Below the pieces are notes generated by a model. The model did not search any database, was not told the DNA's origin, and saw only the letters and a list, made by a program, of their open reading frames with translations. A stretch of DNA of 64,000 nt from Sphaerodactylus townsendi. Its lineage: Eukaryota. Numbering within the stretch: the first letter of the stretch is position 1; every line of letters starts with the position of its first letter. This document shows positions 1 through 64,000 of this stretch, piece by piece. The stretch lies in NCBI RefSeq assembly GCF_021028975.2, contig NC_059432.1, positions 46,562,001-46,626,000 of the forward strand, written 5' to 3'. A program made the position numbers and the translations under genes.

Positions 1-197
1 TCCTAAGAGCTTCAAAAATATCTTCAGCACTAAGCAAACATTCTTAGGTCAAAGTATTCTGTAACTGCATGAGTGATCCGAAAAGTATTCCCCCCCCCCC
101 CAACATTCCACAAGATTGTTTGCCTTTTAATTGGGCAAGGATTCATCAATTAATTTATAATGAAAACACTCATCATATCACATGATGGCATCTTCAA

Positions 198-600
198 CTT
201 TATTTATCTGATTTATACTCTGCCCTTTTCTAGCAAAGCCAAGCTCAGGGCAGCTATACTATCAAAACAATAAACCTCATCTAAACAAATAGGTGTATAT
301 CTTATATGCAGATGTCACCCTACTTCATCTGAAAGGGAAAATGTTCCACATGGTAACAGACCAAAAAATGGCAATGGGAGATTGCCAGCTAGGAACAGTC
401 TCATTGTGGACAGAAAAAAAAGAGGGGGGGGGGGACAAAAAGGGGAAAAAAGAAAGAAAAAGGGGGGGGGAGAAGGGAAGTGCGGGGGAGGAGAGGGTAG
501 CTTATATGAAATACCACTGCTGCCTTCAACCATAGGCTTGGTGGAACATCTCTGTCTTGCTGGCCCTGCAGAAAAAGACAAAGTCCTGCTGAACATGGGT
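198..600 (-). mobile_element. L2-type LINE 3' end (end of ORF2 plus 3' UTR and A-rich tail)
   Basis: Minus frame ends ...FCRASKTEMFHQAYG*, resembling the squamate L2 C-terminus; tail appears as TTTATTTAT at ~199-207. Same 3' sequence recurs at 10895-11285. Confidence 0.7.
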
Positions 601-1857
601 CTCATTAGTCCAAAGACAGCCAGACAACATTGACTGAAAGACTGATACTCCCCTCATGGTTGTTTCCAATATAGTCTGTAAGTGGGGCAAGGAATAACTC
701 TTGCAACTTCCAAGGCAAGACTCACACGACAAAGTTTCTGCAGGCTATAAATATGGTCTACGTGATCCCAAAGATGAAGTGTCAAAAGATCCTTCAGCTC
801 CCCAGCCCCAAAGATGTGGTGGCTTAAAACATCAAAGTTAGATCTTTCCAATGGTTTCCTCTCCATCTTGCCAGCCACTTCAGCCATCACTTTAATCATA
901 CCTAAAATCATTCATTGTGGTATGGACTATCCAGCATGCCCTGAACAGCAGCCCAGACTAGAAGGACCTGAGAGCCAGGTATATTCCATTTGGACTTATT
1001 TTTCAAGAGAGTGGCCAAGAAGCCTGCCAGTTACATGGTGCCTGGGACCTGGTCTCCTCTGGACTCAGCATTGGGTGAAACCATCTTCCTCATCCCAGGC
1101 AGAAGGAGGCCAGAAAGGTTGGTTTGGAACAGCAGATTATGCCTCCAGGGTTTTCTCCAGTATACTTGGGAGAAGGGTAAGCCAGCCACCTATCTGCTTT
1201 CTTTCCAACTGTGAAGGACAAAGTGGATGGGGAGCTGGAGTGGATGCTGCAAGGGTTGTTGAGGGGAGCCCCCACCACTCCGCATCTAGTGGGAGTCCTC
1301 AATCTAGGTGTTTTTGGGAGAAAAGATATTGGAGTCTCAATGAGGTTTCTGTCCTTTCCATGCTCCACTCACAAATCTCCAGGAGTTTTCCAACGTGGAT
1401 CTGGCAACCTTATCCTCCACATCCCATGCCAATGGCCAGGGGGATCTAGCAACCCTAAATAAGCTGTTTCGGCTTGAGAAAAAGAACAGAAGGGATAGGG
1501 TGTGTGTCATCATTTAACCAATTTCTGCTATTTGTCATTTGAATTTTGAATTTTTAAAACTTTTTTTGTACTCTTAATATAGTTTATCAAGCAGTAGACT
1601 TCCATGTTTAGAGTTCCATGTTCTTTTAAAAATGGTTTTGGACAGCGGGAGCCTAATACATACTGAGATTGTGGCACTTGGGCAGAGGAAGTTTAAACTG
1701 CTCTCCAAAGCATTTTTCTATTTGCTGCAGTGGACTAAATTTATAGAAGCCTCTCTGTACACTTAGTCCTGACTAATGTATGCCTGGAAATTAAGTTTAG
1801 AAGTTGCTTGCAGATACAAATGCAGAAGTAGAAGAGATAGTAGTAGAAAGAGATGAA

Positions 1858-1860
<3 letters not shown>

Positions 1861-1908
<48 letters not shown>
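1861..1908. repeat. (TAG)16 microsatellite, expanded tail of the adjacent SINE
   Basis: Perfect TAG repeat; explains the poly-Leu in ORF 1741..2097. Confidence 0.95.
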
Positions 1909-1909
<1 letters not shown>

Positions 1910-2009
1910 TTAGATTTATACCCCCATTTTCCTCTCCTGTAAGGAGATACAAGGCAGCTTACAAACGCCTTTCCCTTCCTCTCCCCCAATAAACACCTTG
2001 TGAGACATA
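1909..2009 (-). mobile_element. MIR-derived tRNA SINE (Squam3-like), 3' part, interrupted by a MITE at 2010
   Basis: Similar to the SINE 3' ends at 3389-3500 and 39350-39450 (ttcccttcctctcccc...caccttgtgag). Confidence 0.75.
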
Positions 2010-2550
2010 GGCCCTTTCCGCACAGGCCAATAACAACGCCCTGGGGACGGCAAAAACGCCGTCCCCAGGGAGCCGTTTGCACAGGCGGCGCTGCCAAAAT
2101 GCAGCAGCGCCGACCTGGCTCCCTTCCCCCTCCCCCAGGGTGGCCTCAGGCCGCCTCCAAAAACCTCCCTCCTGGAGGGAGGTTTTTGGCACAACAGCGC
2201 ATTCCCGGCGGCGCGGTGCGAATGGCACCGCCGGGAATGCGCTGTTTTCCCGTCCGTCTCCCACTCACCTCGTCGCCTCCGTCGCCCTGCTGGCCTCCGA
2301 AGGCCCTCCCTCGCTGTCCTCCGACCCCTGGAGGTCGGAGGGCAGCGTGGGCGGGTCTATGGAGGCCAGCAGGGTGACAGAGGCGACGAGAGAGGGATGG
2401 GGAAGAGCCGGGTCGGCTGGCCGACGGCGCTCCGCGGCGCTGTCGTCGTCCCAGCCGGTTCTGGGACCATCCATGCGGACGGTCCCAGCGTCGTCGGGTC
2501 GGCGTAGATTATGCCGACCCAACCCCTTCCACCTCTGTGCGGAAGGGGCC
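2010..2550. mobile_element. Young non-autonomous PIF/Harbinger-like MITE
   Basis: 16-bp TIRs GGCCCTTTCCGCACAG / CTGTGCGGAAGGGGCC (1 mismatch); ATA duplicated at 2007-2009 and 2551-2553; CpGs intact; several internal palindromes. Confidence 0.85.
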
Positions 2551-3388
2551 ATAGAGAAGTAACTACGGTAAGATCAGGGAACTCCATGGTACTGTGAGGG
2601 AACAGCCAGGGAACTTCATGGTACTGTGAGGATCTGGACCCATCATGTTTCGATGCCTTTCGTTTCTGTCAGAGCCCCCCTGCCCTGCAAAGAAATTATA
2701 GGTAGAACCACAAACCAACTGCTTGAGTGTATTACCATCAAAGACTGAGAAAGCTCTGGAAGCACAGCAATTGGATTATGACCTATGGTTTATGTCAGTT
2801 ACATGGATAAATGATGTGATATTCATTTTTATCACCTCTGGTGTCTAGCGCTGTCTCTGCTCCCAGTGATGTGTTAATCTTAACAGACCCCATCTATCAT
2901 TTGAATTCCTTTAAAAGTCTGCAATGAGTTTTGTCAAAATTTTGGCATTGTGTCCTGCTTGAATTGTTTAATATCTAGATACATTGTTCAAGTGTTCATA
3001 ATTTTTGCTATACTTTCCCCCTTTCCTCTTTGGCTTACTTCAGCTTCTTCGGCATTACTTCTGGCTTCTCTCCTGCATGCTGTTTTGTGAATATCGAGGC
3101 AATGAATTTCATTTCTTCTCCCCTCTCCCAAGTTGAAAGCTATTTGAATGATTGCTATTATATCAGGTGCCCTTGTGTTTCTTCTGATGACCTTTTGTTC
3201 CTTTTCATCCAGAACACTTTTTACTGCTCATCTGCTGGTAAAATCTTGTCTCATTCTTTACCTTTTCATCCTCTGTATTGCTGCTAGAGTTTCTAGCAGA
3301 ATTCAAAGGTAAGTTTCATTTTATTTCCCCACTTTCTACCCATGATTACTTTTATGTATCTTATTCATAGTTGGCTCTTTGGATAAAA

Positions 3389-3637
3389 GAAGAGTAGAAG
3401 ACAGGTAGGTTCTTAGACCTTGCTTTTCTGTATCTGAAGGAGTCTCAAAGCAGTTTACAAGCACATTCCTTTCCTCTTCTCACAACAGGAACCTTGTGAG
3501 GTTGATGGGTGTGAGAGAGTTTTGAGAGAACTGTAATGGGCCCAAGGTCACTCAGCAGGTTTCATGTGGAGGAGTGGGGAATCAATCTTGCTCTTCATAT
3601 TGAAGTCCAGTGCTCTTAGCCACCATACCACACTGGT
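3389..3637 (-). mobile_element. Near full-length Squam3-like tRNA SINE
   Basis: Reverse complement starts ccagtgtggtatggtggctaagagc (A box), has a degenerate B box, the GTGACCTTGGGC core and a (CTT)-like tail. Confidence 0.8.
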
Positions 3638-4869
3638 CCAGCATTTATGTTGACTAAAGAATCACATATCCTTTCCTTAATTATAATTCCTTTCCCCCCT
3701 CCAACTTTACAAATGGATGAAACATGAATGGAGAATAGATAGTTCTTTCCTGAAAATCGGTATACTGTAGACACATACTATTTACACTTTGAGATCTAAG
3801 AAAGCCCTGTAATGTGATGAGAAGTGGGGATGGGGGAACAGGAGATGCCTTGACAATGTGTGGTGATGGAATAAAGTCCGAGCATCTTCATGTTTAGGAA
3901 AAAGGGGAAAAGATGGAACTGGACCTCCTTTCCAGCTGGGAGAGATAATTGTACCAGCTCCTTGATGTGTTAACACCTCGTGATTAGAGGGTGCACATTT
4001 GGCTGGCCAGAGGCCCACAGCTTAGCACCCAACTCGGCTGAAGACCCTCTAGCACATGTAAGGCTTAGGTCTGGAAAGCAGAATTATTCCTTTGTTTGTG
4101 GCTTCCTTCATGGTTTTCTTTCTTGGTGCTGTCTTGATCGTAAACTCTGGAGAACTTGTATTTGCTTTGAAGGATCACAGAAGGGAATGACATGAAAGGA
4201 ACATGCAGATACACCACGCCAGTTCAGATGCAACATGCATTGTAAGTACTTTAGAAGTCTAGGCCAATTGGAGAGAGTTTTCACAAGTCCTTACTGAGCC
4301 TGGTTTTTTGGTGTTCTACTGATAGCCTGCAAGGCTGGCTTTAAGCAGCTGTGCTAGTAACGTGTGGGGGAGGGGGGAGTGTATTTTATTAAAAATAGTG
4401 ATGGTAACTGACAAAGAGGAGCACAATATAAGAGAGACCACAATGAACATTTATTTATGGAAGCATTCAAATATACTTTATTATCCAAATGCAAAAAGGG
4501 AGTCTCTTACTATAAAGCTCTAATAGTTTTTCTACTTTATAAGTGGGACACCCACAAGAACTTGCAGGAAGCATGCCATTTCTGAGATATCAGGCAAGCT
4601 AATTGAAAAAGCAAAATATAAATGTTTCAGTAGAATAATATCCAGGCAATGAAAGCTACATTGCTATGGTGGCATAATTCTCTCTACCAAACCATGATCT
4701 TCTAAATTACTTGAAGCTGCATTCTTATTGCACAGAAGAAGCAGGGTTGTGTAGTGAATAATGTTGACTTCATCCAGAAAGCTCCCTGGGTAGCATTCAG
4801 TAACTCACCCCTCTCAATTCTGTCCTGTCTCAGAAATGGTGGCAGAATGAATAAAAGAATACAAAGAAA

Positions 4870-5537
4870 AATCCACTCTACACAGCACAAATAAAATGTT
4901 CTGGTCTACCTTCCATTAAGAAGCATTGGGTAGACCTGGCCTCTGCAGACCATCAGTTAAAAATTAATGATGATCCACAGAAGACAGGTCTGTCCAATGC
5001 TTCTTAATGGGAGGTAGACCAGGCCTCCAAGCAGCCGTGATTCTCTTATCTGTGTCATTGAAGCAACAAATACAGCTTCCTTTAAACAAAACAAAAGAAA
5101 AAAAATGAAAAACTGACATGTGTGTGGGATTGGCAAACAAACTTTATTCATGAAGGTTTTACAAGGAAATAGTAATTGGATGAACTGCAAGCAAAAGAGA
5201 TCTCCATGGGAAACAAATGCAGCAAATAGTGGCAACGGGGAATCGCAAGCTGCAGACAATAGTAGGGATAAGCTGCTGTGAAAATCAAAGTGCTCTAATG
5301 GGAAAAGGTGGGTGGAAAGCAGGAGAAGAAGATGCCAAGCAGGAAACGTTTTAAAGATGACTTCTGGGGGAAAAGTTCACATTTTAGCGACTGGGCACAA
5401 ATACTCTGTGCCTAGATACCCTGGGCACAGATAAAATGTCCTGAGGATATTTTGGGAAAAAGCTGTGTGGAATTCTTCCCCAAAACACTTCTTTTGATTC
5501 CTTCAAGACATTTTATTTGTGCTGTGCTGAATGGACC
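4870..5537. mobile_element. Old Harbinger-like MITE with ~30-bp TIRs
   Basis: atccactctacacagcacaaataaaatgt at ~4871-4899 is the inverted partner of acattttatttgtgctgtgctgaatggacc at ~5508-5537. Confidence 0.6.
4901..5022. repeat. 38-bp inverted repeat (35/38 Watson-Crick) with 46-nt spacer
   Basis: 4901-4938 pairs with 4985-5022. Confidence 0.9.
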
Positions 5538-6784
5538 ATATTTTGTCTTTTAACATATCTTTTAATTGGTTGTAATTTAATTATTTTTGTCATAACTTTG
5601 GGAGTTCCAAGTACAAATCTCCCATGCAGAATACCTTCTGCTCCTGAAACACTGTGGCCTGGTTTACTTTTACTGCTCTTTGCCATAACAATAATGGTAA
5701 GGGCTAATGTGACAGCAAGTCAATCATTCGTAGTCTGAATTTAAATGAACAGTGCTATTGAAGAAGAACCTGTGTTTAATTATGGCAGTTAAATAGTAAA
5801 AACAACTGTCTGAGTTAAAATGTGCTACTTATAGCAGTGTGGACACGAGTTCTAAGGCAGCTATTTCACATATATTAGCATGGAACTAATGGACTCTGAT
5901 AAATAATTTAAACAATTCTTCTACACTTCTGGCGTGCCTTGAATTATGGTTATGACATTTCCTTCATTAAATCAGAACACCCAGTAGACTAATCACACAC
6001 AAATAAAAGAACTGCACCTAGAAAACTGTCAAATATTTCTTGTTTATTGCTCTAATTTGCATGATATCATATATGGAATAGAATTTGTTTCTATCTGAAG
6101 CTTAATTTTTGTCAGTTTTCTACAATTATGTCCACAGCAGCATCCCAGATGCCATTGTCAATAGTACCCATAATTTCTTAGTTGTCAGCGTAGACAATAT
6201 TGGACTGGATATACCAATGTCTGACTTGATAAAATGAGCTTTACAGTCTTCAAGTATGTTTGTTTTTTAACAGAGGTGTTCTCCATGAGACTAATAATGC
6301 TGCAATTTTTCCATGATTAGCATTCTTATAACTTTTCTCCTCTGTGATTGAGTCAGCCATAATTTTTCTCCTGTTGTAAAACTGTAATGTATAACTTCAA
6401 ATTTCAGGCTCAAAAAAGGTTTGAAGCTGAAATTTAAAGGTTATATGGCTATGTCACCACTTGGGAGACATTTATAAATATTAATCATGAATGAATTGGA
6501 ATTACAGAGATTTCCAATGATGAGGTAGTGTAACTAATCCAAATGCAATTACTTCTGGATTTTGGATCCAGACCACCAAGGACCATGTCTTTATCTGCAC
6601 CAAGCTTTCAAATTGCCCAAAAGTCACTTGTTCTGTCTAGAAGTTCTGTTGTCCCTGGTGTTGGGGTGAGGGGAAGGGCAGTAAGAGACAGATTCAGCAG
6701 GTTTGTAGCTGAAAACATACTGCTAAGCTAGAACTCTCCATCCTTGTTTGTGCCACTCAGCATTCTTATGTTCATATAAACAAT

Positions 6785-7400
6785 GGTCCATTCTGCACAA
6801 AAGAATTAAAGCATCTTGTAGATATTTTTAAAAGAACTGTTTTTGCTTTTTTCTCCAGTACAGTGTGGGAGAAATAAAGCGTTGCCAGTCACCATTCTTC
6901 TTTTTCCTACTGTTCCCCCCCACCAGTGCTTGAATTCTTATTTTCATTTTTGCTGCAGCTTGCGCCCACCATTTTATCAGCTTCAGGAGCCTCCATGCAG
7001 CCACCATTTGCTGAAGGTTTTCCACAGCTTTCCTCTGCTACCAGCTCATCCATTTGCAATTTCCATGTTAAAAGTTCATGAATAAAGTCAGTTTTCTTTG
7101 GCAATCCTGTGCATGTGTTGTTTTTTCTTTCCTTTTTCTTTTATTTTGAAGGTGATGTCTTCATAGCTATGATGACACCATGTGAGAATCACAGCTGCTT
7201 GGAAGGCTGGTCTATGTCCCATTAACAAGCAATGAGTAGACCTGTTTCCTGCTTTCTGCACAGTGAATAGGGAATGTTTTTAAAACATCTTAGAGAAAAA
7301 GAAACACTAGTTTGCATTTTTGGGAATAAAATAGTTTGAGGGAAAATAAAATGTCTTCCAAATGTTTTTAGGAAAAATCTGTGTGGAATCACTTGGATTG
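6785..7400. mobile_element. Degenerate copy of the foldback MITE family also at 18830-19685
   Basis: Starts ggtccattctgcaca; ~6995-7140 aligns with ~19010-19150 (ccatttg.tgaaggttt.cc...atcctg..catgtgttgtttt). Confidence 0.55.
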
Positions 7401-8329
7401 TGGCCTTACATTCCATTATAAATTGCCAGATATCTCTTGCTTAAAGGGATATTCTTTATTTTAAATGTGTCCCCTTATCTCAGCATATCATGAACCCAGA
7501 CAAAATTGAATCACTTTCTGATTTCTCACACTGCAGCTTAATATGCCCTCTTATTTCAGAGCCTGTTAGAGTCATTTTGAAATAAAAAAATTGAAAATAG
7601 AACTGATGGGGAATACTCTAATAACTCGTTTATTAATATTCAAACTAGAATGTCAGTTGAGGCACAAATGCAAAGACCCGGAAGTCAAATAGCTTATAAG
7701 AAAGTCAAAAGATGCCCATAAATCTGCACAGGAAAATTACCATTCAAAGTAGCCATACAAACCAGCCATATCTAGTATAACCAGTCTCCTTAGCAGCATT
7801 AATTTTTAAACAAATAAATATCCATTCTTTTTCACTCTGAGGGAAAAAAATTAATGATCAGAAGTCAACTGGGCTGGGATAAAAGTGCTGAAATAAATAC
7901 AGCTCACCAAGGTGAAGCAGAGGTGGGCAATGTTTAGGCCCCCTCACTAGCTAGTGTGACCCTCCAATCTCTTCAGGATCTCAGGAAAGCAGGCCAAAGC
8001 TGACACCTATTCATGCCTGCCACGGTTCAGCAAGCAAGCAAAAGTTCCACATCTCTAGAATCTGCTTAAACTTGGGATAGCGGTAGAATTGATTTAATAA
8101 TAGAACTTGGGATATTAAAGAATCCAATTGAGGTTTTAAAAAAGATCACATTCAAATCTGACTGTTAAACACACTCCTTGAATCTGTATAGTTACCAAAC
8201 TCCTATAGTTGTACTAGGCCTCCATTCTGCCAGCCCAAGACTCCTTGTGCCGGTGGAAGAGGCTTCATTTTGCTTGCTTCTGCCTATTTACTGCATCACC
8301 TTTTCATTGCTCCTAGGTTGTGGGGCAGC

Positions 8330-9160
8330 CCTTATCTGAACTCATCAAATCTCGGAAGCTAAGCAGGATTGACCCTGGTTAGTAGCTGGATGGGAGAACA
8401 TTAGGAAAATCTAGGAAGTCTATGCAGAGGCTGGTAATGGCAAACCATCCCTGTTTCTTGCCTTGGAAACCCTATACCAGGGGTCCCCAAACTACGGCCC
8501 GAGGGCCAAATGTGGCCCCCTGAAGGCATTTATCCGGCCCGCCAGGCATGGCGGCGATGGCTCCATTCATGTGCAGTGGAGGCTCGAGGGAGAGGAGGAA
8601 ACGGCCCCAACGGCTGTTGATTGCAGTTACATGATGGCACCCCCAAATCTCCATGAATTTTCTGACCCAGAGTTGGAAACCTTACATGTGGCAATGCCTG
8701 CTCCACCCTTCCCTCTCAGCTACTCCATGTGTTGCTCTCAGGCTTTCTGTTCCGCCTCACTCCCATTGGCATCAGCCAGGCTGGCGAATCGCTCGCTGGC
8801 TGCTAGGGAGGAAAGAACCCAGGAAGATACCTGATCCTGGGTTAGATGGAATGCTTCTTTGGGAAAGTTCTGCTTTTTTTTTTTACAGGGGAAGGTATTC
8901 CACAGCCTCCCCAACAATATTTGGAGCCCACCCTGTACTTGACATACTTTGGTCACTGTTCTAAAAATAGACCATGACAGAAAGGCTGAAAGGTGAAATC
9001 AAACATTTTACAATCATTTGTGCATAGGAATTTGTTCATAGTTTTTTTTAGTCCGGCCCTCCAACAGTCTGAGGGACAGTGAACTGGCCCCCTGTTTTAA
9101 AAGTTTGGGGACCCCTGCCCTATACTGTTACCTTAAGCTGGCTGCAACTTGATGGCACTT
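8330..9160 (+). mobile_element. 5S rRNA-headed SINE with BovB/Sauria-type tail, split by a hAT insertion
   Basis: atctcggaagctaagcagg...cctggttagtagctggatgggaga matches 5S rRNA; followed by the aatggcaaacca...cttgccttggaaaccctat / gcaacttgatggcac tail. Confidence 0.75.
8478..9117. mobile_element. Non-autonomous hAT (Charlie-like) DNA transposon
   Basis: Perfect 16-bp TIR CAGGGGTCCCCAAACT; perfect 8-bp TSD CCCTATAC (8470-8477, 9118-9125). Confidence 0.92.
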
Positions 9161-9189
9161 TTCACTACAGGCTGGTAGAAGGGGAAGAT

Positions 9190-9476
9190 GGGATGTAATG
9201 ATGGCCAGGAGTATGGATGGCATTAAGAGGGTTTACACACATTCATGGAGTAGAGGTCCATTAATCATTATTAGACACAGTGACAAAGGGAACCTCCAAA
9301 GTCAGAGACAGCAAACTTCTGAATGCCAGTGCTGGAGCAACATCAGGAGAAGAATTTGGTCTCTACGCTCAGCTTGTTGGCCCTCCGTGGCAGATGGCTG
9401 GCTGCTTTGTGAAACAGATGGCTGGATTACTGGTTTGATCTAGCAAGGCTTTTCTTATGTTTTCTTATGTTCTTAT
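9190..9476 (+). mobile_element. CR1-type LINE 3' end
   Basis: End of ORF2 (ttacacacattcatggag) and octamer tail (TTCTTATG)n; homologous to the minus-strand copy at 26604-27030. Confidence 0.8.
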
Positions 9477-10326
9477 CAGCTCTTATGAGTGCATTCTGAG
9501 AACATGCCTACAGAACATGTCTTTGTCATGACATCTACATGAAATGGCTTAGGTTAAAATTAAAATAAGTAAAATAATAATAAAACTTGAGAAAGTTGCA
9601 GATTATATGCATGAGACATGAGGTCCCTTGACCACCTGGTGCAAGAGAAAATATTTTTTTTTTAATTTACAAGAGTTGCTGGCAGCAATCCTTCAGAAGA
9701 AGTAAATTCTGTTTAGCATCTTGTTGAGGCTTCATTATCACATCTTTTCTTCTTTTACTGCATCTTAATCTGAGACTGCTGTTTTGTTGGTAGCATGCAA
9801 GGGATTGTTTTTACAAGTCTTTATAGGCAGCATGTATCACGTGCCTGTGATCCAGCTGGTGGGGGTGTGTGTGCTAAAATGGTCTCTTTCTAGGCAAAGA
9901 GATCTGGAAGAGAAAGATTTATTTTTATACATCTCAAGAGGCTGCAAAACAAGCCTTAAAGAGACATCTGTAGGACTGTTACCTTTTACAAATGTTTTCT
10001 TTAGACAGCTGGAGGCTTTTGAAATAGTGGTTTGCATGCATGAAATATAGGATTACGATCTTATTTTCTGGGCAGCAGGATTTTTTGCCTTTGATAGCTG
10101 CACAATGGAAGAAAATTAAGCAGGTGAAACTTGTTTCATCCTAGCATAGACATGAAGGGAGCAAAATCAGCCTCCTCCAAGCCAACACCAGCTCTAATGA
10201 GATGCAACAGTGAGTATGAATGATAAAATAGCTGCTATTATTCCCGTCCAAGATTTGAGCAGATCAACTAGGTTTTTTTTACAACCTTTTATTGGCATGA
10301 GATCAACTAGTTTAGAGCCAGGTAAT

Positions 10327-10427
10327 CAGCGGTGGGATTCAGCAGGTTCGCACCATTTTGGCAGAACCGGTTGTTAAAATGGTGCGTGTAAACAACCAGT
10401 TGTTAAATTATTTGAATCTCACCACTG
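10327..10427. mobile_element. 101-bp hAT MITE
   Basis: TIRs CAGCGGTGGGATTCA / TGAATCTCACCACTG; perfect 8-bp TSD CAGGTAAT. Confidence 0.9.
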
Positions 10428-10894
10428 CAGGTAATCCCTAGTATGCATGTGAAAATGGAACACCAGACCATTTTGCTTGGCACCCAGGGCCATTGTTAGG
10501 ATATGCAGAACTGCTTAAGCCAGCTGAGTAGAAGAGGCAATGGGAAAGGCTTATGCCAACTTTACCTCCAAGACCTGCACAGCGACCAACGAAGTCCACT
10601 GCAAATCCTTTTGATGCTGGCAACGGTGCTTGGACTTGGCTTTCTGCAAATGTGTCTGGCCAAGTGTAAGCTTTGTCCCTTCCCTCCATTTTGTTTGTTT
10701 GCATGTCTTCAGAGGTAGACACCACATTTTCATTAGTAAACATTGCATTTTTGGGCACTTGGCTACTCCTGAATTAGTTCACAATATTAGTTCACAAAAA
10801 GTTGGCTACTCCTGAATTAGTTCACAATAATTGCATTCTTCCTTTGCTGGAGGTTAGGGGAAATGTTGAAGTAGACACTTCTTTTTGATGTTTG

Positions 10895-11285
10895 TTTTAT
10901 TTAAATTTTATTTGACCTAATATCCTGCCCTTTTCTGACTCAAGGTCAGGGTCAGGGTGGCTAACATTTTAATTTAATAACAGCATTCAATAAACATAAT
11001 TTACAGTACACCAACAATAAAAAATATTCTGTAATCATCATCCAAAATTCATGTGGCACCAAACATTTGCTAAATTAAAATGACATTGCCAATTGGGGAA
11101 GATTAACATTTCACCCATAGTCTGTCAATCAATCCCTCCCATCCCTACTTCATTTCAAATAATATAAGCGGAAAGGGAGGGTAGGAATTGGGTGGATTTG
11201 GGAGGCCAGGTAGTTGGAAAGTCGTTGCTGCCTCAACCATAGACCTGGTGGACATCTCTGTCTTACAGGCCCTGTGGAACTACCA
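10895..11285 (-). mobile_element. L2-type LINE 3' end
   Basis: ctgcctcaaccatagacctggtggacatctctgtcttacaggccctg matches 520-570; A-rich tail at ~10895. Confidence 0.7.
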
Positions 11286-11855
11286 GACTTTAACTAAAGC
11301 CTAGGTTTAGCTGTTTTGGCTGTCTGTTTCCTGGATAATCAGAGCTGTGGGTCAGAGGAAGAACTTAAATATATTTTCATCAAAGAGACATGCATAACAG
11401 CCCATAATCCTTTTACCTGGGAGATCAGGAGATGCACTGTAGTCCATGATTCTCTTGACTATGAAAATCCAGTGATTCTAGAAATCCAGTTTGGTGCCGA
11501 TGGTTGATATAAGGCTCCCAGAGTTGTGCTATGTGTTGCAGAGGGATGTCCCTATGTTCTTGACCGTTACCAACCTCTTTCCTTGCCCTTGTGCCTAATA
11601 GACTGCCTTGCTGGGTTGTAGGGGTGGAGGATCCTTAGTCATTTTCTCATGCTTTAGAGGAATGGTTCCCAATTTGTTTTTTGCATGGTGACCCACAAGT
11701 GCAAGTTTACTTTGCACAATGAACCCATTCAGGTATGGTGCAAGGTTTTTGGGTGCTTTAGGCAAACTATGACCTTGGCACCCATCATGCCATTTTTTAC
11801 AATGCCCAACCAGATGTTTTTGAGTAAACTACGAATAACATACAAAAGGTACAGC

Positions 11856-12323
11856 TGTGATAAGTGAGAAATATGTTTTCTACTAGGAATGAGGAGATGA
11901 GTCATAAGATAGGATGCTTGAGGCAGGACAAGATAAGACTGCTGGATGACTAGGCTGAAAGCCAAGGCTTGTATCAGATTGTATGTATTGAGCATGCTTA
12001 ATAGGCTAATGCATATTAACTTCTCCTCCTGCTCTGACGACAAACTGTATTATAATGAACATGCAGGAAGAATATGGGAGGGGGGCATATATTAAGGAGT
12101 AACATGTAAATAGGTGAACCAGAAAGTTGTGACTAAATATCCTTAGCGAATGGGGGAACAGAGAGGGTGTGGCAAATTTGGGAGTAGGGCATAAACACGT
12201 TGTGAATATACTATTTCAGAAGAGTCTGCCCATGTGGGACAGCTCCTCTTTCTTTGCAAATAAAGCTATTCAAAACTCTATTCTGTTCACTTGACATTTG
12301 GTAAAGAAATATTGGGCACCACA
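11856..12323 (+). mobile_element. Solo LTR (468 bp)
   Basis: TGTG...CACA termini, 4-bp TSD CAGC (11852-55, 12324-27), CATAAAA TATA-like box ~12190, AATAAA ~12259. Confidence 0.75.
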
Positions 12324-15300
12324 CAGCTGCCCTCTCTGTGAACCCAAAGGCAATTGGAATTCATCTCCTCCTCCTCTGCTGGCTAGACCAGAGCTGGAAT
12401 TTGAGGAGCAGTGCTCAGTGTGTGCTGGGTTGAGGAGTTATGTAAAGATTGAAAATGGCAGTGAAGAAATTGGCAGCAAGCAGCTTGATACAGCACATCT
12501 CCCACAGCAGCTGGAAGTCAGTGAGGCCCTGCAGGGGTCTGGGCAAGAAGTTGGAGAAGAAAGCACTCGCCTTTTTCTATCCTTCCATCAAATGTTTTGA
12601 TGCTTTAATGTCACACAGTGCAATCTGTAAAGGACCTTTGACTGTCATAGGCCCATTACTCATGGAACTCTTACCTCAGGACTCTGCGCATAGGCTTGCA
12701 GGGGGTTCTCCTCATGTTTCTCTGCTTACATGTAAGGAGGCACTCTCTCCTTTCCCCTGAGTTTTTCTGCAGAGAGCTCTCCTGGTCTGGTTCGCTTAAC
12801 TCAGCCCATCAAGTGATTCTTAAAGGCAAAGATGTCATTAAATCCTGTAGTCTTAGCCCTTTAAGCTGCACTTATGTCAATATTACTGTTCCAAAAGTAA
12901 ACTTTCCGCCATGCATGAAAGAGGCAAAGCAATTCCCTGGACCACAGGCTGCTAAAGAAGGGTACCGTCCTAGAGCAGATATGCTCTCCCCCTCCCCTTC
13001 TCTTCCCACAACACTTCCTGCTGATGGTGCTGCAGCTGCCAGAGGACCGAGTTTTCTTATTTCCAAGCTTTCTTTGTATTGATATTTTGAAGTATCAAAA
13101 GAATTAGAAGCTGGTGTTGTGTGAGTGAGCTTCTCTGTTACTTGAAGCAGCTGGCAATATGTAAGGGAGGGCAAGAAGGCATGCAAAGTGGCATGAGGGA
13201 AAGGAAAGGCTGGCTGTGGGTGGAGTGAAGTTCTTCAGGGCAAAGTTGTGCTCACTGAAAAATTTCCCTGCTCTGGTGGCAAAAACATTAAAAGTTGTGC
13301 TAAAAGTGGTCTCACTTGCCATAGAGAGAATGGAAAGTGAAAGTGGGACTTAAGGAAACAGATCTGTACAAGAAATCTTGTTGCAACAGACATTTGCCCC
13401 CATCATACAGTAAGCACTCTGAGCGTAATCTTAGTGTTTCTATAAGTTTATAACATTTTACAGCACAGTGCTTTTTTCTGATTTAGGGGCAAGTGTGGAA
13501 CTGAATATGAAGAACAATGTCTGTTGCTTGTCTGCAATTCTGCTAAAGGTTTAAATGCAAGGACACGAAATACACATTGTAGTCTAGTCAAGGTTTGCTG
13601 GCTTCATAACAGCTCTGTATTTTCCAATGGGAAATCAAACTGAGCTTAATTAACAACACTGACAAGGACATAGTATTGAAATTAATGATGTTTTAGATAC
13701 AATACCCCAGATATAAATCTGCTCTATCAACCTCGTGTTGGCAATTGGTATAGCTTTAGGACTGATATGCGTGAAAGTTATACTTATTACAAATATATTT
13801 TTGCTATAGAACCAGGTGGAGGCATGGGAACATGTCTATTTCAGTTATACCTATTTAGTTTTAGTTTCACTAGGTGATGGAGACTATGCAGCTGAGGCAA
13901 GTTCAACTCTCAGCTGCATCCAAGGGTGGTGGGAATCTGCTGCTGGGAGCAGTGCAGGGCTGCACTGGCAGATTTGCCCTCCCTAGGCAGAGGGCAGCTC
14001 AGACAGCTCTCCATGGTGGTGGAACATTGCACTAAACACCACACCAGCATCCCTTTGCCTCTGCCAGTGTAGCTACTTGTAGTGGTGGTGGTCTGGGGGA
14101 GGAACAATGCTGCTTGGATTCCACTTAGCCATTGCCCTTACTACACTGGCAGCCAGGCCTTTGGACTCACATCAACTTTTCTGTGGCGTAGGTCCATTAC
14201 GCCCAGTGGGGGTTTTCTGGTGGTGGTGAGGTTTTTTATGTTCTTTACCTCCCCACACCGTTGGAAGACCCCCTTGGGAACAGTGGGGTGGACAGCTGAG
14301 GTTCCATGTCTGGGCGCCTGGCTTTTGGATAGGGCTGCCCATTGTGAAGAGCAGGTGTATCAAAAACAGTTTACTTTGTATGAAGACCCTGCTCCTTCCT
14401 CCAGGTGAGACCCCTTCAATAGTAGGTCACCCTTCTTGGTTTGCATTTATGCTATAAAAAGGCAGTGCCTATTAAAACAACTAAGTGCAGTAGGGTATGA
14501 AACTTGGGGGCCTCACAAGGTACCTGGATTGAGTCATGACATTGGAAATTTCCAGAAATGATGAAGGGTGCTGCAGTAAAAGTGCAATCTTTTCCAGCTA
14601 AGTGGCATGTCGTTCTCAATAGCAAAGACTTCTCAGCACAAGAGACATCACCCAATATCCTGACATACCCCAGAGACATCTGGCCAGCCCAAAGACATTG
14701 CTAGTTTTTTAACCAACTCCTGGTTCTTCTTGCCCCTTCAGTCAAGAAGGGTGCTCATTAATTTTCCTGTTTTAGGAGTTATATTTCCTCACCCAGACTT
14801 TTGTGTCCGTGTAAATATAGCTCACATAACCTAATTAAAAATATGTTAATCAAGTGCCTGCACAGTTTTGGCTCACAAGGTATTATCCTCCAATTTTCCC
14901 TGCTGAAGTTTGACAGAAGTTAACTTTTAACTAGCCACTGAGAAGCATTTTACCTTGACCTAATCTAAATTTAGAATGGTCAGACCCCCACCTTCCTTCT
15001 GCTGCATTCCACACACCTTTTCTCCTGGCTTTGCTGGCTCTTCGCTCTCCATACCTCAAGCCTTGGATTTAAGTTTGTATATTCCTTCCCTAAAACTTCC
15101 AGAAAGAAATGTTGCAGGCCCTGGGTGAGTGCCAATGAAAACTATATGCAAGCACGAGCCAGACCCAACAATGGCCTGTTCACAGTAATACTCTTGAATG
15201 ACACGCTTTGGACCCAGTAGGGTGAATCCATGGATAAATATTTTGCATTGGGTGTTTCATTTAATTCCTTTGAATATTTTATTATTGGTGGCACAAACAT

Positions 15301-16204
15301 CAGTTGGTTAAAAGTCCATTGCCCTTTCCCTAACACTTATAAGTGATGCCTAGCTATATTATTTAAAAAAAAATGATTATTTCTACCTGCTTCCCTCAAA
15401 AGAGATATAAAAACCTTCTAGAGCACTGCCATCTATGAGGCTTCTCTCTAATATGCAGTCCTGTTGCCTAGAAAGTCAAAGTTGTCTTTAGGAAGCCAAC
15501 TTTTAATTAAGCCACTAAAAAAATCCCATTATAGAAAATAGCAGTGGGGTTCCTCACAGCGTTCTTTCAGCTATGAAAAGGTGTTTTTTTTTTAACTGTA
15601 CAACATTTTGTTGCAGAAAAGCCGAAATTTCTACTCTACTTGCATCAATGTATTAAATGCAAATAAAAATTAAACTATTATCCCTGCCTGCTGGGTGAGA
15701 TTTTCCAAAGCTATTAGACCTAAACCTTTGCACTCCAGGTGTAATTTTAAGACCTCCACAACAGAATGAGTGTCAGAAAAATTATCATACAGCAAACTCT
15801 AAGTGAATATCAGATTGCCTCACTCTGACAAACCTCTTGAGTCCTAATCACTCACTTTTCATTAAATCCAAGCACACACAATCAGACATGTGTTCTGATA
15901 TGGTTTCTTCTGAAACTCCTAAGCTATGATTCCATGCTGTTAATAGTAGCAAAATATACTTTTAAAATCTATTATATGCCTGACTACAGGCCATCGAGTT
16001 CCAGAGAGACCCAGGCTATTTCAAGCTTTTGAGCCCTTTAACCATAATAATAATTAAAAATGAAATGAGAAATTTACCAAAAGCAAAACAACAACAATAA
16101 ACAATTTGAGGCTCAGTCCAAATGGCCATTTGGCTCCCCCTCGCTCCCCATTGACCCTGTCTGGCGACAATAGTGTGTATCCTTTGTAGATCGATGAGTA
16201 ACAT

Positions 16205-16760
16205 CTTTTTTTTAAAAAAAAAATTTTTTTAATACTTCAACAGCTACATAATGGTGTACCAGCCATCCTACATAGAAAAAAAGATATGAAATACAAAACA
16301 TCAACCTCTATCCCCTGAAAAATAACCATTAACCCATGCTGTGACCTTTAATTTTAAAAAATCAGAAGCCAAGAATAAAAGGAAAAAAAACAATTCTAAT
16401 TGGTTGCCATACTGCCCTCACTTTATGTATACTAACTAAGCCCCCTTAACTTCTATATCAGCTTATGTTATTATTGTTTCCACCTTTTTAAAAGGTAGTT
16501 CCACTACTATAATCTTATTTGTACATAACCAATATATGTCAAGCAGCAAAATATATACTCTTTCACTTTCACTTTCTTTCTTTCTTTAATTCCTCATTCT
16601 ACCTGTTGCATGCCCCGATGCTACATACAACCATTTTCAAATCATTTAAGCATTTTTAATTAATTAATTGATCTAACCGTTTTAATTTAAACTTGTCTTA
16701 AATCTATGAAATCTATCTTACTCTCTGTCCCTAAACCTTTGATGTTATATTACTATGTAT
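16205..16760 (-). mobile_element. Possible L1-type 3' end
   Basis: Poly-T/A run at 16205-16230 followed by sequence with L1 3' UTR-like composition; no TSD or ORF confirmed. Confidence 0.35.
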
Positions 16761-16904
16761 AAAAAGATTTAGAAATAAAATGTAACAGAATGCACATTCA
16801 GGTTGTCTGAAGATCTTTTTTGTTCTTATTGAAGAACTTTCTTGTGTATTGAATATCTGTGATCTTCTGGTAGGCTCCCTTGAAGGTGAAACCTGACCCC
16901 TCAA

Positions 16905-17578
16905 TCTATATCCAGTGGGAACCTAAAGTGGTTTAAACCATTCTCATATCTTCCATTTTATCATTGCTGCAATCCTGTAAATTAGATTAGGATGAGAGTA
17001 TGTGACTGGCCCAAGCCCACCCAGCATGTTTCCGCTGCAGAGTGGGGACTCGAATCGGAGGCTGTTTCTGCACAGCCAGAACAGCGGGGCTGCATTGGCA
17101 TGATTCATGCTGATGCAAGCCCTGGGGTCATTCACACGAACAGTCCCGCTGGCTTCGCAGCTGGCTCTGCACAGCTGCGTAGTCCCACAAATGGCTCCTT
17201 ATCTCCTCCTGGCTTCCGTTGCTCTGTGGAGGCCAGGGGACATGCCCCCATGGCAAGAGCGATGTTAGCAGGGACAGAGGCCAGGAGGTGTGTCCCCTGG
17301 CCTCCACAGAGCGATGGAAGCCAGGAGGAGGTAAGGAGGTGTTTGGGGCCGGTGTGAGGAAAATGCCGCCTTCCACCCGCTGCAGTTAGCATGGCAGTGC
17401 ATGGAAGATGCCGCTTTTGAAAAACCTCGCCCTCTGAGTGAGGTTCAAAAGCAGCATTTTCATGCTGCAAACAGCACCCCAGGGACAGTGTTTTTACCAT
17501 CCCTAGGGTGCTGTTACTGAGCTGTGGGGAAACAGCCTCTCCCAGAAATGTATCCAGTGCACTAATCACTGTGCCATC
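16905..17578 (-). mobile_element. Squam3/MIR-like SINE split at its B box by a MITE
   Basis: gactggcccaag...ggggactcgaatcgga | insert | tctcccag...ccagtgcactaatcactgtgcca. Confidence 0.65.
17060..17537. mobile_element. Harbinger-like MITE, older relative of 2010-2550
   Basis: TIRs GGCTGTTTCTGCACAGC / GCTGTGGGGAAACAGCC; internal ~44-bp inverted repeat 17203-17246 / 17287-17330; no clean TSD. Confidence 0.7.
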
Positions 17579-18829
17579 TCTGGAATGGTTTTTGTTATTC
17601 CTCTTATAACTGCAGGTTGTCCATTGGCTGCAAGACTGGATAGTTCGTAAGCTTTTAAAATCTGTGGTATCTAATTAAAACCTTTAATTGTTTTTAAAAT
17701 CAAGGAGAAAAGTACACACCCTACTAGAACAGACTGCTATTATTCCATTGCTGCACACAATGCTTGCTAGAGTGAAATAAATAACGATGAGTTCCTGCCC
17801 AAAGCTTCTAATCTAAATTTAGATTTTTAGGAGCTGAGAGATGACAAAAGGAGGAAGGGAGAGGCATGAATGTGAGCCAATACTTTTATATGTCCTCAGG
17901 TTTCATGTTTGTTTACAGATGGTGACTGCAGAGTTACAGGCCTAAAGTAAATGCTTCATGAAAAGAAATGGATTTGGGAGAGTGATCCAAAGATAGAAGT
18001 AGAGGCTGTGCTAAAGAAGAGCTGGGACTATTTGGCTGGAGGCAGCAAGAGAAGATGGTCAAAGTCTGTTGTAAGGTAAAATTAAGGACAATACAGTTAA
18101 AGTTGTCATGGGCAAGAAAAATTCTATAATAATATAATGGGGGATTCCTGTAAAGGCAAAGAAGAACACTTTGGACAGGATGTGGACAGGATTATCTTAC
18201 TCTTTGGCTGAGAATATTATGAACATTTTCATTAACAGACAGAAGGAAACTTCTTTTGGAAAAAATAATCTTACTGCTCAACGGTGCAGTGATATTTCTG
18301 AAAATATGAGATGGTGCTGTGCAGTTTGTGCAGGTGAACTGTGATGAGCTACACTGGCCACCAACTACTGTGGATATCATTCAACAGGTGACCATGATTC
18401 TTTCACTGCATACCGCTATGTACTGATGTGTGATTATGTGGTTGTATGATATTATGTGTTCTGATACAAAAGAAAGGCTACTTTAAATCTTGCATATCAT
18501 ACAGTGGTTTCTGAATGTTAGGGAAAAGCACAGAAGTGTTTCCTTGAATCAAGACATTTGGAACCTGTCAGTGACTCACTCAGTTAACCAGTGCATGCAA
18601 GATGTACCAGATCAGCTCACTTTCTCAGTCCATGGTCGATTCTCCACTTCAAAAATGAAAGTAGATACAAACTGGTTTGGTAAGATTTGGGACCTTTTGA
18701 ACACGATTTCATGGTCCCCACTGCAGCTTCTGCCCCTTTGTTCCCAGAAACGCAGCAGCCATGCAGGATTCCCCACTGTCGGCGGATCAAACATGTGATC
18801 CGCTCAGGGGCTATCCTGATTGGTTGCTG

Positions 18830-19685
18830 TGTTTAAAGCAAAAATAATGTGGTCTTTAAAGCAAAAATAAAACATTCTGCAGATGTTTGACTTTTTTTGT
18901 TCACACAGTGTGAACAAAAAAAGCGTTGCCAGCCAAAATGGTTCTTTTTTTCCCACCTGCAACGCAACAGAACTCTTGTCAGTTTCATAGTTGCCTCCAC
19001 CATTCTCTGTTCCTCCGCCATTTGGTGAAGGTTTCCCATGGAGGTTTCCTCTGCTTGCAGCTCATCTGATGGCCGTTGTACTGTAAAAGGTAGAGGAACA
19101 CAATTTGGTTTGCCTGGTGATCCTGCACATGTGTTGTTTTTCCTTTTTTGTTTTGAGGGAGCTGTTTGCGAAGCTATGATGACCTGAATATGCACATATT
19201 GCAGGTTCTCATGTTGCATTGTCTTAGCTTTGCAGACAGCGCTTTCAAAACAAACTAAGGAAAAAGGACACATGCAGTGGGATCACCAGGTGAACCAAAC
19301 TGTATTCCTCTACTTTTTATAGTGCAATAGCCATCAGATTAGCTGCAAGCGGAGGAAACCTTCACCAAATGGTGGAGGCAGGAGGCTCCTGAAGAGGACA
19401 GAGAATGGTGGGTGCAACTTCAGTGAAAATGAAAGTAAGAGCTGGGGAGAGGAGGCAGAAGAGATGAAGTGTCTCCTGCCTGTTTTTGTTCTCAGGCAAG
19501 CAGGAGACGTCTTCAACCCATCTTCAGGAAAAAAAGATCACTGCTTTAGCGATTTTGGAAAAACCTGAGATAAGAGAAATAAAATAGCATGAAACATTTT
19601 GGGGAGAGAGCTGTGCAAACGTCTTTCCCTAAACCCTTTTTATAACATCCTCAAGACATTATATTTCTGATGTGCAGAAAAGGCC
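18830..19685. mobile_element. Long palindromic (foldback) MITE
   Basis: ~19010-19155 is inverted at ~19245-19380; ends tgtgcagaaaaggcc (Harbinger-like TIR). Left boundary approximate. Confidence 0.6.
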
Positions 19686-22600
19686 TGTGTTCGGCAATGA
19701 GGTCAATGAGCTGTTTCTTCATTTTAAACAGAACCTCAAAGATCATAAAACTGTAGATACAACGACGTAAAAATATGCACCACATATGATTTCTTACAGT
19801 TATGTTTTTTTCTGTCAACTCTTACAAACTGTTTCTCTTTTGAGCTTTTTTATAGAGAAACAGAAGCCAACATAACAAAGCTACATACAAATAAAAATAT
19901 GGATTACAAATTCCAGAGGGAGTAGCTATTTCAGTCTGTTGCAGCAAAACCAAAAAGGAGTTTTGGAGCATGTGACTAAGATTCATTTTAACAAATGCTT
20001 TAAAAGGCTTTTGCTGCATGAAGTGAAACCTCAATAAACAGACATATAAATAGAGCAAAAATAATCGTAACATTATAACAGTTATAAATGAACATTGATC
20101 TTATCTTGTATGAGTTTGAGTTTTCCACAGAAAAAGAGATTAAAGTTGGGGTAAAATGAAATGCTGTCCTTGAAAAACTTATATTTACACAAGTTGGACT
20201 TAATGATAATTCACAACAAACATGGCTCTGACTTATCTCCACCAAGCTACCAAGTGCCATCTTGGTGGGGTGAGGGGTAGGGAGAGGCAGAGCCAGGAGA
20301 AGAGCTGTCGATCTGCATGGTGTCCCAGGGCACAAGCATATAAGGGTCAAAAGATACGAATATCCATTTTTAGTGTGTTTACTTATGCCATTTCTATCTC
20401 TCCCTCTCCTGGCCAAGGTCAGGCTCCCTTTAAATACCTGCATGCAAGGTGCCTAACTTAGGTCCACAGACTGCACACTTGTGTTTTAAAACAAAATAGG
20501 AGAAAAATGTAGTTGATAGGTATAAATGTCAAATATACTTAATGGTCAAATGTGTGTTTTACATTCAAATATACTTAATGGTCAAATGTGTGTTTTACAT
20601 TACCTCTAAAGCAGAGGAATCCAGTGACCATTTCAATAACTTGCAGCATGTGAACAGGAATATTCTTCCACTTTCAGCTCATTATGTGTGCTGAGATTGA
20701 ATTTCTAACTCTTGTCCTAACTGTATCGATTATCACTCAAAACATAACTTCAAGTGATGTAGAGAAGTCAATAAAATGCTCTTGCTAGCTGGAAACAAGA
20801 CCCAATCTTTCATTCTTTGGCTATCGTAATCCCCATTGCAATATTTGTATCATTAATAGTAGCCACAATTTTTTTGCCTATACATCTGACTTTGCCTGTA
20901 AACAGAACTCAAAAGACTTGATGAGCTCTTATTTTTTGTGCATTTCTAGCACAGTGTTTTCAAAAGAGGTAAGCTGATATGGACTTTCTGATGACCTATT
21001 TCATTATCTACAGTCTGTTTTCCAAGTTCAGGCAGCACAAGCACATCTGACCAAAGATATATTTTGAAGCTTCTGCAAGATCTGTGCCCTAGCCAAAAAA
21101 AAGAGAAAAAGAAAAAAATGTTTAAGTTTAGGTTCAATCTGATTCCCCCTCCCTACAAAGCCCAAACTGTGGCAGCTTGAGAAAAGTAAGGCACAATTGC
21201 CTCCAGCTGCCAAGGAATACGGCAGCTATCAGGAAGGCTATCATTGAAGAGACTAGAATGATTGTTTTAGAATGGTACTTTGTTAATGAAACTATGATTT
21301 TAACAGTTTGACATTTATAGATTTTGAAGAGCATCCAACAGTGTGTGCCTATAACAATGGAGGATGTGTGGACATAGCCTCATCAAACAGCCCACAATTA
21401 TGCAGATTGGATGGTTGAAGGCACAGAAGGATTAAAACTGGCCGCAGTTATTCTTCCTTAATATCTGTTAAGTGCCTTGACTCTTGGATGGGAAAATGCA
21501 TTCAGCACCTGGCTAAGGATCAGGCACAAAGCAGGCACAAAGCAAGCATGAATTCCTCTAGGACAGGATACAGAAACCTCCTTTTGGCATCCATTTGGTC
21601 TCTGGCCTGATCAGGGTGCCTGAAACTAATCAGAGCAATGTAGTTATGAATGAGACCTACTGAAAAGTTGACAGTGTTATTTAGATAAGAAATATTCTGA
21701 ATTAAGCTGTGGATGGATGAGCTTTATACAATTTGAACTTTTGCAATAGAATACAGGACAATGTACCAAAGCAGAAGATGGAGAAGTATAGACAGACTCC
21801 TAGCTTTGCCAAAGAGATCCAGATAAGACTGTCACTAGCTGTTCAGTCCACATAGACTGGATGATATTGCCAACACATTAGAAAAAATTTTCTAAGCTTT
21901 CTGGTGGCCACCCCAGCTTCTAAGATGAGGTTTTGTAAAGGATCCTTGTTCTGAACTTACTACTGGAAAAATACTATGACTGGGATCCTAGGAACAAGTT
22001 CTGTGATTGCTAGATTGCTAGGAACAAGTTCTATTATTGCTCTGCTACAGAGCACACTTCTGTTAAAACTTCTATTTGTGCAAGGGCTCCACTGAAAGCT
22101 ATTGATCTTGCTCGAATTGGGGTTTTAGGAGAAGAGGAAATAGCAGAGGCTGTCAGGTCCACGTGAAACTCATTCCTAGGATCTAACCAAAATCATTAAA
22201 ATTGCTTTTTCTCGTCTCTTTGCTTACTAATCTGCTTGCTACCAAAATTGCACTGCTTTGCAGTGGCTCAGGAACAAACTCTTGGAATTCTTTTGCGCTA
22301 CTTGTATAAGGGTAGTTTTATAAGTCATTTCCCCTGTTCTTGTGTGTTTCTCCCTACTTTGAGAGGTACTATGAGTGTAAAATTTCTTTTTCCTTTTCCA
22401 CTAGCAAAAAGTGGTCAGGACATTCTATGCTGGCATGGTATATGGAAGCCTGTAATTATGACGGGAATGTTGTATTTGCTTACCCCTTGCATAATGTGGA
22501 ATGTTAGACAAAAAGAGAAAAAAAGGTAGTGTCACGTTAAGCAAAAATGTAAAACTGTCCTAAGATTACCTACAAACCATAATTGGAGCGATTTGGAAGA

Positions 22601-24722
22601 CAAGTTTTCTTCTAACTCTGATGTGATTTAGAACCCACAGAAGCATCCATTCTTTGAAATGTTACCTGTGGCCTAGTTGTTAACCCAGAAGAGCAGAAAA
22701 AATTAAAAATATGGGAGAACATTCATGGAAAAATTTTTGAATCTGTAAATGATTTGAATTGGCTTCTTCGCTAGAAGCAACCAACATATTTGTGAACAGA
22801 AAGTGGGAGATCTTGTTTGTCTTCTGACCTGATTTGCCCATTTCTTCATGTTACCTTTCACTCTGAAAGCCTTACTTTTCTATTTTCTGTTTATCAGCCA
22901 ACATTTCTATTGGCACTCTGTAGTATTTGAGAAGTTAAAGCAAACTACCCATTAGTGTACGCGCTCCCACCTCATGTTTACGCTTCTTTGTACCACTCTA
23001 CAAGGAAGCCCTAGTAAATGGTACGACTCATGGTTGCATCTTTTGAAGGCATTTCATCCAAGTCAGAAAACAGGTCTGCTGGGCTGCCTAAGTAAGATCA
23101 ATGGACAGTTACAATATTTCAGCAGAGAATGCCATGCTAGGGGAGCGCAAAGCACAAATGAGGCTTGTAAGGAACAAAATGTATAAGGAAATAAATTAAA
23201 GACATGATTGTATAAAAAGCCAAGGAAGCAACTAACAAGGTATACAATTTAAATTTAGGAAATGGTGTTCAACATTCCTCCTGTTAATTTATTTACTTGC
23301 ATTACTTTGGATTAATTATAGATTTTATAGAATCATAGAGCTGGAAGAGACTGCAAGGGCCATCAAACTGATGACAAATAGAAGCCCATTGACTCAGAGT
23401 GATGTGCTAGTTTGAAATGAAAACACAGTGGAGCTGTGTAATGTATTTTGCTTCCAAGGTGAGTACATTGAAAAAATGTGGAAGATCTTAATGTGTTTTC
23501 TGTTTTAAAAAGCTCATAAAAGATTTTGCTTGTTTATTTTGTTTGATTTATAAGCCACCTTCCCCCTAAGGGCTCAAATTATAAAATTAAAAAACACCGT
23601 AACTTGCTTATGCTGTACTTCTTTGTGCAACTCAGTGCCACTTGTCTGTCTTGTGTATCAATGAAAATTGCCATATTTGAACTGCACTGGACAAAATAGT
23701 CCTTACAAGGCAAGAAATTTCACTGTAATGAATGAATGGAAGACTGTTGGATACAAGGTTTAGTAAAGGCTGAAGCACCGTATTCCTAGGCAGGTCCTTA
23801 GAAATAAATCCCAATGAGATTTACTGCCAGTAAAGCATCCTTTGATTTCCACCTGACTACTTTTGTGAAAGATACTTGATATGCTCAAAGTGTAACTCAA
23901 TAATACAACATAATTCAAATGATGTCTTTGTGTAAATGTCCCACCAATTAAGTATCTGCAAGATTTTTCATTCAATATCATCCAGTTTCCCTCCAAACAA
24001 CAGTCCCTATTCCTCATAGCTTTTGCCCATAAAGATCCCATGATCTTCAGCATAGCCTTTGTGCATGGGCAGGTGGGACCCCTTCTTTTTTCACCATCAA
24101 AAAAGCTTGTTTGGATTCAATTTATTGTTGTTTGCTCTGTAGCTTCCATTGTAAAACATATTACAGCTACTACAGAACAAATGACTTGTTCAGCTGTTAA
24201 AATACATGTGTTTTCTTAAGTACTTTAATGAATCCTTTAAAAAATATCTGTGCTGGCAATTAATATATATTTTTTGGCTTTCAGGTTTACAGGTTACTGG
24301 ATCTTCCTGCAGTGACTAAAAATTCACAGTATAACAAAATAGATACTGCACATTAAAATGGGAGACCTCCTGGCTCCTGTGTCTTTGCCTGCCAGTATCT
24401 CAGGAGTGGGGGGATGGAATATGTATGTATGAGCCAGTCCCTAGAAGTCACTGAACCAGACACAGAGCCTGTGGAAGCCATAAATCAGGCCCTGGCTTCT
24501 CAGGAGGAGATTCAAGCAGCAGAAACAGCTCCAGACCCTCTCCTTCAGCTAAGGAAGTGCTCACTGCGGGTGGAGTTGCCAGCAGATCCAGATGGGCTGA
24601 TTGACCAGTCAGATGAACGCCAAAAGCATAAACAGAGTCTTGAGTGGGCATCTAAAAGACAAAGTGCCAGAATAGCCACACACTGTGGCAAGAGGCTTGG
24701 GGCAGACATGAGCTCTGTTCAG

Positions 24723-24962
24723 CATAGGTGGAGATACCATGGGGTGGGGCAGGGACAAATGCCCCGGGTGCAGGCGTGGGGGGGTGGAGAAACCGCTCCC
24801 CGCACAGCTCCCCTCAGACCACTTTTGTGGCCCGAAGCAGCCCCCATGGACCAGAGCAGGCTTCTCTTTTAACTGTAAAAGGTAAGTGAAGCATGCCTGA
24901 GGTGGGGGGAGGGGCATGGGCACCATTTTGCCCTGGGCGCCATTTTCCTTCCTACGGCACTG
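24723..24962. mobile_element. hAT-type MITE
   Basis: 8-bp TSD CTGTTCAG (24715-22, 24963-70); right end CCTACGGCACTG, left TIR eroded. Confidence 0.7.
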
Positions 24963-25377
24963 CTGTTCAGTCTGAATACAATGAGTGTGCTTCACTGGAA
25001 AGTGTCATGCATCAGTCCCTGGACACTGAGGACTCTGCTGTAGAGTCTGAAGACACTGTGGAGGAGATGCAGGCAGAAGATCCAGGTCCAAGCCCTTCCC
25101 GGCAAGCCAAGACAGAGCCTGATGCTGTGCAGCTGGGGGAACTATCAGAAATCTCAGAAGAGTCAAGTAACAAGCCAGCTACGCAAAAGAGACAAAGGCA
25201 GAGGCTACAGTTACAGAATAAAAGAAGAAGTGTTCACATCCCTGCTAGATATGGTAGAAGGCTCTGCAAAATGGAGGCATCTGCATCTGAGGAGGACTGA
25301 GTTCTTACAGGATCCTAGCCTCATTAGCCAAGACCTCCTATATTAACCTTGTCTTGGGCTTGGCTCTGCCTGGGTGC

Positions 25378-28312
25378 TAGGGTTGGTAAATGTGAAAAAA
25401 ATTCGGCCCCGGTTCGGATTCGGGTCCAGTTCAGATGTATGGGGTCGGATCCCCCCATATCCGAGCCTACCAGGCTCGGATACACCCGAATTTCCGAGAT
25501 TCTCGGGTGCTTTTTATTTTTTTTGCTGTTTTTCCCCATTTTGGCCTGCAGAGGGTGCATTTTAAAAGGTATTGGCTTGAGAATTTCAGGGTATCTTTTG
25601 CATACTGTCCTGATCATGCACCCCAAGTTTGGTGCAGTTTGGTTCAGGGGGGCTCAAGTTATGGACCCTCAAAGATAGCCCCTATATTCCATTGGCTCTC
25701 ATTGGAAACAATGGAATATAGGGGCTATCTTTGAGGGTCAGGCCCAATACCTAAACCAAACTTCTACCAATATACATGATCAAGTATTCAGAAAGATACC
25801 CTGAAAATTTTCAAATAATACTACAAGCACCAAGACACACTTGAATTCTGTGTTTTACATTGAATTTTTTTTCAATTGCTTTCAATGGAAATTCCTGGGG
25901 TGCCTGCAGGGGAGGCGCATTTTTAAAGAATGTCGTCACCAAACTTTCCAGGGGTGTCTTTACAAGACACTGTTTTGATCATACACCCCAAGTTTGGTGC
26001 ATTTTTTTTGGTTTCCAGGGGCCCAAGTTATGGACCCCCAAACAGAATGATCTATTATCACTTACATTGACTATCATTGGAAAACTATGGGTGATAATGG
26101 ATGACCACTGTTATAAGTCAGACCTGAAGCTACAGAAATGAGAGAACATGAAATGTCCTGAAGTACGCCCTGAAAGTTAAGTGTCACTAACTAGAAAAAA
26201 TGTTTTTTTGTAATTTTTTGTTGAACCTCCATGTACAGGAACAGGTGAAACAAAAACTTTTTTTCAGCTAGTGACACACCAAACTTTCAGGGTGTCTTCC
26301 AAGGACACTGTCTTCATCATACCCCCATGTTTGGTGCAGTGTGTGGCTCAGTGGGATCCAGAGTTATGGCCCCAAAGGGGTTACCCCATCCCATTGTTTC
26401 AATGGGACCTAATATAAGATATGGGCTATCCTTTGAGGGTCCATAGCAGGCCCCTGAACCAAACTGCACGCAAACCTGGGGGAAGCTTGTCAGCCAATGT
26501 CCTAAAAGACACCCCTGAGAGAATTTTTCATGTCCAATACCTTTAAAAATGTGTATCCCCCTGCAGGCACCCCAAGTGAATTCCCCCATTGACAGCAATT
26601 AAGAACGCAGAACATAAGAACATAAGAAATAGCCTGCTGCTGGATCAGACCGGAGTCCATCTAGTCCAGCATTCTGCTACTTTCACTTAATAGCCCACCA
26701 GGTGCCTTTGGGAGCTCACATGCAGGATGTAGAAAGCAATGGCCTTCTGCTGCTGCTGCTCCTATGAGCACCCTGGTCTGCTAAGGCATTTGCAATCTGT
26801 GAGATCAAGGAGGATCCAAGATTGGTAGCCATAGATTGACTTCTCCTCCATAAATCTGTCCAAGCCCTTTTTTAAAGCTATCCATGTTAGTGGCCATCAC
26901 CACCTCCTGTGGCAGCATATTCCAAACACCAATCACACGTTGCGTGAAGAAGTGTTTTCCTTTTTGTGAATCCTAATTCTTCCCCCCAGCATTTTTAATG
27001 AATGCCCCCTGGTTCTAGTATTGTGAGATTGGAAAAATTCAATACAAAACACAGAATCTTAGCGAGCAGAATTTCTTGGGGTTACTTACCAGGAGGAGCA
27101 TTTCTAGAGGAATTATCAGCATGAAAATTTCAGGGTATCTTCAGGAGACTTTCCTTATGATACCCCCTGAGTTTTATGCAATTTGGCTTAGGGGGTCCAG
27201 GAGTTATGGACCCCAACAGAGGGTGCCCCCCTATCCCTCATTGTTTCCAATGGGAGCTAAGGAAATGAGGGTCCATAACTCCTGGACCCCCTAAACCAAA
27301 CTGCACAAAACTTGGGGGGGGTATCAGAGGAAAGTCTCCTGAAGATACACTGTAATTTTAATGTCAGCTCTACCTCTAAAAATGCGCCCCACTTATCAGG
27401 CACATTTGCCCAAGATTCTTCATCTGTTATTAACTTTACCACTTTTTTTCAGCAGTAGCAGGCACACCATGCAGCCTGGCCTGCTACTGCTTCATTCATT
27501 CAGATCATTGCCGGAGGAGCAGCTTAGAAGCTCGGCTATGGGTAAGGGGAGGGGATTTCTTTTTGTAGGGAGTGGGTTGGAGGTTTTTTTTTTTTTTTGG
27601 GGGGGGGGTGGATTTCTTTTCCCATGTAAAGTGACTGGGAGGCAGCTGCCAGAGGGCTGGGGGAATGGATTCCGTTTTTCCCATCTTTTTTTTCTTTTAA
27701 ACCGTGTGTGGGTTTGGAGGGAGTTTGGAGGGAAGGTTTTGAATTTTTTGGGGTGAGGGACAGGGTGGGGTGCCACAGCTGAAGTGTGTGTGTGTGTGTG
27801 TGAGTGGAACCCTCCCCCTTATGCCGAGTCCCACATGATCTTTGGCAAGCTGCGGCTGGGAGGCGGCAGCTGGGGATAAGGGGAATCCTTTTTTCCCCTC
27901 TTTTCTTTTGTAGAGGATTTTTTGTTTTGTTTTGTATTGATGATCAGCCTTCTGGCTGGGAGGAATGCGGCTGGGGTGGGGAGTGGCAGGCAGCTATTGG
28001 GCTGCCGCCGGGAGGGTGGGTGGGTTGGTTTTAAACCCCCTCCCCCCCAGCTGAGCTTCGCAATCCTTCTGGCTGGAAGGAAGCAGCCTGTTGCATGCCG
28101 GCTGGGGCTTGGAGGTTCCCCTCCCTCTGCGGCTGTCTCGGAAGAGCTGCCGCTCGCTCGCAAGTTGCGGAAGAGCCCAATCCGAGCCCATGGCGCTCGG
28201 ATTGGGCATAGTTCAGAGGGGTCAGGGTCGGGCCCTTGGCCCTCCGAGCTCCTCCGAACTGGCTCTGCTCGGCTGGATCCTTGGATCGGGCCGAGCCGAA
28301 CCGCCACCTCTA
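25378..28312. mobile_element. 2.9-kb non-autonomous hAT element with internal alternating repeats
   Basis: Termini TAGGGTTGG / CCACCTCTA, subterminal TCGG/CCGA motifs, perfect 8-bp TSD CTGGGTGC (25370-77, 28313-20). Confidence 0.88.
26604..27030 (-). mobile_element. CR1-type LINE 3' end nested in the hAT element
   Basis: (AAGAACAT)n tail at ~26610-26630; homologous to 9190-9476. Confidence 0.85.
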
Positions 28313-28644
28313 CTGGGTGCAATGAGTATACTCCTTGGTAAGCTCCACATGCCTTGTCTTCTTCTGACCTCAGGCTCTCAGCCTGCCTGCCTGATCTCCT
28401 GTCTGTGCCTTGACTGTGGGCTGCCTTGGCCATGCCTTGGCCTTTGCCTGCTGCCTTCTCTGACTCTGGACTGTTTGGGACTATACTTTTGCTGCTACCT
28501 GCCCTGACTCTGGCCGGTCTTTACTACACCTCACTTCCTGTCTGCCTGAACTCTTTTCTAGCCATGCCCTAGCTAGCACCTGACGGCAGCACAGGAAGCT
28601 TCATGCTCCTGGTCTCTCTTGGCTTCTCTGAATTCTGGCTCTTA

Positions 28645-28795
28645 GGCCGCTTCCACACATGCAGAATAATGCACTTTCAATCCACTTTCAATGCACTTTG
28701 CAGCTGGATTTTTCTGTACAAAATAGCAAAATCCACTTGCAAACAGTTGTGAAAGTGGATTGAAAGTGGATTATTCTGCATGTGCGGAAGAAGCC
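28645..28795. mobile_element. 151-bp palindromic Harbinger-like MITE
   Basis: GGCCGCTTCCACACATGCAGAATAAT...ATTATTCTGCATGTGCGGAAGAAGCC; flanks TTA/TCA; same family as 30947 and 52819. Confidence 0.85.
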
Positions 28796-28825
28796 TCAGC
28801 CTGCCTGTCTGGACCTCCTGCCTGT

Positions 28826-29020
28826 GGACTGTCTGACTACATCTTTGCTTGCTACCTGCCTCAACCTTGGACTGTCTGACCATGCCTTTGCTTGCTACCT
28901 GCCTTGACTCATGGACTGTCTGAACTCCATCTTTGCCTGCTGTTGTCCTCAACCTTAGACTGTCTGACTACATCTTTGCCTGCTATCTGCTTTGACATTG
29001 GAATTGCCTGACCACACCTT
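28826..29020. repeat. ~43-bp minisatellite, ~4.5 units
   Basis: Repeated GGACTGTCTGACYACATCTTTGCYTGCT...CCTCAACCTT units. Confidence 0.8.
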
Positions 29021-29868
29021 AGTTTGCATCTGCCAGCAGCACAGTGTGCTGGTGCAATGCCAGTGCACTGACATCACTTCCAGTAAAAACCAGAAGTAAT
29101 ATTATGGATGCTCTAGAAATTACAAAGACTCTGTGATTAAATCATAGAGTTTGTATAAATTCTATAGCATGTAATGCATTTTTATCTGAAGTGACATCAG
29201 TGCACCAGCTCTCGCTGTCAATTCTCCTGCATGATGGCTGGCTATAGTGTGGCAACCCTAACTGTATACCTTTCTCAACTCTGTACTGTTTTGTTTCATT
29301 TCTTCATCCGGGATACAGATTTTTAGTTTACTGGAATCAGTGATAATTCTTTTAAAATAACAGATTTCAATATAAAGCACAAATACAATGATGAAATCAC
29401 ATAGGTAAAATATTTTCAAGTACAAAAAGAGTAGAAAAATCACTAAGTAGATGTTGATTTATGATTTAGACATATTCTGAACTATTGATGGGCTTGACAA
29501 ACAAAACAATCGATTGGAAATTCAGCTTGTGTTAATTCAATATATGAAGTAACAAATGTGATGCTTACAAGTGCCTGGAAAAACTTTAAATGCCATATAA
29601 CCTCCAAAATACAATGCATTTAACTAGAAAAGTCATCTTTAGGCAAAATTAGTTGGGGCCAGAAAAGACAGTATAGAGGATTAAAGATTGCTGGATACAA
29701 CTATAAACCACCTAGCCCACTTAAGGATCACATTAATGCATATTAATGCAAGGGAAACAAACCAAATAATATTAAACTGTATTTTAATTTTTAAAATTGC
29801 ATTACACATTAGTTTTAGAGGATAACCATGTTGGTTTGCAATAGACTAGAAACTCATGTGTAATAGAT

Positions 29869-30200
29869 TAGGGTTGCCATACCCCTGTCAAAAGTGGGAC
29901 ATCTCCCACTTTGGGCCCCCTCTCCTGGTGCCATTCAGTTGGCCAGCATTATGACATCACTTCTAGAAATGATGTCATTTCACAGGCAATGACAGGAGAG
30001 ACACCCTTGTATTTGGGCAAAAACTCTATGGTAAAAATAGCTTCTGTCACAGAGGTTCTACCCAAATGCCACAGTGTCTTGACATGATGATGCCAGTTCC
30101 ATGAGTAACATCATCACACAAGACCTACCTAGACCTCATTTTAAGCCTGGTATGATCAAAACCTTCCCCAGCCATGGCCAGGGAGAACCTGGCAACCTTA
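29869..30200. mobile_element. Old TAGGGTTGCC-ended MITE (hAT-like)
   Basis: TAGGGTTGCCA...TGGCAACCTTA; related ends at ~1450, ~29255 and 33280-33426; no TSD retained. Confidence 0.6.
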
Positions 30201-30946
30201 ATTTTGGAAATGTCATATATGTGGCACGTTGTGTACAGTAATCAGCTTTGTGGGATTTAACAATGATTAACTCCATGTTTCTAACTGCTGCTCCATACAC
30301 AATGTGATGTGTCTTTAAACTAGAGATAAGTATGCTGCAGGCTTGCCGTTCTGCTTTTAATCCCTCTTCTTTCTGGTATGACTTTCCCTGCTAACATTAA
30401 CCATTGTTAAGATTTATGTCAGCATTATCTTTGCCATGAGGCCAAACTAGACATGACTGTGTTCTCATACATGCCACAAGGCTATTGCAATTTAAAATGT
30501 ACAATGGGCCATTTAAAAATGCTACAATGGCCAGATCCTGATTGGACCCACAGTGGGACAAGACAAAGTACTTTCTCTCTCCACATTTTCAAGTGCCAAA
30601 ATGGCTGTAGGAGGGATAACTCTTTTGGGTTTTGAAAGTACAGTTTGTCAAGTGGGGTAAGTTTAAAGTTCCACAGAAACAATACAAGATACTTGAAAAA
30701 CAGTCTTTTATTCCCTCCTCATTCCCATTCTGATTCATAGCATAGATTTATTTGCACCACTCTTTATGATAAAATTGATTGTTTTTTCCCATTGTGATCA
30801 CTTCTGCTGTTCTAACTCATTACTATTCCCAATTTTACCAGCAACAGAGACTTGCATCCCTATAAATAAATGAAGGGAAATCTTACTAGGAAATCTTAAG
30901 GGAAAGGAGTGTGTGTGTGTGTGGGGGGGGGGGGGGAAGAATCAAG

Positions 30947-31087
30947 GGCTCATTCCACACATGCAGAATAATGCACTTTCAAACTGCTTTCAGTGCTCTT
31001 TGAAGCTGTGCGGAATAGCAAAATCCATTTGCAAACAGTTGTGAAAGTGGTTTGAAAATGCATTATTTTGCGTGTGCGGAAGGGGCC
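30947..31087. mobile_element. 141-bp palindromic Harbinger-like MITE
   Basis: GGCTCATTCCACACA...TGTGCGGAAGGGGCC; flanks AAG/AAA. Confidence 0.85.
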
Positions 31088-32384
31088 AAAGCTTGGTATA
31101 AATTGTTGCCATGCAGTTTGTTTTATTATCTCTTACTTCCATGGCCTTTGTCTGCACTGATTTGGAACCTGAATCTCTGCCCTTACTGCAGCTAGTAATG
31201 GCAAATAGGAATTACGAGTCTCCAAAGTGCTGCTAGACTTTTAATACAATTATTTAATGGAAGGTGGCCCCCGAAAGCCCTCACACTTTGGCAACTGCCC
31301 TGCCTTGCTGAATACTGGTGCAGGAGGGACTCCAGAGGAGAGGGCGGGGGATCCATGCATGATCTCGCAGCCTGTACCTGATCCCAGGACCATTGTTAAG
31401 GCACTAGCCCAAAGCTGGCACTAACTATATATTTGAAATTCACAATACAATACTAAACAGAGTTGCATCCTTCCAATCCCATTGACTTCAATTGACCTAG
31501 AAAGGTGTAACTCTGCATAGGATGGCACTGTTATTGTTTCAGAATATTTTTAAAGAGCAGACATGGTTAAACTCTTGGGAAGTTATTCATCCTCTTCCTG
31601 TTCTGAAGCAGATATTTCACTCAGTGCATAGGTGCCTTTCAGATCTTAGAAGGCTGGCTGTCATGTATTCACTCAGATGAAACTGCAGGAGCTCTGAGGG
31701 GAATCTATGGTTTGTGCTTCTTTTCGATTCTGTCTGCTTGATTTTTCTCCATGTTTTTGGCACTTGTTTAGTTTTTGAACCTGTTAACTCAGCATGGATT
31801 TTATGCAGCTGGTAATATTATCATAGCCAGTTTCACAAAATAACTGTTCAGTGGCAGTAAATTTGCTTGTACTTGTTCTCCTTCCAGTGTCCTGGGATCA
31901 GATAGTTGAGGCTTGCAGTAGGAAGATGTGATTCCCCTCAATATCCTTAAGGTCAGTACCTGTTTTTTCTTGCCGTCTAAGAGGGCAATCCTAACTAGAG
32001 TTGCCCCCTTCTAAATCTGTTGACTTCGACCAAGGGGTGTTAATCTGCTCAGCAACACACTGTTGTGCTTTGAGAAGTACTCTATATCTGTGTTTGTGGC
32101 AATTGTTGGAAGTGCAGTGCTGATAGTCCATGTGATAGCTGTGAGTTGCTTTGTTTGTTACAGTGAGAGTATGGAGCATCAGCCCTGGGGGAAGCTGCTT
32201 TGGTGATCACTTCATGACAATTATAACATACACCTGTGGTGGTGAACCTATGGCACTCCAGATGTTCATGAACTACAATTCCCATCAGCCCCTGCCAGCA
32301 TGGCCAATTTCCATCTTGTCATATTGTTTCTGCAGTGGAAGATGACTGCTATTGGAGCTCATATAAAATGGGGTTCATCTTGTG

Positions 32385-32570
32385 CAGTGGTTCTCAACCT
32401 GTAGGTCGGGACCCCTTTGGGGGTCGAACGACCCTTTCACAGGGGTTGCCTAAGACTCTCTGCATCAGTGTTCTCCATCTGTAAAATGGGTAAATGTTAG
32501 GGTTGGGGGTCACCACAGCATGAGGAACTGTATTAAAGGGTCGCGGCATTAGGAAAGTTGAGAACCACTG
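32385..32570. mobile_element. SPIN (Space Invader)/URR1-type hAT MITE
   Basis: TIR CAGTGGTTCTCAAC, perfect TSD ATCTTGTG; internal gacccctttgggggtcgaacgaccctttcacagggg and tattaaagggtcgcggcattagg recalled from URR1/SPIN. Confidence 0.85.
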
Positions 32571-33807
32571 ATCTTGTGAGAGCTGGACTGCAACATGTGC
32601 AGCTGAAAGAATATTTGACATGTACGGTGTTATGTAGCCTGCAGTGATATACAGAAGACAGGCAATAAGAGTGTTCAATGCATGCAGGTTTTAGTGACAA
32701 AATAATTGACAATGGAGAAGCGAAGTCATCTAACTACCCATTGCCATTGTTGTATGTGGGGAAGTAGACAGTTTGTCGTAAACAACAAAAGCAGAACAGA
32801 TATATTTTACTCTAGGAAAATTGGCTGAAACATTTAGGAATATATTAAAGAAAGCAACAATTTGGATTCTTCATATTTGAAAGGGGTTATCTTAACCAAT
32901 GGGCAACCAGGGAAGCTGACTTGGGCTCCATGCTGGAGGTGTCTCCCAGCCAACCACAGCCATAGTCCAACCCCCCCCCCCCTACAATGAACCATAGCTG
33001 CTGCCACTCATTCATACCACATTTTGGGCTCGGGTAGCTAACTTCCAGTGGAAATTTCCACTACCCTTTCACTGCTTGGGGCTGTGATTCTGGGATTCCA
33101 TTCTGGCCCAGGAATCACTAAGGCCCATGATGTATATGATAGTTCTCTGACACAGTTCCTTTATTACATTATGACTTATTAACATATTTTACTTACACTG
33201 GCCGTAATACAACCAAAATAAAGCACTTTCTCAATTTTGTTCATTAGGCTAAGCAAATTTTAGCCTCTTCCATGGCACTTAGGGTTGCGACTCCCCAGGT
33301 AGGGTCTGGAGAATTGTAGCCTTAGAGGGTAGACTTTATGGCATCGTGCCCAACTGAGGCCCCTCCCCTACCTAGGCTCCACCCCCAAATCACCAGGAAT
33401 TTCCCAACCTGGAGTTGGCCACTCTATCGGTGGGACTTGATAACACTTAACTTTGACTGAATTGTGCCCTCTTCTATGATCAAATGGCTCAGAGATGTAA
33501 AATATCTTAATCTCATTTTAAATCCTCAAAACCCCATTTATACCTAGACTAGGACTGGCTCCAGGCTTTCGTGTGGCTTCAGGCAAGTTGCCCTCATTTA
33601 TCTCTTTCCTCAAGTAGGCTCTTCCTACTAGCAGTAGTAACTCTTCTTTTGTGCTGCTGCCAATGCTGCCACTCCATTGTTCTCCCTGACATAATGGGAT
33701 ATGAGTAAACAAGTGGGTGGCAATGGTGAGGAGAAGGAGGAGCAACAGCAACTACCACATTCACTTGCCTTCTCCCAGAGGTGGGGAGAAGTGGGGATTG
33801 AGTCACA

Positions 33808-33995
33808 GGGGTACTATGATTCAGTGGCAGGGCATCTGCTTGGCATGCAAAATATCCAAGGTTCAATTCCTGAAACTGTCTGTTAAAGATTCTAACTGTA
33901 GATGATGTGAAAGTTTTCTGCTTATGATCCTGGAGACCTGCTAACAGTTTAGTAGGCAATACTGACTTAGACAGACCACTGGGTCTTATTCAGCT
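33808..33995 (+). mobile_element. tRNA(Ala-like)-derived SINE
   Basis: gattcagtggcagggcatctgcttggcatgc...ggttcaattcc (A and B boxes), followed by a gtaggcaatactgac tail similar to ~6185-6240. Confidence 0.7.
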
Positions 33996-34160
33996 TCATA
34001 TGAACCCAGCAGGAGAGGGCAGGTGATTGATCAGGTTGCTTCCAGCTGTTCTTCGCTCATTCACCCAGGGAGTCAGAGAACAAGAAGGTAGCAATAAAGA
34101 AGAGCAGCCATCACCTCCTGCTTGCTTGCTTGCTTTCTTAGCCACTGCCTCTGGAGAAGG

Positions 34161-34706
34161 TGTAACCCCCATGCCCAGAATGGGTTGGCCCAGAATGGGT
34201 TGACCCAGTAAGGGGTGGAGACTCGGAGCAGCAGAGAGGCTGAAAGAGCTCTTTTGCAGAAGAACAAGGCTACCAGACTCGGACCTTGATTTCTATAAGC
34301 CCTTAACACCTTGTTAAGGTAATTTCAATATTGTTGGGAACTACTGGGAAGGTAGTTGTTGTTTTGCTGTGTTGTAAATGTTGGAGTTTATTGTTTCAGA
34401 GTTTTCTTTTGTGGTTGTAATGGGTGAGAGTTCTCCTGGAGACCTTCATCATGTTGCAACCTGTTCATCAAGCCCTTGGAGTCTTCAGGAGCCAGCCAAC
34501 TTGCAAAGAAGATTTGGACTTGGCAATATCAGTAGACTGTAAATAGAAGGACTTGAAACGCAACCTGAACAGGACCTTGAATTGTAACGTTAAATATTGA
34601 TGTTATATGTTATATGTAAAGAAAAGTACACCATTTTGTTGTTTAAAAATTGTTGTTGCAACTCATTCCAAGTACTGCCCCACAGAACCCACAGAAGGAG
34701 GTTACA
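34161..34706 (+). mobile_element. Solo LTR (546 bp, Gypsy-like)
   Basis: Perfect TGTAACC / GGTTACA termini; 4-bp TSD AAGG; TATAA ~34295. Confidence 0.88.
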
Positions 34707-35320
34707 AAGGCAGTGGAAAAGAGTAGAGCTGAATGAGCTTATTTGAGGGAGTGGGCTGGCAAGCTAGTGAAAATGGCAGTGAGCAACAGCGATGGGGTTA
34801 CTTAATCTGCAGATGTTTAGGAACTAGGACTGATTGCATTATTCTTCCCTGTTTACCTATGGATCTTTCCTGTATTCTAATGGATGGTTGTTCAGATTTT
34901 TGCAACATCATATATGGCAACTGTTTTTACCTCCAGATAATATTTCCAAATGGTAATTGGTTAAATGAGAAGAAATCTTTTCCTTATTAAAGTCTGGCAA
35001 GGCTTGTTGGCCAGATTGGATGCCTCCAGAACTTTTAAAAACATACTGTGAGTGGCAGGCTACAATTTTACAGTGCTTATTTACTGTGATAGATTCAACC
35101 ATCAAAATTCCTAAAAAATGACAAGAATATTTTTTTGTTCCAATATATAAGAAATGTTCTCCTTATTCTCCGGCCAACTGTAGTCTGATCAGTCTGTTAT
35201 ATTGATGCCAAGAAAGCTGTATGGAGCCCATCTACAACTAAAACTTCATAGTTGGAGATACAAATCCAGAACAAACTGGCTTTAAAAAGATACATCTACA
35301 TTACATCATGCATATGTGCT

Positions 35321-37356
35321 CAGCAGTGTAGCAAGGGAGGTGCAAAGGGGTTGGAGGAGTCACTTGGGCAGGTCATAAGGGGGGGGGGTGTTGCCAAGCT
35401 GCTTCCTGCATCACAACCCTACTTGAACTCCATGTGAAGTTTGGGAGCAGGGCCACAGTTGAACTCAGCCAGCTCAAACTCCATGTTCTGTGCTGAGTTT
35501 TGCCTGGCAGGTCCTTCTTTAAACTGCAGCTTCAAGCCTGCAGTTTAAAGCTTGACCCAAGCCACACTGAGCACGGGATCTAACTGAGCAGTCAACTGAC
35601 TGACTCCAGCTTTATACTGTGGGTTCTGCTCATCCAAACTCCACCTGACCGGTGAGGCTTCCAATTAATACATCTTGGGCCTAACAGCGGAAGCAGTTTT
35701 AGTGATTCCTGGGCTAGGATGAAACCCCAGAGTCACTGTCTCTCCTAGGGCCCAGCAAAGGGTGGCCCTTGATCTGTGCAAGGCTGTAGAAACATTTTCT
35801 GGAAGGCAGCTGCATGAGCCCAAAATGTGATATGTATGAGTGGCAGCGGCTGTGGGACCCTGCTCGTTATTGGACTGACCAGACGTGGAGCTTGAGAAAT
35901 GGAGCCAACCAAATAGAGCTGGAGCCGGTCAGCCCAACAACTTAGTTTAATCCTGGGCTCTGTGTGGCTTGAGTCTGCCGTTTAAGGTTGGACCCGGCCA
36001 AGCCAAGCTCAGTATTGAACAGGCCCATGTTACTGGCCTAACAGGAGTAAGGGTTTTATTAAAGGGATTCTCCACCAGCTGCTAAAAGTGTAACAGCACA
36101 CATAGGGTTTTAAAAGTAGCAAAGGGGAATGAGCTCTCACGTTGGCAGCAAGAGGGGCCAAGAGGAGTTCTTTTAGACTGTATAATATGGGGAAGGAATT
36201 CTGGCAAAGAATATTCCACAGAGAAGCAAGAGTCCAAATTGAGTTTAAAAGTTTTATATAAATTTGTTCAAAAATATACACATACAGTAAGACGTAAGGG
36301 CACATACAGTCAAGTTTCCTAGGATATAAGCAGGTTTGAAAGATAGATTGGATGATATATGGAATAAAGCCATGTGGGGTACCACGCTACTCAACGATTC
36401 TTAGAAGGGTAGAAGGCAGGGATTCCATGCCAGCACAGAAACCCAATGAAGGATGAATTCATGTCTCAACACCAACAAGAACATGCGGCAATGAGCAAAC
36501 TGTTGCAGGTGAACTAAACTTTTATAAGGTGGGTCGTTCCTTGGTGGGAAAGGAACCAATCACACTAAGTTTCACATCTGTGCTGGGTTTGGGGGTGCTG
36601 AGGTAATTAGTCAGCTCATCTACTGCTAAACCCGGGACAATGGGGCCAAAATTGCTTTGTTAAGCTAAACGAGGAACGCTGAAAGGCTTCCATGCAAATT
36701 AACTCTTGAGAAATACCGCCCATGATATTCAGATTTGACAGAGACATACAGATCAGGACAAGGTAAGCGGTTTTCATTACAGCGGGGAAGGAAATGCAAA
36801 GGAACAACTATTTGTTGCTGACTTGGGTTCCCAGAAGAGATAGGGAAATGACAGTATCTGATAGCAAGTTGGCTTTCCATATTCTTTGTCTTTAACAGTA
36901 TCTTTGCAAGGTGAGGTAATCAAGCTCATGCCCACAAACAAAATGAGACCTCCAGGTTATGCAGGAGTAACTCATCCTCTTGATTAGATTTTGTAAAGCA
37001 GACCTGTGACCTTTGGACATGCTGCTACCTGCATAGAGAAGTGTATGACAACTGGCTTCTGCCAATATGATTTTAAAGCAGAAATATATATAAATAATAT
37101 TCTGGGGGTCCTTTGGGTCGTTACACCCACCCCACTTCAAACTCCATGTGGAAGCAAGTTCGTGTTGACTGACTTATTTATTTATTTATTTATTGGTTAG
37201 GTTTATATACCGCCCTCCCCCGGAGGGCTCAGCATTCAACTGCACCCCTGCTCCTGAACTCCACATGTAGTTAGGGTCAGGATACAGTTGGGAATGGCTG
37301 GCTGGCAATGCAAATCTGCCTAAGTGGTACCCAGGGCAGGGCAAGCCAAGCCACTG
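35321..37356. mobile_element. Old hAT-like element hosting a solo LTR
   Basis: CAGCAGTGTAGC...GCCACTG ends; similar gaactcca motifs on both sides of the LTR; TSD only partial. Confidence 0.4.
36028..37125 (-). mobile_element. Solo LTR (1098 bp)
   Basis: TGTTAC...GTTACA termini, 4-bp TSD CCCA (36024-27, 37126-29); minus-strand AATAAA (ttttatt ~36054-60) near the 3' end. Confidence 0.85.
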
Positions 37357-37390
37357 TGCTTGCTCTGGCACCATTTTAGGCAGTAATGCC

Positions 37391-37855
37391 CAGTGGGGGG
37401 ATCCAATTTTTTTTGTAACAGGTTCCCATGGTGGTGGGATTCAAACAGTGGCGTAGCACCAATGGGGCTGGGCGTGGCATGACGGAGGCGTGGCCGGGCA
37501 TTCCAGGGAGGGGCATTAATAATTTCTCTGTTACTGTAAAAAACTCTTACTGTAAAAAAAGTTCCTAATTTCCAGCTGGTATCTTTCTGTCCATAATTTA
37601 AACTCATTAAAGCAAGTCCTATCGTCTACTGCCAACAGAAACAGCTACTTCTCCTCTAATTGACTGCCTGTCAAATACTTAATACTTTCAAATACTTAAT
37701 TTTGTTTCTAGAAATCAAAAGGATACTTTCCTTAAACAAGGAACTTTACCATATTTCTAAAACATGTTTTTAAAACAGCCCAACAGGGAGAATCTTCCCA
37801 TTTTCTACCTTCGCTAACCAGCCACATAGGAAACAACAGGACTTTATGATTTTTC
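37391..37855. mobile_element. Truncated hAT MITE (family of 56398-56808)
   Basis: cagtgggggga tcc...gtaacaggttcccatggtggtgggattcaaac is the reverse complement of ~56750-56808. Confidence 0.7.
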
Positions 37856-38619
37856 CATGAGCTCTCCTTTCTTTCTGACAAATATTATATTCTTTTATGG
37901 ATATCAATTTGACATTTGATAATATCTTCTGTACAAGGTTTTGGAACAAATTAAATTAGTTGGGAATTCCTAAACAGTTATCAGAGATTATTGTTTCTTC
38001 ACACATTTCTTTGCACACTTCAACTTCCATGAAAATGAGATGTCCCATAACTAGTATTTCTGAAACCCAGTCCTGGTTACAAGAAGAGTTAGACAGGGAT
38101 GTATTTTGGCCCTAGAATTATGTAAGCTTTACTTATATGATTTACCAAATAAATGAAGATGTTGTTCCGGTTACAGTATCAGGCAGATTCACACTAGCCT
38201 GACAAGGACCTTTGATCTCCGGATAGAGCAAGCCTAAATGCTTTGAATAAATTACACAAAGGAAGCAAGTGGCCAAATGGTTGGAGATCAGAGAAGTTGA
38301 ACTACCGGGTTGGGGGTGGGTAGGGGTGGAAATGAAGTTTAGCTGGGAACCAAGGGGAGAGAACAAAGGGATCCTGATCCAGGTCAGGCATGCAAAAGCA
38401 GCTCCTAACCCAGGTCTGCAACAAGACATGCTTGGAATGGTGCTGTAGATGAGAAATCTATGTATTAGAACATATTCTTATTTTCTGTTTTTCAATAAAA
38501 TCTTTGAAAAATTCAGTATTTGGAAAAAAGAACCCAGGATTTCTAAGACGGACATGGACCCCCTCACTCCTGGTCTTTTGACACCAACCATTCCCACATT
38601 CCTAGTTTAGCTACTCACT

Positions 38620-40080
38620 CAAAACCAATTCTACTTCATGAAGATAATGCAACTGTTCTTTCTTGCTTGCGCATAGGATTAAGAGATCGTCTTTAAGCTT
38701 TTCTTTTGTATTGTCATGGTAATTTGTTTACCGATAATTACGCCAAATCCAAAACACTGTGTTTTCAGAAATATCCATCACAAAGAACAGTAAACCCATG
38801 GGTTCTCGTTGGGCATAGGATTGAGCAAGTGTCCAATTTCAACTACTTAACCTTTCCTTTTGCCATTTACAATAAGTGGAAATGTCATTATTTTCATCTT
38901 CTTGACACTACCAATGTGCATTTAGATGCAGTTATGAGAGTCTTTCATCAGTCTAGTGGGCAATTTATTCCTTTTGCTCTGGAAGTCTATAAGGCAAAAA
39001 TCAGATCTTTTCTGCTATGTCGAAATCCAATTGGGTTTCCTGCTCTTTCCTTTAAAATGGTATTCCTACAATCAAAATTTCTATGTACCATCTTTCAAGC
39101 ATCTAATTGTTTTTCAAATTCCAACTTATATTTCGAGACTGGTCTTGATTCCATCAGGACAGCCAGTATACTGTAATGGTTAAAGGCAGGTGTACTCTAA
39201 TTGGAGAATCAGGTTTGATTCTGCTCTCCTCCACATGAGGCTGTTGCCCAAAACTGGAGAACTGGGTTTGATTCCCCACTCCTGTACATGAAATCTGTTG
39301 GGTGACTTTGGGCCAATCACAGTTGCTCAGAATTCTCTCAGCCACACCTGCCCCTGCTGTGGGGAGAGGAAGGGAAGGAGTTTGTAAACAGCTTTGAGAC
39401 TCCTTATGGTTGAGAAAAGTGGGGCAAAAATCCAAAACTTCTCCTCTTCTTGTTAGCAGGGAAAACTTTGGTGAAATTTAGATTTTTTGTCCTAGACCAA
39501 GATTTTCTTTCTGATTTTTAAAATGGACTGAGCTTAACCCTTTTGTGTCTTTTTGGATAAAAAACAATAGATTAAAGACTTTTAAGTTTATAGATTCTCT
39601 ATCCAAGTTTTTCTCCAGACCTCCCTTTAGTTATGAGTAAGATACTCATAGATTTAGAATGAATGAACCATTTTGAATTATGCAGTGATGCCAAAAAGAA
39701 ATATGACCCTCCTTCTGGGGACTGAGTATCCCAACCTTTTCACTGTTTCCAGATTATTCAAAACTCTGTTTCAACCTTTCTGAGACTTTGCTTCATGGCC
39801 AGACATAATGCTTTATCCCTCACCCTAGTATTTGGCAGATTCTCAGACAGTCCAATCAGATAGAGTCTGCTTGTGTGGAAAGGCAGAGAAACACCAATTT
39901 TTAAAAAATTCAGCTGTGATTTATATTCCCCTCCTTTTATTACTCTGTTGATCTCACACTTTTCAGTATGTTCACATGGTTATCATTTAATATACTTGCT
40001 GTATGGTAAAGATAAGGCTGTTGTCCTATCCATAGCTCATTATTTAATTGCTGCCTTGAAGATTTATGCAAAGCTATAAT
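38620..40080 (+). mobile_element. Degenerate non-LTR retrotransposon RT/C-terminal region (RTE-X/L2-like)
   Basis: Decayed YADD box (catgaagataatgca), then NYAKSKTLCF...IEQVSNFNYL (cf. IEQVxxFKYLG) and YKAKI in ORF 38706..39176; interrupted by a SINE. Confidence 0.7.
39160..39452 (+). mobile_element. Full-length Squam3-like SINE with duplicated B-box segment
   Basis: agccagt...ggttaa head, two ggtttgattc segments, ggtgactttgggc core, (CTT)n tail. Confidence 0.8.
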
Positions 40081-41490
40081 CAACTTATGCCTAAATGCTC
40101 ATTTGCATATAGGCACACATTTTACACTGGAACTCTATAATAGCGCAGATGCAATTGGAAAGGGTTTGAACTGAGGGATTTCTGCATCATATCATTTGAA
40201 AGATAAAAGCTGCATATTTTAGTACAATTACTGCTATTTCCCTGCTATATGCTGTGCTATAAGAATCTGTTGATTTTAAGTTTTAGGTATTTGTACGAAT
40301 AGCCACAGCTGAACTTATGGCTGAAGTGGATTCCCATAGATGCTCTTTGGAGCTGTTAATATCACAAATGTAAAAGTTCCTGTCTGGTTGAGTCAGTGTA
40401 TATTAATGTTCTCAAGAGAAGCATACCATAGGCATGTGCTATCAGTAATAAGCAGGGGTTTAGCATGCACCTATCAAGGACTTCTTGTGAAGCCCTGAGT
40501 ATTACCACTGTCTCCTTGTCAACTGAAACCAGGGCACACAGAGTCCTGGATGTAGCTTCACATTACTAGGGCTAGTCAAAACAGGAAATTTTAGCTTTTA
40601 CGAAAGGACAAAAGCTCCTTTTTATCCAAGAAGACACAAAAGGGTTAAGCTCATGTTTTAATTTTCCTGTACAGCCTACATACCATTGCTCCTTCTGTGC
40701 ATTGTCTGCTAGGCAGGATCAAATGTATGGAGTTTTCAGGCAGAAGTGGTGTTTATTCTTAAACCACCCATTCTAACACAAAACATCTGGCCCAAACACG
40801 AGGTTATGAGCCAGCCTCCCCTAAGTATGACAAAGTCAGGACTGTTCAGCGCAAGCTTACTTGTTTATTGATAGGAAGAATTGTTTCAGAGTTATTTCAG
40901 CCCTGGGCTTTAATCAAAGGCTCATTTGTGGCAGCTAGAAACAGTCCATTTTATGCTACCGACAGTGGTAAGTAAAAGTAAATAGAGGTGGTGGAAATAA
41001 ATGTGCAATATTATTTATGTGAATACCTTTCACATTTCTGTGGGTTTCAGCACCCTGGAAAAGCAAATTTGTTCATGTTTTCGTTTCCTAAGAGCAGATA
41101 AGAATCCCTTTCCATAGGGGGGAAAAACCCAGCATTTTGTTTTGCAGCTGGTGAGAAACCACATGAGTGAAACAAAATTACTAGGTTTGGTTTGTCCTAT
41201 TTATAGAGTAGCCAGACACTGGGAACAATTATAATGAAACCAGTAAATGAATGGATTTTGTCTTCTCACCTCTACTTGCCCCCTTCTCTAGCTTCTTTTC
41301 TGTCTCCTCATGTTGCTTCTTTCCTGTATTCTTTCCTGCAGTGAGAGAATACAAAAGAAGGAAGAGAGTTCTTTGGGTAGCCAGTGGCTGGGGACAGGAA
41401 ATTTTTTTTGAAGGTGGTAGATTCTTCAAAACAGTGCAGGTCAGTAATGAAAACATTGTTGAATATAATCTCTTGAGTCCTGTCATCAAA

Positions 41491-42393
41491 GGTTGATTCT
41501 GCACGGTCCAAATATCCCGGGTTGAGCAAGGGAAATATCCCTGTTTGGCCAAGAAGTTTTCCAGTCCTAAATTGGGTTTGTCCTGCAATATTTTACTCAT
41601 CCGGGGATTTTCAAAAATTCTTTTCAAAAATCCTGCAGTGAACCTGCTACCATACAAACACCATGGGAGCAGAAACAGATTGTTTTTCCTGCCCAGCCAT
41701 CTGATCTCCCTGCCCTGCTGCCCACCCCCTGAACTCCCCACCTGATGTCATGTCAGTTTTCAACTCTGCTGAGCTGTTCAACTCTCCACCGTCTGTTGCA
41801 GCCCACCCTTCCTGAAACATTTCCCCAAGCACGTTTTCTGCTCATGATACTGATCAGGTGCCATTTCGCCTGGGTTAATCAGGAGTGGAGTCCCCAAATG
41901 TTCCTGTTTTCTTTTCTGTACATGTGCTGGTTGTTTGGAGCACATAGCTAGGGGAATGTTAATTTGGGCTGAATGTTAGTGGGCATATCATGGGGGGGGG
42001 GAGTCTCTTGTTTTCCACAAAATTATGAGTGGGAATGTGATGTGATGCTGTGCCCCATTGTTTTTTTTATGCAGCTTGGCATGTTGAGGCCTGTACCGGG
42101 CCCTATCCAGAACTGGAAAGGGGGGGGGCTTTGTTTTCCCCCACTGCTGCCCCCAAGCAACAGCCAATAGAATGCGGGACACCAGGGATATTTGTGGATG
42201 CACGGATATGCTTATGGTATAAATACAAAAGACCTGGGCTTGTGTGAAACAAACTGGCGTATTTCCTCCTGATCTTCACTCAATTCCTTCACAGAAATGG
42301 GCAGCCATGTGAAGGGAGAAACCAGGATAAAATCGACCCGGATTGTAAGATACTGATTGTAACCAGGTATAATTGTGCCGTGCAAAAACGGCC
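41491..42393. mobile_element. 903-bp Harbinger-like non-autonomous element
   Basis: GGTTGATTCTGCACGG / CCGTGCAAAAACGGCC termini; AAA on both sides. Confidence 0.65.
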
Positions 42394-42457
42394 AAAATGA
42401 GTTATATGTTTTTGTGAAACTTCAGTTCTACGTTTGGGACATGGAATGGTATGATAT

Positions 42458-43072
42458 AACCTGATCTTGTCAAATCTTGGAAACTAAGCAGGGTCGGTCG
42501 ATCCTATAGAGCAGTGTTTCCCAACCTTTTCGCTGTTGCGGTACCCTTGACCTCGCTCTTCATATCTCAGGGTACCCTTGAGGTTCTTTTGAATTTTTTT
42601 GCATTTTGGGTTTTTTTTCCCCATTTTTGGCCGGTAGGTGGGGGGAGTGGCAAGCAAGGGGGGGGGGAAGGAAAGCAGCGTTGACAGCCCCGTTGTTTGT
42701 TTGCCTAAAGGAGAACTCCCTTTAAATCTACCCCCGTTGTTTGTTTGCCTAAAGGAGAACTCCCTTTAAATCTACCCCCCAATCCATGCCGAATTTAAGC
42801 AAATAAAACAATGCTGTTTTTCAATGTTGTTTAAAGGGAGCCCATGAGGCTTCCAATCCCCTCTTCAAAATCCAGGCGGTAGCATTGCGGGCAGGTGGTA
42901 GCATTGTCATGGTACCCCTGGGACATGCTCATGATACCCCAGGGTACCATGGAGCCCTGGTTGGGAATCACTGCTATAGAGGAAGACAATGGCAAATCAC
43001 TTCCACTTATCACTTGCATTGAAGGCCCTTTGCTTGGGTTGCCATAAGTCATTTGCAACTGGATCGCACATA
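42458..43072 (+). mobile_element. 5S rRNA-headed SINE with BovB/Sauria-type tail, split by a hAT insertion
   Basis: cctgatcttgtcaaatcttggaaactaagcagggtcgg (5S-like) and caatggcaaatcac...gggttgccataagtc tail. Confidence 0.7.
42512..42973. mobile_element. hAT (Charlie-like) MITE with internal ~44-bp tandem duplication
   Basis: TIR CAGTGTTTCCCAACC / GGTTGGGAATCACTG; perfect TSD CTATAGAG; duplication at ~42688-42779. Confidence 0.9.
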
Positions 43073-44043
43073 CAAAGATATAATTCTAAGCTCAGTAATA
43101 AATATGAGTAAAATGCCTCTCACGTAGGACTCTCTCCTCTCCTGCCGGTATATGCCACTGGTCGGACCTTTGTTGTAATATCCATTTAAAAAGATGGTGT
43201 GGCAACAGGGGGGAAATGTCAGTCAAATAAGAAGAGTAAAAATCTGAATAAACATTGTCAGCTTTATTATCATTAGCTTTTAGCAAGGGCCCTCAAAAAC
43301 CTGGATTCAAAATTTTCCTTACCCATGGATTTTTGCAAGGGACTCTCCCCAACTCCTCTAAACTGAAATAAATATTGCTTGCAACCCCCAGAAAGAAAAT
43401 TAATATTAAGAATTTTCCAGTCATCCAAGAAAAACAAATTAATAACATTATGGTTTTGCATTACAAAATGAAATATTAGGCTTTTTGATTTAACTGGACA
43501 GTGGTACAATCTAAAGCTAGAACAGTCTCATCATTCATTTATTAAAGGAAATTATATCATAAACAGCGGGGCGCTGAATCAATGAGTTTAACTATTTGGG
43601 GAAGTAAATAATCATTTATATTAAGTTTCTAGTGATGCAAACATTAGTTGTGGATTGCATTTGTCAGTAGGTGGAAAACTGACTTGAGACTTCCCATGGA
43701 GCAGAACTGTGAATTTTCCTAATATTGCATGCCTGAACTAGCCTTTCCACTGTACTACTAGCAGACTTTGCAGTGAGCTTAATCAGACACGCTATATCCC
43801 AAAATGAATTCTTTCATTGTTTTGGAAAATGAATTTACCCACTCCCTTCACTCCCAGAAGCTAGTGCTCACCGAGGAGCAACTTGCAATCAAATACCCGT
43901 ATCATTTACTCCCAAAAGGAGATTCTTGAAATGAGTTGATATTAGAAATTAGGTATACGGTCCTGGACCAACTGATCAAGACTACAGAACCAAATGAGGT
44001 ACAATTACTACAATAGATCATTATTAACTTTGGTAATTAAATG

Positions 44044-44370
44044 TGTGGAGAAGAGGAGATTGAGGAGTGATAGGGTTGTATGTATTTGAAGAGCTGTCAT
44101 TTATAGGAGGTTAGGGATCTGTTTTACTTGGTACCAGAGGTTAGGACTTGTAATGATATATTTTAATTATGTCTGGGGAGATATCTGCCAGATAGTAGGA
44201 AAAACATTTTAATGATGAGGGTGGTTCTGTAGTGGAATTGGTTGCCTAGGGATGTTCTGAGTTCTCTCTCCTTGGGCTAGTTTAAGTGGAGGTTGGATGA
44301 TTTGTCAGAGATGCTTTAGATAGTCCTAGATGGTGTCTGGGTCTTTCAACTTTTTCATTATATGATTCTA
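44044..44370 (+). mobile_element. CR1 LINE 3' fragment
   Basis: ggagaagaggagattgagg (EKRRLR), aggaaaaac...gtggaattggttgcctaggga (WNxLP) and atgattctat tail. Confidence 0.8.
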
Positions 44371-46112
44371 TTTGATAGTAACTTAGGAAGGTTATGGCAA
44401 CAACTTTTAACATGTTTAAACACAGGACAATACTGGATTCATTTCAGTTTTCTTTATACCTTTGCACCCTTTTTTTTGCTTCACAAGTCTTTCTCCTTCT
44501 TTCTCTCCAGAACATAACTGGTATGACTGCTGTGTCTTACCAATCAGCTGAAGGGATCAATATTTCCAGTGCTGGAAACTCCTTGACTGAACCTGTGTCT
44601 GTGGAAACAATTTTTTTAAAACAAAACTTTGCCCTTTTCTACAAATTTCTGACAGAGCTTGGCTTGTTTCACGGGAGTCTTGTTTTCTAAGTGTCCAGGA
44701 ATTAGCTAGAAACTAGCTATGTGTCAAGGCCTGTCTCGACACTGTGTACTAATTTCATAAATGCCATCTGAAGGCAACAGAATTGACAGTTGCTTCAGAC
44801 TATCTTTATGAGTCCAAACTCATGTAGGCTGAGAAAATCACCCAGATATTCAAAGCCCTGACCTACTGCATATTTAGTGAAATGAATTGCTGGAGTGAAT
44901 TCTGTACCAAAAAGTAGACTTGCACACTCTCAAGAAGCAACAAAATTTTTATGAGGGGTTCTTTTTACTAGTCTGCCAGTAGCTTGCACTTCTTGAGTTT
45001 ATAAAGTACAGAACTTTCCTTGATACTGCCTTCCTTTCTACTGAATCTTATCTGAGGTATTTCAGCTCCCTATCTAATCTTTTTCACATTACCCAAACCA
45101 GATTGTACAACATTTGATTCTGGGAATACCCTCCTTTTTTGTTCCAACAGACTAATATTGCAATTCTACTGAAATTATTTGTCAACTTTCTCTTATAGCA
45201 AGCAAGTTGTTATTTTGCTCAAGCTGAAATCAAATGCATGAAAACTACTCACCTTTCTGTAAAAACCATTTGAGCAAATGTAACACTTTGTTTCATTCTG
45301 CAATCTCTCTTTGCTTGTCTTTTCTAATTTTGTTATTAAACGTTGTAAATGACGTAAATATTACAGGTTAAAAACCCATATTTATTATGGTAAAATGAAA
45401 TTTTTGAACTGTGGAGAAACAATGAATTCCTAGTACCTTGGTTTACATGATGATAAAAGGATGCCTCTGTCACTGGATGATAAAATGACTTTTGAAGATG
45501 ACTCCACACTGATACTATAACAGTTATTTTGTTAAAAAGGAGAAAAATGGTATATATTCCAAACATTTTGTCACAACTTAGGAGTGTAGTTGTCTAAGAT
45601 TATGTATTGAAAATTTTATCTGTTTATTTTCTGCCCTTTTCAAATGGTTATTTATTGTTTATGCTTCTGTGCTGAAGAATGAGCCTTTAGATGAAATAGT
45701 GCAATGTAATATTTTTATTTGTTCAAATAGTTTGTTAGTATCATTTTTTATTAATTCTTGGGGTAGGGAAAACAATGACTTGTACAAGGTTATTTGTAAT
45801 GGTCACTTTTCAAGTGTTTCTGTTAGCAGAGTGAAACAGCAAATGATGGCTGAGTTTGCAGAGATGAAATTAGTTATCAATGAACTCACTTCTCAAGGGG
45901 TTGGCCCCACATGCTGAACTGCTACCCTGCTGCAGACTCTTCACTAGAAGAATGCTACTGGCTGCCACTGTGCGTTCTATCAACTCATTGCAAAACAGTT
46001 AGAGTACATATTGCTTTGAATGCTTTGGGTAGAAAATAAACAAAACCCCCTGCCACCATTCTTCTCTGGCCCTCACCACTGCCATTACTGCCACTGAAGA
46101 AAACTGTATGAT

Positions 46113-46250
46113 TGTTATGGGTTTTTCAGGCCGTGTGGCTGTGGTCTGGTAGATCTTGTTCCTAACATTTCACCTTCATCTGTAGCTGGCATCTTCAGAG
46201 GTGTATCACAGAGATAAGCCTGTTACACACTGTGTCTGTTACACACTGTG
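46113..46250 (-). mobile_element. Penelope-like element end, decayed
   Basis: Homologous to 47805-47877 (catctgt.gctggcatcttcagagg). Confidence 0.7.
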
Positions 46251-47804
46251 CATGATAATTTTGGTTTTACAGGCTGTTATTTTCTGAGGATTATCAGAAT
46301 TATAAATGTTAGTTTCTGTCAGCATGAAAACTCCATTTGATTGGCTTTTCTCTTTCTCCTGCATTTTGATGCTGAGAACTTTTATTCTCTTCCACTTACC
46401 TGACACCCAAAAAATGAATGTCATGCCATCTATAGTACAAAAGCTGAGATCTGACAAAGGAGAAGAAAAATTATGAATAATTCTGCATAGTTGCATTACC
46501 CACAATGGCAGCCACAGAGAGAAAACAAGCTCTCTCTCTCTCATCAAGCCCTCAGATCATCAATTAGGGCAATTACTTTATAAAAAAATACAGTATAAAG
46601 CATCTTGCCACTTTAGCATTCAGACCTCAGAAAAAACTAAAACCTGTATTAATATTTCCTACTAAAACATTCGTAGACCGTAAAGATCTAATTTGGACTG
46701 TGGAATTTCACACCGCAAATTCCAGATCAGTGCCGTACACACACTGTTACTAATCGGAGGCTTCCTTTCCACTCCTTACTTAGAAATATTTCCAGGACCT
46801 GAATATTCCCACCATCTCACCTTTGCACTGCTAGCTCACCTGGATCACTATTTCTTCCTTCCAAGCTCAGGAAAAGGGAAACTTATTATATTTGTTTTAA
46901 GTCTCTAGCCTTATCTGAAAAAATAATTTGTTTCCAAGTGTACCACCATTTTGTGAAAAGGAAAGCGCCATTCATGTCATATGTTACATGCCTCTGCTTC
47001 TTGTCTGTTCTCACTTTTGATCACAGCTTGCTTTGCTATTTAGCACTTCTGATCTGCTCCAAACATTTGAGGGCATTTGGGGTTGCCATAGAGCTGCTGC
47101 ACAGGTTACAATTTTTGTGGAAATATAAATTGGATCCAAACCATCACATGGGAAATATCTTCATGCCAATGGTGACTGGTCATAGAGATTTACAGCCCAA
47201 TCCAGATGATAGTGGGCAAATCTATTGTGGAATCAGGAATGCACCATGAGTGCCCACCTTACCAGTGTAAAGGGCAAATACGCTGATGGGATTGCCGAAT
47301 ATGCAGGTGGTGGACACAGTGTGGCTCTTCAGTGTGCAAACCTAGAAATCTGGGCTATGATGACATTTGTCAAGCACAAGATCTCATCCTGGAGGAGTGG
47401 AAGCAGTCTGGGGTTGCTTTCAGAGGCAGAGCCGAGTGTAGTCAACTGCCAAAAGACTTTCAGCCCATGAATGCTCCCATGCTGGTGGCAAAGTTTCATT
47501 TTGTAACTCAGTTGCTTCAATGGTTTGCTGGGTAGCAGGTCTTTCCCTCCATTTTTGCCTTTTCTATGCTGCCCTGGACCCCTTTGGAGGTTGTGGGGCT
47601 ACACCGCTGCTGTGCTATCCCCAGCTGCCATGCACTCCCCCCCCCCACCGAAAGCTTTTGGCCTGTGCAGAAATGGCCTATCATATCACATGTACCAGAT
47701 ATTCACTCAGAAACACATTAGTTACGGTACTGGGATAATGAATTAGTCGGTGATGTAACCTTAATTTCCACAGCCCGGAATCCGCCGTTGCTGTATATGG
47801 ACAG

Positions 47805-47900
47805 ACTGTATGGCCGTGTTCTAGCAGCATTCTCTCCTGACGTTTCGCCTGCATCTGTGGCTGGCATCTTCAGAGGATCATGATCATCCTCTGGAAGATC
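47805..47900 (-). mobile_element. Young Penelope-like element end with short inverted extension
   Basis: Reverse complement cctctgaagatgccagccacagatgcaggcgaaacgtcaggagagaatgctgctagaacacggccatacag; inverted tcctctggaagat at 47887-47899. Confidence 0.75.
47835..47877 (-). ncRNA. Minimal type-I hammerhead ribozyme motif
   Basis: UCCU-CUGAAGA-U-GCC(13-nt loop)GGC-GAAA-C-GUC-AGGA: both core boxes, stems I and II, palindromic ACGU in place of stem III. Confidence 0.75.
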
Positions 47901-48689
47901 CTATTAACTCTTTCACTAGAGTCATCCTCTAACTCAGGCTCCCTTTCTCGTCCATAATATATTTTTTGAGCTTTTGAGCTTTTTGATTCTTTTGTTTCAT
48001 CATGTTTAGCTATAGGTACACTCTGAGTAGTTACTATGGATATTTAACAGGTTACAAAAAAGTGAGTAGACAAATAATGGCTGAAATTAAACTGCAAAAT
48101 CTACATCTACCAGTTAATTTATGTATCGCCAACCCACCATTTTAAGTGAATATCCCTCGGACACCTCCACATCCCTAAAAACCTTCTTTAGGAAGATGCT
48201 GCTGGTCCTAACTTGGGATATTGCTGTTACCCTGGCCAGATGCAATGTTCTTCTCTCTATTAGATATAATAGAGAGTGCCACCTTATCTACTGACCGGTG
48301 AAATCAGCTGTAATTGCTCGAGGAGCGCTGTCACCACGTTCTCCATCGCCCTATATTGACACAGTGGAAAAACTACTCCAACCCTCTTATGGCTGGATTA
48401 GGCAGCCTGTAGATGTTGCCGAAACAAATTCCTGCTAGACAGCAGATTCAGCTACCATTCTTGGAACCAACTGCCGGATTTCTATTACTGTCATTACCGA
48501 GCGATTCCCAAGTATTTGGCAGACTACAATTTTAACTCAAGGCCAATATTTTTGCTTTTTATACATAATAGATCAAATAGATTTTAAATTAACTTAACTT
48601 CTGTTGGCATAACTGATATGCACCATTCAAGGGGTTTGTTTCAAATTAAGAATGTCCTGGTAAACTTGCTTGTGAGCTGTTGTGAGCTC

Positions 48690-48870
48690 CAGGATGGTAT
48701 AGCAGTTAACAGGTCATGCTATGACTAGTGAAATCTGGATTCCAACCTTTGCTCACCCATAAAGCTTACTGGCCTGTTTCTTTATCTCAGCCTAACATAC
48801 CTCACAGATAAAACAGAACAGAGAACAATGGACACCGTTCTAAGTTCCTTGGAGAAGTGTGGGATAAAAA
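48690..48870 (+). mobile_element. Old MIR/Squam3-like SINE
   Basis: ggatggtatagcagttaa head; ctcagcctaacatacctcacag core; gtgggataaaaat end. Confidence 0.6.
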
Positions 48871-49414
48871 TTTGATTCAGGATCATTAGTTGACAAATTA
48901 CTCATGTAAACTATCAATACAGTATTCCTTTAAGAAGTAAAGTCTCATCTGAGCATTTTGAAAAACTCTGTATCCACTGAGGGTGTGGACCGCTGGAGTT
49001 CAGGCTTCAGATTCCATAGATGGCTTCACTCCAAACCCTCTGGTGGTTGCCAAATACTTCAGGAAAAAGAGATGAATCATGACAAAGCAACAACAAACTT
49101 TATGAGGCTGTCTCTGTGCATCATAAAATAGCAGTAGAGGGCATAAGCAGTTCTATTCTCTAACCTAAACCTTGAGAAAGTTAAAGTTGTTTGGACTCTA
49201 TCAGAAATGTACAAATTTAAATTTTCCTTTTGTCAGTACTCCTAAAATCTTATTCTCCTTGCCTTTTCCTTAGCAAACACACACCCTAAATGAAATAACT
49301 CATTCAGAGTACATTTCATAAAAAAAAAAAAAAAGGTGTGGTGCGAAAATACTCCCAGCTAAGGTCACCTTTACAGAGTGATGAACAACTCTATATGAAT
49401 TTCAATGGGATTTT

Positions 49415-49850
49415 GCATAAACGGACTTCGCGTTTGCGCGCCTTTGTTTGGTGCTGGTTGAACGAACGGTCTTGCGGCAGGCACGGTGCGGGGCGGGGAT
49501 GGCGTTTGTTCTGGTTTCTCCGGTGGGATTGAGCGGGATGGCGCTCTGGGATGGGCGTTGAATGGCCGCGCGGCGCTTCGGTCAGCAGGTGGATGCGTAG
49601 AGCAATTCAGTACTTTTCGGAAGGGCGCTACGGACACGAGAAAAGTGAACAGTGCGATCGGGCGGGCGGCGTGATTTGGGACGGGGTTGCGTATGATGGC
49701 GTTGGTGGGTTGGGATGGGACGCGTGGTATACCAGTAGTGGCCTATTATTGCCACTAAAAAGATACCTAATTGGAATCTCTCCAATTTGTCCCATAAATA
49801 ACTTAGAGGCCGATTATCGCCGCGTCTCACGCCCTGCTTGGAGTTAAGAT
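49415..49850. promoter_or_regulatory. CpG-island-like putative promoter
   Basis: Dense CpG with no TIR/TSD or repeat match in the window; GC boxes (GGGGCGGGG, GGGCGGGCGG); GATGGCG YY1-like cores. Confidence 0.65.
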
Positions 49851-50894
49851 ATATGCTCCGGGGCAGGTGGCCATGGAATATTCCACGAAGCCCACATTCA
49901 CTTTCCATTTCTCTGTGCCAAATGTACTTTTAAAAGAAAGTTTAGTTTTCTTTGCCACTTAAGAGCAATGAGTGATTTACCAGTAAGAACATCTTTGCTG
50001 AACTGTTTCCCACTGTCGGCCCTTCCAGCTTCCACCACCTAACCATCCCTCCACCCTTCCCTCCCCTCGCTGTGGCAATGCACCATCTTCTTCCTCCTTC
50101 TATCTCCTTCTGCCCTCCTTCACCTACATTGCGAAAAGAGCCTCCCCTTAAAATCTCAGTAGCGTAGTTTAACATACCAGCTGCATAAGATATTTGAATT
50201 GTTATAGCTATTGAACTACTAAGATGAGGTGATTTCATTCTCCCAGAGTCCACCAGAGGGTGGAGTGTAGGGAGGATATTGATCATCGGTTAGGGAACAA
50301 GTGTCCTGACTATACAAATGATATTCAATCCAATGGACAAGATGCTGTTCAGCCCTGCAACAAGAAATGCACTGAACTCCAGGATAAAGGGTAATGCCCA
50401 CTGCAGACAGGGCAAGAAGAATGGGGAAATAGGACAATGAGTAATAACAGCAAACATGCTTAAGCAAAGTGAATGCTCGTTCTGATTATGGTAAACTCCC
50501 TGTGCATAATGGGCCTAAGAGTATCTCAAACACAACTCCTTCCTATCAAAATATCTCTCCACCACTCATTATTTGGAAATGTTTCCCAGGCTCGGGACCT
50601 CCTTTCTCTACAATTCCAGCCAATCATATGGCCTGCCTGTAGGCTCATCTTGCATCATCTGCACTTTCAAAGCTCTTAGAGAAGAGAATCTTCTGTTCTG
50701 GATGAAATCTTCTGGTTCTAAAACTGGAGTCAGAATCATCATTCCCTAACTGAAAATCTTCTAAGCTCCGCGCCAGCTTTGTTATTCTTATGTGTAGCTA
50801 CCATTGCACAACACTCCAAATAATGTGTCATTGCTCCTCTCGAAAATACGTGCATTTTCTGCAGGTCAGGTGATCCTTATACCCCCAGGACTGT

Positions 50895-51220
50895 TTACCG
50901 CGGAATGGTCCCAGTAGCATTAAGGAAGACGCCCAATCGACTTACTGTCCCTGCGACCGTCAATTACGCCAGCTGGGGCCAGTTGGCCCTCACGTGACCA
51001 CTCCGGTGCTGGGGCAGGTATCTGACCTGGCGACAACGACAGTTAGTAGCGGGGTTATTCGTTCAGTTTGATGAAGGGATAAATAAATCAATAACTTCCG
51101 TTCCAAAACCTAAACTCAGGGGAGGCGAGGTGGGAAAATAAGCGACCGTCGCCAGCTAAAGCCAGTGGCCTTGACTGTGAAACAGCTGCACCTAACGACA
51201 GCTCCCTGGGACGGCGTTTT
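50895..51220. promoter_or_regulatory. CpG-enriched segment with E-box (TCACGTGA), CCAAT and ETS-like ACTTCCG
   Basis: Locally retained CpGs in apparently unique sequence. Confidence 0.4.
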
Positions 51221-52818
51221 TTTGCCATCCCAGAGTAAAGACCTAATGTGGAAAGGGCCCATGCTTCAGAAGTACAACATAGTTTTGACCCCACTGATCT
51301 TTTTTTTCGGTGGGTGGGAATTACTTTTGGTTTGTTGCTGTGTAGATGGTTGGACTCCTGTCTTCAACAGATCTGGACATACGGATGGAGTGATGGATTA
51401 CTTGTCTGATGACCCGCCCCTCTTATTCTCCCTCTTTGATTTTTGCCTTCTCTGTCTTGAATGGAATACATTGCATGGTATGCATAAGTGCTTACAGCAG
51501 TTGGCTATTAACATGGACATTTCAGTGCTGGTTGTTATTTTGGTATTGATATTATGTTGACTGCTTGAGTGCACTTGAGTAGCCCAGCCATCCATTTGCA
51601 TCAATAAGTGTTGTTTTGATTTTGCTGTCTGGAGTCTCAGTACTTCTTCCAAGTTTGGACATGAATTACACTGTTTTGTCAGCATATCCATTACAATGTT
51701 TTGTATGTCTCACTGCTCAGTCGGGGGCATAACCCTAAACCTATAGAACCTAAGACAGCAGCTCTTGTAATATTGGAGCGAGAGAAGTGGAAGGAAACCT
51801 GATTTTTTAAGGCAAAGCTATCCTACTGTGAATTTGTGCTCAAATTGGAAAATGGGCCTCATTTACACTGACCTGTTCCATTGTGAGCCCACATTTCCGT
51901 TCCCTTTTATCTTCACCATTGTTTTGCTTAAGCTAGGGTGATATCTATTTTGCATCAATCCTTATCACTTAATGGCACAAAATGACATAAGAGAAGCAAA
52001 TGAATTTGAGACACCAGTGCAGGGAATGGTCAAAATGAAAAGGTTCATAGCATCAGTATATATATTTTTTAAAATGAACATGGCAGATCCTTATATCTCT
52101 AATTTCAAAGTTAACAAATGGGAGACGTTCAGATTAGAATGTCTGAATACATATGGTCAGGTAGTATAATTTTCCACAGAGATCTATCTCTACCCTGCTC
52201 CAAAGAATGTTAGGAATGTCATTCCATTAGCAAGCTCCCACAGTTACATTGACTGGAATTTTGTATATGTGCTTAACAAGTTTTTGGATTTTATTATCAA
52301 TATTTGGCCAATATAATCAGCTTTTCTCAAGACCACTTCTATTCACACAGGAACAGGCTGGGCAGTATGTATCTTTTGCATCAAGCTCTCCAAATATTTT
52401 TGCCGCAAAAACATCATGTAAGATCATTTGAAGGTAAACCTTTAATATTTCTCCTTTAACTATATCTTTTAAAGATTATTTTAGATTATTTGGAAATTGA
52501 TATGCATTTGCCCCCAGTTTTAAAAATGCCTATAATGTGGCTTATCCATTTTGTAGTTTTCATCCCTGAAAAAGAAATCATCCCTTTACATTTGCTTTGT
52601 TGCTTTCATGGCCTTTTGTTTCCCTCATCGCTATGGGACTCCTTGTGGCAGATGTTGCGTTGGTGTATTGTGTCATGATCTTTGAGGGGGTGCATATCCT
52701 GAGGCATCAAGTTTTTCAAAGACTCTGTTGCGACACAGAGGTCTAAGAAGAGTCTTTGGCACCTTACCTTGTACTTGTGTTTTAGCAAATTTTCTGTTGG
52801 ATTGTAGTTTGTGTCTGT

Positions 52819-52960
52819 GGCTTCTTCCACACACGCAAAATAATGTGTTTTCAAACCACTTTCACAACTGTTTTGCGTGGAATTTTGCTATTCCTTTTAG
52901 CTTCAAAGAACTGAAAGCAGTTTGAAAGTGCATTATTCTGCATGCATCTTGGAATAGGCC
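52819..52960. mobile_element. 142-bp palindromic Harbinger-like MITE
   Basis: GGCTTCTTCCACACA...GGAATAGGCC; TGT duplicated on both sides; inverted copy of 30947-31087. Confidence 0.85.
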
Positions 52961-55899
52961 TGTTTGTGGTATATTCAAGTGCTGGTGAGTGAGAATTACC
53001 TCAGCAGCAGGCATCCAATCTGTTGTACCTTCTCTTCCTGTACAAGAAACCTTGTGTTTCCTTGCACAGTGGTTCTATTCCTTTTGCAAACATACCTGCT
53101 CCTCAAATTGTGTCTGCTTGAACCTTAGTCAACAGCCACACCAAATGCTGCAAAATTCCCTCAGAAAGCTGCCATTCACTGCTAGACACAGTAAGTTCTG
53201 CCATAACCATTCTGCTGCTGGTTGTAGTGCTTCAAGCCCTTATCTGCTTGAAAGGGCTGTTTGTACACTATGGAGACTGTAAGATGACACTCTCAGTTCC
53301 AGGCATAAACTGCAATGTCATTTCTGTCTTGTTGCAGTTCAGACACTTTGGCTCCTTGAAAGTGGCTCTCATCCTAGAAATGACTTCAGGAATAACATGT
53401 TTTGTCCAAAATGGGTTTGATCAAGCCACTTCCACACTGTCTGCCTTGACTTGGAGAAGTTCAGGCTCCAGATGTACACTAGCAGCTATATATACTCGTT
53501 TCCCATGCATTCATATCTTTTTTGGAGGAAAAAAGGGGTAGCCCAGGATGTTTTTAGCAAAGGTAATGTATGTCTCCTGTGTGCTAACTATAATAGACTT
53601 TCATGCATCCAGAGTGCATTTGCCCACGAAAGTATTACCAATCTATTAAAATATCATATACGTACATGGTTGTCTCACATATATTGTTCAGTTAATTTCT
53701 TGGAAGATGTGCAAATCAGACACCTGCACATGCTGCTTCCCCAGCTAACACCCTAACCACATATCTCCTTTCCTAATTGTATCATTTGGAACAAACATCA
53801 CCTATACTTATCTCTTCTCTCCCATAGCTTTTAATATACATAGCCAATAGTCCCCTCTCCTGGGGTCTCCTATGGATACATGCTTCATCTCCTTTCAGAT
53901 TTCAGAAGAACCTTTTCATTTCCCTTTTACTATGTAATTATTGTAACTGTATTATTAAGAGTTTGTTAGAGAGTTAACACATAGTGAAATATTGTGCTTT
54001 CATGTGTGTGGAAGGAGAGAGTGTGTAGGTGGAGTGGTTAGAGTGTAGTTCCTTGAAGCTCATAATGCAGTTCCTTTAAACATTTAAGACATCTTCCTTC
54101 AAAAGATATAAGGTAAAAATGGTGTTGCCATCAAATGTATTAATTGAGATAGAAGCTAGCATCTTATTAGGGGTAACCCCAATAGCCATGTTTTTTTGAA
54201 GAGTAAAAATTTCTGATCAATGTTCCAAATATAGAAGCTTCTCAAAATTTTAATACATGCACATGAAAGAATGGTGATGTGATCTCCCAGATGATAAAGT
54301 GGGATTGTGCCTAATTATTACAGAATGAAGAGGAAGTAATACAATAGAGATTACAAATGCCAATCTGTATAGCTCCTTGAATGGGGAATAGTGATGACCA
54401 GTAGGCCAGGACTGGCTGTAACAGCAATAGTTGGTTCAGTACATGAATGGGGAAGTCTATTGTGGTATAGTCCAAAGCCAAGCTTTACAGCATATTGAGC
54501 AATAGCTGGAATCTGAAATTGCATTTGAAATAACATGCTAACTAACCATTTGGAAAACCCAGTCACTGTGAAAAGTATGTGCCTATTTTTTTTTTTTGGT
54601 GAACAAATGTCTCAAGCAGACAATGTCACTTTTCAGCATGATTAAGATTTTCACAGAAAATGATTGTTTTTGCATTTCTCAGCCTCCAAGTTTGGGGTTC
54701 ACATAGACTACATTGTGGCCTCCCCCAGATAGGCCAGCTGCTGGGAGAGCCAGAATGAAATGAAGCTTTTGTTTTTATTTCAGAGCTGTAGACAGAACTG
54801 AGAACTACTTGCTGTTGTATCAAAATAAGCAGCAAAGAACCTTCCTGTTTTTCTTACAGTTGGCATTCTACAGGGTTTTTTTTTTTTTTGAGTGACTACT
54901 AATACAAATGCAAGCTTTCATCTAGAAAGGGCATTACTATCTAAAGTATTTTCCTTTAATTCTCCCTCAACCTTCATCAGAGCCCTTATCTTCTTCCTCA
55001 TCAGCTACCAGCGTTATATGGCTCTATGAGTAGGACCCTAGTTCCACCAAGAATATGGGAATGTGCTTGTTATATTTGATATCCCATAAAATACATTTAA
55101 AAGTATTATCCGGTGCAGAATCTGAACATATCCTGTTAGGGACAATTACATTTCAGGAATAAAAGGGGAAAGAAGCTGATAGAGGCAATTAGAACCCTAC
55201 TGGCACTCAGATGTTCATGGACTACAGATTCCATCCCAGCCTACCAGCAGCCAATTGGCCATACTGGCTGGGGCTGATCAGGAAATACACCATAATTTTA
55301 TCTGGAAGTCTCTAATTCTCACCAGTGATAGAGCAACAATTGTAAACTTGTTTTGGAGACAATTGAGGGTACCTGACTGTCCAGGGCTCTGGAGTTCAGT
55401 TCCTATGAAGTGCAGTAATGACAAGGGAAAGCAATAAACACAGGTTTACTTTGGGTTTTTTTTGCATTGCAGAAAAATTAGCTTTCACGTGGAATGTTCA
55501 TATCTGTCCATTTAAACACTATATTATCTACTCCTGCCTGTGTTCACACAACTTGTATTTTGTTGTTCTATTCGATTTATCTATATATATAAAAAGCTAA
55601 CCGTGTATGTGTTGATGACAGGGTACCTCAGTAACTGCTGGGTAATTCCTCTGAAAATCTCCCAGCCACTATAGTCAGTCAAGGCGAGAGTGTTCTTAGA
55701 TGTTCACATACCTGCAGAAATTTCACACCCACAAGCCCCAGGTAAAAGCGCTTTTTTTTTTCCTGGCTCTATGAGTGAAGGGACCATGCAGCTGCCTGTG
55801 TAGTATAACTGTCACTTTTTTTAGAATGTTAGTGCTGCCTTAGAATATTCCTCAGACTGACCCCAGATATGAGCAGTGAAACAATTACATAGGCAGTCA

Positions 55900-56102
55900 N
55901 NNNNNNNNNNNNNNNNNNNNNNNNNNNNNNNNNNNNNNNNNNNNNNNNNNNNNNNNNNNNNNNNNNNNNNNNNNNNNNNNNNNNNNNNNNNNNNNNNNNN
56001 NNNNNNNNNNNNNNNNNNNNNNNNNNNNNNNNNNNNNNNNNNNNNNNNNNNNNNNNNNNNNNNNNNNNNNNNNNNNNNNNNNNNNNNNNNNNNNNNNNNN
56101 NN
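55900..56102. other. Assembly gap (203 N)
   Basis: Run of N. Confidence 1.
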
Positions 56103-56380
56103 ATCCCCCTTTCTTTCCTGCAGGGAGACTCAAAGAGACACAATCTCCCTTGCCCTTCCCCCCTCACAACAAACACCCTGTAAGGAGTGGAATTAGAGCT
56201 AAGAGAGCTCGAGAAGCTGAGACTAGCCAAGGTCACCCAACTGGCATGTGTAGGAATGTACAGGCTAATCTAAGATTCCCCAAGATAGAAAGCCTCCCAC
56301 AGCTCAGGGCGGTAGAACGGAGAATCAAACCAGTTCCTCAAGAGTAGATACCACGAGCTCACTAACCTCCACTGCCACTG
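56103..56380 (-). mobile_element. Squam3-like SINE
   Basis: ggagactcaaag...cccctcacaacaaacaccctgtaagg...ccaaggtcaccca...gaatcaaacc. Confidence 0.7.
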
Positions 56381-56397
56381 AGAGGGAGGGGTGGCAT

Positions 56398-56808
56398 CAA
56401 GAGATGGGATCCAGCAGGTTCTCACGGAGTTCCAGTGAGTTACTAATTATTTGTGTGTGCGAGAGAGGGTTACTAATTGGAAGTGATTTTGCCCGCGTGA
56501 TTTTTTGCCTTAGTTATGCCCCCTCCTCCTCAGAAGTAGCAGCATGCAGAACTTGAAGCAGTCTAGCAGGAGGTGCACGGTGTGCGTGAGCAGCCCTCAT
56601 GCCTGCATGCATTTGTTTCCCACCTAAGGGATCCCGAGGCATGGCAGCTGTGTCCCTTGCCACAGCCCAGCCCAGGAATGCCCGCCCTGGAATGTCCAGC
56701 CCGCCCCCCATCAAAGGCTGCCCGCTTCCAGCCCCATTGGCTCACGCCACAGTTTGAATCCCATCACCCATGGGAATCTGTTACTAAAATTTTGGATCCC
56801 ACCCACTG
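56398..56808. mobile_element. hAT MITE
   Basis: CAAGAGATGGGATCC / GGATCCCACCCACTG; 8-bp TSD GGTGGCAT. Confidence 0.8.
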
Positions 56809-57210
56809 GGTGGCATGCAAGGGAGAGAGGGAGGGAGAGGAAAGGATGGTGGGGGAGGCATGCGTAAGGGAAGAGAAGCGGGTGAGAGGGAGACAGTGAG
56901 GGGTGGCATGGGCGGGAAGGGAGGCAGGGGCCCAACATCTTGATAGGACCCACCCACTTCTAGCAGAGGGGAAAGGGAAGGGAGGGAGGGGAGGTGGCAT
57001 GCAAGGGGAAGAGGGAAGTGAGGGGAGGGAAGAGTGAGGGGTGGCATGCAAAGGAGGGGAGGTAGGGGCCCAGCACTTTGATATGATCCACCCACCCTAG
57101 CTGGAGGGAAAGGGAAGGGAGGGAGGGGAGGTGGCATGCAAGGGAAGGGAAGCGGGGGGGGAAAGAGAGTGAGGGGTGGCATGCAAGGGGCCAGGGAGGG
57201 AGGGGCCAGG
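56809..57210. repeat. Purine/G-rich degenerate tandem repeat (GGTGGCATGCAAGGG units)
   Basis: At least 6 GGTGGCATG units, with a higher-order ~135-bp repeat. Confidence 0.8.
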
Positions 57211-57710
57211 CACCTAGATTCCCCTAGATACTCGCAGTTTACAGTTAAGAAAACCAGGCACGCATTACTCAGGAGTAAGCTCAATTACAGCCACCAGGAA
57301 AACTTATACTTCTAAGATGGCTAAATTAGCCGCCTCAGAGGGTTTCCTCAGAAGCGACACCCATTGCCACCAATAAACTTACTCCCCAGGTAAAGCGATC
57401 AATGACCAATAGCCTAAATGTGTGGGAGGGGTGCCTTCCCATCCCCCCCCCCCAAGGAATGTGGGCACACACACATCACCTGACATCGCACAGTATCAGG
57501 CTGCGGATGGCATGAGCATATACTGCTGGCTCCTCTACAATTGATTTGCTGCTACTTGGCTTCCTTTCCCATTTCACCAACAATAAGCCACAGCCACGCG
57601 TGGCAGACCACTATGGAGTATTCATTATGTGTGTAGCAATATGTGATCAGAGTCACTGCCAACTCTGCATGAGTCAGCCGATCTGGAGTCGCCACCACCT
57701 TTCTCTTGTT

Positions 57711-57780
57711 GGTCTCCCATCTAAGTACCAATCTTGCTTAGCTTTCAATATTTGATGAGATCAGGCTATGGCATGCCACC
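57711..57780 (-). mobile_element. 5S rRNA-derived SINE head fragment
   Basis: Reverse complement gcctgatctcatcaaatattgaaagctaagcaag...ggtacttagatgggagacc. Confidence 0.6.
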
Positions 57781-57819
57781 TTCCCTCCCTGTGTTATATA
57801 TCACAGATGCTTAATAAAG

Positions 57820-58380
57820 GCCGTTTCCTTGCGGAGCCAGATCATGCCAAAGCGGCCTGGAGGCCAGTAGAAACACCGTCTCCAGGCCATACCATTACTT
57901 CGGGCATGACTAGCGCCTTGAGCAGCCCTCGCGCCCTCCCTTGACTGAAGCTGGCGTTTCCCCAGGCGCTTCCCAATTGATGCTCTGCTTTCTGGGAAAG
58001 CAGGCTTGACGTAAGCTCCCACTGCCAATGAGCGGCCAGCAGCGCTTCATGTCGCCTCCCCATCACTGGCATTCTCACACCTTAGTCCCGGGCCTCCAGC
58101 TAGCGTCGCCGAGGCCATCCTGGGACCCGCCTTCGCCCTGTGCTGCTTTCGAAAGTAGCAGAAGCGCCAAGAGACCAGGGGGCATGTCCCCAGGCCTCGG
58201 CGACTTCGCCCGAGGCCCGGGGACAAGCCGGGTCATAAGATGCAAGCACCCACGGCACTCTCGCGGCGGCGGCTGCCCGCCTCATTCCCGGGACCGGCCC
58301 CGTGTGGCAAGACGGGTCCCAGAAGCGCCGACCAGTCGTTTCATACGCCGCCCGTCGCGGGTGAAAGCGGGCCTTAGGTA
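57820..58380 (+). promoter_or_regulatory. CpG-island-like putative promoter / first exon
   Basis: High GC and CpG, CRE-like TGACGTAA ~58007, CCAAT ~58026, ends at candidate donor TAG|GTAATA (58378). Strand inferred from the donor only. Confidence 0.55.
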
Positions 58381-61300
58381 ATAGAATGAGTACATAAAAT
58401 GACATCATCAGAAGGAAACCAGTAATTTTAATGACTACTGACTTGAATCAGCTCCCTGACCTGACATAGGATGCCCAATACCTAAAGGATACCAGAGCTA
58501 TGAAGATTTTCCACCATTGTTCTTGGAACCAGGCTGAGGCTAATAAGATCCATCCTCTTTTCCCACTGCTAGAGAAACAACAAATAAGCATGCACCTTTG
58601 GTTAGTGTTAATAAAATTATCTTCATAAACTTTCTGTTTTTAGAAACATTTTAAGAAGGTGACCATCTAAAATCGTGGGTGTTAAATGGTTCGTATTCCT
58701 CAGAGAATTTCATTTTATTATCCTCCTTTTCCGGTAGTATGTATTAATCTTTTCCTACAGTGTCTCTTTCTTTACCTTCCTTACCATTTCACTGAAAAAA
58801 AAACAATTTAGTTAATTCTGCATCGAGGTCTTATGGCTTACAAAGACTTTTCATGATATAAGTTAACAAATCACATCACCTTTCAAAGAGATGCTGACGC
58901 CTGAAGAAATGAATGTAATTTGCAGGTGGGAAGCTGCCTTTGTTATATGTTACACCACAGGCAGCATCAATCTGTAAAGTCTTCCAACTATTGAACTGAC
59001 TTTGGAGGATCTTGACATGTATTCAATATATTTGTGGCTTAGTAAAACTTTGCAAATAAAGTTTTTTTTCTATTTCTGTTCTTGCTTCTGTTTCATTTAC
59101 TTTGATTAATCAGGTTAATAAATTGTTAATGGTTTTGGTTTCTCCCACAGTTTTGTTTCCCTGCAACTGGGGTGTACTTTGCAGTATTAAGATTACCAAG
59201 ATTATTTGGGAGGTGGTTAATTGAAACAAAATATTTTCATCACATCTCTGAATTTATTACTTTGAATCTATTTCAAGACTTTTTTGTGAACTCTACAGAG
59301 CTGAGGTGATGTTGAATATCGATTACTTTTGCAAATATTTATTTACAACACAGTCAAATCAATGGACCATTAAAATTTAGGCTCTTTTTATTGTTTGCAA
59401 ATTATTGACATGCCATGTTCATGGACTTTATGTAATCTTATGAACATGTAAACAAATCTGGAACTTAAATAAATTGAGGGGTTGTTATCTTAAGATAACT
59501 GACCATGTAAAAAAGCTTATGGTTTGTATATCCAGCACCATAAATGCCTCTGTTGCACTGGCAATGGTTTAAGATTTCTTGTTATTGCTCTTATTAATAT
59601 TGCTTTAAGATTTCTTGTAATCACTAACTATAAAGAGGAGATTAGGGGAACTCATTTCCATTGCCCCTGATCACATTGAAGGCCTGCAGAACTGGTATCC
59701 AGAGATAATATTTGTCTTGGAGGCCATTATGCCTCTCAGAAGTACACTTCTACAGTCACTTCAGTTGCCTTCTTGGGGCCCATCTTATCTGACAGAAGGT
59801 TTCACCTCGACTTTAAATGTGGCACTCACTACATCTGTAGCACTGTACTTCTTAAGACCTGTTATAAACATTACTTTTCTGGACAACTGTGCCTTATTTT
59901 TAAATCTTCGTTAGTTGGCAAATTGACCTTATGAACTGGCTTTGTCTTAGAAAGCTATAAGCCTGATTCTATTCTTACACTGCTTGCTAAATAACTGTGG
60001 AAGCATCTGATCCCACTGTGGTCTGCATCACTAGCATCACCATTTATTTGGAAATTTGAGGCCTAACACAGACTGTAAAGGAAACAAATGAATAAATAAA
60101 AGGTATCTAGCAATGATCTCTACAGGCAGGTAGATCTCATGTCTGAAACAGTTGGACATTATATTTACAGTCATCTAACACATATTTATTTGGAAGTAAT
60201 TCCTGCTGATATTAATGGAACTTGCTTCCAAATAATCTTTTTTAGGATTTGAGTGTTAATTTTAAGTGTGTGTCAGCCATGTGGCCACTGCCTCTTTTTC
60301 ACCTGTACAAACTACATTCTAAACAAAGTTAATCAACTCAATTTGCCAATTTGCAAACAAACAAGTAGGAACAAACAAGAAGAACATTTAAACCAGAGAC
60401 TGCATGCCCTTTATTTGGGAAGGCAGTGTCAACAAAGTGGGTCTTCAGTAACTGCTTACTAGAACGAGCTGCAGGATTATTAAAGGCAGCAAGGAATGAA
60501 CCCCTACTCTTGTGCAGCCCCTCAACGATTGGTGCAATTGCCTAGGAGAGCTGCCTTGCTCCTCAGGCATCAGGGATGAAGACAGAAGTGCAGCCTTGGC
60601 ATCAAGACAGAAGCGCAGCCCTGGCAGCCCTCGATCTGATAATTCATTGCAGCTCCATTGCAAAGGTTCATAGTTTCAGCCTGTTGCTTGCTATTTCCTG
60701 TATAGGATATAGTATTCTCAATGAATGTTGAATAGAAATTCACTTGGGACTGTTAACTAGCATCCATACAGCTTTCCAGCCCAAATGATCCTGGTACATA
60801 AACACAAACAGCAAATTTCAGTTTCAAACAGCCTTTTCAGTATTAAAAGTCACAGTATCAGCTCTGTTGAGGCATCCAAGTACAACGAGTACAACGAGTA
60901 CACATTTATACATCTCTCCTTCCGGAAAAAAAGGTTTTCTCTACAAATAGGGAATATACAAATAGGTGAGAGAATGCTTTTTGAATTCAGTTTTGTTAGC
61001 TTCTAAATGCTGACCAGGAATTCCAAAAGAATTGAGTTTGCTTGCTCAAGCATGCTGCAATGGAAGTGTAACCATGATTGAGCCGATTGCTTCATTAGCA
61101 TTTTTAGCAATGGGCGTACTTATATTAGCATTTATTTCTCTCAAGGCTGGATTTTGTTGTTGAAAAAAATAGCATTATGCTACAGACACAGTTCTATGTG
61201 TGCAGAAAAAGTTCAGCTGATAGGCGTGGTCACATTGCCCAATAAATCACTGGGTATAAAGAATGGAGAGAACACAACATATGACACATTTTTTCAAACT

Positions 61301-62113
61301 TTCTCTTCGCTTTCACACTTACTGATGAAAAACCAAAAAGCTACTTCATTTCAAAAAAATCAATTTGCAGTCATCTAATTAGTCTGTTAAAGCATTGCTA
61401 ATGAATGTAAAGTGCAAATTCTCCTGCTGGAAAGTTCAAGTATTAATGATACAAGTTTTAGGGCAATACTTAGACAGAAAAGTGCCTTTGCATACAATAT
61501 GAAGTATATGAAGATATCTTGAATTCATCTTATGAAGTTGACTCTATTCCATCAATGCTTAAGCCACAATTAATCTCATAGCTTTTACAGGGATCTTTAT
61601 TACCCTAACACAGACATTTCTGTTGTTTTTTTAGGGAATGACAGCACAAAGCCTTTGAAAGGAGAAAACTTATAACTTATGTATCAAGTAATAATATAAC
61701 TTTTCATAAAGGGTATGAAGCATGAACTTGTAAAATGCTAGATAAGTCATACCCTAGGGTTTGAATTACATGTAGTGTTTGCAAATGCAATTTACAGACT
61801 TTATCAGTACTGGAGAGTAAGACAAGCTGAAGAAATCAGTCAATGTGGCAGATGGTCTCAAATGATATGCTTGATAAGCATGCCTAATTGACAAAGTGTG
61901 CATCCACATCCTAAAAAAACTGTTATAAGTTATAATGCTGTCCTAAATAAATGGGCTTGGAAGGCTATAACTTTGATTAGGATTGTACTGCTAATGTCTG
62001 ATGAAAGAAGATCTTGCCTGTCAAAGATTATATTACGATAAATTGTCTGTAGAGGTGCTACATAACTATCCATGTGATGTAATCCATGATAGCCTTTCAC
62101 ACAACCACATTAG

Positions 62114-62288
62114 CAGAGGCGGGGCAAGGGGAAACTGCATCCGGGGCATGCGCCAACCTTGCACCCCTGCCGCAGTGTTGCCCACTCCCGCTCTGAAAGG
62201 CCCCCACCACAGCTTGGCCATGCCTCTGCCGCAGCTTCACCCTGGGCGTTGCGCCCCCACCCCCCGCTCCATGGGTGTTACACCACTG
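62114..62288. mobile_element. hAT-type MITE
   Basis: CAGAGGCG...CACCACTG; flanks CACATTAG / CATGTTAG, consistent with an 8-bp TSD CACGTTAG after CpG decay. Confidence 0.7.
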
Positions 62289-64000
62289 CATGTTAGCACA
62301 TAGTTGCAAATATCAAGGTTTTTTTAGTTTTGTATATCATTGCATGATCTGTGTAAAGTCAACTGAATGTTAATTAAGGATTCCTTTCTTTTCAGCACAT
62401 CATCTTTTCTACCAAAGAACTATTTTGGATTATATAATCGGGAAGAAAATAGGAGAGTTGCTGTCATCTTTTTTATTGGTTTGAAGTAAGAAAAGCACAG
62501 TTGCTACCGCTACAGCTTTTTCTTGAGCATGTTTGCTGCATTTGTTACTTCATTTAAATTCATTGTTATTCTCCCAGGGGGAGGGGTGGGTAAAGACTAT
62601 TCTTTCAAAACATGGATAAGCAAGGGATGGAGCAGTGAGAGACCATAACTCCTTGAGGGGATGTAGAAAATCCTATTTGTGCCTGCCACAGTCATAAAAA
62701 TAAAGTGTTAAGTGAAATTATGGACAATATTATATCCTTTAATAATATCCCAATGCTCCACCTGAAATGAGCAGCTTTGCCCTGCCTATCAGTAGAACTA
62801 ACCTGGAGGAATTGGTAGGGCTGGGGGGAGAGGAAAGAGTTCAGGATTAGCAAAGCCTTCTAGTATTATCTCTCTTGCCAGACACTCCTCTCCTGTCTTT
62901 CATATTTGGCAGCTTAATGGGAATCTCATTAATGGACATTTATTTGCTGCCTGAGGAGGGGAGAATGAGCTTGAGGGTGTGGAAAGACAACACAGACAAC
63001 CACCTTGTGTGGAATACATTTTGGCCACAACCTGTTAATTGGTATGCTGGCTAAAGGAAGCAGAGGAGCAGCATAGGGGACAGATCCGGCACTGGGCAGC
63101 ATGTCTGCTGTTCCCTAGTGTCTACTGGGCAGCATGTCGGTGGTCCCCCAGTAATAACCTTCCCCCAGCCTGATAATGGGGGAAAAACCAACAACCAGAG
63201 CAGCAAGATAGTGGGAGCCATTTGGGCTCTGGCCTCTGGATGAACTCCCCTTGCTGCCAGGGGTTGCGAGCCACCCATAGCCCCCACCTGGGCATGTGGT
63301 ATACATGCTTGCTACCACCCCCAGGCATCTTATGGAGGCCCCTAACAAAAGGGATAATCCCCAAAACAGTGCTTCAGTAAGGAAGCCAAAGTATCCAAAC
63401 AGAAACAATCATAGTGTAAATGTTTTGAACCATACATTCTCTTGTTCTATGATTCCCCCCCCCCCCAATTGGCACGAAGACTTCCCACATTGTTTTTCAT
63501 TCAGTAAACTGATTGTCTATATTCGTCATTGAATATCAGATCTATGCTGAGGTTATTTTTCTGGTCTAGCTCTTAAAAATTTCATCAGAATAAAACTGAT
63601 AGCCAAGAATATAGAAAATTGCTCAACAGTTTATAGACTTACCAAAGCTTCTGTGTGCTTTCATATCCCTTCCTTCTTCTGGTGTGTTTTCAAATCCATT
63701 CCTTCTTCATCTGGAAGGAAACCAAAATGCACATTCAGTGGAATATTAATTAATTTGTTATGTGGTACTAGTTATATGATTTGCTATTCTAAGAAGCAGT
63801 GGAACAGTCCATGAGAGGTTGTAAGTCCTTTAGAATGCCTTAGTACATTTTTTTTGGATTGTTGTGACTGCTCAGAGGCATGAGGTCACTTAGTAGCCCT
63901 TAAAAGTCAGAGAGAATAGTAATGAAGGAATAGACTCAAATATCATGGGGTTCAGCTAACAAGATACTATTGCATGTGCTCAGCTGTCCAGAAATTGAAA

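Follow-up and report, generated by a model that had tools for sequence, protein, structure and literature searches.

Does the 64,000-nucleotide stretch of Sphaerodactylus townsendi DNA analysed here (the window) hold a young hammerhead ribozyme that could cut host transcripts, or the end of an ordinary retroelement copy? A first-pass annotation had placed an intact minimal hammerhead of a Penelope-like element (PLE) on its minus strand, and had described the copy as young and perhaps catalytically competent. The explanation that we regard as very probable is that the motif is the hammerhead end of a Poseidon-type PLE close to PAc, the Poseidon element of the green anole, in a short truncated copy, one among many, that is likely silent at this site.

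A minimal type-I hammerhead motif

The motif occupies 47835..47877 on the minus strand (47877-47835), and a base-by-base reading resolved it into the following parts:

47877-47874, minus strand: stem I 5' arm, UCCU
47873-47867, minus strand: CUGAAGA box
47866, minus strand: bulged U
47865-47863 and 47849-47847, minus strand: stem II, GCC paired with GGC
47846-47843, minus strand: GAAA box
47843-47840, minus strand: ACGU palindrome; no helix III
47842 and 47841-47839, minus strand: C, then the GUC triplet
between 47839 and 47838, minus strand: predicted cut site, after GUC
47838-47835, minus strand: stem I 3' arm, AGGA

The boxes, stems and coordinates of the first-pass annotation were confirmed in this reading, and the predicted cut and the palindrome replacing stem III were both found where it had placed them. 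Stem I has 4 bp. In stem II, 3 bp are followed by a mismatch and 2 more pairs, and the loop is open. A single bulged base (U47866) lies between A9 and G10.1, and G47865-C47847 forms the G10.1-C11.1 pair. The motif thus combines CUGANGA and GAAA boxes, an NUH triplet, a short helix I and a helix II with no helix III, as the minimal type-I form requires; all catalytic nucleotides are present and both CpGs inside the motif are intact. It fits the consensus given for minimal hammerheads of metazoan PLEs in the cited part of Cervera and De la Pena 2014 (PMC4209133), namely CUGANGA followed by one bulged nucleotide, G10.1-C11.1, palindromic positions 15-16 and no helix III. Compared with the hammerheads described there, stem II of the window motif is short and its loop open, and the lizard-type family to which it belongs is absent among the examined rows of their Fig S3.

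A type-I descriptor, one of the checks proposed for the motif, found it as the sole match on either strand of the 64 kb, whereas 40 Markov-1 control sequences of 64 kb each yielded 4 loose matches and 0 of the minimal form. A covariance search, also proposed, did not recover it: Rfam returned 0 matches for the motif at gathering score, and none of the 5 matches at E<=10 was to a hammerhead family. A degenerate motif search of viral contigs gave 0 matches. That the letters resemble a hammerhead by chance is next to inconceivable, although Rfam is silent and the 61-nt fold is unremarkable (z -0.29): the controls held no minimal form, the motif belongs to a high-copy family, and its region is 85% identical to that of an assayed ribozyme, PAc, a match that rules chance out. 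The motif is a genuine minimal hammerhead motif, of an already known kind.

Relationship to the Poseidon element PAc

Frangieh et al. 2024 print the RNA of PAc (Poseidon_Ac, Anolis carolinensis; PMC11167929), and the comparisons that follow refer to that portion of their paper. Aligned by eye, the window copy and PAc share 64 of 75 nt over 47876-47802, and the figure within the motif is 37 of 43 nt; the homology spans the pLTR-ORF junction of PAc. The core boxes, stem II and the ACGU palindrome are identical, and the differences fall at N7, at four positions of loop II and at the outermost pair of stem I, which has 4 bp here. The ORF of PAc starts at stem II and its ribozyme is cut 26 nt past the start codon, and the same spacing is found in the window copy, where the ATG (47867-47865) overlaps A9, the bulge and G10.1. 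PAc also has family sequence upstream and downstream that is homologous to reads of the window family. Unlike PAc, which comes from another species, the window copy is truncated, with neither ORF body nor upstream pLTR.

The match to PAc, seen by eye, and the overlap with the ORF start support the annotation of the motif as a minimal type-I hammerhead of a PLE, and point to a Poseidon-type element whose ORF begins within this ribozyme. The match to PAc also points to a squamate reptile as the host. A protein search with the 49-residue frame, a weak test, found 0 of 42 candidates at E<=10; membership rests on the by-eye DNA comparison because this search gave no link to full-length proteins. 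According to the same part of PMC4209133, metazoan Penelope minimal hammerheads are mostly scattered single motifs from truncated elements. The motif very probably marks the hammerhead-bearing end of a Penelope element similar to PAc, already known and ordinary.

A truncated copy with a fold-back arm

The insertion is truncated, with a length of ~115 nt. Besides the motif, the following parts were located:

47802..47867, minus strand: first 22 codons of the element ORF, 56/66 nt identical to PAc by eye
47766..47805, minus strand: diverged or garbled 3' part resembling the PAc stem-loop and 'tail' region; outer boundary approximate
47866..47899: fold-back junction, with an inverted arm (~47885-47899) complementary to the hammerhead's 5' half and a pivot at ~47880-47886

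The copy is a remnant and not an autonomous EN+ PLE, because its frame ends after 49 codons and no reverse transcriptase (RT) or GIY-YIG family matched any of the 281 ORFs at 20.0-55.7 kb that were compared with Pfam (a further 124 ORFs at 1-20 kb and 78 at 56-64 kb lie outside this scope). Three weak matches under curated cut-offs were obtained from the 281 ORFs, and no host exon was identified among them. No target-site duplication was found by eye. At the 3' part (47766..47805), family reads depart from the window letters at 47806/47802, the likeness to PAc is about 55-60% by eye, and a hairpin is predicted.

The fold-back at 47866-47899 was detected by self-BLAST (E=0.003) and has an energy of -17.7 kcal/mol, a value reached by 57 of 6371 40-nt windows. 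Its inverted arm does not extend past 47900 above chance (179 of 500 controls), and opposite-strand joints at 47879 occur among the family contigs. In the cited sections of Craig et al. 2021 (PMC8557442), PLEs typically show inverted 5'-truncated copies and tails of 30-40 bp, and the EN+ PLE fold-back unit consists of an inverted 5'-truncated copy beside the 5' end with such a tail as an option. The window copy may follow this plan, with only ~14 nt of inverted arm recognisable: the short arm is significant, its extension is not, and the tail region is diverged. The arm sits in a stretch where the letters of the window are doubtful.

A dispersed family and a second copy

Four of the 11 listed sequencing runs (X1, X4 and X5, DNA; X9, RNA) were aligned to 46001-49900 at 82% likeness. 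The three DNA runs contributed 32,607, 34,880 and 43,788 contigs, with depth concentrated on two copies; the summed depth, which is not a copy number, reached millions on these copies versus about 20-50 on unique flanks. Contig depth in all three runs therefore identifies a dispersed high-copy repeat. The loose ends of the contigs show that the family continues both upstream and downstream with PAc-like letters (the downstream stem-loop agrees at 24/31 by eye). For contigs of a second subfamily, the fit is limited to the ribozyme (47835-47876), a conservation in which the overlapping ORF start could share. The core is kept in comparison with both PAc and the second copy, which is located as follows:

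46110..46236, minus strand: the older of the two copies, from a different subfamily and oriented like the first, at a distance of 1675 nt
46201-46161, minus strand: its motif; stem I has 3 bp, positions 10.1-11.1 hold G-U, the palindrome is AUGU and the triplet GUU

The second copy is 76% identical to the first over 75 nt (E=1e-9) and has lost both CpGs. A 16-bp tandem duplication is present at 46220-46250, at this copy.

Retrozymes, which the cited part of a preprint (bioRxiv 10.64898/2026.07.22.740005) describes from reptiles and suggests to have arisen from the ends of Penelope elements, provide another possible context: like the animal non-LTR retrozymes described there, the window copy is non-coding, hammerhead-bearing and Penelope-related. 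As a unit of a non-autonomous tandem array, it would contribute to circular RNA made by cutting between repeats. We consider this hardly credible and rejected it, as the window copy is not in tandem: no array was found at the site (0/16 rows), and the only other copy belongs to a different subfamily, with mostly single-copy DNA in between.

Age of the insertion and quality of the surrounding letters

Unique contigs of X1, X4 and X5 end 165, 177 and 136 letters past 47644-47650, and other unique contigs of these runs begin 49, 50 and 133 letters before 47950-47952, from which we infer that a repeat sits at the motif site in all three organisms. On the left flank, X4 differs from the window at 13 of 1425 letters and X5 at 45 of 1424. 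The insertion probably predates a 3% split and is probably not new, because the organisms whose unique contigs all break at the motif site are as much as 3.2% apart. The claim that the copy is young therefore finds no support.

The intact CpGs, which had been taken as a sign of youth, do not restore that claim, since the consensus-like core stands between stretches that depart from three runs. X1 equals the window throughout three pieces (0 differences, 2,079 letters), whereas the 283 letters at 47950-48108 and 49284-49407 contain 14 substitutions and 21 gap letters (Fisher p=8e-34 versus the three pieces); X4 and X5 carry most of X1's listed letters in these two intervals. Family reads fit 47806-47879, which includes the ribozyme core, and leave abruptly on both sides. 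Moreover, the best run contains just 0.40 of the sampled words of 47300-48400. The departures of the window from the three largely agreeing DNA runs cover 47651-48679 and 49203-49900, between X1-identical stretches. CpG o/e is raised in the same two intervals (0.40-1.21 versus a median of 0.16).

Both intervals are likely error-rich long-read patches, and Nanopore base calls are known to degrade at inverted duplications (cited part of PMC7229812). On this evidence we give slightly better than an even chance to the motif being partly an assembly product: a real copy would lie in a long-read patch rich in errors, and short reads from other copies would have shifted its repeat core to the majority sequence of the family. 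A divergent haplotype, a private insertion or paralogous patches could produce similar tables, and depth holes prove nothing, yet an error-rich patch with a polished repeat core is the simplest reading. It is compatible with the truncated Poseidon-type copy favoured here and undermines only the view of the motif as intact and young. The intact CpGs may reflect assembly polishing and therefore do not show youth; a motif can appear young and intact merely through how the genome was assembled.

The CpG-rich stretch at 49.4 kb

The first-pass annotation had proposed that a minus-strand transcript from a nearby CpG island would include the motif. The stretch in question is:

49408..49900: CpG-rich stretch, the proposed CpG island, not part of the element; CpG o/e 1.21

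Its CpG-rich letters and its distance of about 1.5 kb from the motif hold within the window, but its presence is not supported by the three DNA runs. Depth is 0 at 49511-49900 in all four runs (three DNA, one RNA), a hole that alone proves nothing about absence from the genome, and three contigs covering 49284-49407 go on for 771-777 letters that did not align there. These genomes do not have the 'CpG island' in common, and 49408-49900 likely stems from the assembly process or from a private insertion. The start of the stretch (49410-49445) presumably resembles a nanopore sequencing adapter, which a literature search did not confirm. Another CpG-raised stretch (50501-51300, o/e 0.58) lies outside the read-aligned region.

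Transcription, folding and cleavage

The run search listed no RNA run that contains the window sequence. The RNA run X9 is one run of a related organism, of which about 6% was read, and its mates are equal on both strands. It gave 7,435 reads aligned to 46001-49900, of which 71% continue unlike the window, with a depth of 716-818 per direction in two peak bins. In this one run, depth was 0 on the clean unique flanks 46261-47170 and 48861-49250. A transcript running from the CpG-rich stretch through the motif thus received no support, as RNA depth was 0 both at 49511-49900 and on the clean stretch between. RNA ends at the cut site had been proposed as a further check; no pile-up of read ends occurs at 47838/47839 in X9, a result that, in one library of fragmented cDNA, is uninformative on cleavage.

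Secondary-structure models, which leave out tertiary contacts, Mg2+ and protein help, gave the hammerhead fold a probability of 8e-3 for the isolated motif and 8.5e-4 with its 3' flank (constrained folding). Stem II pairing in the isolated motif was 0.96 and that of stem I only about 0.1. In four 37 C constructs including the upstream arm, constrained folding gave the hammerhead 4e-7 to 7e-10, with CUGAAGA 96-100% paired, so that the adjacent inverted arm is predicted to sequester this box in read-through RNA. A dimeric stem III formed by an ACGU duplex would be worth -1.7 kcal/mol if the partner were an identical copy and +0.1 if it were the second copy; a cis-dimer with the latter was rejected on the basis of this value.

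Cleavage of minimal hammerheads as dimers had been put forward as established. The lack of stem III stands, but the statement on dimers is too strong: the Schistosoma minimal hammerhead described in PMC4209133 is uncut as a monomer and cut weakly as dimers. For PAc, the cited part of PMC11167929 describes a ribozyme that is not cleaved without PAc protein and is dispensable for insertion in vitro, and it records no RNA-seq ends at the cut site.

These results bear on whether a young active copy cuts a host minus-strand transcript that starts at the proposed island at 49.4 kb, acting by itself or dimerised with the 46.2-kb copy or with family RNA in trans. The core nucleotides and both CpGs of the motif are intact, a second copy lies on the same strand 1675 nt away, and family RNA is present in the related organism; partners in trans exist, because this RNA is abundant (7,435 reads). 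Nevertheless, we consider such activity very unlikely in view of the predicted sequestration of the core, the weak stem III with either partner, the lack of RNA on the clean flanks and of a read-end pile-up (the latter weak, given fragmented cDNA), the CpG-rich stretch left uncovered in three DNA runs, and the protein requirement and missing cut-site ends of PAc. Catalytic competence, suggested in the first-pass annotation, is left unsupported by the predicted sequestration and by PAc remaining uncut without its protein.

Proposed origin and silence of the copy

The preferred reading, a truncated Poseidon-type copy close to PAc, can be given a course of events modelled on the PAc mechanism. 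The element protein, made by an intact copy elsewhere, would have nicked AT-rich DNA; reverse transcription would have begun about 80-118 nt into the ORF; and synthesis may have ended a short way upstream of the ribozyme, where a fold-back would have left the short inverted arm. In intact elements the motif would be cut after GUC with the aid of the element protein, and cutting would not be needed for insertion in vitro, as shown for PAc only. The copy is likely silent at this site because of the predicted absence of a stable stem III, the lack of an intact partner, the expected pairing of CUGAAGA with the arm in read-through RNA, and the absence of observed flank transcription.

A single copy such as this is of little weight, since the literature already describes hammerheads from elements of this type, including an assay of one that is nearly identical. 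The copy does offer a natural test of whether cleavage is prevented by a fold-back arm, a point relevant to the role of these ribozymes and to why genomes tolerate so many. With respect to the catalytic box, Penelope fold-back insertions might be self-disarming in general, many scattered copies being equipped with a sequence antisense to that box, an idea that we regard as speculative and rather unlikely. A pivot just upstream of the ribozyme would place the arm antisense to the catalytic box, so that host transcripts from either strand would not be cut; if true, self-disarming arms would let genomes tolerate tens of thousands of hammerheads.

Other features of the window

A 159-codon frame at 38697-39176 (plus strand), which gave no Pfam match, resembles the terminal part of a decayed reverse transcriptase of LINE type. 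An assembly gap lies at about 55900-56100, and the whole window contains 203 N. Short palindromic repeat families, like miniature inverted-repeat elements, are present at 28641-28799, 30947-31095 and 52815-52944, and further families of this kind occur at 25570-27363, 17185-17348 and 19039-19364.
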